This document shows, piece by piece, positions 1 through 64,000 of a DNA stretch of 64,000 bases. This DNA is from Neoconidiobolus thromboides FSU 785 (Eukaryota; Fungi; Entomophthoromycota). A program made the position numbers and the translations under genes. Each line of letters opens with the position of its first letter. The stretch's first letter is position 1. A model generated the notes under the pieces. It was given only the letters and a program-made list of their open reading frames with translations, was not told where the DNA came from and made no database searches. The stretch covers positions 321,457-385,456 of the forward strand of contig MU626258.1 of the NCBI GenBank assembly GCA_025603075.1, written 5' to 3'.

Positions 1-976
1 CGATTAAAATACAATTGAGAATGTTTAGCATAAGTATTTAATAATTTATCAAATTATTAATTAAATATAATAATTGAAGCTAAAATATGAATCCAACAAC
101 TCCTAATATTAGAAAATTATTTAATAATTTGATTTTTTCGAATTTAATGAGCTTCTCATAGGTCCTTTTTATTTCAATTAAACCTTTTTTTTTAAAAACC
201 CGAATTATTTACTCATATGTACATTTCGGCATCTATCCAAAAAAAGCCAGTCAAAAAGCATAAAGTGATTAATTTTTAGATCATAGCTTAGATTTTAAAA
301 ATAAAAAAATGAACAAATATTCTGTCATTTTATTTATTAAACTATATCAAAAGAATCACCTATTGATCTACTGTTAATGTATTAAAAATATTATTATAAT
401 ATTATTATTTTACTATCAGTTTACTATTATTTTATTTTAAATAAAATTGAATTAATATAGTATTTTTTACCTATTGAACTTTTTTGAATTTTAACTAATT
501 TTACTTTTGAACCTCAATTACCAAAATTTGTTGCTGAAAAAAGCGCCGATTCCGATTAGAATAATAGGACCCCTAGAAAATTCCCATTTTTTGATTTTAG
601 CCTTAAATTTAATTGAATCGAAATTTCTTTTACTTTCGTAATCTGAGATTGAATTTGGTTGTCATTTTACGATGCTGATTTCTTTCAAAAAAATATTCCA
701 CTAACTGCGTCATAAGTGAGCTTATTTCTTAGCTTTACCTAATAAGCAAAGTATGATTGGTTTATCGAGCCTCCTATGACTATTAGGTGGGGTTGTATCA
801 TTAACTACTTTCTGTTTCAGCCAATAGACAATGCGTTTTTTCTATCTTAAAAGGAGACTTAAATCTCGATTTAGTTTAAAATTTGATTAAATTTTTGCCA
901 ATCATTTGAAATTACTTTGATTGAGAAAGTATAAAAGCTCACTTAATTCTACTTAAAAACTAATTACTCTTTCCTT

Positions 977-1615
977 TTGTTAAAGATGACTTCTCGAAAT
1001 TTAATGAATAGCAATACTCTGTCTAATAATTTTACCTTTAATGATAACCTAAAACCTAAAAGGAAGCAGGTAAAAATTGCTTGCTCAAACTGTAAAGCTT
1101 CATGTAAGAAGTGTAATGAAAGTAGACCTTGTGAGCGTTGTGTATCAAAAGGGATTGGAGATACTTGTGTTGATTCAATTCGCAAACCAAGAAAGAAAGG
1201 AACTCGCCGTGGTCCATATAAGAAAACAATCATGAGATCATTCGAATCACGCACAAAGCTTCCTCCTATCTCAAACCTCATGACTACACTATCTCCTATA
1301 GTTAACCCTGTAAATCAATTTGAACCCTCATCTAACTTTTTTGCCTCTCCATCTTCCACAGCTTCGACACACACACTGTATTATTCACATAGCTCTGGTA
1401 ATGACGATAAAATACCATCAATAAAATCACTGCTAAACAGTGCGGATGAACTAAGTGGAAGTTATGACTCATCAAGGTCAAGTAAGATACCATATAGTGA
1501 GTATCGAAGGTTTTCAGATAGTGAACACTACACAAGGTCAAACAACTTTATACTACCCCCTCCCAACCGTAACTTATATTCCTCAAAAACGCTGGAAAAC
1601 CATACCTTTTTTTGA
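977..1615 (+). CDS. Zn(II)2Cys6 fungal transcription factor, single exon, 212 aa
   Basis: CSNCKASCKKCNESRPCERCVSKGIGDTC six-Cys cluster, then the basic RKPRKKGTRRGPYKK segment and an S/P-rich tail. Confidence 0.9.
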   Translation: MLKMTSRNLMNSNTLSNNFTFNDNLKPKRKQVKIACSNCKASCKKCNESRPCERCVSKGIGDTCVDSIRKPRKKGTRRGPYKKTIMRSFESRTKLPPISNLMTTLSPIVNPVNQFEPSSNFFASPSSTASTHTLYYSHSSGNDDKIPSIKSLLNSADELSGSYDSSRSSKIPYSEYRRFSDSEHYTRSNNFILPPPNRNLYSSKTLENHTFF

Positions 1616-3409
1616 TTTAAATTTAAAAATCGTAATAACTATAAATAAAAATTTTTGTTTTTTAATACAAGTTTGCATTTTATCATAAAGGACCCATGTT
1701 AAACGGGATTGAATGTCGTTATTTTATCAACACTCTATATTTTCACTATAACAGAACTGAGTTTTAAACATTAAACAGACAATTCAAGGTTGCCTAAATA
1801 AGGATTATTGGAAATAAGATAGTATAGACTGAGCTGTTACACTATAAAGGAGGGGAAGGGGTAAGCAAAATTTTAGCTGAGACAGATTTGGAAATACCTC
1901 CCTAATTGGCTGAATTATAAAGAACTTTTTTAACAATAAATTCAGCTTAAAAGTTGGAATCTTAGAACATAGGCATAAGTTAAAAAAATATCTAAGAATA
2001 ATTTAGGAGTGAATTGTGCGAAAAAAAATTGCTGAAGCTTAATTTGCTATTTTTTGCCCATTTTTTCATTATGATATCATAAACATTAATTGTGGTAAGT
2101 TGAGTTGGACTTTTGTAGTCCACTTCAATTATTTTAGTCGGATATGCTTTTTCACCACTTTAAAAAATAACATTACTTAAGAAATGATTAATAAGATAAC
2201 GTTGATTTAATTAGAATAAACTATCAAGTGTGCAATTTACCTCATTGTTAGACTTTTGTTTTAAAAACTTCTTTTTATCGAATTACCCCATTTCAGGCTT
2301 TCATAAACATGATATTAAAAATAATCCTTACTTCCCAATTTTTAAATGGAAGCCAATCATGTTAGTTTCACCCGTTGAAAAAAATTACTTAATCCATTAA
2401 AAACTGGCTTGTCTGGATTATGATCAATATTCTGGATTGAAAATTATTTTCAATTTGAATAGCATTAATGAAAAAAATGCTAACAAGTTTCTATAAACTT
2501 CATGCTGGAATGTTGACTTCAAATCGCTGTTTTACTCTATTTCTGAGATATATAATAAGTAATAAATAAAAAGTCGGATACATAAACAGGGAATAATAAT
2601 ATCAATTGAACTTGAAAGAAACTATACTAATATTGTTTTATATAATAAAAACTAGTTATTAAAGTTAACTATTATTTTAAATTTATTGGATAAGTTTTAA
2701 TTCTATATGGTTTAATAAAGTAAACGCTACTAAAATAGTAAATACTTTTGAATTATTTAGTGACTTGTTTGTTTTTGAATTTTGAGTGCTTTCTTTTTTA
2801 TAAAAACAATTTAATACTATATGATATTTTATCAAGTTGTTTAGAGCGGTTCCATGGTACTTCTACAATTTCTAAAAGGCTTGCATTTTTTACAGATAAA
2901 CAATTAAAAAAATTAAATTTAGTGTAGAAATCATAATCGCTTTTAACAAACTAAAAAGGATTAGTTACTTTAATAGCTGTAAATAAAGAGTTTAAATTGA
3001 AGCAGGGCTAGTTGGATTTAAATGATTTCAACTCTTTCATTTGTTAATTTCTTTCATAATGAATATGATTTAAGGCGATGTATATGATAAATAAACTCGC
3101 TATAAATGAGACTATTCGCAACTTGAAAAGAATCAAAGATATCCAAATGGAACCAATTTCAACCAAAACTATGTTAAATATGAGTTTAAAAGCTTAGTTA
3201 AAATTTGATTCAATTCTGATTTTTAAAAATCGTAAATTAAGCATCAAATGCTACAAAAATTTTGCTTTTTTGCTTAATGTTAAGATAACATTTGGACATT
3301 TTTTTTGTTCAGTTTCATTTGATAGTTTTAAAAAATTTGTGCTAAATATTAAATAAACAAAGTGAAATTGAAAAACTTCAGTCTCAATTTTAACTGTTTT
3401 CAAACTTAC

Positions 3410-3516
3410 ATATGGGGATGTATTTTTGTATTCAACAATTCCACTAACAAATTTTCCACTCAAGTAGTGCTTAGAAGATGGAAAAAGTAATGAAGCCAAA
3501 AAAAACATCCTCATAT
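3410..3516 (+). mobile_element. ~107-bp MITE-like element, family 1
   Basis: ATATGGGGATGTATTTTT...AAAAAACATCCTCATAT termini; conserved core. Confidence 0.85.
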
Positions 3517-3565
3517 ATAAAGTACCTAGTTTGAGTAAAATTATAAATTAGTTAATAAAAATACT

Positions 3566-3666
3566 GTACGAGGGTGTTTTTGGCTTCATTGTTTTTTCCA
3601 TTTTTTAAGCGCTATTTGAGCGGAAAAACTGGTAAAATTCTTAAACACAAAAATACATCCCCATAC
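3566..3666 (-). mobile_element. MITE family 1 copy, inverted relative to 3410
   Basis: Reverse-complement match to consensus. Confidence 0.85.
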
Positions 3667-4232
3667 ATCTATTGTTTATTAATTACCAGCATTATATTCT
3701 AAAAAAATAATCACCTATTTATTATTAACAGTAATAAATATATACTTTAAGCCAAAAAGGATGGGGTCTTTGATGATCTAGAATTGTATTTTGAAGGGTT
3801 TATAATAAAGATTAATCTCATAAATTCATTAAATACTATAAGTGTTCGTCTAAGTACTAAACTACTATATAAAGTAACAGATTTAAATGTTCAGGGTCAA
3901 AAGAATAATATATAACACGTTGATAGTAATTCATATTAGATTAATTAAAAGAATACTATATGAAAGTATTGTAAATGGGCAGCTTTTGATCTTTTTAATA
4001 AGTCAACCTAAAAAATTAAAAAAATAATTAAAAAAAGCGAAAATCAATGCCATATGTATAGCTATTGTAAAACAAAGTAGTCAATATAAGCGTACATTCG
4101 TAAAAATAAAGTATATGCTTACCACTACTTAACAGCTATTAGCTAAATATAATGATATGCTTGTGATTATGCTATTTTTAATATTTGAATGAAATTGTCG
4201 ATAGAATTTTAAAAGTGCTAATTTTATTAAGG

Positions 4233-4337
4233 ATATGGGGCTGTTTTTTTTGGTTTCATTATTTTTCCATTTTTTAAGCACTATTTGAGTGGAAAGGTTG
4301 TAGTAAAATTCTTAAACAAAAAAATACATCCCCATAT
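4233..4337 (-). mobile_element. MITE family 1 copy
   Basis: ATATGGGGCTGTTTTT...AAATACATCCCCATAT. Confidence 0.85.
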
Positions 4338-4778
4338 CAATTAGGAAGGAAAGTATTAAAACCTATTTTTTGAAATAATATTAAAATAAAAAACATTACT
4401 TTAAAGTATATTTAGTTCCTGGATAAATTAAAATAAACTCAGCAAAAAATTTGAGTACTTTATAGTATAAATAGTAATAATAATAATTTTATTTGAGCGA
4501 TTAAATTTACCCGGGAGGCAAAGAAAATAGCTATATGGTTATAACTATAACTTTTGAAATTCCAAACATACACATTTATTAATATCATCAATAGAAATTA
4601 ATTTATACTTTAGTTTAAAAAAAATTTAAACTCATTTGATATTCTAAAAAGAGTTAAATTTTTTATACTTTTTTATTTAAATAATTTGTAAGCAATTTTG
4701 AATTTATCTAACAATTTTAAAAAGTGAACATTGCTCATGTTTTCATAATAAGTTTTATTAATAGTTAATAATTTAATT

Positions 4779-4860
4779 GTATGGGGATATATTTTTAAGA
4801 ATTTTACTAATAATTTTTCTACTTAAGTAGTGTCAAAAATGGAAAATGAAATCGCTAACA
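4779..4860 (+). mobile_element. MITE family 1, truncated (a further end fragment at ~4949-4979)
   Basis: TATGGGGATATATTTTTAAGAATTTTACTAA match. Confidence 0.65.
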
Positions 4861-5244
4861 CATAGTATCGTCTTAATTCTATTTTTTTAAAAGAACTATC
4901 AAAATATAATACTGAGATTACAATGATGATCCAAGAGCTTAAAGTAAGAGATGGAGATGTTTTTTTTGGCCTCATTACTAAGATAATAACTAGAACATAT
5001 TCTTTTTTAATGCTAAAAACTCAATATTAGTCTCCTATCTTTCAATATTGTCCCCTCTCAACTCTTATTCCTTTACCATTCAATCTTTCAGTTAAAATTT
5101 CTTGCTTGGGCTAATGAACTACCTCAATGCCTTGTTTTAAGTTTCTTTAAAAAATCAATACTAAAATTAAACAACAAATATTTAGATTTCCATATTTATT
5201 TAATTTAGAAAATTTTCCTTATTTTAAATAAACCTTCATTCTTA

Positions 5245-8058
5245 TTAGGCTTCAGATTCCTTTAAAATAGTTTCGAAGTGGAAAGGAATAAACTTTCTAC
5301 CTTTACCAGAGTAAAACTTTCCATTGAACTCAACCCAGTGAAGACGAAGGGCATGGAGGAATGCGGAAAGGCCTTCCATAAAGATTAAGATACCAACAGT
5401 GAGAATAAACCAGAAGTAAAATCCAAACACAAGCGCAATAGGACGATATGTATTAGATTCCATCTTAAGTAACCCACCAATGGTCATATCCCATAAAACA
5501 GTTGAAAGTTGTGCATGCGCAAGTGACAAAGCCCATAAACGAAGATAGGAAGCTGTGTTTGAAATACAATTTAAGCAATACTCAATGGTATGAATAGTTT
5601 GGTTAATCATAACATCACTAAAATCAAATTCAGCGTGATCAGAAACACCATGGCTATTATCTTGATCTGGGTCATTACTGGTAGGTAGAGTCGAGTATCC
5701 TTGTCCTTCACGTTTCTTATGTAAATGATTGAGGTAGAAAGGTTTACCTAATAACATCACAGGAACGCAGGCAATTGCAATGATAAGTAAAAGGAATTGA
5801 ACAGTACCTTGTCCAGGATAAAGCTCTTCGCCAGGCTTAATGTAGCCAGGACTCAAAAACATTCCAATCAACATATTCAATAGAGAGGGTGGAGAGTTGT
5901 AAATACTATTTCCATTAGCGTCTGTAGCATACCAATCAACTGTCCATTTATATACAATGGTAAAGGTAAGGTAACCAAAAATACTAAGCATAAAGAGGAC
6001 TTGTGGAATAAATTCAAGATAAATACCATAGTTATGTTTAAAATGACGATAGTTGAAAACAGTTAAACATACACCAAAAGTCATTTGAACAACACCGAAA
6101 ATTACCGACATTTTCATTTTATACGAATTGGTAAAAATTAAAGCATTTTCAGCTCCATGCCAAGCAGGATCTAAACCAAAAGGATAAACACCGATTTTTT
6201 CAGCAACTACCATGACGGCTTCTTTATGTCCAGGATACTCCCAACCAGATTTGAATAGCGTCATTGAAACAGAGAAAATATCGTTATAAATCAACCCAGT
6301 AAAGATAGAAAATATACCCATAAGCAAAATTATATAACGACCACCAAAGAACATTGAAAACTATTACATAAATAAATATATAAGGATAAATTATAAAAAA
6401 AGCTTACTTCTTCACTTTTAAGTTTGGCAAGGGTTTTTTCATTTAGAACAATATATAACGCAACAGCAGTCATGATTAAAGCATGACCAAGATCACCAAA
6501 CATGACAGCGAAAAGGAAAGGGAAAGAAATAACGGTAAAAAGACCTGGATTTACCTCACCATAATCCGCCATACCATAGGAATCAACAATTTCTTGGAAT
6601 CCTAAAGTAAAACGATTGGTACGGTGGTAGGTAGGTGGCTCTTTTGTAGTAGAAACTTCGTGTAAAATAGGAGAAAGAGAAGACTCGGAATCCTAATAGC
6701 AACGTTAGTATAACGAAAAAATAAAAATAAAACAAATACACCAGAAGCTTTTAAGTTATATTGAATAGAATCAATATCATTTGTGGCACACCAACCTTCA
6801 GCAATCAAGCATCGACGATTATTGTCGTAGTTAAAGAAATTGAGAGTATGGTAAATAGCTTTCTCCTTTTTAACAACTGTTTGCCATACACTTAAATCTT
6901 CAGCAATGTTAGCTAATTCCAATTTACGAGCATGTGAAGTATTAAATAAAACACGGTCTAAGTCCTCGATTTTTGTTTCGACTTCTTGAAGTTGCTGTTG
7001 GCGAGCATCTGGATGGTCGGAAATAGAGTAAAGAGTGGCACCTAATGACTCGGAGATCTTACGAATCTTGTTTGTAGTTTCAGTACCATGGGCAAAAATG
7101 ATAAAAACGTTTTTGCTAACTGGCTCGTCAGTAGCTGGATCAATAACTGGTTCTTCGATTTCAGCATAGTTGAGGTAAAGATTACCGCGTAAAGAGCGCC
7201 AAAGGATACGTTCAAAAGTAGCCATTCTTGCACGTGGGATGACACCACTTACAAAACTATATATTGTTAGTTTTTTCAAAATTATCAGATATAGAAGTAT
7301 ACTTTAGATTAATGGCACTTGGGCGAGATGAACTAATAAAATGTTAGATAAAATTGAATAGAGCGCAATAGCTTTACTTTGATTCGTTCCCGCCTAAAAG
7401 GTTCTCAGTGTCATGACTATCATCTAAAAGTGGAGCAGAGCTTTCATCAAAGGATCTTCTAATTCTGCTTTGGTTAGAAATGGCCTATAAATATTTAGGT
7501 TGAATTTTTTAATATTAATAATTAATACATCACGGAAGAATTTGGCGCTTTCAATTAATACATGTCTACGTTCATGATGGATTGAAGAAGTTCTTTGGAG
7601 ATCTTCATAACTGGCAATCAAATCAGTTAATCTTGAATCATGTGTGTTGATTGTAGATTCGAGTTCTTCTATGTCCTGTGCTGAACGAATTTTTGTATGT
7701 AACCCAAATTCAGGTAAAGGTGCAATAGGGGTATCAGTTTTTTCAACACGAGAAGCAAAGAATCCTATTCTATTTTAATAAAGTTCCGCTTTTTAATTAT
7801 AAAAATTTACTAAGTTTTCTGTCAAGTTCATCTAAACGACGAATTTCAGAAATGAAAGCTCTTTGGAAAGCGTTTACTTCTGGATTTAACTTATATATAA
7901 TTAGTTAAGAAAATAGCTTTTTTATAATGGCTTACATCGATGAATTCAATTTCACCTTGTTCTCCAAGACGGGACACAGTAGTATGCGCAAGTTCAAAAG
8001 GGATATAAATCTGGATGAGAGACATCACCTCTGAACGAAACAAAGAGGATTCAACCAT
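5245..8058 (-). CDS. VPH1: V-type ATPase V0 subunit a (multi-exon)
   Basis: Hand-spliced start MVESSLFRSEVMSLIQ; LNPEVNAFQR; FERILWRSLRGN; YGEVNPG; FPFLFAVMFGD; ISNTASYLRLWALSLAHAQLS; LHALRLHWVEF; GT-AG introns. Confidence 0.97.
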
Positions 8059-8239
8059 TTTAAATTGTTATAGTCAGACTACTAGTTAAAATGTTTGAAA
8101 AAAGATAATATAGTTTTAGCCACTCTTGGGGCACGTTTTATTTTACTAAAGTATCACTTTTTACATTTTCTGCGTTTTGATTGGGTAAAGCCTATATCAT
8201 AAAACCAATTTTTAGCTTCCATCTATTAATAAAATTGAA

Positions 8240-8833
8240 ATGTCAGAAAAACAAAATAAACCAAAAGGAATATTAAAACAAAGTGGAGTTATCCCAAAAA
8301 AGGTAAATGTAAACGATGAAGCTACTTCAAGGTAAAAGAATTGTTATTTAAGCCTTAATCTAAAGGATTTTAGACTTACCTGGGATGAAGTTAATTTAAA
8401 GCTAAATGAAGATCAACGTGACTCAACAATGAAAATTGATGAGCCAAAAACACCTTTTGTTAGAACTATGCCACCTGATTCGGATGACGGTAAATTAATC
8501 TATAAAGGGTTTGAGCTCTAAGTTTTTATTTTCAAGATATGCCTGAGTTAAGTATACAACCACCAGCATTAGAAGAGGTATATTTTCATGAATCAATACT
8601 ACCAAAAGAAAGTAAAGTAAAAGTATTGGCTGAAGATGAATGGGACACTGATGAGGAAGAAGAAAGTGTTGAAGACAAAGGTTAGTTATTAATGTAAATA
8701 TCAAATTCTAAAGTTTATTAAAGTCGACTTAGAAGCACATGAACGCTTCGAAAAAATGCGTCGCTCGCATTATAATATGAAAAATGTTTTAAAAAAAACT
8801 GCAAGCGTTTCAGACGAGGAGGAAATTATTTAA
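8240..8833 (+). CDS. GLC8: Protein phosphatase 1 inhibitor-2 (4 exons, absent from ORF track)
   Basis: Spliced product has KGILK, RLTWDE (RVxF-like), IDEPKTPF and [10 protein letters not shown], the canonical inhibitor-2 motifs in order. Confidence 0.9.
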
Positions 8834-9284
8834 ATAACCAACAATCTAAATAAATTTGGTTATTCAGCTTTAATAAACTGTCATTTTAAATTCAAATTAT
8901 TAAATAAACAGGTATTAATAGTTGTATATGGCTTAAGCTGCTATATTATATTAGATGAATATAGTTTTTTTAATAGTTTAATTTTCATAAAAATTCAGCA
9001 TCAAGAACAAATTATTTTTTATATTTCAAAATCTAAAGAAACAATAGCAACTATTCAATACGATTTACTTTGTTTTTACATCAAATAGATATTTTATAAT
9101 AAATAGTATGATTTAAATTAAAATCATTTCTATTAAACACAGTATACCCAGGTTTCAAAAATATTCAGCATAGTATAATAAAGATATAAAATTAAAAGTC
9201 AACTGTCAATTCTATTTGTTTAATTTAACTCTATCTTATAACCCATCCTTACTTAATATCGTGGTAGCATGAAGATTTGATGAA

Positions 9285-10944
9285 CTATTTGCTTCTCTTC
9301 TTTTTTAACACGGGCTCTAAAATTACTATTAGATTGATTTTGATTTTCAATAAATATAAATACCTGGCTCTTCTTCTTTGATCTCAACGTCTGAATCATC
9401 ATCCTGAACAGGATCATTTCCATTAGATAGATTTTCATCTTCATCTTCTGTTTTAATATAAACCTCGTCATCTTCAGATTTAACACTTTCATTTTCTGAT
9501 TTTATACTTTCATTATCTTCATCAAATAAATCATCTTCATTTAAATCTCCATCATCTACTATATCATCTTGGTCCAAAACATCATCTTCGTCATTTGATT
9601 CATCTTTAACTAAAATCAATTTATTAATTAACTTATTACAATTTGAAATTATAAAAATACCTTCATCCTTATTCAAAGGAGCACCGCAAGCAATACGATG
9701 AGCTTCTGCTGCTTCTTTTTTCTTCTTAATATTAAGTTCTTGTTCCTTTTTACGAGCTTCTAAACCTTCTTGCTTAGTTTTGAATTCTTTTTCTTGTTTT
9801 TCGACTTCAGATGTTGTCTTTTTAACTTAAAAATTGGTAAATAATTTTCTTAAATGGAATTAAAGGTTTCTTACTATATTTATGGTATAAAACTTGTCCA
9901 GTGAGTAAGCCCGCTTGTATTTTTACCAAATCAAGCTCCATTCTCGGGCCAAGTTCAGTAAGTTTAATGACCCTTTTTTGAGATTTTTGGCTATTACGCC
10001 CCGTATGACCTTGATCCAAAGTAATTTGGTTTTCTGGGCCATCTTCTAAATCCGATTCTGCAGCAATTGATTCGCTTAAACATATTAAAATAAAGTAAGG
10101 TAATCAAATATATAAGTACCGAACAACATATTCAGAAATATCTTCAAATTTCCCTAAGGATGGAATTTCGGCTTGAATAATCTTTTTTATCCCCTTTGAA
10201 ATACCAGTTACCTTCACAGAAATGGAATAATGCCTAAAATCGATATAACCGGTATCTTGGTTATAATTTAAAAGTAAAACACGCTTTGCTTCATTCAACT
10301 GCATCTTTTGGACATTTAAAGCTGGGAACATGTTTTGAAACATAGCTGTAACTAACTTTACATTCGGAAGTTTTTCACCAAAGTTATTCAATACTAACTA
10401 AAAACAATAAGTTAAAAGCCTTAATCTTTTGAACAAAATTACCAATGGTGGTGTCAAATAATCAGAGGGCAAAGTTTTTGGCTTTTTTAGGAATTTAACT
10501 ATATCCTTAGTTAATGAATAGTTCATGACCCTAAAGTTTAAAGTTGGTCCACGAGGTATACGTCCTACTTTCAAATAGGTTCCCATATCCGTTCTAGTAA
10601 AAATCATCATATGTGAAACCCCATATTGACCAGCAACTTGTAAATAATCTTTTAACTTATTTCTTTTTTGCTCCTTTGATAACGTTAATATTGATTACAG
10701 ATTTATCTTATATAGCTTACTCTGAGATTTGTTGCTGTATTAGGTTCCATCACTTTTCGAACATCTTTTACTAAGGCTGCTACAGTATTACCAACATTTC
10801 CTGATTTTATGACAAAACTCTTAGGAATTTTCTTGACTTCTTCAGCATCTGGAGCAACATGAGTTCTAGTTTTCTTTCCTTTCTAGTAGTAAAGTTAAGG
10901 ATATTAAAATAAACGATCAAAGTATTTATTACCCTTTTACCCAT
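9285..10944 (-). CDS. SSF1: Brix-domain ribosome biogenesis protein Ssf1/Peter Pan (multi-exon)
   Basis: MGKRKGKKTRTH start; IPKSFVIKSG; GRIPRGPTLNF; FRHYSI; LTELGPRMEL; acidic tail ending PVLKKKRSK*. Confidence 0.93.
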
Positions 10945-11061
10945 TTTTTAAATAACAAATTTTCTTTAAATTTAAAAATGAAGAAGTTTAATCTTAAATT
11001 TCGAAAAAAAAGTTGCAAATTGCTATGGTAAATTATAAATATTAAAAAGTATCAAGTACAA

Positions 11062-11134
11062 GCTTCTTTGGCGCAGCTGGCAGCGCGTGAGTCTCATAAT
11101 CTCAAGGTCGTGGGTTCGATCCCCACAGGGAGCA
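11062..11134 (+). tRNA. tRNA-Met(CAU), elongator type, intronless
   Basis: GCTTCTT/AGGGAGC acceptor stem; D-arm TGGCGCAGCTGG; anticodon loop CTCATAA; T-loop GTTCGAT (not the initiator-type A54); downstream T-run. Confidence 0.95.
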
Positions 11135-11392
11135 ACATAATAACTTTTTGTGTGATAAGTTAAATTACTTTTTTGTTATGAAATGATAGTGCAAGCTGTT
11201 TGTAGAATCTTCTAATATGATGTCATTGGAGAGTATAATCTGAAATGTCAAATTTATTTTTCTATTTAAAACCAACATTCTGAAATTTGCCAAGGAAAAG
11301 AGCCAATAGCAAGAAATGTGGTCATAAAAAACAAAGCTTAGCAAAAAAAATTCATCTTTAAATATTTTGACTAAAGTGGAACATAAAAATAA

Positions 11393-13604
11393 ATGCCTTC
11401 AATTACCTTGGCTAGTGCTGAGGATAAGGCACTGATTAAAAAGCATGTCCCTTCATCCAATAATGTAACTAAGAGGACCCAGTGTTTCGATATGATATTT
11501 ATTTTTTTATTTTAGAAAATACTTGCTGCAACTGTAGTGCGATTATATCAAGCCCATCCCGAGCCCAACAATTGGAGCTATACCAATATTTTCGGTGCAA
11601 TCGCATTAGTATTAGATAAAACAAAGTCTAGTTTCTTTTTTAGGGTTGTTGATTTACAGGTAAAAATAATTAAAAGGGTATGTTAAAAGTATAGCTTATT
11701 TTTAGTCCAATAAAGGTATCATTTGGGAATACGAAATACCTGATAGATTCGTTTATAACGATGATAAGCCATTTTTCCATACTTTTAGTAATCAAGTAAG
11801 CTAACATCAATATAAACCCTTTGTTTATTAAGTTAACTATTATAGAATTATGTAATTGGATTATCATTTGCTGATGAAAATGAAGCTTCAACTTTTTATA
11901 AAAAGGTGCATTCACGTGAAGAAAACGCTAAGAAAAAGAAAAAATCAAGTAAAAATCAATCAAAGATAATGGAATAATACTTACATTTATTAAGAGAGTT
12001 CAAATGACAAAGGATTCTCATTTTTTGGCGGCTCATCGAAATCCAAAACTAAAGGAAGGATCGATAAAACATTAATTGGTAAACCAATGGACTTCAAGTA
12101 AGTTTATTACTAAATTTTATAAATTTGATAATGACAATAAAATTAAAGGCATTTAGGACACCTTGGCTATGATGCCAATGCTGGGTTTTCTGTAAGTATT
12201 TACTGCAAAATTTCAAATTTAATCTTATTATTGCTAGGGTTATCACCAAGACCCAGAATGGAAAAAACTTTTTAAGGAGTTGGGCTATGATGGTGCAGCT
12301 CAAGTAATCCATAGTTTTATTGTTAATATGAATTCTATTTAAATTTAACTATAGCAAGAAGCATTAAAAGATACCGCTACTATGCAAAAAATGGTTGATT
12401 TCGTTCAAGCAAATGGAGGTATATCAAACGTGAATAAATCATTAGAAAATAAAAAGAAACCAAGCAATACTACCCCAACGCCTGCTCCTGCTCCAGTTTC
12501 TTCAATGAATAGTAACAAGCAAAGTAATTTTATTTTATTTTATAGCCTTATTGATTCAAATAATTACTAGGGAGACCTCCCCCGCCTCCACCTCCTGCTT
12601 CGAATAAACCAAAGCCAAAAGCAGCTATAAATTTACCATCTGAACCTGTTATTACACAACCCCCAAAAGGGCCACCACCACCAGTACAACAAAATCACTT
12701 ACCTCCACCACCACCAGTACAACAAAATCACTTACCTCCACCACCACCAGTACAACAAAACCATTTACCTCCACCAATTCCTAAGCAATCATCGCCAGCA
12801 TTACCAAATCGCTCAACAACACCATCACGGACTCCTCCTTCGGTTCCCTCTAACAAGCCTCCTCCATTACCAACGTCTCAACGCCCATCGCTCCCGGGTC
12901 AAAAGCCTCCATTACCATCAAGTAAACCACCACCAAAGCCAAATAGTCAGAGACCCTCTCTACCTAACCAAAAACCACCAATGGCTAAGAGTTTCCGCTC
13001 ACCACCTAACAGTGCCACATCCGATAGGCCAATAAACAATATTAATACCCTGCCACCACCGCCACCACCATTACAAGGATCCTCTTCCCCAACGCCACCA
13101 CCACCACCACCACTACCAGTCACGAATTCAGCACCTAATACTAATATACCTCCCCCTCCTCCAATGCCAGCAATGGGTGGCCCTCCTCCCCCTCCTCCAA
13201 TGCCAGCAATGGGCGGCCCCCCTCCTCCTCCTCCAGCTCCAAGTAACGGCAATGTAACGTCCAGCTTACCACCTCCACAAGGGGGTCGTAATTTATTGCT
13301 TGAAAGTATACGTGCAGGTGCTACGTTGAAAAAGGTAATAATCTGATATAAATTTTACATATAACTCATATTATCTAGGTGGATTCAGTTCCAAGGGCGT
13401 CTACATTGTCGCCACCAACCTCGACTAGTGCATTACCACCCCCTGGTGGAGATGACATTGCGTCTGCATTAAAAAATATTTTAAGTACAAGGCAAAAGGA
13501 TCTGGTTTCAGGTAAGATTATAAGTAAACAAAAGTTACACTATTTTAATATATTAATTTTTAGATGATGAAGATGAAGATGATGACTGGGATGATGATGA
13601 TTAA
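11393..13604 (+). CDS. LAS17: WASP-family Arp2/3 activator: WH1, basic, CRIB/GBD, polyproline, WH2, central, acidic (multi-exon)
   Basis: WH1 KILAATVVRLYQAHP; CRIB IGKPMDFKHLGHLG; GBD DPEWKKLFKELG...DFVQANGG; WH2 RNLLLESIRAGATLKKV; acidic end DDDWDDDD*. Confidence 0.92.
12672..12770 (+). repeat. Three tandem 33-bp coding repeats (PPPPVQQNHLP) in WASP
   Basis: ccaccaccaccagtacaacaaaatcacttacct repeated three times almost perfectly. Confidence 0.9.
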
Positions 13605-14763
13605 CAACACTATAGTATACTATTTTAAGCTGCTTCTTTATTAACTAAAGTTTACTTTATTTTATCTTAAACAAATCTATTTTCAAAACTCATTAAAGGA
13701 TAACATTTTTGGTTTATCTTCTAGCTTTGATCTATTTTAAAGTATTATATTTTCATTTTGAATGTAGCCTAAGAGCTACATATGAACATATGCAAAACTT
13801 TGAGCTATATCTATAAATATGATAATTATTGGTATATATTTAGCCCATCATTAGCATTAATAAAGACTTAAATTAAATTTTGACTAGCTCAATCGTGAGT
13901 TTCATATATTGGAACTGCTGGTAACTCAATACATGAGCTTACGTTATTTTGTTACACACTACTAATATCAAAGTGAAAACAATCAATAGTGAATTATATC
14001 TTTGAACCATAATAACAATATGTATGGTATATCAAAAGTCTATATTAGATAGTGATGTTTTTTAATATTGTTTGTACTCTCTAGTTATCTCATTTTATTA
14101 ACTTGTTTAACATTCTGAGAAACCTGTTTTCAAATATATTGAAATTCGAAATCTAATTACACAATTTTTTGTAAGTAGAAATATAAGAGTATAGACGAAT
14201 TTCTTTAAACATTATCAATTTTGATTTTAAAATACATTTTATTACATAACTCTGTTAGTTTTAAATTTAATAAAAAACTGATACTGGCCATTTTTAATTT
14301 ATGTTAAAAAATTGATTCTTTATTATTAAATTTATATATATAAAAGTGAATTATACAGCATTAAATTATTTCTAAATATAAAACAAGCAAAATAAATTAT
14401 AAAATCGAGTATGTATTCTTCTATGTTAGTAAGGCCAATTTCTATACAATATCAGTTTTTAACAACTTACACTTGATTTGCCAAGCACTTTTAAATAATT
14501 AAAATGACTATACCTATTGAATATAATCAACCAATCTATTTATTTACTTTTTATTTTAATGATTTTATTAGTTGTTTTGATTAATTTATCAATATTATTT
14601 TAATCAACTTTTGATAAGTTCAACTTTCCATTATATAAATGTTTGAGAACAAAGCTATTAAGGTAAAGCATCAGAGTAGAAATATATAATATATTATTAA
14701 AATAGAGGTTCATCAATGTCTCCCTTCTCATTAATATTTTTTGTGAAATTTATGTGGGTTAAG

Positions 14764-14870
14764 ATATGGGGATGTTTTTTTGGCTTCATTACTTTTTCCA
14801 TTTTTTAAGCGCTATTTGAGTGGAAAAATTATTAGTAAAGTTCTTAAACACAAAAATACATCTCCATATA
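14764..14870 (-). mobile_element. MITE family 1 copy
   Basis: Full length, both TIRs. Confidence 0.88.
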
Positions 14871-14899
14871 TATAAAAATGAGGAAACGTTATTCATAAT

Positions 14900-15000
14900 A
14901 TATGGTGATGTTTTTTTCATTACTTTTTCCATTTTTAAGCGCTACTTAAGCGGAAAGATTGTTAATAAAATTCTTAAACACAAAAATACATCCCTATATA
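14900..15000 (-). mobile_element. MITE family 1 copy
   Basis: Near full length, tandem to 14764. Confidence 0.85.
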
Positions 15001-15260
15001 TGTAAATTGAAATGCTAGCATTTTAGTACGGAGACAAGACAATAAATAGATCTTTATAGTAGTTAAAGCTAATATAAAGTTCATTATAGACATAAAAATA
15101 TAAGAAACTATAGTGATTGGCCAAATATCCTTTTTATTAGCCCTTCGACACTTATGATGGATATTTATGAACTATTTTGGAATCAAGCTTTTCTGCCATT
15201 AATTTAATCTGGAAATAAATTTGTAAAGATCAATAAGTATAAATTAATGTTAGATACAGC

Positions 15261-15356
15261 ATATCGGGATATGTTTTATGTTTAAGAATTTTGCTAAAAA
15301 ACTTTTCCGCTCAAATAGCGCTTAAAAGATGGGGAAAGTGAAGAAAAACACCATAC
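15261..15356 (+). mobile_element. MITE family 1 copy (degenerate)
   Basis: Core TTTTCCGCTCAAATAGCGCTTAAAAGATGG. Confidence 0.75.
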
Positions 15357-15552
15357 AATATTAGAGTAATCTGTGGTAAGCTCTCCTAGTAATCCTTATT
15401 TTAAATACTAAAATTAACTAAACGATATCATATAACTTACAGAAAAAACTAAAGTTGAATGCTCTTAGGATTTTAATATTAGGATGGCTATTGGAAATAC
15501 TATCTTGTAAATGTCAATGACAGATAAGACCTTGCTAATAGTATTATAAATA

Positions 15553-15660
15553 ATATGTGGATATATTTTTGGGTTCAAGAATTTCACTAACAATTTTTCC
15601 ACTCAGATAGCGCTTAAAAGATGGAAAAAGTGATAAAGTCAATAAAAACACCCCCATATA
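15553..15660 (+). mobile_element. MITE family 1 copy
   Basis: Core plus right TIR ACACCCCCATAT. Confidence 0.8.
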
Positions 15661-16903
15661 CTAAATATAAAATAAAGGATTAAACATAAAACCATTTATA
15701 GTGACAAAAACTTCAAAAAAACTGATACGAGCCGTAATAAATTACTAACTACAGTCATTATTTTTTATTTGATTTCAAGCAACATTAAGTTTATTATATT
15801 CAGTTTTGAATTGTTGACTATTTTAGATTTATTAGCAAGTATTATCCCAAATCAATCAATTTGGATCAATTTCGTTCCAACTAATACTTTATCAGTTCTC
15901 AACCGTACAACTTCAAATGGAAAAGACTGATAGAGTAGCCCCCAAGTATTATTCTACAGTAGTTTTCAGAAATTTTGTTTTAAATATTTAAACTAAAAAA
16001 ATAGTTTAAATTCAAAATTTAGCTAAATTTCAGTTGACCATTTGAATTATTTATACCTAATTCTAAAAAGCTCGAATTTTAGTTGGCGCTTTAAAGAAAT
16101 TTATATTTAAAATTTTAATATACGCTTATATTAAAGATTTAAATAACATTTATTTTTAAAAAAAAATACACATATTAGTAAAATTTGAGTCATAAAGATT
16201 TTAAGTTTTCAATACATATTTGAAAAATCGACCCAAATGATTCTTTATTTTTTTATTCAATATCGTCCATATCTGCGAGCTAATATTTTAAAATATTTAT
16301 TTACAATGTCAGCTATAGAAGGTTCAAATAATAGTTGGAGACTCGAATTTTATTATATTAAAAGCTCGAATTTACAAATTACTCTTTACTTTGCTTTTAT
16401 CATTGATCCATTTGGGTCGATTTTCCGGGATAATGCTTGTTAATAAGACAATAAGTGCAAAAAGCACATTTCATAAAGTTTGTGTAATCTATTAATAAAG
16501 CGTTATTAAAGGCAGGATTTTTATGTTTCTAAGAGTATGTTTCTTATCCCAAAGCTATAGAATATCAAGTTAATAACTTACTTTCGAATCTAATACAAAT
16601 AATAAGTGACTTTTTAATAGTAGTATTTCGATATGAAGTAATAAACAATAGATCAAAATACACTGTTTTAGCAACGGTTCAATGTTAAAGTTATATTTTT
16701 GCGAAAATACTTAGTTATTAATAAATAATATACTTAAAGTATTGAACATGTTATCTGTTTTTTATAGAGCTTATAGTTATATATATTTAGTAATTTCCCC
16801 TCTTTGGTTATAAATCATATTTTTAAGCTACTATATTAAAATGATTATGGCAAATAGTGCTATTCAGTACCATGTAAAAATAAAAGGTTAAAGACTAATT
16901 AAC

Positions 16904-17009
16904 ATATGGGGATGTATTTTTGTGTTTAAGAATTTTATTAACAATTTTTCCGCTTAAATAGCGCTTAAAAATAGAAAAAATAATGAAGTCAAAAAAAACA
17001 CTCCCATAT
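16904..17009 (+). mobile_element. MITE family 1 copy
   Basis: Full length. Confidence 0.88.
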
Positions 17010-17795
17010 CATTTCTATAAACATGATAAAGCAATAAAGTTAATTTGACTTTATTAAGTTTGAATGTTTTTTACTCTTCAAAAAGAATTTGGTAATACTA
17101 TTTATATTTTTTTGATAGTTGATTCCTAACCAAAAAAAAGTAACTATCATGTCTATATTCTAATAAATTTTTAAAACTAGACAATTTTTTTTAGTTAAAA
17201 TGCCAATAAAGTTATTGAGTTTGAAAGGTTTTTGCTCATATTGAAGTCAGGTATAGTTTATTATGCTGTTATGTTGTGAAGTCTTATCAACTTTATTATA
17301 CTTCTGATATCGTGTCCAATTTTAAAATTTCTATAGCATGAAAGTTAGCTCATTAAATCAAATAAAGTTTAATTTAAAGAATAAAAATAAAAATATTAAA
17401 TTAAATATAATTTGCATGAAAATATTTTAAAGCTCAATTAGTAAAAGATACAATTATGGTAGGTCCTGCTTTTGGAATGTTTTATATCCTTTTATAGGGG
17501 TTGTACTAATTAAATAGTATATTATAACGAATGCCACTCATAATTGCATGTAAAATAAAGGGAAAGGGGGTCTTCTGATGTATTACTTAATTAAGTTGTT
17601 TCTAACCCTATAGCGTACATAAATTGACCGATTATAAATATAATTAGTAGTACCCATAGGATACTATAAGCTGTAATATTGGATATCGATTTAAGCACTT
17701 ATAGTAAATTCAATCATCTAACGATACTAATGGAATGCCAACGTTGTCCATTAAAGCTATTATTATTATTTATAAAACACTTATTATGTAACAGC

Positions 17796-17903
17796 ATATG
17801 AAGATGTATTTTTGTGTTCAAGAATTTTACTAACAAATTTTCCGCTTAAATAGTGCTTAAAAAATGGAAAAAGTAATGAAATTAAAAAAAACACTCCCAT
17901 ATA
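17796..17903 (+). mobile_element. MITE family 1 copy
   Basis: Full length. Confidence 0.85.
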
Positions 17904-19222
17904 AATAACATAATCACAAAAATAAAGAACGCAAATTCTTTAAAATATGGCAGTTTTAGATATATTTTAAGGTTTAGTTTCTATCACATTTTTATATTTA
18001 AAGTTATATTATAATTTGTTTTTGAAAATGAATTAAAATTTTAAATCAATAAAGCACAATAAAATATGCAAATTAATAGCGAAGTGTTTAAATTCTCGGC
18101 ATTTGAACTAATTTAAATTTAATATTTAAATGAAATACATATATATTGTATTACCCTTAATTCTAAGCTTTACCTCAAATTCCATTGTCTGTAATTAAAT
18201 AAGACGGCAATAAAATTTCCTTAATTAAAAAATTAAAGTAAACTTGTTCATTTTCGGTTTTCGAAATTTAATACATTTCACAAAACATTTTAAACTTATT
18301 AAATTATTTTATGCCATTCAACAAATATTACAAAATATCTAGATAAATAAAGAATTAAAAGTATGGATTACAACTATATCCCAACACCTCCGTAATAGCT
18401 TGAGTTACGGATGTTTTAAATAGCTTTGATTATGTGTATCAATACAGGATAAGCTATATGAAATATAACATATAGAATGCATTTATTCCAACGGTATACT
18501 TTTTAATTCAAAATAGTTGACAAAGTATAATAGTTTAAGTACAAAAGAGTGGTATTATAAAAAGCTTAATCACTTTTAAGTGGAAAATGGTTTTAGCGAA
18601 GTAATGCTCTAAAATGGCAACTAAATTCAAAAGAGTTGATTTGTTCATGTCTTTTTTTATTCTGCTTAATTATATGCTTAATATTTATTATGCCAAAGCA
18701 TAATTTTTTTCAATAATTAAATCTTCGTCATTTAATTGGTCGTGGTCTTATTACCATTTATGTTTTGCTCAATTTTGATTGAGCAACTGTATTTATTGAT
18801 AGTGTTTTTTTATGGCAAAACAAATCTTAACCTCTATTTGGAAAGGAGGAAGCCAATGGTGCTTAATTTATAGTTAAATTAGGTGATATAATTCGCTAAT
18901 AAATGATCTAGTGTTTATTTATGACTTTAAATACTGAAACATTATTCCAAATACATTTACAAAATTAAAAACCACTGTATAATTTATCATAGTATCAAAA
19001 TTTGATCAAGTATAAATACTCGACCGTTGAAAAAAATTAAAAATATTTTAACTCCAACCAAATTGTAAATTTTTGTTAAGCACAGGCAACATACTTTTTT
19101 CATAAAAGGAAAATAATTTGCCAACAAAATTATCATTACATCTAGCTTATAACTGTTCATTTGTATTTTAATTTATTCCAACCTTTTATCTTGTACATTT
19201 TTTAAATATATTTATACAACTT

Positions 19223-20680
19223 ATGATCGCAAATTATATATCAACTGGTATTCAGGGTATAGATAATTTTGGATTAACAATGAAGTCAACTCACAAAAGG
19301 ACGCCCACTGCTGAAAGGTTTTACCCTTACTCATTATCACAAGGAGAATATTCAGATATTTTGGATTCAATTCGTGTATCTTTGGATAAAATGTTACCAG
19401 AAAGGCGCCATACCAGTCGTCGTGGCTCAAAAGGATCGTCTCAAGGCTCAAGTTCAAGTTTCGAAGATGATATAAGTCAAGAATCAGATGTTTCTCCAAG
19501 TATCCAAACACTGTTGGATCATTTGGATGCCTGTATCTTAAAGTTAGATACACCTGTATCAAATGAAGTTGCTTCAACTACTGATAACTCAAAAACAAAT
19601 CAATCAGCTTTATCTCGTAACCTAGAACCCAGTCAATACCACGAAGAAAAAGGATTCTTTAATTCAACTTTTGGTAGACGCCGTTCAAACTTTGTTTTGC
19701 CTACTAGAGATAGACAAGGCTCACTTGCTTCTATAGCTACTGCATCAACATTAAACTCCGCTTCTGGCTCTAGTCCACGCTCAAGTTCTCTTAATACTTC
19801 ATCAAATGTCACAATTTCTGAAGTCATACAAGGTGCCACTTCAAAGGGATTTTTAACCAAACTCTTTGTAACCAACCCTTCATTTTTGGCTCGCAAATCG
19901 TGGAAAAGAAGATATTTTGTTTTAAATGGAGCCAATTTATTTCGTTTTAAATCAGATACTGAAAGTATTACATGCAGTGAAGTTTTTACTCTTACTTCTA
20001 CTTGCTCTGTTTGTGTAAATGAAAGCTTTCCAGGAAAAAAATTCGTGATCCAACTTAGCGAAGCTCAAAGCAATAATACAGTATATCTTTTAGCTGACAA
20101 TTCAGATGATTTATCCCATTGGTTAAACTCATTTAAAGAAGCAATTGCTAGGGCCAGATTCGAAAATGAAATTTTACCACCCTCTCCAGAAGAACCCGAG
20201 TTCCAATCACGTTTAGAATCAAGGCGCTCATCCTCACAGACTTTACCAATCACTTTTCATAATATGGATACTGATCACTTTATGATTCAATCAACTCGTA
20301 TTTCAAGGGCTAACTCTCAGCCTGTAATACAAACCTTCCCTTCATTAGCAAACACAGGAAGGTATAGTACAGCACCAAGCCCACTTCAAGCCCAAAAACA
20401 AATTTATGTTCCAGAAACAGCAAGCTCAAGCTCATCACCAATATTTGGAAAAGTTAATTCAACTACAAGAGTAAGAAATAGTACAAACCCACGTATTCCT
20501 TCATTGAATGTTTCTCGCAGACCTAGCTTAGCCCCCCTCCAAGAGAATGATAATGATGATTCGGATTTTTTAAAAGATGTTCTCGAACCTATCACAGGAA
20601 ACTTCGAGGAGGCAGAGCAAAAAACAAGCACATTGATGAGCTTATTTTCTAATGACACAGTTTATTCACTCAAGTCGTAA
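19223..20680 (+). CDS. PH-domain protein, 485 aa, Ser-rich flanks, function unknown
   Basis: SKGFLTK...KSWKRRYFVL...YLLADNSDDLSHWLNSFKEAI matches the PH fold pattern. Confidence 0.88.
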   Translation: MIANYISTGIQGIDNFGLTMKSTHKRTPTAERFYPYSLSQGEYSDILDSIRVSLDKMLPERRHTSRRGSKGSSQGSSSSFEDDISQESDVSPSIQTLLDHLDACILKLDTPVSNEVASTTDNSKTNQSALSRNLEPSQYHEEKGFFNSTFGRRRSNFVLPTRDRQGSLASIATASTLNSASGSSPRSSSLNTSSNVTISEVIQGATSKGFLTKLFVTNPSFLARKSWKRRYFVLNGANLFRFKSDTESITCSEVFTLTSTCSVCVNESFPGKKFVIQLSEAQSNNTVYLLADNSDDLSHWLNSFKEAIARARFENEILPPSPEEPEFQSRLESRRSSSQTLPITFHNMDTDHFMIQSTRISRANSQPVIQTFPSLANTGRYSTAPSPLQAQKQIYVPETASSSSSPIFGKVNSTTRVRNSTNPRIPSLNVSRRPSLAPLQENDNDDSDFLKDVLEPITGNFEEAEQKTSTLMSLFSNDTVYSLKS

Positions 20681-22899
20681 GATATATACTTTATTTCTAT
20701 ACTTCGCCATATTTAATAAATTTCGTTCCTTTTCAAACGTTTAATTTGATGGCTAATATTGCCTGTAAAATAAATTTTATTAATATTATCATAATATTCT
20801 ATTCAACTTATTTATCCTTAAACTTGTTTTGTAAGTTTCAGATAAAAATAGGACATATCCTGTGTACATAGTTTTTTTTGCGATAGAGTACAAATGTGTC
20901 ATTTGAGCAAAATTATTAAATTTGATCTTATTATTTAACATTTTATTGGTGATGATAATAATAGTACTGTGAAGTAGAAAGTGTTTTAAAACCGAGTTTT
21001 TGTATTTGTTCTAAGGCTTATAGTTTTAAATATAATAACTTGCTTTACTTTAGAACTATATCGTTATTTGTATAAGTATTTTATAAAACTTATTTTAAAA
21101 CATAAAAGCACCTTTTAAAAGATTAGTTGAACAGACATTGAAATCAAGTTCTAGTATTCAATATTGCTAACTTATTTTTGAATTTACTTCGCTAATACTA
21201 CCCATTCATACTTTGTAAGACTAGTTCAAGCTAACTATCAAATGAAAACGACAATATAGTAACTAATGATATTGAACAAGGCTTACTTCCTACCTCATTA
21301 AAGTTAAACTATTATTTAATTTTGATTATACAGGCTTTTATTTATAATATGAAATTATCCATTCAGGGTAGTTGAATAGCTAAAATTTTAAGATGTTTTA
21401 GATTGAACTAGTAAAAATAGATTAGATAGTATAAGTAATTGGCTTAGATATTCACCTTTCATTTAATTTTTAAATTTATACACAATAATCACCAGATGAT
21501 TTCATTATCATACCTGTCTCCTCGATTATTAATGAAACTAGACCGGATGGGTGAATAAAGGATAAAAATGTTTCTCCATATTAATATTTGGATCACCCAG
21601 AATTTCAAAAAAATTAAAAAAAGGATTCAATATTGAGTTTAATATTTCAAGATGAAAAAATATTAAATAAATTAATTTTTAAAAAACTTTAACTATTTTT
21701 AAATTAATTAAATTACAAATATTTTTGTTATACTGTAAAAATGAAACAAAAGATAAGATAGGTTTAAATAAAATCTAAAACATTCCCCACCCGCTTGTTC
21801 GTATATTATTTCAATACTAAATTTAAACTACACTTGCATAATAATGGGTTTTTTATCTTATGTTGTATCATGAATCCCTAAATTTTAGGTATTACACCTT
21901 TGGTTTTAAAACAAATAAATTAGTATCCCAGATAGAAGTATTTTTTAACTTCTAGTCTTACTTTAAGTAAGTTTTGAAAAATACACAGTTTCTCATAATT
22001 AGTTTAAAGATAAAAATAAAACATTGTAAAAATAAGAATATGGAAATATATAATATACTTATAAATAGAAAGTACCTTTTAAAGATACTTCGCCACTTTC
22101 AGGATAAGATGTTACAATTATCCTTTTAAATAGATTATAATCGAATAGCTGAGGAGTATGGCTCTTTTCATTCGCAGGAGCATTATTCTTGAGCTCAGAG
22201 TGAGAAATCAATAAATTGAGGAATTAAATAAGCAATATTATGGAAATTAGGCGATAATTATTGTTAATATAGGGTTTATTCTTTATACTAATATAAGAAT
22301 AAGTGCCTAAATATCCTCATTATCTAATTTTTTGACCCTTTTGTTTATTTTATTTATAGGTTATATCATATATAAAATTATATATGAAATTACATTCTAA
22401 TTATTTTATCATTTCATTTTGAAGTTGTAATATCAACCTTACTTTATTTCAATTTATTCCTTATAGAAGGCTTAGAAGTGGCTAGACATTTCAATAGCTA
22501 AACTTTTATATTAAAATATTAACAGTAACTTACTAATATATATAACACATATAAAAATAAATTGTATATAAAACAAGGCATACAAATAGAAAATAATATC
22601 TAAAGTAAGATATATACAAAGACAAATTGCATATAGAAGATAAATATAAAAGATAACTTACATAGCTTAAAAACCTTAAGTCAAAGGCATGCTAAATTAA
22701 AAAATCTCGGATTTTCCAAGCATGACATTTATGTTCAAAATGTAAGACAAAAGATCTAGATTGCTAGCTATTACTTATTTTAAATTGCCTTTTAACTTTA
22801 TATAAAAGGTTTAATGCTTTAATTAGTGTGATTGAGAGGATGTAATGTTGATATATATGCTATTATAGTAAGATACGTCTCCTGTTTTTATTTTATATT

Positions 22900-23690
22900 A
22901 TAAAAGTTATGGTGCTCACTTGTAAATAATTTTTGCCCATTTTTGCGCATCGATTTCAAGTAAATTTATTTTGTCTTCAAGTAGTTTTTTTAGTGTAGAT
23001 CTAAGGTAGAATGTAAGTATTGTGATGAAGGTAGAGTAGCTTAAATGAGTATAAAATCTATTCAAAGTTGTCACACCACTTTATTCAAGCATTAAATCAG
23101 AATCTTCTAATTACATAAATACGGACATACCTTTACGTTAATTCCTGGGTAGCCATTATATAAGAGATATTCTCGAAGTGTGCGCGAAGTAAGGTAGTTA
23201 TTTAGTGTATGGTTCAACTGAAATCTTTAAAAAAAACTATATGTGCAAATTAAGTGGTACTGAATTTATGTATATAATCTACTCTCGATTTAGTATAAAC
23301 CTCACAGTATTAAATAATGTATTGGATTTAGAGGGCTTCTATTTATTATCATTATAACTCCACTGTTGCTGAAACAGATATAAGTTCTCTAAATTCACAA
23401 CTTTTCACTTTGTGATATGATAGTAGATTAGAATCAAAATCCATGAGCATTTATAACTTTAAATAGTTAAAACATCAATTCAACAATACCCGACTATAAG
23501 TTTAATAGATTGGATATTATTAAGTGTTATAAAAGGCAACTTCACTTAGACCAGGCATATATTTGGATTTTACTAATGAATTGAATAATATTGAAGTTCT
23601 TTCAAAACAAACTTTAAGATATTGCTGAGGCTCATTACTATTCTTTAATGAATTTATTACTATCTAACTTGGAACTTTGCCATTTATTTT
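22900..23690 (-). pseudogene. Possible decayed protein-coding relic, family unidentified
   Basis: Long protein-like open stretches on the minus strand (e.g. TLNRFYTHLSYSTFITILTFYLRSTLKKLLEDKINLLEIDAQKWAKIIYK; VVNLENLYL) interrupted by stops and frameshifts. Confidence 0.25.
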
Positions 23691-24600
23691 AAATTAAAAC
23701 AATAATTAAATAAAATAAAAATAGAAAACCTTTTAAAAAAACGGATAGTTAAAAAATATTGAACTTGCTAAAATTAGTTCAAGGATTTATGGATGTAAGG
23801 GGTCGATGTGTGTACACCAATTTGAGATAAATGTTGTTAAAGATAACGTCTTTGTTTGTTCTATTTTACTTTTTTTAAAGAATTTAATATATTAATTTTG
23901 TTACCTAAATTCCACCTTATTTTTTAAAATAATAACAGATAGTAAAGGAGATACTTTTTAAACATTTAGCCTAATTTAAGTTTAAATCCTTGTGCAACAT
24001 TAGTTTTTTTTGAAAATAATAAAAAATTTACTATTCAAACTAAATAAATTCTATTTTCCTAAGATATTTGAATTTTATTTATTTATCTGTTATATCATAT
24101 ATCAATAAATGTACTATTACATAACTATATACGAGTTGTTAGTTTAAAGTACCTTTTCCAGTATTAAGATTGTATATTGTTTTATGACAACAGCCTTAAA
24201 TTCAAGTCAAAACTAATTTTAATGGCTTATTACTATTTATAATAGTTGTCTATTACATAATATGTACACATGAAATATATCGAATAGAAGCTATATATTC
24301 AAACATCTAATTAGTAATAATTTACCAAATTTAATGATAATAAAAAATTAAAATTAAAATTAAAATCAAAATGGATTTCATATTAAAAGTTTTATATTAA
24401 AGTTTAAATGTTTTAATGATGGTTAGCGTTAGGCGTACCAAAGCTTATTAATAGAGCGATCGAGAGGTAAGTTTAAATTAAAATTTATAACATTGATTTT
24501 TTAGAGAAATGCTAAGGTATCATATTAAAATAACACGAATTAAATAAATTACCCAGCACTCAGGTCATCTAAGTATGCTCTGGGATATATAAAAACTATT

Positions 24601-26718
24601 TTAAGACAAACCTAACTCATAAAGTGAACGTATGAGTTTAGCATCACCCTGTGGATCTGGACTGCGTGGAGAAGGTGTATGACTTGAAATATTGGAATTT
24701 ACTGAATCTCTATTAGATGGCGGGGTACTACCACTAGGTGGAATTAAAGTACTTGAAGCCGCACTTGAAAAGTTAAATAAATTGGCTAGAGAAGGTCTCC
24801 TATTCCCAAATTTTAAAAATGATGATCCTGAATTTTTCTTTTTCGGTAGTGTTGAAGTAGAAGAAGGCCTCTCTTTACTGTTTGCAGAAGAATCGCTTTT
24901 TGAAGTCATAGTACTATTAATAGTTGAAGTCATTGATATATTTGTATCATATGCGCCTGAGCCATTAATATTAGTGTTTGAAAGTTGAGAACCAATTGAA
25001 TCACGATTGCTTCTAGGTGCAACTGATGGTCTACGAGAAACTGGGTTAGATTGCGACTGTTGATTTTCTAAAGGTTGAGACACAGGTACAGGTTCAGGTA
25101 TATCAACTTTAGCTGTTGGAGGTCGGAAATTTGGAGGCATAAATCTAAGAATCTCGGTTCTCAAAGCGCTAGGATATTCATCCCAAAAATAAGTATTATC
25201 CAATAATTTTAGCCTTTCTTTGAGAATAAGGGAAAGCGATCTAAGTCTTAAGCCATCTCTTTTTCCTGTACATGAGACTTCAAATATTTCAAGTGCATTA
25301 TCGACATCTAACATACTATGTAAATGTGAAGCTGCTTGATCATATAAATTATGAACCGAATAATTCCTGGCAAATATCAATAATTTTCCTAATACTTTTA
25401 AATTTTTGGCTTGATCAAAATCAAGATTATCGGTATAAAGGTACCTAACAAAAGCCTGAATCGTTGAATATGTCTCTTGTAATTCCAAAGTATTTGATGA
25501 AAAAATTCCCAAGGCTTGATCTTTATCTTGTCTTTTGGTAAGATAGGTATCAAAATTTCTCCAACGAGATCTTAAAAATCCAGAATTGATATGTATACGA
25601 AAACCATCCTTAGTCAAAAGAGCAAAATTAGAATACCTTGGTTCATACATCATTAGTAACCCAAGATCAACAGAATGCTGATCTTCACAGGTAATTGGCT
25701 TTCTATAAATATTGAATGCTTCAAGATTCACCACACTGATATGGTTGAAATTAATACGACGATGCTGATAATCTTCTACAATTTCTCTATCACGATGTCC
25801 AAAAATAAGGAACTGATTATTCATTGGATGGAGGATACCACGATTCCACGATCCACGAGCAAAGCAAGAGCCAGTATCAATTCGACTCCAAGTAAGCTCT
25901 TTAAGATCAAGGGTCCATAAACTGTATGATTGAACATTGTTGCTAATATATGTACCACTAATAACAAGTTTATCCCCTATAATGTAACCTTCTGGAAAGC
26001 GAAGGGCAGGAGGAAGATCAGAGCGGTTTTGTGGAAATTGAAAACTGTTCATATTAAGATTGTCATCAAAAGTAATAAGTTCGCGAATAGGATTATTAAA
26101 GCGCGTATTTGAAAAAACAAAAAGCTCATTAGAACCAGGACAAATACTTAGTGTAGAGCGATACGATCCAATACCTGCAGAAATAGAACATCTTTTCTCA
26201 AGCTCTTTTGATTTTAAATCAAAAGTATAAATGTCATTGAGATATTGATTATCTGCATCTTGGCCACCAATAATAAATAGATGATTATTTTTCGTTATTG
26301 TAAGATGAGCATATCGTGAAGGAAAAGTTGTGGTATTAAGCTCAAAAATTTCCCATTCATTTGTTTGAATATTGTAAATACAAATGTCATTAAGAACATT
26401 AGGTGTATCAGGATTAGTTTGTTCTCCTTGTCCTCCACTAATAATTAAATATTTATCTTCATGCATAGTTGCAGAATGAAAATAACGTGGTGAAGGTAAA
26501 GGGGATCCTTCATTTGGTTGAACTAATTCGCATGCCATATGATGTAAATCAAAAAGATATAAATCATTAGTAACTTTGGGAGGATTGATTGTGCGACCAC
26601 CAAAAGCATATAATCTATCCTTAAATGTTGTTAAACTTGGTCCAACCCTGGCCAGAGGAACTGTTCCAAGAGTTAAAGATGCAGATACAGTAGATTCTGA
26701 AAATACAGCCACAGTCAT
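24601..26718 (-). CDS. Kelch-repeat plus BTB protein, Mds3/Pmd1/Ral2-like
   Basis: Kelch GG motifs (LYAFGGR, IISGGQ, FIIGGQ); BTB-like segment (FLRSRWRNF...AFVRYLYTD); Ser-rich tail. Confidence 0.85.
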   Translation of the reverse strand: MTVAVFSESTVSASLTLGTVPLARVGPSLTTFKDRLYAFGGRTINPPKVTNDLYLFDLHHMACELVQPNEGSPLPSPRYFHSATMHEDKYLIISGGQGEQTNPDTPNVLNDICIYNIQTNEWEIFELNTTTFPSRYAHLTITKNNHLFIIGGQDADNQYLNDIYTFDLKSKELEKRCSISAGIGSYRSTLSICPGSNELFVFSNTRFNNPIRELITFDDNLNMNSFQFPQNRSDLPPALRFPEGYIIGDKLVISGTYISNNVQSYSLWTLDLKELTWSRIDTGSCFARGSWNRGILHPMNNQFLIFGHRDREIVEDYQHRRINFNHISVVNLEAFNIYRKPITCEDQHSVDLGLLMMYEPRYSNFALLTKDGFRIHINSGFLRSRWRNFDTYLTKRQDKDQALGIFSSNTLELQETYSTIQAFVRYLYTDNLDFDQAKNLKVLGKLLIFARNYSVHNLYDQAASHLHSMLDVDNALEIFEVSCTGKRDGLRLRSLSLILKERLKLLDNTYFWDEYPSALRTEILRFMPPNFRPPTAKVDIPEPVPVSQPLENQQSQSNPVSRRPSVAPRSNRDSIGSQLSNTNINGSGAYDTNISMTSTINSTMTSKSDSSANSKERPSSTSTLPKKKNSGSSFLKFGNRRPSLANLFNFSSAASSTLIPPSGSTPPSNRDSVNSNISSHTPSPRSPDPQGDAKLIRSLYELGLS

Positions 26719-29700
26719 ATTGTAGCTTTAAAAAATATTAGTACACAGTTGAATATAAATTAAACCTCTAAAATCAATTAGAATAAGTATATACCTTAAA
26801 TTAAGTTAGAAAGAGGTATTGGGATATTGAACAAATGTAAATATTAAAACAAGATGCTGTTTAAGATTGGCCTTTAAGTTAAATAGGATGTAAAAATGAA
26901 AATCTTTTTGAATTAAAAAAAGAGATAACTATATTTTTAATTGTCAAGTAATTTAATGTGGGTTACTAAACCTGGAACCTAACTTAAACTTCCAATCACA
27001 AAGTTTAAGGTTTAATTTTTGGAAATAGCCAATTACTTTCATTTATTAGGATTATTCCTCTGTTTTGTTTCATCCACTATTAAATTGATGGTGGCAATTT
27101 GTTCAGTTATTTATAAATTTAGCTAAGTATGCTTATTTTATTGATGTATAAAATTCATACAAAGGATATTTATCACTTAATATTGATATTTAATCGAATT
27201 AATCCTGCTTTATATATAATAAATGCTGATATATAGCAGCTGATAAAGGATGTCTAAGGTGTCAACCAATCACTTACTCAGTCTTGTCTATTTGTTTATT
27301 CATCATTTGTTCTTATTATGAGTAAGCATTTATTCTAGCATATATAGGCAAATTATTTGTCCGTTTATTAGAATATAAATTTATTACTATTATTTCAAAT
27401 TAGATAAAGGAATTATCACAAATTCACTATTACTTAATAATGTTTGATTTAAATTATTACTGTGAATATGATTTAAATTAACATTTTACCAATATGTTTT
27501 ATAGGTTAAACGCACCAACTTTTTACCTATAAAGCTATTTTCTTTAAAGGCTGAAATCATAGATAATAAAATAGAACTTAATTTATGAAGTAACCTTATC
27601 TTTTGTTTAAATGTATATAAACATTACAAATAACTTCAGATGTAATTAAAGTAAAGTGTTGACGCATGTTTATCATATTAATATTATTCTATGTTTTATA
27701 CGTTCGGCTAATTTCCATACTAGGAATAAAATTGTACCATTTAAATTTACCAGTGTTTAATACTTTGGTATTCAAGTCCTTAGCCTTATTATTCATACCC
27801 AACCCTCATTTAAGTTTTAAATTAAATTTTGAGAGACATTAATTAATCCAGAAAATAATTAGTGGTAGCATCAATTTTCAATTTAATTGGAGTTTCAAAG
27901 CAAACTGATAACACATGATCTAGTAAAAAACATATAACTCCACTGAATCCTCATCTATCTAAGTATAAAACAGCCACTTTAAAACCATATAATTACTAAT
28001 AGGAATTATTTCAACTCAAAATAAGATACAAATCAAGCTTCTATTACTATTATTTTTATTTATAAACAAGTATTTTTACATAATAAAAAATGGAGTTTTA
28101 TGATAAAATCTGAAACATTCCAATTTTTAATTTTGGGGAAATTGAAATTGACCAATTAAAGTCCTCCAAATGTTACTACTTTTTTAAAATCCCTGATAAC
28201 CAATCAAATTTACAGATGTTTTATCAATATTTTTATATTATTATTACATTTAATATTTAACAAGTTTTAACAACAATTTTTATTAACTTAAAATTTAATA
28301 AATTAAATGATATGCTATAAAGCACTTTAATATATGTTTAACATATTTACAGTTTAAATTAAACTGATATAATTTTATATGAATTTGTTGTGGGGCTCCA
28401 CAAGTGTACCGTTAGGTTTTTTTCAATTTTTATGTAATTGAATTTTAATCAAAATGAATGCTCAATCGAATTGAAAAAGCGCACATTATTTCCGAATGTT
28501 ATTTGCTTCCATTCAAACAAATTTATTACATTTCTACAATTAAAATTAGTGCAAAAATTTAATTAAAAGTAACCTCTATTCAAGTAAAAAATCAACTTTT
28601 TAAACACTGTTTTTGAGTTTAAATTTACAAAAAGTAATAAATAAACATCATTTATATATGCACATTTCATAATTTTATTGAATATTAATATCAAGAGTAT
28701 AAAATTAAAAATTTAATTTAGAATGCTTTGACATTTGTTATGTTATTTTAAAGTTGTGGATCTTAGACAGTATTCCTTAATGTATTAAGCAAGAAGTAAT
28801 AGACTAAACAAAAATGAACTAAAATCATGATAAGTAGTAGCGGAAAATAAAAATCTATTTTGCAAAAGCTTATAGGCTTATAAGGTATCTAATTATTTCA
28901 ATTTAAGAAGGAGAGAATTTTTTTTGAGTAGGAAGTATTTTTATTCAAATATACAAGCCTGAGTTGAAGTTGGACCCAATTGATACTAAAATGTTATTTT
29001 ACCTTATTAGCGTGGGTAACTCAATAACTGAATCTATAACTAATGAGATGAATATAACGGAACAGGATAAGAATATACAAAGTAGAAAAAGAAGGTGATT
29101 GTCTTTTTTTGCTGCATTTAATTATCTTTATTTGATTGGTACCTATTATAGCTTGTGAGCAATATTAATGAAATAAATTTTAATAATATAGAAAAGACAT
29201 TAAATAAGTACAAATAATTGTGGTTCTTTATAATTATAAATCAAATTTAGTAAACAAACGCATTTTGTAATATTCTATTTTAATAAATTGTTTTTTAAGA
29301 GTAGTATTTATCTCACTTTTGCTCATTTATTAAGCAACGTAAAATTAAAAACTTTTATAGCCAAATATTGAAATAAAAGCCATTTTTAACAGTTTTTTTC
29401 TATAGGATTAGGATTCTACTTTTTCCAGGCTTTTCAATTTATGCTCATATTATAGTCTAAGCAGTATGATATTATGTAATTTCCAACAAGTCATAACTGA
29501 TAATTATTACCTGTTCAATAAAGCATATTAGAATATTTTTGATTTAACTAATTTCAAAATATCAGTATTTGTTTATAATATTTCGATCCCTTCTTAAACC
29601 TAAAAAAATTTATTGTTATTAACTTTTGGTATCTAACAGTCTTGTTATTTTTCATAACGATAATGAAGATTGGAATATTTTAACAGTCACATAAATAATT

Positions 29701-29784
29701 AAAATTATTGAAACCGCTAATTAAATAAGTAGAAATTCAAACTTCACTTTTCAAGAATAAACGGGTTTTAATTCAATTTTTCGA

Positions 29785-29816
29785 AAAATATCAAAATATC
29801 AAAATATCAAAATATC
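29785..29816 (+). repeat. (AAAATATC)x4 ending 5 bp before the DGAT2-A ATG
   Basis: Four perfect 8-bp units read directly. Confidence 0.9.
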
Positions 29817-29821
29817 AAGAA

Positions 29822-30922
29822 ATGATTTCCAGCAATCTCAATAAATTAAAAGGTTTAATATCTATCATCTTCTTTACACATGTTACATTAGCCTCTTTGA
29901 TACTAACTATTTTACTTTTCTTAAACCCTTTAACCTTCCCATTCACAATTCTTTATTATGTCCACGTATTCTATGATCAAACTTATGTGAATGGTGGTTC
30001 TCCTTCCACTTATTTCAAATCCTTATTTATATGGAAATGGTTCAACGAATACTTTTCTTCTAAAGTGATCTTTGATAGCACTATTTCCTATGATGAAACA
30101 TATATATTTGGTTATCATCCACATGGTGTAGCTGGTTTTGGAGTCTTTGCAAACTTTGCTTCCATGCATTCCAATTTTTATCAGCAGTTACCCCAATTTC
30201 GATTAAATATTGCTACATTAAACCTGAATTTTTATTTACCATTTCATAGGGAAGTGTTATTAAAGTTAGGGTTTATTTCCGCAAATAAAGAAAGCTTGAA
30301 AACCGCTTTGGAAAAGGGACAATCGTGTCTGGTAGTCGTTGGCGGTGCCAGTGAAGCTTTGTTGGCCAATCCAAAGTCCACCGATGTGTTATTAAAAAAC
30401 CGATTCGGATTCATCAAACTGGCATTAAAAACAGGGTAAGCTTTAAGACAGTTATGAATAATCAATGTATTTAATCTATCTAACTCTTTATCATTATTAT
30501 AGAAAGCCACTGGTACCAATATTTAGCTTTGGTGAAAATAAATTATATACTCAACTGCGACCAAGTAAAGGCAGTTGGCTGGATTTAATTCAAAAGACGT
30601 TAAAAAAGGCACTATCTTTTTCAACACCTATTATTTATGGCCGAGGTTTCTTTCAAAATTCTATTGGTCTATTGCCAAAGAAAGTACCTATTGTTAGTAT
30701 AAGTAAGTTGATTATTAGTAACAATTTATTTGCTTTATTTATTATCCTTTATTAAAAGTTGGTAACCCTATTTATGTTGAAAAAGATGAGAATCCATCCC
30801 ACGAAAAGATTGAACAATTACTTGATGTATATAAGGCAGAATTAACGAGAATTTATAATAAGTATAAAGTAGAATATTATAATATGTTAAATGAAGAAGC
30901 TCCAGAGATTCAATTTCATTAG
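29822..30922 (+). CDS. DGAT2/MGAT-family acyltransferase A (exons 29822-30435, 30503-30702, 30759-30922)
   Basis: FGYHPHG, VVVGGASE, RFGFIKLALKTG, LVPIFSFGEN, GLLPKKVP; exon 3 GNPIYVEKDENPS...*. Confidence 0.93.
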
Positions 30923-31171
30923 TAAAAAATAAAAACAACTTTTAAATGTTGACTATAATCTCTATGGCCTAAAAATAGATTAATTCTACTTTGATTTAAA
31001 GAAATATAAAATGAACAAGTTAAAACAGTAACATCAATAATAAAAATTTATTAACTAAATTTAATATGCTTTTTTAAATCTTTTCTATTAACTCCATTTC
31101 AAGTCAATTATACAACTTCCCTCACATTTTAAAACTAACATTAACTATTCAATTTCTTATTATTATCCAAA

Positions 31172-31591
31172 TTATTGCATATTTTGAAAGTCCATTTTTG
31201 ATTTCACATGTTCATCACCAAGTTCTTTAATCTTATTAGCAAACCTAAAAAACTTTCCAACACATTTGTCCACGCATCGTGCTTCTCTACGATTAAGATA
31301 AGTTTGTTCCGACTCATTCTCTTTATCTAAGCAACTTGATTTACATAAATCTAAAGCACTAAAAATGAAAGGAAAATTAATTAATTTTGACTCGTTTTAA
31401 TAATTGGTATGCTTTATTGAAAGAGTGATGAATTTGAATATAGACATAAATTAAAGGAAATGAACTTACGAGCGAAACATTCGAATATGTGCGTTATGAT
31501 TTAACTCGATTCCATTAAATTCTTCTTCTGTAAACCCACCATACTCATTATTATCTACTGTTGTCTCATTGCTTTGACCCCAACCAAACAT
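31172..31591 (-). CDS. TIM10: Small Tim chaperone, Tim10-like (2 exons, absent from ORF track)
   Basis: Spliced MFGWGQ...MFRSALDLCKSSCLDKENESEQTYLNRREARCVDKCVGKFF...; twin CX3C motif; one GT-AG intron. Confidence 0.85.
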
Positions 31592-32341
31592 GTTAATATA
31601 GTGAGATAATAATAATACTTGAAATAGCCTTAAAACTATATAAAATTTGAATACTTAGCGGTGGTGGTTTGAAGCAATCAAAATGATTCAAGCCAATGAA
31701 AATTTTTTTATCTTTTTGTTCATCTTTAATTGGCGTTTCTAGATTTTGCCAGGAATTTTTAATTTGATTGGTAACCTTCAAATTCGTATTTGAGTATTTC
31801 AGAATAAAAGGATAGAATTTGTCTCTTGTTTCAATAAATAAAAAACTATATCAAATAGTCTTTTTTAAAAGTAAGTATTTTATTAATTTCATGTATTCAT
31901 TCAATTTTATTAATTATTAAGATTAAATTTATTATCAAGATATTTTTATTGAAATTTAGTGATAATTAAATATAGTTAATTAACTCAAAATTAAATTTGA
32001 TAAAAAAATAGATAGATTAACTTAAAGTACATTTGAATTGATAAATTTAGTTTACTCGATTCTATATAAGTTTATTGTAATAGTATAAAATTAGTTATAA
32101 AAAACAAGGTTTGTTAATATAATATAGAATAAATTAAAGATGGCCTGTTATAGGCTTAAAACTAATAGTTAACTCAGCTAGATATCGAATAAATAGTAGT
32201 TACCTTGGAATAACATAATTAGAAATAATAGTTAGATATAAAACTTTATAGTATAGTATAATATAGTTTATTTAGTTTATTTAAATTTTTAATAGTTAAA
32301 CAAATAGTAGTTTTAAAGTACACAAATTAAATTAATAAAAA

Positions 32342-34401
32342 ATGGAATTTAATAATAACGATCAAAAAATGAATAATGGAAGTGTTAACTATTCGGAAGA
32401 GGAAGCTAAATATAATGTTGTAGATAATAACCAAGCTGGTGACCAAAGTAACCGTACGGGAGACAAAGAAGGATATGGAGGAGTTGAAGAAACTGAACCT
32501 GGTTTAGATGTGGATCAAGGCTATCATTTAACTGAAGACCCAGAATATAACCAAGAGATTAGTAATGAAGCAGATCAATATGAGCAGAAAGAATCAATAA
32601 AAAAGGTAGAAGCTGATGAAGAACAACATGAGTTTCAAGATACTGGCGTTGAGAATGATTATAAACAGGATGCGTATCAAGAGTATGAAAATATTGCTCA
32701 AGAAAACAGAGATGAACAAGTTCATGTAGATCAAACTAATCAAGAAAATAACTATAAAATGGATAACCAAGAATATAATCAAGATGAAAGAGTTGAGGAC
32801 TATAAATATCAAAATGAAGGACAGCAAGAGGCTGAAAATAAATGGTATGGAAGTAATAATAACAATAACGAAAATTATCAAGATTCAGGAAATAATGAAA
32901 ATTATCAAAACAACTATAATCAAAATGATAATTATAATCAAAATGATAATTATAATCAAAATGATAATTATAATCAGAATAATGATAATTACAATCAAAA
33001 CAATGATAGTTATAATCAAAACAATGATGGTTATAGTCAAAATAATAGTTATAAAAGTAGAAATACTGATGATTCGTAAGATTTAATTCAAATTTAGTTA
33101 CTATTAAATATTAATATTTATTTTGAATTAGCAAAATATTTGTTGGCGGTTTAGGTTGGGATTTAAATGAAGGTAGATAATAATTAAATTAATCAACAAT
33201 AATTAAATAATTATGATTTAATATTAACCTATTTTATTAGATGATCTAAGTGCTTATTTTCAATCATTTGGTGAGTTGATTGATATTGTTATTATGAGAG
33301 AACCAAGTACTGGTAGGTCTAGAGGCTTTGGATTTGTTAGTTTTAGTACTTCTGAAATTGCTGACTCTACATTAACTCAACAACATGTAATTAAAGGAAA
33401 GAAAGTAAGTTTAAAAAATAATAACAAAATAATAAAGTAGAGTAATAAAAAAATAGATTGATGTTAAAAAAGCAGTACCTAAAGGAAATCAAGAAGCGAG
33501 AGTTGATAGAACAACAACTAAAGTATTTGTTGGTGGCATACCAATTGAAGTAACCGAACAAGAAATTATTGAAGCATTTTCTAAACATGGTAATGTAATT
33601 TCAGTTAATGTTATGTTAGACAAGCCATCAGGTAGATCTAGAGGTTTTGCATTTGTACAATTTGAAGACTATGAAGCTGTAACAAATTCATTAAATGATA
33701 AAGGTTTAATGTTAGGTGGTAAAACTGTAAGTTATAATATATATAATGTGTATGGTATATTTATTTTTTTATAGGTTGATATTAAACCAGCTCAACCAAG
33801 GTATAATAGTAGCTCATATGGTAAATATGGTGGTGAGCCCAACCATTATTCGAGTTATCCAAGGTCCAGACCAAGTCATCGAGGTGGTTATAGTAAGTAT
33901 GGATCCAGTAGTTATGGAAGTTATTCAAGTCATGGAGGACATCGTAGTTATAATAACCATGGACATGGACATGGACATTCTAAATATGGTTTAGCTTCTG
34001 TTCCTAGACCGCCTCAAGCTTACAATTATGGATATAGTCAACAAACTTATACAGGAAGTTATGGTTATGGACAACCAGCTGCAGCTGCATCAACAACTCA
34101 CTCTACTCATTCAGCTTATAGTAGTTATGGAAGACAAGTACCAAGTCAGCCACAGGTTCATGAATATGTTCATCCTAATCCATATGAGCAAAATGCATCA
34201 TTACCTCAAGCTAGCAATAATTATGACGCTTATAATCAAACTTATCAACAACAAAGTTATAGTGATTATAGCAATGATATTAATAATGTATATGCTCAAC
34301 CTACTCCAGGTTATTCTCAAAGACCTCGTTATTCTAATAGACCTCATTATCATCAGCAAACTCATCGTCAAAATCAGCATTATCATCCTTATAGTAGGTA
34401 A
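32342..34401 (+). CDS. HRP1: Hrp1/hnRNP A/B-like two-RRM RNA-binding protein (multi-exon)
   Basis: RNP2 KIFVGGL and KVFVGGI; RNP1 SRGFGFV and SRGFAFV; IDVKKAVPK linker; C-terminal PY-NLS RQNQHYHPYSR*. Confidence 0.85.
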
Positions 34402-35324
34402 ATTAAAATGAAAACCATAATGATAACAAATAGTTGTTATTCTTATATTCAATAAACTACTGATTTAAAAGCTAAGATTAAATAAAATTTAAATTTATAT
34501 ATCTATATTTATATAATTATACTTACTATTAACGTTTATTTTTTTTACTTTCGAATTTTATGAGTGATTAGAAGTGATTTCTTAATAGTCGATTTATTAT
34601 TATGTATTATTAAAATAATAATAGTTTATTTAATATAATAATAGTTTAGAAAAGAATCGATAGAGATAAACTGATGAAATAAAAGTGATATAGGTTTTTA
34701 ATTATTATTTGAGTATTTATTTTATTTTATAAGAGAATCAAAATGAATGCTAATTGGTAAATAATTTTGATAAAAATAATTTTAAAGCTTTATTTTTATA
34801 TAATTAATAAATATTAATTATTTTAATTATAATAAAATAAAATAGATAAATTTAACGTCAGTTATTTTATTCTTTCTAAATATTGATGTTTCTAAATTCA
34901 ATTAATATTAATACAAAATTTATTCTCAGTCAATAATCAAATTCCATTATAGCTAATAAATATTTAAATTCATTCAATATTTCAACATTTCATTACCAAT
35001 TCGGATTAAGCGTAAATTGAGCACTATTTTTTTGTATTTACTGAATTTAATAATGATGGTTATTAATTTTGTGTTTAATAGTTACAAAAATAAATAATGC
35101 CCAATCCATGTTTAACTTGAATAATAATAATTGAATTCATTAAAATGTAGTGGAATTGGACCAATGAAAAAGGATTACATTAACAATATCTAAATTGATG
35201 AAATTGAATGAAATGGCTTCTATTCATTGGTTAATAACACAAGCTGATTTTTTCAATTAAAAAGTTTAAAAAAATTTATCAACAAACTAAGTTTTAATAA
35301 AAATCAAAAAAAAATTGCATCAAA

Positions 35325-38152
35325 ATGGCCAGCCATTATGATGAAAGCGGAGTGAATTTTTATTATTTTTTAATATCAGTATTAGCAATTATATTAATTC
35401 CATATACATTAAGTCCCTTATTTTCTCAAAAAAGTAATAATTTCTATTGCTAATTTTATGTTTGTTTGACGAGAGTACTAAATATTTCATTTAATTATAT
35501 AGATGCATTTAAAAACGATGTACGTACTAAAAAGAAAGTCAAAGTTGTTAAATCGGAAAATATGACCGGTTATATAAAGTAAGTTAAAGCCTTTTCACTA
35601 CCAATTCATACAATAATGTAGTAACAAAAACTAATATTTTTTATTTAATAATAGATGGTTATTAATTACCGTCGGTTGGTTATATTTATCTTATTTGGTA
35701 CATCAAGTGATGAATACGGAAGTACAAGAAATCAAATTATGGGATCCTTATACTTTATTAGATATTGAAGAAGTAAGGATTTTTAATGAATAATGAATAA
35801 TAAATATTAATATTATTTCATTCTAGGGTTCTACATTAAAACAGATTAAAAATAAGTATAGAAAATTATCTTTAAAATTGTTAGCTATTTTATGTTATTT
35901 AAAAAAAAGATATTTTTATTAATGGAGTTATATAGTCATCCAGATAAAGTACGTGGGGTTACTGAAGAAGAAGCAGTAGCTTTAAATTCTAAATATGTAG
36001 AAATTACAAAAGCTTATAAAGCGTAAGTTGAATTATTAGTATTAATATTTTAAGTTAATGATTAATTTTATTCTTTATTTAGTCTTACTGATGATGATAT
36101 TCGTCGTAATTTTGAGGAATATGGACACCCAGATGGTCGTCAACGTAAGTTTCTAACTAAATTTAAAATTATTACTGTTATTAAAATATTAATCCTTCTT
36201 TTATGTAGCAATGTCTGTTGGTATTGCTTTGCCAGCTTGGTTAGTTGAAGCTCATAATAACATTTATGTGTTAAGTATTTATGGTTTAATTCTTGGTTTA
36301 TTTTTACCTTATTATGTGGTAAGTATTATAAGAATAATAGAATATCAGTATATTAGTTATTATATTAAATATATTTAATTAATATTATTTATTATTCATT
36401 AGGGCAATTGGTGGTATAAATCTAATAAATATACGCGTGATCGTATCTTAAATGGTACCATGGCTATTTATTTTAGAGAATTAAAAGATAATATTCCAAT
36501 GAAAGGTAACAAAATAATAATTGATATAATATGATTAATAACAGTTTTTAATCTTAAATTTAGACTTAATTGATCTTATGTCAGCTAGTAAAGAATTTAT
36601 TGATGAAATTGAATACAAAGGAGATGATACTGAAGAAACTCAACTTTTGTGGAAATTTATTAAAGAAGAAGCTGAAAAAAATGGTATTATTGTAGAAGAA
36701 TCAAGAAAAGTAAAAATATCATTATTTATTCTAATCAAATAGCTTAATCATTATGATAATTAGTATACTTCCAAAGAAAATATTAAAGCAGCTGGTCTTA
36801 TTCAAGCTCATTTAAATCGTGTTAAAGTTTCAAATCCTGAATTCCAAAAAGGTAAGTGCAGGGTAGTTGTTTAATATAGTATAATATGATATTTATTTAA
36901 TTAGATCAACAAATGATTGTAAAACGAGCTTATTCATTAGTTTATGGTATGACTCAAATTGCGTTAGCACAAAACTGGATCCATGCTACTTTATTATGTA
37001 TGGAATTATCACAAGTAAGAAAATAACACTAGAATAATATTAAAATATATTTGCTTAACATTTTTTAATTTAGATGATTATTCAAGCTGTACCTTATAAA
37101 GCCTCACCATTACTTCAGTTGCCTAATTTATCCAATGAGATGATTCGTTCTTTAAAAGGAAAACAAGTAAATTTTTAAATTAATTTTATAATAAGTAAAA
37201 TAATAATAATAATTTTTATAGCGTAATTTAAAAAATGTACTAGAATTTATTAAATTAGATGATACTTTACGCAGGTAGCTTAATAACTTATTATTTTATT
37301 ACAACCTTTTTATTAATATTTAATCCAAATAGATCCTTGTTATCCTCATTAAGTGATAGTGAATATAAAGAAACCATTTCAGCTGGTTTAAAATTTCCAG
37401 TTTTAAAATTACAAGCTGGGTATATTAAAGTATTAGGGGATGATGTTATAACACCTAGTGCTATTTTAACTTGTGTTATTAAATTAAAATTATCCACTGT
37501 AGAAGAAGAAATTTCTGAATTAAATGCTCATGATGAGAATAATACCGTAGATAGTGATGATAGTTTAGTTGATGATGAAGATTCACATGTGCGTTCCTTT
37601 TTAAGTAAAGCATCTCAATCTCATTTAGTTCCTCCCGTTCATGCACCTTATTTCCCAGCAGTAAGCTTTAAATATTGAAACAGTAAAGTTTGAATAATTC
37701 ATTAATATTTTATTTTATTTATTAGGATAAACGTAGTGATTGGTGGATTGTTATTGGAGATTTAAATACAGGACGCATGCTAATTAATCCAACTAAAGTG
37801 ACCGATTTGGTAGATAAAACTACACTTAAATTTAATTTCCAAGGGCCACCTGAACCTGGAAATTATTCTTTTAATTTGATGGTTAAAAGTGATTCTTATT
37901 TAGGTTGTGATTTACGTAAAGAAATGGCAGTAAGTTTATTTTTACTTAAGATAAGTTAATTGGTTAAATGATTTTTTCTTTTAGTTTGTTGTTGAACCAG
38001 CTTCTATTTTACCTGAAGAATCTGAAGTAGATGATGATATTTCAGAACCAGAAGATAATTCTTTAGCTGCTCAAATGCAAGCCAGCAAATCAGAAGGTGG
38101 TGCTACTGCTGGTGCTTTAAATGATGATTTAACTTCTTCAGATGAGGAATAA
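35325..38152 (+). CDS. SEC63: Sec63 ER translocon J-domain subunit (many short introns)
   Basis: MASHYDESGVNFYYF start; J-domain with LSLKF|HPDK split by an intron; EEYGHPDGRQ; VGIALPAWLV; VHAPYFP; DSYLGCD; acidic end. Confidence 0.93.
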
Positions 38153-38253
38153 ATTTATTTTAAAACAACCAAGTTTTATTTAGTGATAGGAAAGAATAAA
38201 ATAAATATTAAACTAATATTTTTTTTACAAATGTATAATTTTATTATTATTTT

Positions 38254-40009
38254 TTATTCCAATTTTTCATGTTCAATTTCAGATTTCAAAGAATGACACT
38301 TTTGAATATATAAATGGATCAATTGTTGGATCTCTTTCTCATTTTCATTAGAATAGTTACATACTTGGATGGGTTCACCAACTATAAAAATAAAGTAAAT
38401 ATTATATTTAATAATTCAACAAAAAAAACTTACTAATATAAACAAGCTCCTTTCTTTTAGGTAATAAACCTAATATATCCCAACTGTAAATGGTGGGCTC
38501 AAACAATTGAATAGTAGTTGAACTTTGAATCCAAGATTGTATAGAGTTAAGCTCGTAAGTTTTAGAATTTTGTTGAATAACTGGTATAATATTGTAACTA
38601 TATAAAATATTAGTATAATTATTGGCATAATTAAGTATATAAACCTACCCGCCTTTTACCACCTTTTGGAACATTTCTATTTGATTCTTTTCTTCTACAA
38701 TCATCAAATCATCACATTTTACCTCCCCTCCTTGATACAAATTCACTTTTTTGTTCAAATTTTTACTTAAACCACTACCATCATTCATAAAATTAATCCA
38801 AAAAGCTATTTTTTTTTCCCCAGAATATAAAAACACCACTTTATCCTTTTTATTAATATCCCCCAACACTGCGTTACGTACTGGATAATAATTCAAAAAA
38901 TGAGTGAGCAAAGGAAAGCCTAATACTTTTTGAAGATCCAAACTAATCTTAATAAAGAAATAAAAGGGCCATAACATTGGTAACAAGAAAAAAAATTTGT
39001 TAAAGAGAACATAAATTATCACTGTCAATCTTACGATAATTTGAATCAAAGATTGACGCTTTAATTGGGGTTGATATTGTTTCTTGTAAAACTGAGGCTT
39101 TTGAATGGTATCTTTTTCTATGGTTCCATTAATTTGAATTTTATCATTAGAATCTTCAATTTTGTCATGTTGAATTCCGTTACTACTTACGTCCCCAGAT
39201 AGTTGTCTAGACTCTTCAATAGTAACTTCCCCTTCTTTCTGATTATTTGATTCAATGGTCATATTCTCAACATTGTTATTATCCTCGCTATTTTTATGTT
39301 CAATAGATTGTTCATTTGATTCTTCAGCCTGAGCTTTATTTTCTTCAAGTCGCTGTTCTCCTTGAACTTTACTTTCTTCACAATCTTCTTTACTTTGAGC
39401 TCCAAGTTTTTCAAAATCTTTCTCAACTTGAGCTTTGCTTTCTTCAGGAGTTTCGTTCTCTCGGACTTTGTTTTCCTCAGTTGTTTCGTTCTCTTGAGCT
39501 TTGTTTTCTTTAGGGGCTTCTTGAATTTGCACTTCATTCTCCTCTACAGCTTCTTTAACCTGAGTCTTATTTTCTTGTGCATCTTCAGCTTTATTGTTTT
39601 TCTGTTCAACTTTACCATTAGCTTCAGCCTCCTCTTGATTCTTTTGATCTTTATCCCCTTGAGAAGCGTCACTTTCTTTAGCAATAGATTTCGAATCCTC
39701 ATTACTTTTGTTATCTTTATCTTCAATAACTAGTGCACCACTCTTTTTTTTTTCTTCAGGGCTGGTACTTGATTTATTCAAGTCACTATCATATTTTGGC
39801 TCCTCTTTAGGATTCGAGTCACTTTCAACAACAACGCTATCCTTTTGGGCAACTTGCTCTACTTTTCCATCTGCATTATCCTGTTGCTTTACAACAACAG
39901 GTTCTTTACTCTGTGCTTGTTTTTTGGTAGTAGTACCATTGCTATTATTCCCCTTTTGCTTATTCTTACCATTTGTTTGTTGATTTTGTTTTTTACTTTT
40001 GCTACCCAT
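38254..40009 (-). CDS. DGAT2-like protein lacking catalytic motifs, with an acidic 11-mer-repeat N-terminus (exons 40009-38649, 38597-38434, 38381-38254; 550 aa)
   Basis: Open through two GT-AG introns (51 and 52 nt). C-terminal part aligns with the neighbouring DGAT2s: LPMLWP, YYP, INFMNDGSGLSKNL, GLLPKRKELVYI|IGEPIQV. The HPHG position reads SGEK. Confidence 0.82.
39305..39568 (-). repeat. Eight tandem 11-aa (33-bp) coding repeats
   Basis: KTQVKEAVEEN/EVQIQEAPKEN/KAQENETTEEN/KVRENETPEES/KAQVEKDFEKL/GAQSKEDCEES/KVQGEQRLEEN/KAQAEESNEQS. Confidence 0.85.
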
Positions 40010-40480
40010 TTTGTTTAGATTAGATGACTTATATTAGGTTTAAAAGAATAACTTTTTCTTTTTATTTTCTTTTTTTAATTATTTATAGTTTTTCTATAAA
40101 TGCTTATTTTTTACTATCATTTAAACTGTTCATTTTACTGTTTGATTCCTAATTTATGATTTAAACTTAAGGGATAGAATGCATGTGATTTTTAAAGCTA
40201 ATTCTAATAAGTGATAAATTTTTTGAATTAATAGAATAAGCTAAGCTTTTGGAGAAAAATCTTACTGATGTAACAATTCATAGTACATCTTTAAGTGCCA
40301 GAATTACTTTTGGTTGTTAAGATATAATTTTGACATGACGAAAAAAACTAGAATTTGCTGTATTAATATTAACGATTAATAATAATTATTTACAATCAGA
40401 ATTTAATTAGTGTCAGATGTTTAAAGGAGATAATTGATAAAAATAAAATACTAAAGTTAAAATCAAAAAATCAAAAGATT

Positions 40481-40587
40481 ATATGGGGCTGTTTTTTTTG
40501 GGTTCATTACTTTTTCTACTTTTTAAGCACTATTTGAGTGGAAAAATTGCTAATAAAATTCTTAAATACAAAAATACATCCCCATAT
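40481..40587 (-). mobile_element. MITE family 1 copy
   Basis: Full length, both TIRs. Confidence 0.88.
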
Positions 40588-40644
40588 TATTTAACACCTA
40601 ATTGGATTTGACAAAAAATACATTTTAATAAAAATAAAAAACAA

Positions 40645-40749
40645 GTAAATGTTTTTTTTGGCTTTATCACTTTTTCCATCTTTTGAACACTATTTAAAGA
40701 GAAAAATTATAGTTAAAATTATTGATTACAAAAACACATTCCTAAATAT
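40645..40749 (-). mobile_element. MITE family 1 copy (degenerate)
   Basis: Diverged match to consensus. Confidence 0.65.
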
Positions 40750-41172
40750 TTTTGAATAAAATTAAACAAAACAGCTTTTTACATATTAGTTAATAGTTTT
40801 TTTAAATGTATATAACTTTAAAAATATTTTAATCATTTACTAGCTTTAATTTATATAATTTGGTTTTAAATTAACATTATAAATTCTTTTTATTAAATTA
40901 GTATATGGGTATGAAATCTGGTACTCAGTGATTGGAGTCAAAAACAGCTATTACCTGGTTGACTACACTATAAGTCGAAAGATCTTAGTTTATATGACTA
41001 AGATAGACTTGGATTATGAAGAATACGACGTAATAGGCTACAGACTAGTAAGACAAATAAAATAGACAATATTAATGTAAACTCTACATAAAATATTATT
41101 AAGAAAACTTAATGGCTTTATTAAATGTTCGAGATATCAAGGAATAATTCAGTTAAAAAGCCTCAAACTACT

Positions 41173-41277
41173 ATACGGGGATGTATTTTTGTGTCTAAGA
41201 ATTTTACTAACAATTTTTCCTCTCAAATAGCGCTTAAAAAATGAAAAAACTAATGAAACCAAAAAAACATCCCCATA
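41173..41277 (+). mobile_element. MITE family 1 copy inside the long inverted repeat
   Basis: ATACGGGGATGTATTTTT...AAAACATCCCCATA. Confidence 0.88.
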
Positions 41278-41467
41278 CTCCAAAATCTCTTTTACATTCT
41301 AAAAGTACAAATATCAAAATGAGAAGATAATATTCTTTGGGATGGAGCTAGAAATTCTCATAGCAAATCAAACTAAGAATGTGGGATTGATTTTCTCTGA
41401 ACTCAAGAACACAACAGCTTAGGCGATTGTTATGCTATAATTAACCATGGGACTGACAAAGCGGTAT

Positions 41468-41575
41468 TTCACAGGGATGTATTACTCTGTTTAACAACTT
41501 TACTAACAACTTTTCCGCTCAAATAGCACTTAAAAAAAAAGAGAAAGTGATAAAACCAAAAAAACTTCCTCATAT
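41468..41575 (+). mobile_element. MITE family 1 copy inside the long inverted repeat
   Basis: Core TTTTCCGCTCAAATAGCACTTAAAA. Confidence 0.75.
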
Positions 41576-42095
41576 GATATAGTCAATTCAGAGCTACTTA
41601 TTTTGATTTGTTGTGAGAATTTCTACCCACTAATTGTGAAAGATGACATCCTCCCTTTTGATGTCTATACTTGGTAACTATGGTAAGGAACAACTACCAT
41701 CGTGTTTCTTATATATAGCCACCCAGTTGGAGTATAAAAGAGACTCTTCAACGTAATAACTCGAGGCTTTTTAACTGAATTATTCCTTGATATCTCGAAC
41801 ATTTAATAAAGCCATTAAGTTTTCTTAATAATATTTTATGTAGAGTTTACATTAGTATTGTCTATTCTATTTGTCTTATATAGTCTGTAGCTTATTATGT
41901 ATTATTCTTAGTTTATGTGAGTAAAATAGACTTGAATTGCGAAGGTTTTTGACTTACGGGCAGTTAATCAAGCAAAAACTGCTTTTAACTCCAACTACTA
42001 AGTACCAGATTCCACAAAGCAATTATAAAAAATAATATTATAATTTTAAATAAACTAATAATTAACAAATATTAAATTGCAATTTAAAAAATTTC

Positions 42096-42202
42096 ATTGG
42101 GGATGTCTTTTTTTGGTTTCATCACTTTTTCCGTTTTTTAAATGCTATTTGAATGGAAAGATTGTTAGTAAAATTCTTAAACAAAAAAATATATCCTCAA
42201 AT
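42096..42202 (-). mobile_element. MITE family 1 copy
   Basis: Full length. Confidence 0.82.
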
Positions 42203-42620
42203 AGTTTAAATAGATATACATACTTTGAATTAAAACTTAAAATTAAAGTCAATTAATACTAATATTAACATTTAAGATTAGTTAAATCTAATCAGTAATT
42301 TAATAAAATTTAATATTTTCAAAAAATCATTATTTATTTGGTATTTTTCAGTTTCTTTAAATTACTTATTTTATTTTGTTTTTCATTATTATTGTTACTT
42401 TGATTTTTTTAAAACTACCTATTTTTGTTAATAGCAACATAATAAAACAACTAAGTTAATCCTTTTACTAAATTTTATTAAGCTATTGTCTGTTAATAAT
42501 TAAATTATAAATTATCAAAACTTTTTACAAAAACTAATAAAAATAAAATCTTAAAAAGCTTTGTTTAATAGTTCATAAAATCATGACTTAAATCAACTTG
42601 ATGATTTTCAAACTATAATT

Positions 42621-42726
42621 ATATAGGAATGTATTTTCTTGTTGAGGGTTTTACTAATAATCTTTTCGCCCAAATAGAGCTTAAAAAATCGAAAAAAGTA
42701 ATGAAATCAAAAAAATCATCCCCATA
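42621..42726 (+). mobile_element. MITE family 1 copy
   Basis: Diverged left end, intact right TIR. Confidence 0.78.
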
Positions 42727-42936
42727 CAGTTTTATTAACTTGTAAAATAAACTAAAGACTATCACCAGAAATTTACAAAGGTAAACACAATGTTTGTATT
42801 TTTATATATATAGGTAAATATGCTCTTATATAATTTAATTGTGGGTCAAGTAATTTTTTTAAATTAAATTTTGTTGTTTTATTGGGTAAGTATTAATTTA
42901 AGCTAATCAAATTCCAGAGTTGAAAAAATCAAGAAT

Positions 42937-43028
42937 TTGAGACTGTTTTTTTGGTTTCATTACTTTTTCTATTTTAAGAGCTATTCAAGCAAAAAGATTG
43001 TTAGTAAAATCCTTAAAAAATACATATC
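42937..43028 (-). mobile_element. MITE family 1 copy (degenerate)
   Basis: TTTTTGGTTTCATTACTTTTT...GTTAGTAAAATCCTTAA. Confidence 0.7.
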
Positions 43029-43612
43029 GTTGTTATTTGCAACTGATTAGCAAAAATTGAATCTTTTTTAAAAAGTTTGTAATAGCTATCAATTAAGTGT
43101 GGTTAAATTAGTACTTAAAATAGTAAATATGGAAATTAAATGCTTTATATAACAACAGTTTAAAAATAGCACCAATTTTTATCAACTACAGATAGTCTTC
43201 GTTTTATTTGGCTTTAGAACTTGACCCTGTTTATTGCTACTCAATTTAGTCACAACTGAAATTTTAATTTGCTATATTTTTCATTTTAATGTTTTACAAA
43301 AGATGATTTTATCGGCATTGTTATAATTTTTAAATGAAAACAATAACAAATCCAACATTTAACTTCTACCTAAATAGAATCAATCATAGTCTTATTTTAC
43401 CAATGTAAACAATATTGGTTTTAATTTTCATTCAGAACTAACACTTACAAGGAATTATTATAGAAAGTATATAATTTTCATTAGATATATTCAAATAAAG
43501 CATTTGGATATGTTATAGTAGACAATTTGATAGTCTTAATTTTTATAATACTATTGATAAACTGTTAATGACTATGTATAATGCCTTGCATTTATGATAT
43601 TATTTAAAAATA

Positions 43613-43708
43613 AATGGATATATTTTTTTAAATAACTTTGCTAACAGTTTTCCACTTAGATAGCGCTTAAAAAGATGAGAAATAAAATAAAAAAACACCC
43701 TCAAATAT
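43613..43708 (+). mobile_element. MITE family 1 copy (degenerate)
   Basis: Core TTTTCCACTTAGATAGCGCTTAAAAAGATG. Confidence 0.7.
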
Positions 43709-43961
43709 TAATATTGAAATAATTTTTGTTTAATTATTCAATATAGTATATGTGTTTCTTATAACTTTTACCTTATGGTGTTATGAACCAAGGAAAATAG
43801 ATAAAATAACTAATAAACCAAAGCAAATAAAAAAAGAAAGATTATTTTTATTATTATACTATAATGATAACAATGTTAAAACAAGTGAATAGAAAAAAGG
43901 GATTTGTTACTGCTGTCTTTAAACTAATTAGCTATTTAGTTTTATAACATATCCAATGAAT

Positions 43962-45127
43962 TTAAATAAAACACATCTCAGGTGGACTAGGAATTGGAGA
44001 ATACAATGCCTTATTGCGATTATATAAATCTAATAAAGCATCCATATATTGTTGATGAACTTCAGCTACTAGTTCATTACTTGGATTATCGACTTGTTTG
44101 ACTTTGATAGCTTTACCAACTAAAAGGAAAAAGTTAATAAAAATATAGTATGGAGTGATAATGAACTTACCAACAATTGTTAATGGTACTCTCTTTGGCA
44201 TGATGCCGTAATTATAAGTAAAAATACCACGACCATGAAAGATAGGCATAGTAAAACCTAACGCTTGCTTCATTTTAATTTGAAGTTTATGAATATAGGA
44301 ATCTGGTTCTGGAATAACGGTATCTAGGATTTGATTTTCTCCAAAACCAAACACTGGTACTAAGTTTGAGCCTGTTTTTATGGCTAATGATACAAATCCA
44401 AAACGTTTTTTTAATACTAAATCTAAATTATTTTCATTGGCTGATAATGATTCTTGTGCTCCTCCAACGACTATGACACAAGAGTTGCCTATTAATTAAT
44501 AGGTTAAATAAACTAATATCATCAAATAAAAATAAACTTACCTTTTCCAGATTTCAAAACATTTAAAATGGCTTTTTTAGAAACAGAAATAATACCCAAA
44601 GCGAGTAACAGCTCCCTATAGATTGGCATAAAGAAATTACTAGCTAAGGTGCATAATCTGATGTTAAGTCCAGGTAATTTTTCACTTAATTTAGTGCCAT
44701 TAGTAGCAAAATTAATAAATGCCCCAGTACTTATAATCCCATGTGGATGATAACCAAAAATATAAGTTTCTTTGGGGTCCAATTCTTCTTCAACAATTAA
44801 TTTGGAGGGGAAAAACTCAGCTAACCAAGTCCATATTGTCCAGTTTTTAACCCAATGATTGATACGTCCTCCTTTTTCAGCGGCATTATCAAAATACATG
44901 AAAATAAAATAAGCAAATATTAAAGGCCATAACATGGGGAAAAAACATAAAATAAGAAAAAAGGATTGAGTCAATGGCATCATAGAGGAATAGATAAAAG
45001 TAGCAAAAGTTTGACGACGTCTAGTTAGAGGTACATCCAAAGGCGCAAACTCCATTTTGGGTAAGTTGGTAAAGGAGCTACTTTTACTTATTTTTGTGGA
45101 TTCTACTTTTAAGTTGTCGGTAGTCAT
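43962..45127 (-). CDS. DGA1: Diacylglycerol O-acyltransferase DGAT2, copy B (3 exons)
   Basis: FAPLDVPLTRRRQT, FFP, FGYHPHG, VIVVGGAQE, RFGFVSLAIKTG, LVPVFGFGEN, VHQQYMDAL. Confidence 0.95.
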
Positions 45128-45828
45128 TGTTACAATTTAAGGTTTTATTGAAATAAAAGTTAAAGTGTGTTCTTATTTATAACCCTTGCTTTTTGTAAAG
45201 GATAGACGGTACTAAGCTCCGATTTGAAGTTTGTAAGTTCGGATTATATGGCCTTTACCAATTAACTATCATTATTTTCATGTCCGAGAATTTGTTTTTT
45301 GAAATGGCATTGTCATCACAAATGAAATTTATTGGTCTATTTTTTTAATCTTGGGGTTTTGAATGGTTCAATTAAAGAATTGTTTTTATTTTTAATTTCT
45401 TTTATAGAATATGGGCTAATGAGCATAATTTTTTCTACATTATTGTTATTATCCTTACTGAATAGATGGGAAATTTATAAAAAAATAAGAAACTTTATCC
45501 TCAAGTCCTTTCAAGATAACGCAAGTTATTTTTAAAGATAAATATAGTTATATTTAAGTAACTAAATTCATTATAAATATTTAACTATTAAAAACTGAAT
45601 TAATTTAAAACCTAATTATATATATAAATATTAATCATCTTTTAAATACTAAAATTAAATCATAAAAAGAGCATTGGATGCATAAAAGATGCATTGAAAA
45701 AGCAAGCAATAAAAAAATCAGTATATTAATCTATAAATTTAATAAAATAAGTCATAATAAACAGAGCAGCAATATATACTATCTATCCACTAATTAATTC
45801 CACTCTATACTCCCTCCTCTCCTATCAT

Positions 45829-48800
45829 TTATCTACGTTTCTTAGCTTGTTTTTTAGCTATTCTTTTAGTAGCCTTTAGTTCCTTCTTCATACGAGGATC
45901 AACCATCTTATATCTTCCTTTAACCCCCTTAGGTCTACCACGATTACCACGATTAGCACCTCTAGCAACAACTAATTGAACCTTCTCTTGTTTTTTAGCT
46001 CCTTTTCTAGCCATGACTTTTTCAATGGATCTTGCTTTTTCTTGTTCGGTCATATCAGTAGATTCAGCAATTACAGATGCTTTCTTTTGTAATTTAACTA
46101 ATTTTTGAGCAGCCTATGAAATAAGGAGGGAGATTAGTTATAAAATTATAATGAATAGGTAAAGATGAAATTACCTTATACTTCTTTCTTGCTTTAGCTT
46201 CAGCTACTTTTTTAATTGGTCGGGCATTTAAGGCTTTGATTTTTTCTTTAATAGCATTGGCTGCTTCTTTAGTTATTGGGATATTTGGTTTATAATATTT
46301 CTTTTCATCTTCTTTAAACCTAGAATACTTTGTTTAATATATTACTTTTTTAGAGTTTAATTGATATCCTTTACCAAGCAGGAAGATCGTCTACATCGTT
46401 AAAAGTATATCTGCTAAAACTAGAAGATATTAATTCCTCTTTTGTGACCTCTCTATTAACTAATTTCATAGCTAAAGTCATTGCTTGGGCGGTCATTAAA
46501 TCAAGTTCTATAATTAGTTTATTGTTAATTTATATTATCATTGAGTTTGAATTTACAAATAAATTACCTTTGGATTTTGCTTCTTTTATTTTGGCTTCTG
46601 GATCTTCTTCAGACATTGTTTCATCATCCGAGCTTTCATTATCTTCTCCAACATCTTCATCACTTATTAAATTGTCCTCTTCTTCTTCAATTAATTTTCT
46701 CTTTTTTAAATTCTATAAAATAACATATTAATACAAATATAACATTATGGAATAAATAAGCATACATTTGAATCCTTTTCATTTAAATTAATATCATCAA
46801 TTTCTTTGAAAATAGGTTGATCAAAGAATAAAGTAGCATTACCAGATAACCCTTTCTTTTTACTTTTACTTTTATTTATTCCTTCATCATCACTGTTACT
46901 ATTATCATCACTTTCACTATCTGTATCATCATCAAAATTTTCACCTTTAAAATGAGTTGGATTTTCATTATCAGAATCATCAGAATCAGATTCGTCTTCT
47001 GATTGTTTTTCAGTAAATCCATACCATTCTTCATGTTCTTTCTTTTCTTTTAAAGCTTCTTTCTGTGTTTTCTTTTTATCTTTATATTGTTGATACCTAA
47101 TCAATTAATTACATATATATTTACATATTATATATTTTTTCAAACTTACATTTCATCAAGATTAGCCTCTAATTGTTCAATATCTGAATCTTCATCTGAA
47201 TCTTTTTCGACTACTTCTTCATCCGATTCTTCTCCTTCTTCATTACCATAAACAACAATATCATCATCTGAATCTTCAACCATTATTTCTCTATCCATAT
47301 TACCATTCAATATTTTAGAATTTTTCTAAATAAAATAAAGATTAATAAATTAGCTATACTTAATAACAAAATGATGATTACATTTTCATTAGCCGAAACA
47401 AAAGGAGATATACCAAATTGTTCATTACCAATTTCAACTGGAGTTGTCATTTTTAATTGTAACTTCATTAATTCTTTTTGTCTTTTTTCTAAAACTTTAC
47501 GTTTAGCCTTCTTTAATTTACTCTTTTCTTCTTCTGCTAAACGAGCCAACTAATAAAATAAAATGTCAGTTAAGTTTTATTTTGTTCGTTTTCTGTTAAA
47601 TTACCTCATCTTCTAAACTTTCTTCAACAACTTCAACAGTTGTTTCTTTTTTCTCTGGCTTAGGCTATTCAACTTTATTAATATTTATATTGTAACAATT
47701 AAATTAAAATTTACTCTAATAATATCTAGAACACTAGTTCTCCATTTTAATAAATCTCTAAATTCACCTTTACCGAGTACTTTTAAATCTTCAACAGAGG
47801 ATTGAATATCAGAGGTAGTAGCTTTTAATTTCAATAAACTATTTCAATAAAAAAGCAATAAGAAACTATTACATATTACAAGTAATATTAAAACTTCTTA
47901 CTCTTTAGATTCATCAGATTTAAACTCCAGTCTATTGATAGTGGCCAAAAATTGAATAGGATCATCAGAATTAATAAAACCCATAATATCTTCTGATTTA
48001 AAAAGGGTTGTAGCACCATCAGCATAACCATCACGTTGTCTTTTGTGTTTAGCTGGATTTAAAATATTCAAAGAACCTGATACTTTCCCTTCTTTAGTAT
48101 CGGCATCTAATTCCCCAAATACATATTTAATATCTAAAAATTTAGGATCGATTTTTTTGGGTGCTAAATAGTCTTGACAAACAACGAAAATTTCTGCAGA
48201 CACGTTTCTAGTTGCAATTTTAAGTAATTTAAAACAGCAATTCAAGAGTATAATTTTCACTTACCTTGAAGATGGTGGTTTGGTAGCTTCTACTTTTCTA
48301 AACAGTTGATTAAATACCCACATTAGTTTATTGTAATCTTTAGATCTGAAAACTTTAGTAACAAACACACCTATAAAGATAAAACTAAATATCAATTAAA
48401 CACCAAATTCATATCCTAAACTTACCTCCTTTTCTCAAAAATTCAACCGCTAATTTCAATGACTCTAATACTAACTCAGATTGAGAGAAAGCATCTTGTA
48501 CCCAAGCAGAACCCACGTTAGGAGCACCATCATGAAGTACACTAATTAAATTTTGATTAAAAAACAATCTTAAAAATAAAAAAAATAAACCACTTACACA
48601 TCTGCTTTCCAAGTTTTTAAATGACCTCTTAATTGATTACGACATTGAGAAGTTGTAATATCTTCTTGAAAAGTAATACATTGAGGAATAGGTTTAATAG
48701 GAGCCAAATCAACACCTAAATTAAAGATAAATTAATTCTATCTCTTTTAATTTTATATAATTTCAATATAAGCTTACCAACAATTAAACTTTCAACTGGC

Positions 48801-49059
48801 ATGTATTTAGTGGCTACTTGAAGCCTATATAATTGTTATTCATTAAAACCATGTTCGGTAAATCAAACCTCGTATAAGAAACTTACCAACCACCAGGAGC
48901 AGCACACAGATCAATAAGACAACGAGCAGAAGATAAAAAATCATATTTTTTATTTAATTGAATTAATTTGAAAGCAGAACGTGCACGATAACCTTGTTCT
49001 TTGGCATAATGATAGTATTTATCTAAACGTCCTTTACCAGTCTTCTTTTTAAAACCCAT
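45829..49059 (-). CDS. SPB1: AdoMet-dependent pre-rRNA 2'-O-methyltransferase Spb1 (multi-exon)
   Basis: [16 protein letters not shown]; [10 protein letters not shown]; DLCAAPGGW; LHDGAPNVG; [12 protein letters not shown]; C-terminal [12 protein letters not shown]. Confidence 0.97.
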
Positions 49060-50130
49060 ATTCTATTTAAAAAAATTTCAAAAAGTTTAGTTTTAAAATT
49101 TCAAAATTCAGTTTTGGGGCAAAATTTTGAACCTCGAAAAAAACTTCAAGTTTTTAGGCTACCAACTTTTTTATATTTAAGCTTAGCTTTTTTAAGAGTT
49201 AAAGGAATTGAGAAAATTAAAAAAAAATTAAAATAATAAAATAATATAAAAGCTATATAATATAACAGAAAATAAAATTCTAATATAACGATTAAGTAAA
49301 TTTTTTGTTTCACTTTAAAGCCCTTATGATTTAATCCCACAACGCTTAAAGTGAATAAATCTTCTCGAATTTCAATAAAACTAAATCAACTTTAATTTGT
49401 TCAATTTTTATCTACATTTTGTACTACAGTTCAGCCAGACATTCCAATGCTAAACTGATATTCCCGTACAATAGAGTAAACAGATTGCATTTAGAACTTG
49501 TTAAATTATGAGATTAGTTTTTAATTTCTATAGAATTTAACGAGTGTCAGATGCAATCAATAAAACCCATAATTTTAAATTGCTATTAAGAAAAGCTGTT
49601 GATTAGAAAATATAACATTTTTGCTTTTCTGTTATTATTTGTTTGTATATTAATCTATGGATAGAAAAGTTCAATGTAGTTGAAATAAAACTTATGGAAT
49701 TAAAGTATCAATTGCAATCAATAAACCCATAATGTTAAAATTAGTTTTAATACACTTGATTAAAAAATATTTTTATTAGAACAAAGTTATTCTCTTTTCT
49801 TGATATAATTTTATTGGTATATGTTTTGTACTAATGTTGAGATAGAAAAGTAGAATGAAGTAGAAATGTTAGAGCTGATGGAATTATTTAAGTGGTTTTT
49901 TCGGTGTAAAATGTTCTCAATAATTTATAAAAAAATTAAATATTAAAATTCATGTTTATATTAACCTAATAATTTGTCTTTTCCTATATACTTTCCTATA
50001 GAAAATTTTATAGGAGCAAATTGAATTAAAGCCTATAAGATCATGTTTTTTATCTCCATTTAACTAAATAATCTTTTCGAAATTATTTTGTTAAAAATAG
50101 ATAAAAAAATGGACAAAGTAAAATAGTATT

Positions 50131-50234
50131 ATATGGGGATGTCTTTTTGGTTTCATTATTTTTTCCATTTTTTAAGTAGTATTCGAAAGGAAAAATTATT
50201 AGTAAAATCCTTAACAAAAAATACAGCCCTATAT
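50131..50234 (-). mobile_element. MITE family 1 copy
   Basis: ATATGGGGATGTCTTTTTGG...ATACAGCCCTATAT. Confidence 0.82.
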
Positions 50235-51016
50235 TAATTTTCTTGATATTTACGCTAGTCTATCCCGAATTTGATCATTAAATTAGATAATTCATATTAT
50301 CTACAGGCTGACCAAAATTTTACCCTATATACATAGCAATTTAGTTACACTAATATTTGCGGACTTGACGAGGAATCTGCAACTTCAGTAAAAACTAGGA
50401 ACTGGGAACAGTTATCAGGTCGTTTGAAATATTCCAGTATAAATTCATATGCAAGAAAACTATTAGTTTTTGGTTGCAACAGAGTACATTTTTTTAAACG
50501 TAAAAATGAAAAAATTTTAGTGAAAATTTTTTAATAGTATTACAACCAATGATTTACCATTTTAATATTCATGAATTAGCACTGAAACATTTCGAACAAC
50601 TTAATACAAATTAGTAAGAGGATGGATTGAAGTGGGATAATTTCTTGCTATCTTTTAACTTTAACTGATTTAGTAATTAATTTGTGTAAACTTTGAGCTC
50701 AAAAATAATAATGTTGGAAAAAACAATACTATTATATAAATAATAAAATCAAAGTTTTATAATTAATTACTTCTATCTATTACATTGATATTACTAAGGT
50801 AATCTACATGTTTTATTACAAAAAGAGGAATTAGACAAGGATGATTGAAAATTATTTTAAGGTAATAGTCATGAACTTACAACAATTTGTATAAATTTGT
50901 AAATTTCTCTAGTTTTAAATTAGTTAAGTCACATTTTAAATTTGTAAAAAACATGACAAAAGTCGAAAAAAGCAACATAAAATAATAAAAATCCATTTAA
51001 CTATATATAAATTTAT

Positions 51017-51625
51017 TTAATTGATTCTTTTTAATAAAACTTTGCCTTCAAATTCGAAAGAGTTAGCATCAATGACATTTAAAGTACTTTTAACTTCAGT
51101 ACCATTATACTTAACGTCAATAACGACTTTAGAATCAGCAAAAGAAATAATTTCAAAGAATCCACGAGTATAAAAAGATTGATTATTTTGACAATAAGTT
51201 TTAACAATTCGACCACTATTAAAGATTTCTAATTTAGAAGCAATGGCACAATTGGCTTCATTTCCTGGGGCAGCTTCAAAAGTACCAAAGATTGAAGCCA
51301 CTTTGGCAAATTCACTGTCGTCAGTTTTCTTCTCAAGGTTGACACCATCATAATTGATACTGTTAACGCTTGATTTTACAGAAACAGTTTTGGAACCACC
51401 AGTAGAATAAAATTCATCAATTTTATCATTATTTTGGAAATAGACACCAAAGGTAATTTTTTTAGCGTTATCTTGAACACAATGTCTTTTAACTAAAGTA
51501 TTATCTGATTTTAAGACTAAATCAAGAGCGGAAGCACAACCAGCTTGGTTAGAAGGTAACTGGTAAACACCATGGAGTTGAGCTAATGCTAGGCAAGGTA
51601 AGAAAGATAAAGCAAAGAATTTCAT
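51017..51625 (-). CDS. Small secreted protein with an internal two-domain duplication, 202 aa
   Basis: Signal peptide MKFFALSFLPCLALA; two alignable halves, each with a Cys pair. Confidence 0.82.
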   Translation of the reverse strand: MKFFALSFLPCLALAQLHGVYQLPSNQAGCASALDLVLKSDNTLVKRHCVQDNAKKITFGVYFQNNDKIDEFYSTGGSKTVSVKSSVNSINYDGVNLEKKTDDSEFAKVASIFGTFEAAPGNEANCAIASKLEIFNSGRIVKTYCQNNQSFYTRGFFEIISFADSKVVIDVKYNGTEVKSTLNVIDANSFEFEGKVLLKRIN

Positions 51626-51682
51626 AGTATATATGTGAAGATCTCAGGAGATTGGTAAGGTACTTCAATGTCAAATCGACCC

Positions 51683-51690
51683 TTTATATA
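51683..51690 (-). promoter_or_regulatory. Candidate TATA box of the secreted-protein gene
   Basis: TATATAAA on the minus strand about 60 bp upstream of the ATG at 51625; weak evidence in such AT-rich DNA. Confidence 0.4.
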
Positions 51691-53547
51691 CTGTTTTTTT
51701 CAAAATAAACTTATTATTCTCAGCTTATCGACTATGGGAAATAAACATTATACCATTTATAATCAAGTTTTATTTTTAAACTTTTAGAATTTTTTTATCT
51801 ATTTGAGTAATACATGTTAACTTACCGTATTATATTATAATAAAAAAAACACATCATAGTATGGCAAAGATTTTATCATTTCACATATAAATATTAAGAA
51901 TATCTTATCTTACTTATAGATTCCATAAAATAAAGCTAACTTATAACAATTTCAAGATTTGTAAATGATTTCGTAAACTTGAGATTGGTTAAAGCTATTT
52001 CCCATCTGCAAAGTGATGGAATTCTAATAATAAACAAGATTTTATTTATTTAGGAGATTGAAAATTGAAATTCAAAAAACTAAGGATGGCGGAAAATAAT
52101 AAAGATATAAAATAAATAATCAATCTTTTGGGGTAGATTTTATCTTATTTTTCCTCTAGACCTGGCATTAGAAATATAAGCAGTGACTTATTATAGAAAT
52201 TATCTATAGCCTTATCGCATATATATATAAATCTTGCTAGTAGCTAATATTACTATAGTTAGTAAATAAATAAATTTTCCACATGGTAAGAGAAAATTTT
52301 AAAAGTATGGATATAATATTTTGTAAATGAAGCTTGAAAGTTATTTATTAAATTCGGATTTTGATTAATATAGAAAAATTGAATTAATAAAGTAATATAG
52401 CATCCAACTATTATCAATGATTCTCAGTAAAGAAATTGTGAGTATAAACTTTAAGCGCCTTAAATCTTAATATCATGTCTTATTTGATTTATTTTTATCT
52501 TTAGTACACCGATTGCTAAAAATAATAATATTATCTATTTTTATATATTTAAAAAAAAATACTATTATACACCAAGCAAACAAATCTCGGCTATACTTCT
52601 ACTATCGATAATTTTCTACTTTATTCTATACTTTTATATTTAAAAAAGATATCGTTTAAATCACTTCAAATCAGATCCCCTTATTAACTCCACAGTTATA
52701 CCTAATGCATTTATAAAAACAATATTAGGATTAATTTTATTTCCTATTACCAAAGCCTATTTGATTATTCCCTATATCGATTTTGTTAATCTTATTTTGT
52801 GTCCTCGATTAAGTATAACTTATAATAAATAAATATTTATAGTTCTAATGATTCCGGGACAATCTTTTTTCCTCGGATATTTTTCTAGCTTATCTAAAGG
52901 ACAACTAGAAAATTGACGCTGTAATCCCTTATTTATTACCCCCTCTCCTTCGCCTTTCACATTGCGTCTGAATTACTATGGGCTTTACATTACTTTTTGA
53001 ATATATAAAATACTGTTCAATTCGGTAAGGGTAAAAAGTACGTTATAATTCTTTAATTTACAAAGAATAAGTTAGAACATTCTCATTATGCTATTTATAG
53101 TATATTCAGTCAAAACTGATAATGATTTTTAAAAATAAGGTTTATAATCACATTTGTCCTCTCTTTTTCTTTACTAAACTATATATTACCTCTTTTTTCT
53201 TTATACTTGTGCTGGTATTTCATATATTAAGTCCTATTTACAATAAAGAATACAATCCCTTATCAGAGCTACTCTTCGTTTGCTTCTTCCGATATGTAAT
53301 TAATTAAATTGAAAAAATAGCTAAATAAAAATATCTAATCTACACAGTCAATTTTTATCTATTATTTCTCAGCAATAGTTAACTCAGTATACACACTTAC
53401 AATACTAGTCATAGTTTGTTTTGTTTACATTTTTAATGAATATGTCAAAATAGTTGTAATTAATATTTATAAAAAAGTTGTTCTCCTTCAAAAATGAAAT
53501 TCTCTTTATATTACAAAGCTAGTTGTATTTTGTAAAGTAGACAAGTT

Positions 53548-54110
53548 GGACTCCCCAGGAAATATACTATTAGAAGATAAAGGTGCTGTCCCCAGATTGA
53601 GCTCCATCATTCAGTGGGCCTGATTTAATGGCTACATTAAACTTGCCCGAGTGCATATTTCCAAGCCTTTGGTTGAGGACTCATATCCCTATGGTTACGG
53701 TAATATGTATGACAAAGTTTCTCATCAGTTGTTTGATTGCCCTTACAGTCAATATTTCTGGATTTCTCATACTTTGGCTTTTATCAAAGATTTAATCTCT
53801 GACCTCAGCCCTTGGACTAACAACTTTACTTATTTAGAGGATGTTCACTCATAGCTTAGTAGATATATTCAATTTCTCTTTATTGATTCTCTGGTGTGGG
53901 TTCTTTACTATACATTTTATCACTTCAAGTTTAAAGTGATTTCCACTCCTCTACTTATTCACTCTCTTTTTTAGAATGTTTGTCTGTCATTAGAAAAGAG
54001 GTCAAACGTTCCCTGATCATTGCTAACAGAGCCTTTAAAGGTTTAAAGCGGTTGGTTTTCCTAAAGTTTCCATACACATCCTAAAACTTTGCTCCTCTAT
54101 TGAATTGAAT
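53548..54110 (+). mobile_element. Decayed 3' fragment of a non-LTR (LINE) retrotransposon ORF2, zf-RVT-like region
   Basis: One frame reads VPRLSSIIQWA*FNG...SYPYGYGNMYDKVSHQLFDCPYSQYFW, resembling CxxC...HxxxxCxxxxxxW; several in-frame stops; AT-rich tail. Confidence 0.55.
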
Positions 54111-54283
54111 TAATTTCTTTTTTTTGAAATAAAATCATTGTTATTCCTTTTTATTTTAATATAAATATAATACACAAATTTTATTATTATGATTAGTTAA
54201 CAATTACCAGAAAATTGTGTTTTACATAGACATAATTCTAAATTCATGATAAAATAATTAAAAAATTAATAATGATACATATA

Positions 54284-54480
54284 ATATGAGGGTGTTTTTT
54301 TTGGCTTCATTACTTTTTCCATCTTTTAAGTGCTATTTAAGCGGAAAATTTGTTAGTAAAATTCTTAAATACAAAAATACATCCCCATATTTTTTTTGAT
54401 TTCATCACTCTCCATTTTTAAGCACTATTTGAGTAGAAAGAGTGTTTAATAAAATTTTTCAAAAAAATACATCTCTACAT
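54284..54480 (-). mobile_element. Two abutting MITE family 1 copies (54284-54390 full; 54391-54480 lacking one TIR)
   Basis: Second copy starts right after CATCCCCATAT of the first. Confidence 0.82.
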
Positions 54481-54787
54481 GCTAAATTTTTACTTTGAGT
54501 GAATAGCTTTATACTACTTTGTTGTTATATTAAACAATGACAACAAAGTCTTATAAGTTTCTTTACATTAATAATTGATATGAAGAAATACATCTTATAG
54601 AGAAATATAATTTTATAAAGTTGAAAAATAAAAACATTTTTAAATTTCGTCTATGTAAAATAAAATAAATATAAGGGCAAAACTAAATTCAAAAAGTAAG
54701 ATTTATTTTATTTATTATCAAATATCCAACAAATATTGCTATTAATAATTTTGAAAAGTAATTGTTGCTTTCATTCTTTTTCATTAA

Positions 54788-54888
54788 TATTTTGAAACAT
54801 ATTTTTTTGAAGATTTTTATTAATACTCTCTTTGTTGAAATAGCACTTAAAAATGGAAAAGTAATAAAACTAAAAAACAGCTTCATTT
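54788..54888 (+). mobile_element. MITE family 1 copy (very degenerate)
   Basis: AAATAGCACTTAAAAATGGAAAAGTAAT core. Confidence 0.6.
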
Positions 54889-55118
54889 ATTTAAATTTAA
54901 GGCTTAAAAAATAATAACATGACTTATTTCGCCTATGAAAATAATAGCTTATTAAGTAGTGGCGCCTTTACCTTTTATGATGGGAAAAAATATTATTATA
55001 TGTAAAACAATAGTGATTCTTATGATAAAAAGTAAAAATAATAACAAAGATAAAAATATAAAACTCCAGTAAACTAATATGGTTTAATCTATTAATTTAT
55101 TGATTTAAATATAAAAGT

Positions 55119-55709
55119 TTAGACTTGAACACAAGAAGGTGTTAGTGTTAAATATAAAGTGGGTATATCCAGTTGAAGATCGCCTTGTTTTTGGAAACCT
55201 TGGGTTAAAATTTCGCCAAACTCTTCTTCAGAATCCAGTTGCCTTAAGTTAAACCCTTTTTGAAATGGGGCATAAATCGCATGTTTAGGTAATGGTTTGG
55301 CTACTTTCGAAGTGGTACTACAACTACTAACGTTGCCTGATGAGTATGAGGAACTGATTGATGATAACGAAGATTTATTTGATAGAGTACTGTCCTCCCT
55401 TGTCCTTGTTCTCCTCAAAGAAGGCACTGATAAGCCTCGATGCATTACATTTAATACTATATTTTTAGAACTGTCGATTAAAAATTTGTTTGATATAGAA
55501 TGTGAAGAGTTCTTGAAGCTGGGCGTTAGATATGTTTCCATAGAATCTTCTTCAGTTATAATCAATTTTTTAGAGTCTAGCTTCAAGCTACTTATCGAGT
55601 GCTTAATTGAGTTCAACCTTTCTCCAATTGATAATTTTCTAGTGATTATTTTGGTTTTATTTAGAGAGTTATAACTCTTGCACTGTCTTAATTTACTAAA
55701 ATTCTCCAT
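55119..55709 (-). CDS. Hypothetical Ser-rich protein, 196 aa
   Basis: Intact single-exon ORF, GC above the intergenic level; ends FQKQGDLQLDIPTLYLTLTPSCVQV; no domain recognised. Confidence 0.7.
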   Translation of the reverse strand: MENFSKLRQCKSYNSLNKTKIITRKLSIGERLNSIKHSISSLKLDSKKLIITEEDSMETYLTPSFKNSSHSISNKFLIDSSKNIVLNVMHRGLSVPSLRRTRTREDSTLSNKSSLSSISSSYSSGNVSSCSTTSKVAKPLPKHAIYAPFQKGFNLRQLDSEEEFGEILTQGFQKQGDLQLDIPTLYLTLTPSCVQV

Positions 55710-56656
55710 TCCGCTACAATTAAAATGATAACTACTTAAGTATCCGGCCTTAATAAAATTACTAATTATTTAATTGATAATAAAGTATTAAAAAATTATG
55801 AAGTTAGAAGTATTTAAAATGATATTTATAATCTTTTTGATTTATTTTAGGCTGAGTTTATTACTTTGAGCCTTTTATAGTACTTCAATCTCACTTTGTG
55901 ACCCGAGTTTTTAGCGTATAACTTTTACTTATTTAAGCTTAGCCTACATTGAAACCGGTTTTGGGATGGAAGAAATTATTACAAAATGACAATTTATTAT
56001 ACTTGATCAAAAATCTTAGGCTCAATTAATTGATTTATTTATAACATTTGTAATTAGGAGAATTAAAGAAGAATATATAATATAATATATACCATTTATA
56101 AATAATATGCCTAAAGTGTAATAACAACAACTAGATATTTTAATATATAACATTAAATTAATTGATTACAGTATAATTCTCATCTAGAATTTTAAATAAA
56201 TAGCGAATGTCGATCATTTATGATATTTTAAACTTGAGTAAAAGCTTGTTTAATAATTTACTCGAAAAAACTTATTTTTATCATGATAAAATCGAGAACT
56301 GCTCATTATTACTTATATAGCATTAAAAGAAAGTGGTTTTTATTACTGGTATTATAGGATTTCAAATTCATTATATATTTCTTGGCTTACCGTTTTAATT
56401 TTTAAAATTAGCCATAACACTACAGTGATGAGAAAAAGCCTCTTAAAAAAATCTAGGTCAATAAGGATTTATCTTTGATCATTCTCAAATTCGGTTATTT
56501 TATGATGGAAAACTAAATATACCTTAGTTTGCAATCAGCTATAGTAGTATGATATAATAAAAATAATATTATTTAACATTTAATTGGTTGAATTTTTTAA
56601 ATTTTGATGTTTACTAAATTATTTTGCCATTTTTTAAAATTATTTCGAATAGAACT

Positions 56657-56762
56657 ATATGGGGACGTATTTTTGTATTTGAGAATTTTACTACTAATCT
56701 TTCTACTCAAATAGTGCTTGAAAGGTGGAAAAAGTAATGAAGCCAAAAAAACATCTTCATAT
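56657..56762 (+). mobile_element. MITE family 1 copy
   Basis: Full length. Confidence 0.85.
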
Positions 56763-57452
56763 TTAAATTTTACTTATTAAATAATCATCCCAAAAACGCC
56801 ATTTTCGCTTACAACTTGTGGCACTCAAATCCACTCTCTCATTTTAATTAAAAAAATTTCAAGGCTAAATATTATTTTTTCCCTATATTAAATCATAGGT
56901 CTAACCATAAATATCAACTAATTCCTGTTTGCTCTTTTTATCAAAATATTAATATTAAGGCTAAATGACGATAAAAACAATTATTGCTTGAAGTTTATCT
57001 TTTACCCCTGCTTTAAGAATTATAAATTGATCTTTATCACATAATACTTTTTGCAATTATTCTCCTATTTCATAAGCCCAAAAAACTAAACAAGTCCCTG
57101 GAGGGTATCTTTCTACACAGGTAAATACTTTTTTTACAATTTTAATAACGAATTCCAACCAAAAAATACCAATTGTATTAAAAAGTAGTCAAAGTTAATT
57201 TCAAAGACCAAGGATTTTATGACACTCTTCAAACAGTTGGTGTAATAATTTAGTTAAAAATGCTAATTTAATGATAGTGTCTGGGCCAGGTTAGGGTTAT
57301 ATTAGAGTAGGAGGTAAAAAAAATTGTAAATATTTATTAAAGATATAAATTTATGTTTACTTTCTATTTTTATTCATTATAAAAATACAACTACCACTAT
57401 TATATTCTAGTTTCTATTGAGTTGTATAAAATTACTGTGTAAACTAAAACTT

Positions 57453-58968
57453 TTACAAACAGATAAGCTTGTCTCCCGAAAATGTAATATCATTAGCACT
57501 TGATTCTAACTTTTCAACACTAGAGTCTATTTGATTATGATAAAGGCCTTCATTTCCTCTTTTATCCCAATGTCTAAAATTTAGCGTATTCAAATTGACT
57601 ACTTTCAATTCATTTTCCTTATTATTTAATATCAAAAAATTAAATGTTAACTGCGCCTTGTTCACGTCTTTAAACTTTACTATCTTTAGTTCCGATTTGT
57701 TCTTCAAATCAACCATAATCAATTCCTTATTCTTTAATAAAATGCCAGCAATTCCATTTCCACCAAGTATGACTTTAGAAATAGCATCATCTTCATTGAT
57801 AAGCTCTTTTGTAATTTCTATTGAAAATGCTGGCTTACTGCTGTATCCAGTCAAAACTTTAGCATCCTCGCTGTAATTTGGGTAATAAGGAACTTCCTCA
57901 AACTCATCTTTATTTTCATTTCCAAACCATTTTAGATAATATTTCTCATTTTTATTTTTACTTACTGCTAAAAACCCATGTCTATCAGATGTTATAAACT
58001 TGATCTCTTGATCAAGTAAGTTTTGTACCAATACTGGATAATAGGACTTACAATTATCAGTATTTGGCAAATAACCCCATATATAAACTAAATCTCTAGA
58101 GCTGTATTCCGGATTGTTTGGATTGCCAACGGCTATAGAGTAATCTCTATTTTTTTAAAAGATAAAACTCAAATAAATAGTAACAATAGTATACCTACCC
58201 AGCAGCTAAAATTTTACTTATAGTAACTTTAGCCTCATTAAAGAAATCAATGGTGCTTGGTAATGGATCATAAACTTCGGCTCCTCGTCCCAAAATACCT
58301 GCTCCCCTTTGATTTTAACTAAGTTAATGAACTTGTTTTATCAGCTATAAGAACGCTTACCAACTCCAAATCTGATTAGTATCTCGATCCAAACACAAAG
58401 TATGGAAATCTCCGGCTACTAATTGATATCCATTGCCACTTTTCTCTTTTTTGAAATTAATAGCACCAGGTAATAAAAACGGACTTTCTATTAAGTCCTC
58501 GGATTCCGAGCCACTATCCATTAAGCTAAAACTAGTGTTGGTTGGGCCTAACTTTGGAGTTGTTTAATTATTTGAATTTAGAAAAGGTGTGTTTGATTTA
58601 CTTGCCCATATTCATTCGAACCCCTAAACTTGTTAATTTTACTGTTTTTTATAGTTCTTATAACTTGTTATTTACCAGGTGTAAAGTTGGTTGTTGATAA
58701 TAGCAGCGTAATGATGGAGCTAATGGAAAGTCAGTATTCCATCTTTATTATTTATTTAAGCAATTCTCACCCCACATGTTAGTTGATTTAATTCGATAGG
58801 TTCTAAATTTTTGATTTCTTCTGGTATTAAACAAGATCTAAAATTGCTATTTATTGGCTCTGTATCATATTGTAACTTCTGTTGAAGTATATTAATTGTC
58901 AACCAACGTTGAGCAGTTTTTGTTATTACTGAACTTGGTCTTAGTTGAAGTTTAAAATACGTAAGCAT
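57453..58968 (-). CDS. RCC1-repeat protein with a possible mitochondrial presequence (multi-exon; 3' end uncertain)
   Basis: Hand-spliced TCGLHHYAAIINNQLYTWGSNEYGQLG, VAGDFHTLCL...IWSW and VYIWG repeats; basic/hydroxylated N-terminus. Confidence 0.75.
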
Positions 58969-59395
58969 AGTTAACAGTAACTTAAAGTTATAAAAAAGTG
59001 TCAATTTAAAAATTAAAGACGGGATTTTTACGAATAAAAAATGAAGTGAAATTTATTATTAGTTAAAATTAAATATTTGGTATAAGAATCGGAGGAGGGG
59101 ATATCGAATAAGAGAGCATGTATTGTCAAGGTTTTAACGAAAAAGAAAAGATAAAAGCATAAAAAAAAAGATGAGTATAAAATAAAAAACATTGGTACTA
59201 CCAGAGCAATTAGTGTATAATTTAAGATTAAAGTAGATTTATAGCTGAGGATACCAAATAGTTCAATTGATAATAATTTTGTTCCTTTTTTACAACTTAA
59301 AAGAGAGTTGGAATAGTATATATATATATATTCTTTTTAAATAAATTTCAATTAATTACGTAAATTTAAACATAGTTCTTTGTTTAGAACCTCGT

Positions 59396-60875
59396 TTATA
59401 ATATCCCACTATCTTTTAAGGCATTTTGTAATATCGTTTCTTTAACCGCTGCAAATACTAATCGAATCTATATAAATAATGTTTAGTTATTGTAGCATAG
59501 TTAATGTAGATTGAACTTACATTTGAAGTGTCTGTTGCTTGAGTAAGGCTAAAAAGAATAATTAATATAAAACTATAGATTAAATAATTTACTTACTGTG
59601 GATAAAGTACCAATTTCTTTGTATTTGTTTGTGAAAACCTCCATAAAATATATTTAGCAGCTTTGTTTATATCAGATCCACCTAACAAAAACACATTACT
59701 ACTATTAATTCTAATATTGAGTTGAGCTTACCATTATAATCTGGAAAATATTTATTTAGTGGCGAGATTGGAATTTTATGGCGGAATATATCAATCTTAT
59801 TTAAAAACAAAATAATGGACGTCCTTAAAAACCATCGGGAATTAATGATGGATTCAAATAGTACTAAACTCTCCGTCATCCTATTCTATAAAAATTAAAA
59901 TGAATAAACTAAAAGCTTTAAAATAAAAAAAGAATTTACTTGTCCAGACTCTTCTAATAATACTTGATCATATTCACTTAGCGCTACACAAAATATAATC
60001 GATGTAACTGCTTCAAAGCAATGAATCCATTTTTTACGTTCTGATCTTTGGCCGCCCACATCAAACATACTAAATAAAGTCATAAGCCTATTGTTATTCA
60101 ATATTGCACAATCAATAATTACTGTATATTCAACTGTCCCATCGTGAATCGAGTTTCAATGATACCCGTAGTCTTAGTACGAGCCCTTAAAACATCTTGG
60201 ATCGTAGGTACGTATTCTGGGGATCCAATACGTTGAATATGCTCGAAAAAGCTATGAAATTATTAATTTTTGCTATCAAAAACAAATTCATTTAAATTAC
60301 TAAGGTGCTGAGTCCAAAATATAGAATCCTCCAGAATGATTGAGGCATTCTGTAGTAGTAGGATCTTTAACTAAGTCATAAACACCTTGAACAAATTCCA
60401 TTGGAAGAGCACCAGAGAACCCAAAATCTGCTAAAAGTCGCTGATAATCCTTAATAAATAACTTTTAAAATAATTAGCATCCTATTCTTTGATTTATAGC
60501 TACAACTATGATTTACTTTATTTTTGCCTTCACTTGGAGTTAACTTCAAGATTTCATAACCTTTGACAAGATCCCTAACACAGTCCACTACATTTTTATA
60601 AATAATGGGCCGTAGCATGTTTAATTCATTTAAATCATAACCATTCTGATGAATGATTTTCATCTGTTTAACTATTGTCGACTTTCCAGATTCTCCACTT
60701 CCTAAAAATGATACTCGTTATCATTACTTTCATTTATTATTATGAATGTAAACCTACCTAACAAGAGTATTTTACATTCTCTACTAAATCTTTTACTATC
60801 CTCTTCAATCATCCTCTCAATTTGAAGGTTTCTCTCCCTTTCGCCTCTTTCCTCAACTGATAAACAGGCGCCCAT
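59396..60875 (-). CDS. GPA2: Heterotrimeric G-protein alpha subunit, fungal group III (multi-exon)
   Basis: MGACLS lipidation start; [12 protein letters not shown]; [16 protein letters not shown]; FLNKID; ends ALKDSGIL*. Confidence 0.93.
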
Positions 60876-63315
60876 ATTAAGATAATGTAATGCTATCGTT
60901 GTTAGATTATTTTGATATAAACTTTTTTTCTTGTTGCAATAAAGCTAAACTAAGACAAGACAAATGGATAATTGTATTAATCTAGTAATAAAATAATGAT
61001 TAGTTATCATTATTTAATTTTATTAACAAAAATTAATTACTAAATAAAATAAAAAATAAGTTTTAAAAAAAAAGAAAGTAACTTACTTAACATTTAGAAA
61101 GCATACTAAGATTAAAAACTTCCAATTCTCTTTAATTTTTTTTTACACTTATTGGTCTTTTTTAATAAAAATGATTTTAAAAAATGGCTGTTAAAACTTT
61201 TTAAAAAAAGGGTGTATCTAATACCAAACTTAAAAGGGGTAAATCAAGAAATGATTTGAAAGTAACTCTATACATTTTTGTATTGAGCAATTATAAACAT
61301 TCCTTTCTTTACTTTTTTTGTTAGTATCTCAACCATTATTTTTCTCTCAAAAATCTTAAGTTCTAAAATGTTGGGGTTTAAATACGGGGTTTATCTTTAA
61401 TTTCTTTCAAAAACACTTTCTTTTACAATAGATTTCAACAAACAACTAATCCTATTGGTTATAGTGTGTTTAACGTCATTGTTTATCACTAAAACTATGA
61501 GTTGAAGTGAGTTTAAATGAGGCATATAATTCAACCAATACCATAACTCTTGTTAATGAGATAACAGTTGCTTTTAAATTATGTGTCATTATTATCTTTA
61601 ATTCATTTTTTACAATAATTGTATATTTTAAAAATAAACCTTTATATTTAACAAGGGATAATAATTAACTAGTTTTTAAAATATAAAATAGATTATAATC
61701 TTATTTTAAGTAAAAAAATTTAATTAAAACTATTCTCCTTACTTTGCTTTTTTTAGCAGCTTTACTACCTTTAAAGTTCTTAACTTACTTTAACGATGCC
61801 CTTACCTTTTATATTAAGTTAAATAATAATGAATTAAACAAATAAGCAATACACTCAATATAAAAAAATCGTCTTTATGCAAGATGTAACCCCTTAATAA
61901 ATTATTCTTTCTAAAATACTAATACATCACTTTAAACTAGTTCTAATAAATATAATTTACTTTCAATATAAAAGTATTAGTAGCTCTTAAATAAACTACT
62001 TAGAATTTTAGAGCTGTTTAAGTTCAGCTGTGCGCTATGTAATGAATAGGCTTTATAACTAGTAATTCACATTGTTGTGGCGGTTTATAGCTTGGTGACA
62101 AAAAAAGCTCTCAAATGAGTAGTTATATAGCGCATATTTGAACTTAAATAGGCGTAATGAATTCTTTTAAGAGTAAAAAAATGCTAATCGTTTGTTGTTC
62201 AACCCTAAAATCAGCTCAAGTTATTTTTTGACCTTTTTTATTAACTGAATTTTAAGAAAAGACACTATTTTTTCAATACAATTTAGTTCAAGCAAATTGC
62301 AATCTATTAGTGATAATATTTGAAACTAAGCAATTTATTGAACAATTGAAACATTTGTATTTGATTAAAAGAGATATATAAATCAAAACAGTTACAGCAT
62401 TTCAATGTACATTCAAAGGCTAATTTATTAGTGTGTTTAAAGAAATCAATAAATAGAACTATAGAAATAGTCTAATTGATAAGTTATTTTATGAATTTTT
62501 TTAGATACACTACACTACCTTATAAGTATTATTCATTAGAGCTAATTTGATATCAAAATATCTTATTATGGAAGTGTTATAAAATAAAAGGTAATAAATC
62601 TATTACGAAGTCAATATAAAATAGAAATTTAATTTTTATTGATAGAGTAGTATCATAATTTAAGGTGCTAAGGTTTTTAAAATTGTGTATTTGAACAATG
62701 ATATAAATAATACATGAATCAAATTGACATATTTAAGCTCTAGTTATTGACCTTTGAGCACTAATAATGTATTCGATAACTAAATATATAAATTTGAGAG
62801 TGACATTTAAGTTTAGCTTATAAACATTTTATTATAATAATACGCAATCTAAAATTGTTTTTTTTAATAGTTTCATTATAATAAGTATTTGCATTTCTTA
62901 AATAAAAACTTCATTTATTCTCATTGCTATTTGAAATATGTTTTGAATTAACTATGAAAAGAACAATATGTTTAATATGTAGAATAAGTTTTAATTTTAG
63001 ATAATTAAGACATTTTCCATATTTTTATTAAGTCATAGTAATAAATTTTCAAATAAGAATGCAACATTACAATCACCTGTTAAGCTAACAATTTTTATTC
63101 CAAACTGTGGCAACAAATCTAAAAATAAGCAATAAAGTTTAATTTTTAGGAAGAAAAAAACTTTTTTTATTTTAAAATTTCAATACTTCCACCAAAATCT
63201 AATTCTTGGACTTCAAATTTTAATAAATAATCATTTGATGATAAATAAACTAAAATACACTAAATAATAAGGAGAAAAAAAGCTATAAAAGCTATAAAAA
63301 ACGAAACAAAACATT

Positions 63316-64000
63316 TCACTGCGCGCTAAATGGTTTAACCCGGGTACATTCTGGTGAATGGTTCAAGAGACCTCTTACCCAAAGCAAAGCACCATCACAA
63401 GTTCTTCTAGCAACTTCAGCGAATGCTAAACAAGCCACAAATGGGTATTTTTGTTTAGATCTACGAGTACCTTTAGTGCCATGGAACTGTTTAACGTCTG
63501 ATCCGCAGCAACATTGGTACAGATGTGTGACTGCGTTTTTCCTACGTCTAGTGTTACGTGTTTTCCATTTATTTAAAGGTTGACCAAGTTGTTCTAAAGT
63601 CAATTCAAATTGAACTAGAAATTGGTGTGATAGTTCCATATCATCTGCGTCAAACACACGTTTGATTACTTGAATCTTTTCAAGACATTCTCTTTGGTCT
63701 TGGGTTAATAAGAGATGGGAAGGGATACGAATAGATTGACTAGAAACTAAAGGCCCTAAGCGGTTGTTGATCCTAGACATGGAATTTCTATTGTCAGTGT
63801 TGTTTAAATCCATCTCCATGCTCATATTGTTTCCAAATTGTAAAAGCTTAGGCGCATGTTGAGTAAAGGTCAAAAAGCTACCTTTGGGTGGCAAATTGGA
63901 AGTAGAATTAGCAGAGTTAGAATTTGAAGGTGAATAAGGTCTTGGTCCATTAATTACCATAGGAAGTACTTGATCTAATTGATATCGTTGACGACGATGG
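63316..64000 (-). CDS. Partial gene (5' end beyond window) with a C-terminal WRKY/GCM1-like Zn domain
   Basis: Frame open to the window edge; KWKTRNT...LYQCCCG...CLAFAEV...VRGLLNHSPEC. Confidence 0.7.
   Translation of the reverse strand, partial: HRRQRYQLDQVLPMVINGPRPYSPSNSNSANSTSNLPPKGSFLTFTQHAPKLLQFGNNMSMEMDLNNTDNRNSMSRINNRLGPLVSSQSIRIPSHLLLTQDQRECLEKIQVIKRVFDADDMELSHQFLVQFELTLEQLGQPLNKWKTRNTRRRKNAVTHLYQCCCGSDVKQFHGTKGTRRSKQKYPFVACLAFAEVARRTCDGALLWVRGLLNHSPECTRVKPFSAQ

Follow-up and report, generated by a model that had tools for sequence, protein, structure and literature searches.

Gene C of Neoconidiobolus thromboides, a probable non-catalytic DGAT2 descendant acting at the membrane

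Gene C of Neoconidiobolus thromboides, an insect-associated entomophthoralean fungus (Zoopagomycota), probably encodes a maintained, non-catalytic DGAT2 descendant that acts at a membrane. Judged by two shared intron positions, the gene is a lineage-restricted descendant of a duplicated A-type DGAT2 gene. Its product lost the HPHG motif, the RxGF...VPxxxFGE block and a unit of the core, and gained an acidic extension of ~310 aa, while the membrane hairpin, the C-terminal helix and five strands of the core were retained. Because the gene is transcribed, spliced and under purifying selection, these catalytic losses argue for a working pseudoenzyme, unable to form triacylglycerol through the mechanism of DGAT2. 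The last step of fat storage is set by DGAT2 enzymes, whose regulation and movement between the ER and lipid droplets are incompletely understood.

A transcribed and spliced gene between two DGAT2 genes

The window, that is, the whole stretch of 64,000 nucleotides that was analysed, has a GC content of 27% and introns of ~50 nt. The product of neighbour A is 100% identical to the GenBank protein 'diacylglycerol-acyltransferase [Neoconidiobolus thromboides FSU 785]', encoded on scaffold MU626258.1 of assembly GCA_025603075.1. Gene C lies on the minus strand between A (29.8 kb) and B (44-45 kb). Its three pieces (40009-38649, 38597-38434 and 38381-38254) join in frame to 1653 nt, encoding 550 aa with one terminal stop. 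The 454-aa open reading frame that begins at 40009 ends at a TAG inside the GTAGGT donor, and the joined model agrees with the preliminary description, which had carried this frame through two canonical introns into a stop-free protein of 550 aa. The features are as follows (a slash within a peptide marks the splice point).

29822..30923, plus strand: paralogue A (P0001), canonical DGAT2 of 325 aa, HPHG at 30116-30127
38649..40009, minus strand: exon 1 of gene C, from the ATG at 40009 through codon 453 and two further bases; RNA contig X1 covers 40013-38649 with zero differences
39080..40009, minus strand: N-terminal extension of ~310 aa, absent from canonical DGAT2, no family in Pfam
39305..39568, minus strand: ~eight degenerate units of 11-residue period, K[AV]Q.E....E[NS], from a register print and a TRF period of 33 nt
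38939..39049, minus strand: hydrophobic hairpin, residues 321-357 including LPMLWP, the counterpart of the membrane hairpin at the N-terminus of DGAT2
38813..38824, minus strand: SGEK (residues 396-399) in place of HPHG, by alignment and HHalign
38598..38648, minus strand: intron 1 of gene C, 51 nt, GT..AG, phase 2, within the Gly codon of KGG/Y, with a TACTAAT branch-like site
38434..38597, minus strand: exon 2 of gene C, from the remnant of the VPxxxFGE region through GLLPKRKELVYI
38382..38433, minus strand: intron 2 of gene C, 52 nt, GT..AG, phase 1, at YI/IGEPI
38254..38381, minus strand: exon 3 of gene C, C-terminal helix region of the DGAT2 fold, TAA stop at 38256-38254
43962..45127, minus strand: paralogue B, canonical DGAT2 of 353 aa (three-exon model), HPHG at 44749-44738

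RNA contig X1 (1559 nt, 100% identical to the window) carries the joints 38649/38597 and 38434/38381 exactly, which are the two junctions that the preliminary description had named, and contigs of runs X2 and X3 have the same joints; the exact splice joints of gene C are present in RNA contigs of three sample groups. Since contigs without the GT..AG introns are only possible from spliced RNA, the gene C model is experimentally confirmed. The X6 contig, 1648 nt from a relative ~91% identical, has its splice joints at the corresponding sites and extends 34 nt beyond the stop, and its T-rich loose letters before 38220 may represent a poly(A) tail. The assembler word depth of the gene C contig in X1 is 1703, a poor measure of expression. 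Runs X2 and X3 contain two versions of gene C (window 38446-39098), ~99% and ~93% identical to the window, the latter with differences in common with the X6 sequence; the two versions could reflect a sample of mixed origin, heterozygosity or hybridity of the strain, or a pair of paralogues.

The GenBank gene calls around A leave the interval empty from the end of the Sec63/DnaJ gene (window ~38152) to window 40922, where the locus ends. A phmmer search with the 158-aa exon-1 domain piece of C against 1.84 billion protein representatives returned 0 matches, and hence no orthologue outside the close group, and a protein homologue search with C residues 300-454 returned no match either, not even to gene C's own product. 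Because GenBank has no call here and the gene's own product is missing from both protein searches, we take gene C to be unannotated in public data. A PDB sequence search with gene C gave no match, and the best score of an ESM Atlas feature search, 0.57, is meaningless. The public annotation of this genome thus lacks a transcribed gene with spliced contigs at high word depth, and the gene has been seen only in one close group of an obscure fungus.

Descent from an A-type DGAT2 gene

When the unspliced exons of C were submitted separately to Pfam DAGAT (PF03982), exon 1 gave no match and exon 3 scored 11.8 bits (E 0.11, profile positions 248-281), below the gathering cut-off of 22 bits. Once the exons are joined, the match of the protein to DGAT2 is significant, collinear and full-length, as the preliminary description had supposed. 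Our own HMM, built from 16 DGAT2 sequences, scored the joined gene C at 34.6 bits (E 7.5e-13, Z=1), the maximum among 2000 shuffles being 7.9 bits, and the match runs across exons 2 and 3. HHalign of C 318-542 with A 9-305 on the family alignment gave 97.3% and an E-value of 2.3e-11 over 224 collinear columns that extend from the hairpin to the C-terminal helix. By blastp, the C domain matched A in its C-terminal half (39.3 bits, E 3e-8) and B in its N-terminal half (30 bits, E 4e-5). Overall, gene C is ~22% identical to the DGAT2 family.

The residue-level matches reported earlier were all found again, namely KRQS opposite RRQT, LPMLWP opposite FPMLWP, YYP opposite FFP, and the matches of the C domain at INFMNDGSGLSKNL and GLLPKRKELVYIIGEPI. 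Exactly 19 residues separate YYP from SGEK in C, as they separate FFP from HPHG in B.

The position and phase (2) of intron 1 are the same in C (KGG/Y) and A (KTG/K), and by its tblastn break-point the gene in L003 has this intron as well. Intron 2, in phase 1, is common to C (YI/IGEPI), A (SI/IGNPI) and B (IV/VGKAI). As the first intron of B sits elsewhere than in A and C, and C has two intron positions in common with A, we derive gene C from an A-type copy. A maximum-likelihood tree grouped A, B and P0002, which would fit a local expansion, and left C unplaceable on a branch of ~10 changes per site; the origin of C is therefore argued from intron positions and location.

The scaffold holds further members of the family. 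A and B are 38% identical, and B (43962-45127) was missing from the matches of a protein search with A. Three more DGAT2 copies lie ~190 kb off on MU626258.1, namely P0002, which is a canonical DGAT2, P0007, and a copy annotated with 79 aa. P0007 (L003:9893-10893, plus strand) is annotated with 142 aa ending in ...LALITG, and the tblastn alignment with A resumes beyond a gap of 86 nt, such that the gene spans A residues 35-312; from its sequence it looks like an under-annotated full DGAT2 with a missed intron at the KTG/ position of intron 1 in A and C. Directly downstream of P0002 (L002:11813-12640, plus strand) lies a second HPHG-less DGAT2-like copy, with a DAGAT annotation of only 79 aa; it has LLDL for HPHG (context YILGYLLDLILD), SGAEE for GGxxE and SAGF for RxGF, and the surrounding in-frame stops could be due to introns or to decay. 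The preliminary description, in speaking of two active paralogues, was thus too narrow, as a minimum of two further DGAT2 genes of canonical appearance, and one further HPHG-less copy, share the scaffold. The DGAT2 family of N. thromboides is expanded to at least five genes. It is thus both expanding and decaying, with C as a copy that was remodelled and kept.

Catalytic losses and selection on gene C

At 38813-38824 gene C encodes SGEK where both neighbours have HPHG, which confirms the earlier reading. In plants, the DGAT2 motif is EPHS instead of HPHG. The histidines of the C domain are residues 370, 531, 538 and 546, with none between 371 and 530. Only 12 of the 42 columns invariant in 15 DGAT2 proteins are kept in C; the 30 lost ones include, in A numbering, H99, P100, H101, R143, R194/G196/F197 (RxGF), F214/G215/E216 (FGE) and R252. 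In the block RxGFx(K/R)xAxxxGxxx(L/V)VPxxxFG(E/Q), Q443, E445 and M446 replace the R, G and F of RxGF and FGE is deleted, and G454 and I458-P459 remain. C also keeps the GG of GGxxE (G427 and G428), so that the erosion previously described for GGxxE, RxGF and VPxxxFGE holds for RxGF and FGE and not for this GG. At the YFP position, YYP (374-376) of C is a conservative change; the corresponding residues are FFP in B and YFS in A.

A core block of ~40 residues, A 124-165, has no counterpart in C. Over the entire C-A alignment, 94 residues of A face gaps and 23 residues are inserted in C, giving a net loss of 71 residues against A, and the earlier estimate of 45-50 missing residues was thus too small. 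A PDB sequence search with A found no solved structure. Positions are given on an AlphaFold2 model of A (mean pLDDT 80.5, pTM 0.81), whose best PDB matches are PlsC, PatA and GPAT, with the classical His-dependent acyltransferase fold. In this model, the deleted block comprises E128-132, H134-137, H142-149, E151-153 and H156-164 (E, strand; H, helix), which leaves the PlsC-like acyltransferase core of C one beta-alpha-beta-alpha unit short. On the same model, C retains both helices of the hairpin, the strands A 81-84, 95-99, 168-172 (GG follows), 208-214 and 269-272, plus the long helix at the C-terminus.

The catalytic standing of HPHG, taken as established in the preliminary description, is upheld by mutagenesis of yeast Dga1, in which H193A, H195A, HPHG>EPHS and YFP>AAA each abolish activity (PMC3075658). 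Given these mutants and the loss of HPHG, catalysis by C through the DGAT2 mechanism would not be credible.

The X6 transcript was compared with the window. In the exon-1 part of the domain, 28 of 427 positions differ (6.6%), whereas nucleotide divergence is ~11% in the N-terminal extension. The X6 domain has no stop, frameshift or indel, the sole indel overall being a 33-nt in-frame gain in the repeats. Across codons 312-550, 21 of the 37 listed differences are synonymous and 16 non-synonymous, corresponding to a dN/dS of ~0.16 (dN 0.028, dS about 0.17-0.20, binomial p = 3e-7), a value that would rise to ~0.3 if all ten differences left out were non-synonymous. Those ten, out of a total of 47 for the domain plus the 34-nt 3'UTR, fall close to piece ends or within the 3'UTR. 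The frame in the relative's transcript is thus intact and the domain ratio far from 1, the outcome that the preliminary description had linked to a maintained gene. SGEK is unchanged in X6, and the next codon is changed (K400E). For the N-terminal tail, a dN/dS of ~0.5 is a rough figure derived from nucleotide divergence. Because the divergent X2/X3 allele has the X6 differences, selection is measured in effectively one independent pairwise comparison. In addition, 8.5% of random codons in this genome are stops and gene C has 550 open codons; at gene C base composition, a random frame of 240 codons would stay open with a probability of ~5e-10. On these sequence comparisons, gene C is maintained by purifying selection.

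Possible membrane role and relation to known systems

The extension of C begins with a basic stretch of 45 aa (10 K/R, 2 D/E) and continues as an acidic low-complexity region (70 D/E vs 39 K/R). At 39347-39354 the X6 transcript has 39 letters for 6, a net gain of 33 nt and hence exactly one extra in-frame 11-residue unit, so repeat number varies in frame between relatives. These repeats presumably resemble the perilipin 11-mer repeats and group 3 LEA proteins: like them, C has a strict 11-residue period, with ~eight units beside a hairpin of lipid-droplet type. Unlike theirs, the C units are very acidic and polar, with a sole small hydrophobic position (A/V) and with Pro/Gly interruptions. Membership of C in these repeat classes was rejected, as Pfam gave no match at E <= 1 for the 454-aa exon-1 protein and the units are almost wholly polar or acidic. 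Amphipathic lipid binding by the repeats is doubtful for the same reasons, together with the Pro/Gly breaks.

Downstream of the extension, Kyte-Doolittle hydropathy exceeds 1.5 at C 327-348, as it does at A 18-38 and B 57-71, and the C hairpin aligns with helices H2-34 and H39-51 of the A model. In DGAT2 proteins the N-terminal hairpin inserts into the membrane and both termini are cytosolic (PMC3075658). The kept hairpin would likewise insert C into the ER membrane or the lipid-droplet monolayer with both termini cytosolic, and this should leave the tail and the remnant domain on the cytosolic side of either. The shrunken, strongly constrained soluble remnant would then serve in binding, either to a partner, for which active DGAT2 paralogues are the most plausible candidates, or to a lipid, and the acidic tail would be displayed on the cytosolic surface. 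To read C as a specific regulator or tether in this way, or as the scaffold that the preliminary description also proposed, is tentative. Somewhat more speculative still is a new lipid-droplet/ER surface protein that tunes triacylglycerol storage, whose hairpin and remnant might dock on DGAT2 paralogues, DAG or acyl-CoA and whose acidic 11-mer tail might coat or space the droplet.

Alternatively, the new acidic 11-mer tail could be the functional part, and the DGAT2 remnant a mere anchor on the ER or lipid droplet with no interplay with active DGAT2. Such a division of labour would suit the retained hairpin, the 310-aa extension found in none of the canonical DGAT2 proteins of the alignment, and the in-frame differences in repeat number between relatives. 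It is nevertheless unlikely. The soluble remnant is the most constrained part, with 8 replacements in its 184 residues (367-550) against 8 in the 49 of the hairpin region (318-366), and the tail has diverged more than the domain (~11% vs 6.6% at the nucleotide level); a mere anchor would not need residues 367-550. With constraint strongest in the soluble remnant, we favour binding, to active DGAT2 paralogues or to a ligand that is a lipid, over anchoring alone.

The soluble domain is under purifying selection and keeps YYP and GG, as could also be expected if C were still an acyltransferase, or another lipid enzyme, working through different catalytic residues. A shift to LPAAT activity has been reported for some algal DGAT2 homologues (PMC7853605), a precedent for such neofunctionalisation. 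We regard this reading as improbable, since both HPHG histidines are gone with no His nearby, 30 of the 42 invariant residues are lost (R143, R194/G196/F197 and F214/G215/E216 among them) and ~40 core residues are deleted, whereas single His mutations suffice to kill yeast Dga1 (PMC3075658).

More improbable still is an ordinary transcribed pseudogene whose open frame and conservation reflect recent inactivation. The DGAT2 family on the scaffold is unsettled: another copy lacks HPHG, some annotations look like fragments, and C itself is unannotated, as decay would allow. However, a gene that has diverged to ~22% family identity along a branch of ~10 changes per site yet holds 550 open codons at 8.5% random stops, has both introns precisely spliced and shows a dN/dS of 0.16 at a dS of about 0.17-0.20 is not readily explained by recent inactivation, and ordinary decay is disfavoured. 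That C is an unrelated membrane protein with a chance or compositional likeness to DGAT2, as the null single-sequence searches (Pfam exon 1, phmmer against the 1.84 billion representatives, PDB and Atlas) might hint, is refuted by the own-HMM and HHalign matches, which lie far above shuffles and run collinear from hairpin to C-terminal helix, by two identical intron positions and phases, and by its place between two DGAT2 genes.

In the full-text literature searched, DGAT2 and pseudoenzyme were not found in combination and no inactive, HPHG-less member of the DGAT2 family was described; as the preliminary description had stated for fungi, no described DGAT2 pseudoenzyme was found there. Within that literature, C would be the first pseudoenzyme reported for the DGAT2 family.

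Compared with the DGAT2/Dga1 family (PF03982; DGAT2, MOGAT, AWAT), the non-catalytic DGAT2 descendant that we favour is alike in its membrane hairpin with a PMLWP-type turn, its YFP-like YYP, the strand order of its PlsC-like core, the GLLPxRxxxxxIGxPI block, the C-terminal helix, the two intron positions in common with A, and its place in a DGAT2 gene cluster. It differs in having SGEK for HPHG, in the loss of RxGF, FGE and R252 with 12 of 42 invariant positions kept, in a domain 71 residues shorter with A ~124-165 deleted, in the added 310-aa acidic N-terminal extension, and in scoring below the Pfam cut-off on separate exons. It is common for enzyme families to include paralogues that have lost catalysis and been retained as regulators or scaffolds, pseudokinases and iRhoms being examples. 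Like these pseudoenzymes, C is the homologue of an enzyme family that has lost its catalytic residues, is expressed, is under purifying selection and lies beside canonical paralogues, although its loss of activity, in contrast to pseudoenzymes in general, is read from sequence. If C is indeed a maintained dead DGAT2 paralogue, it would serve as a natural probe for the parts of the fold that support targeting or partner binding rather than catalysis.
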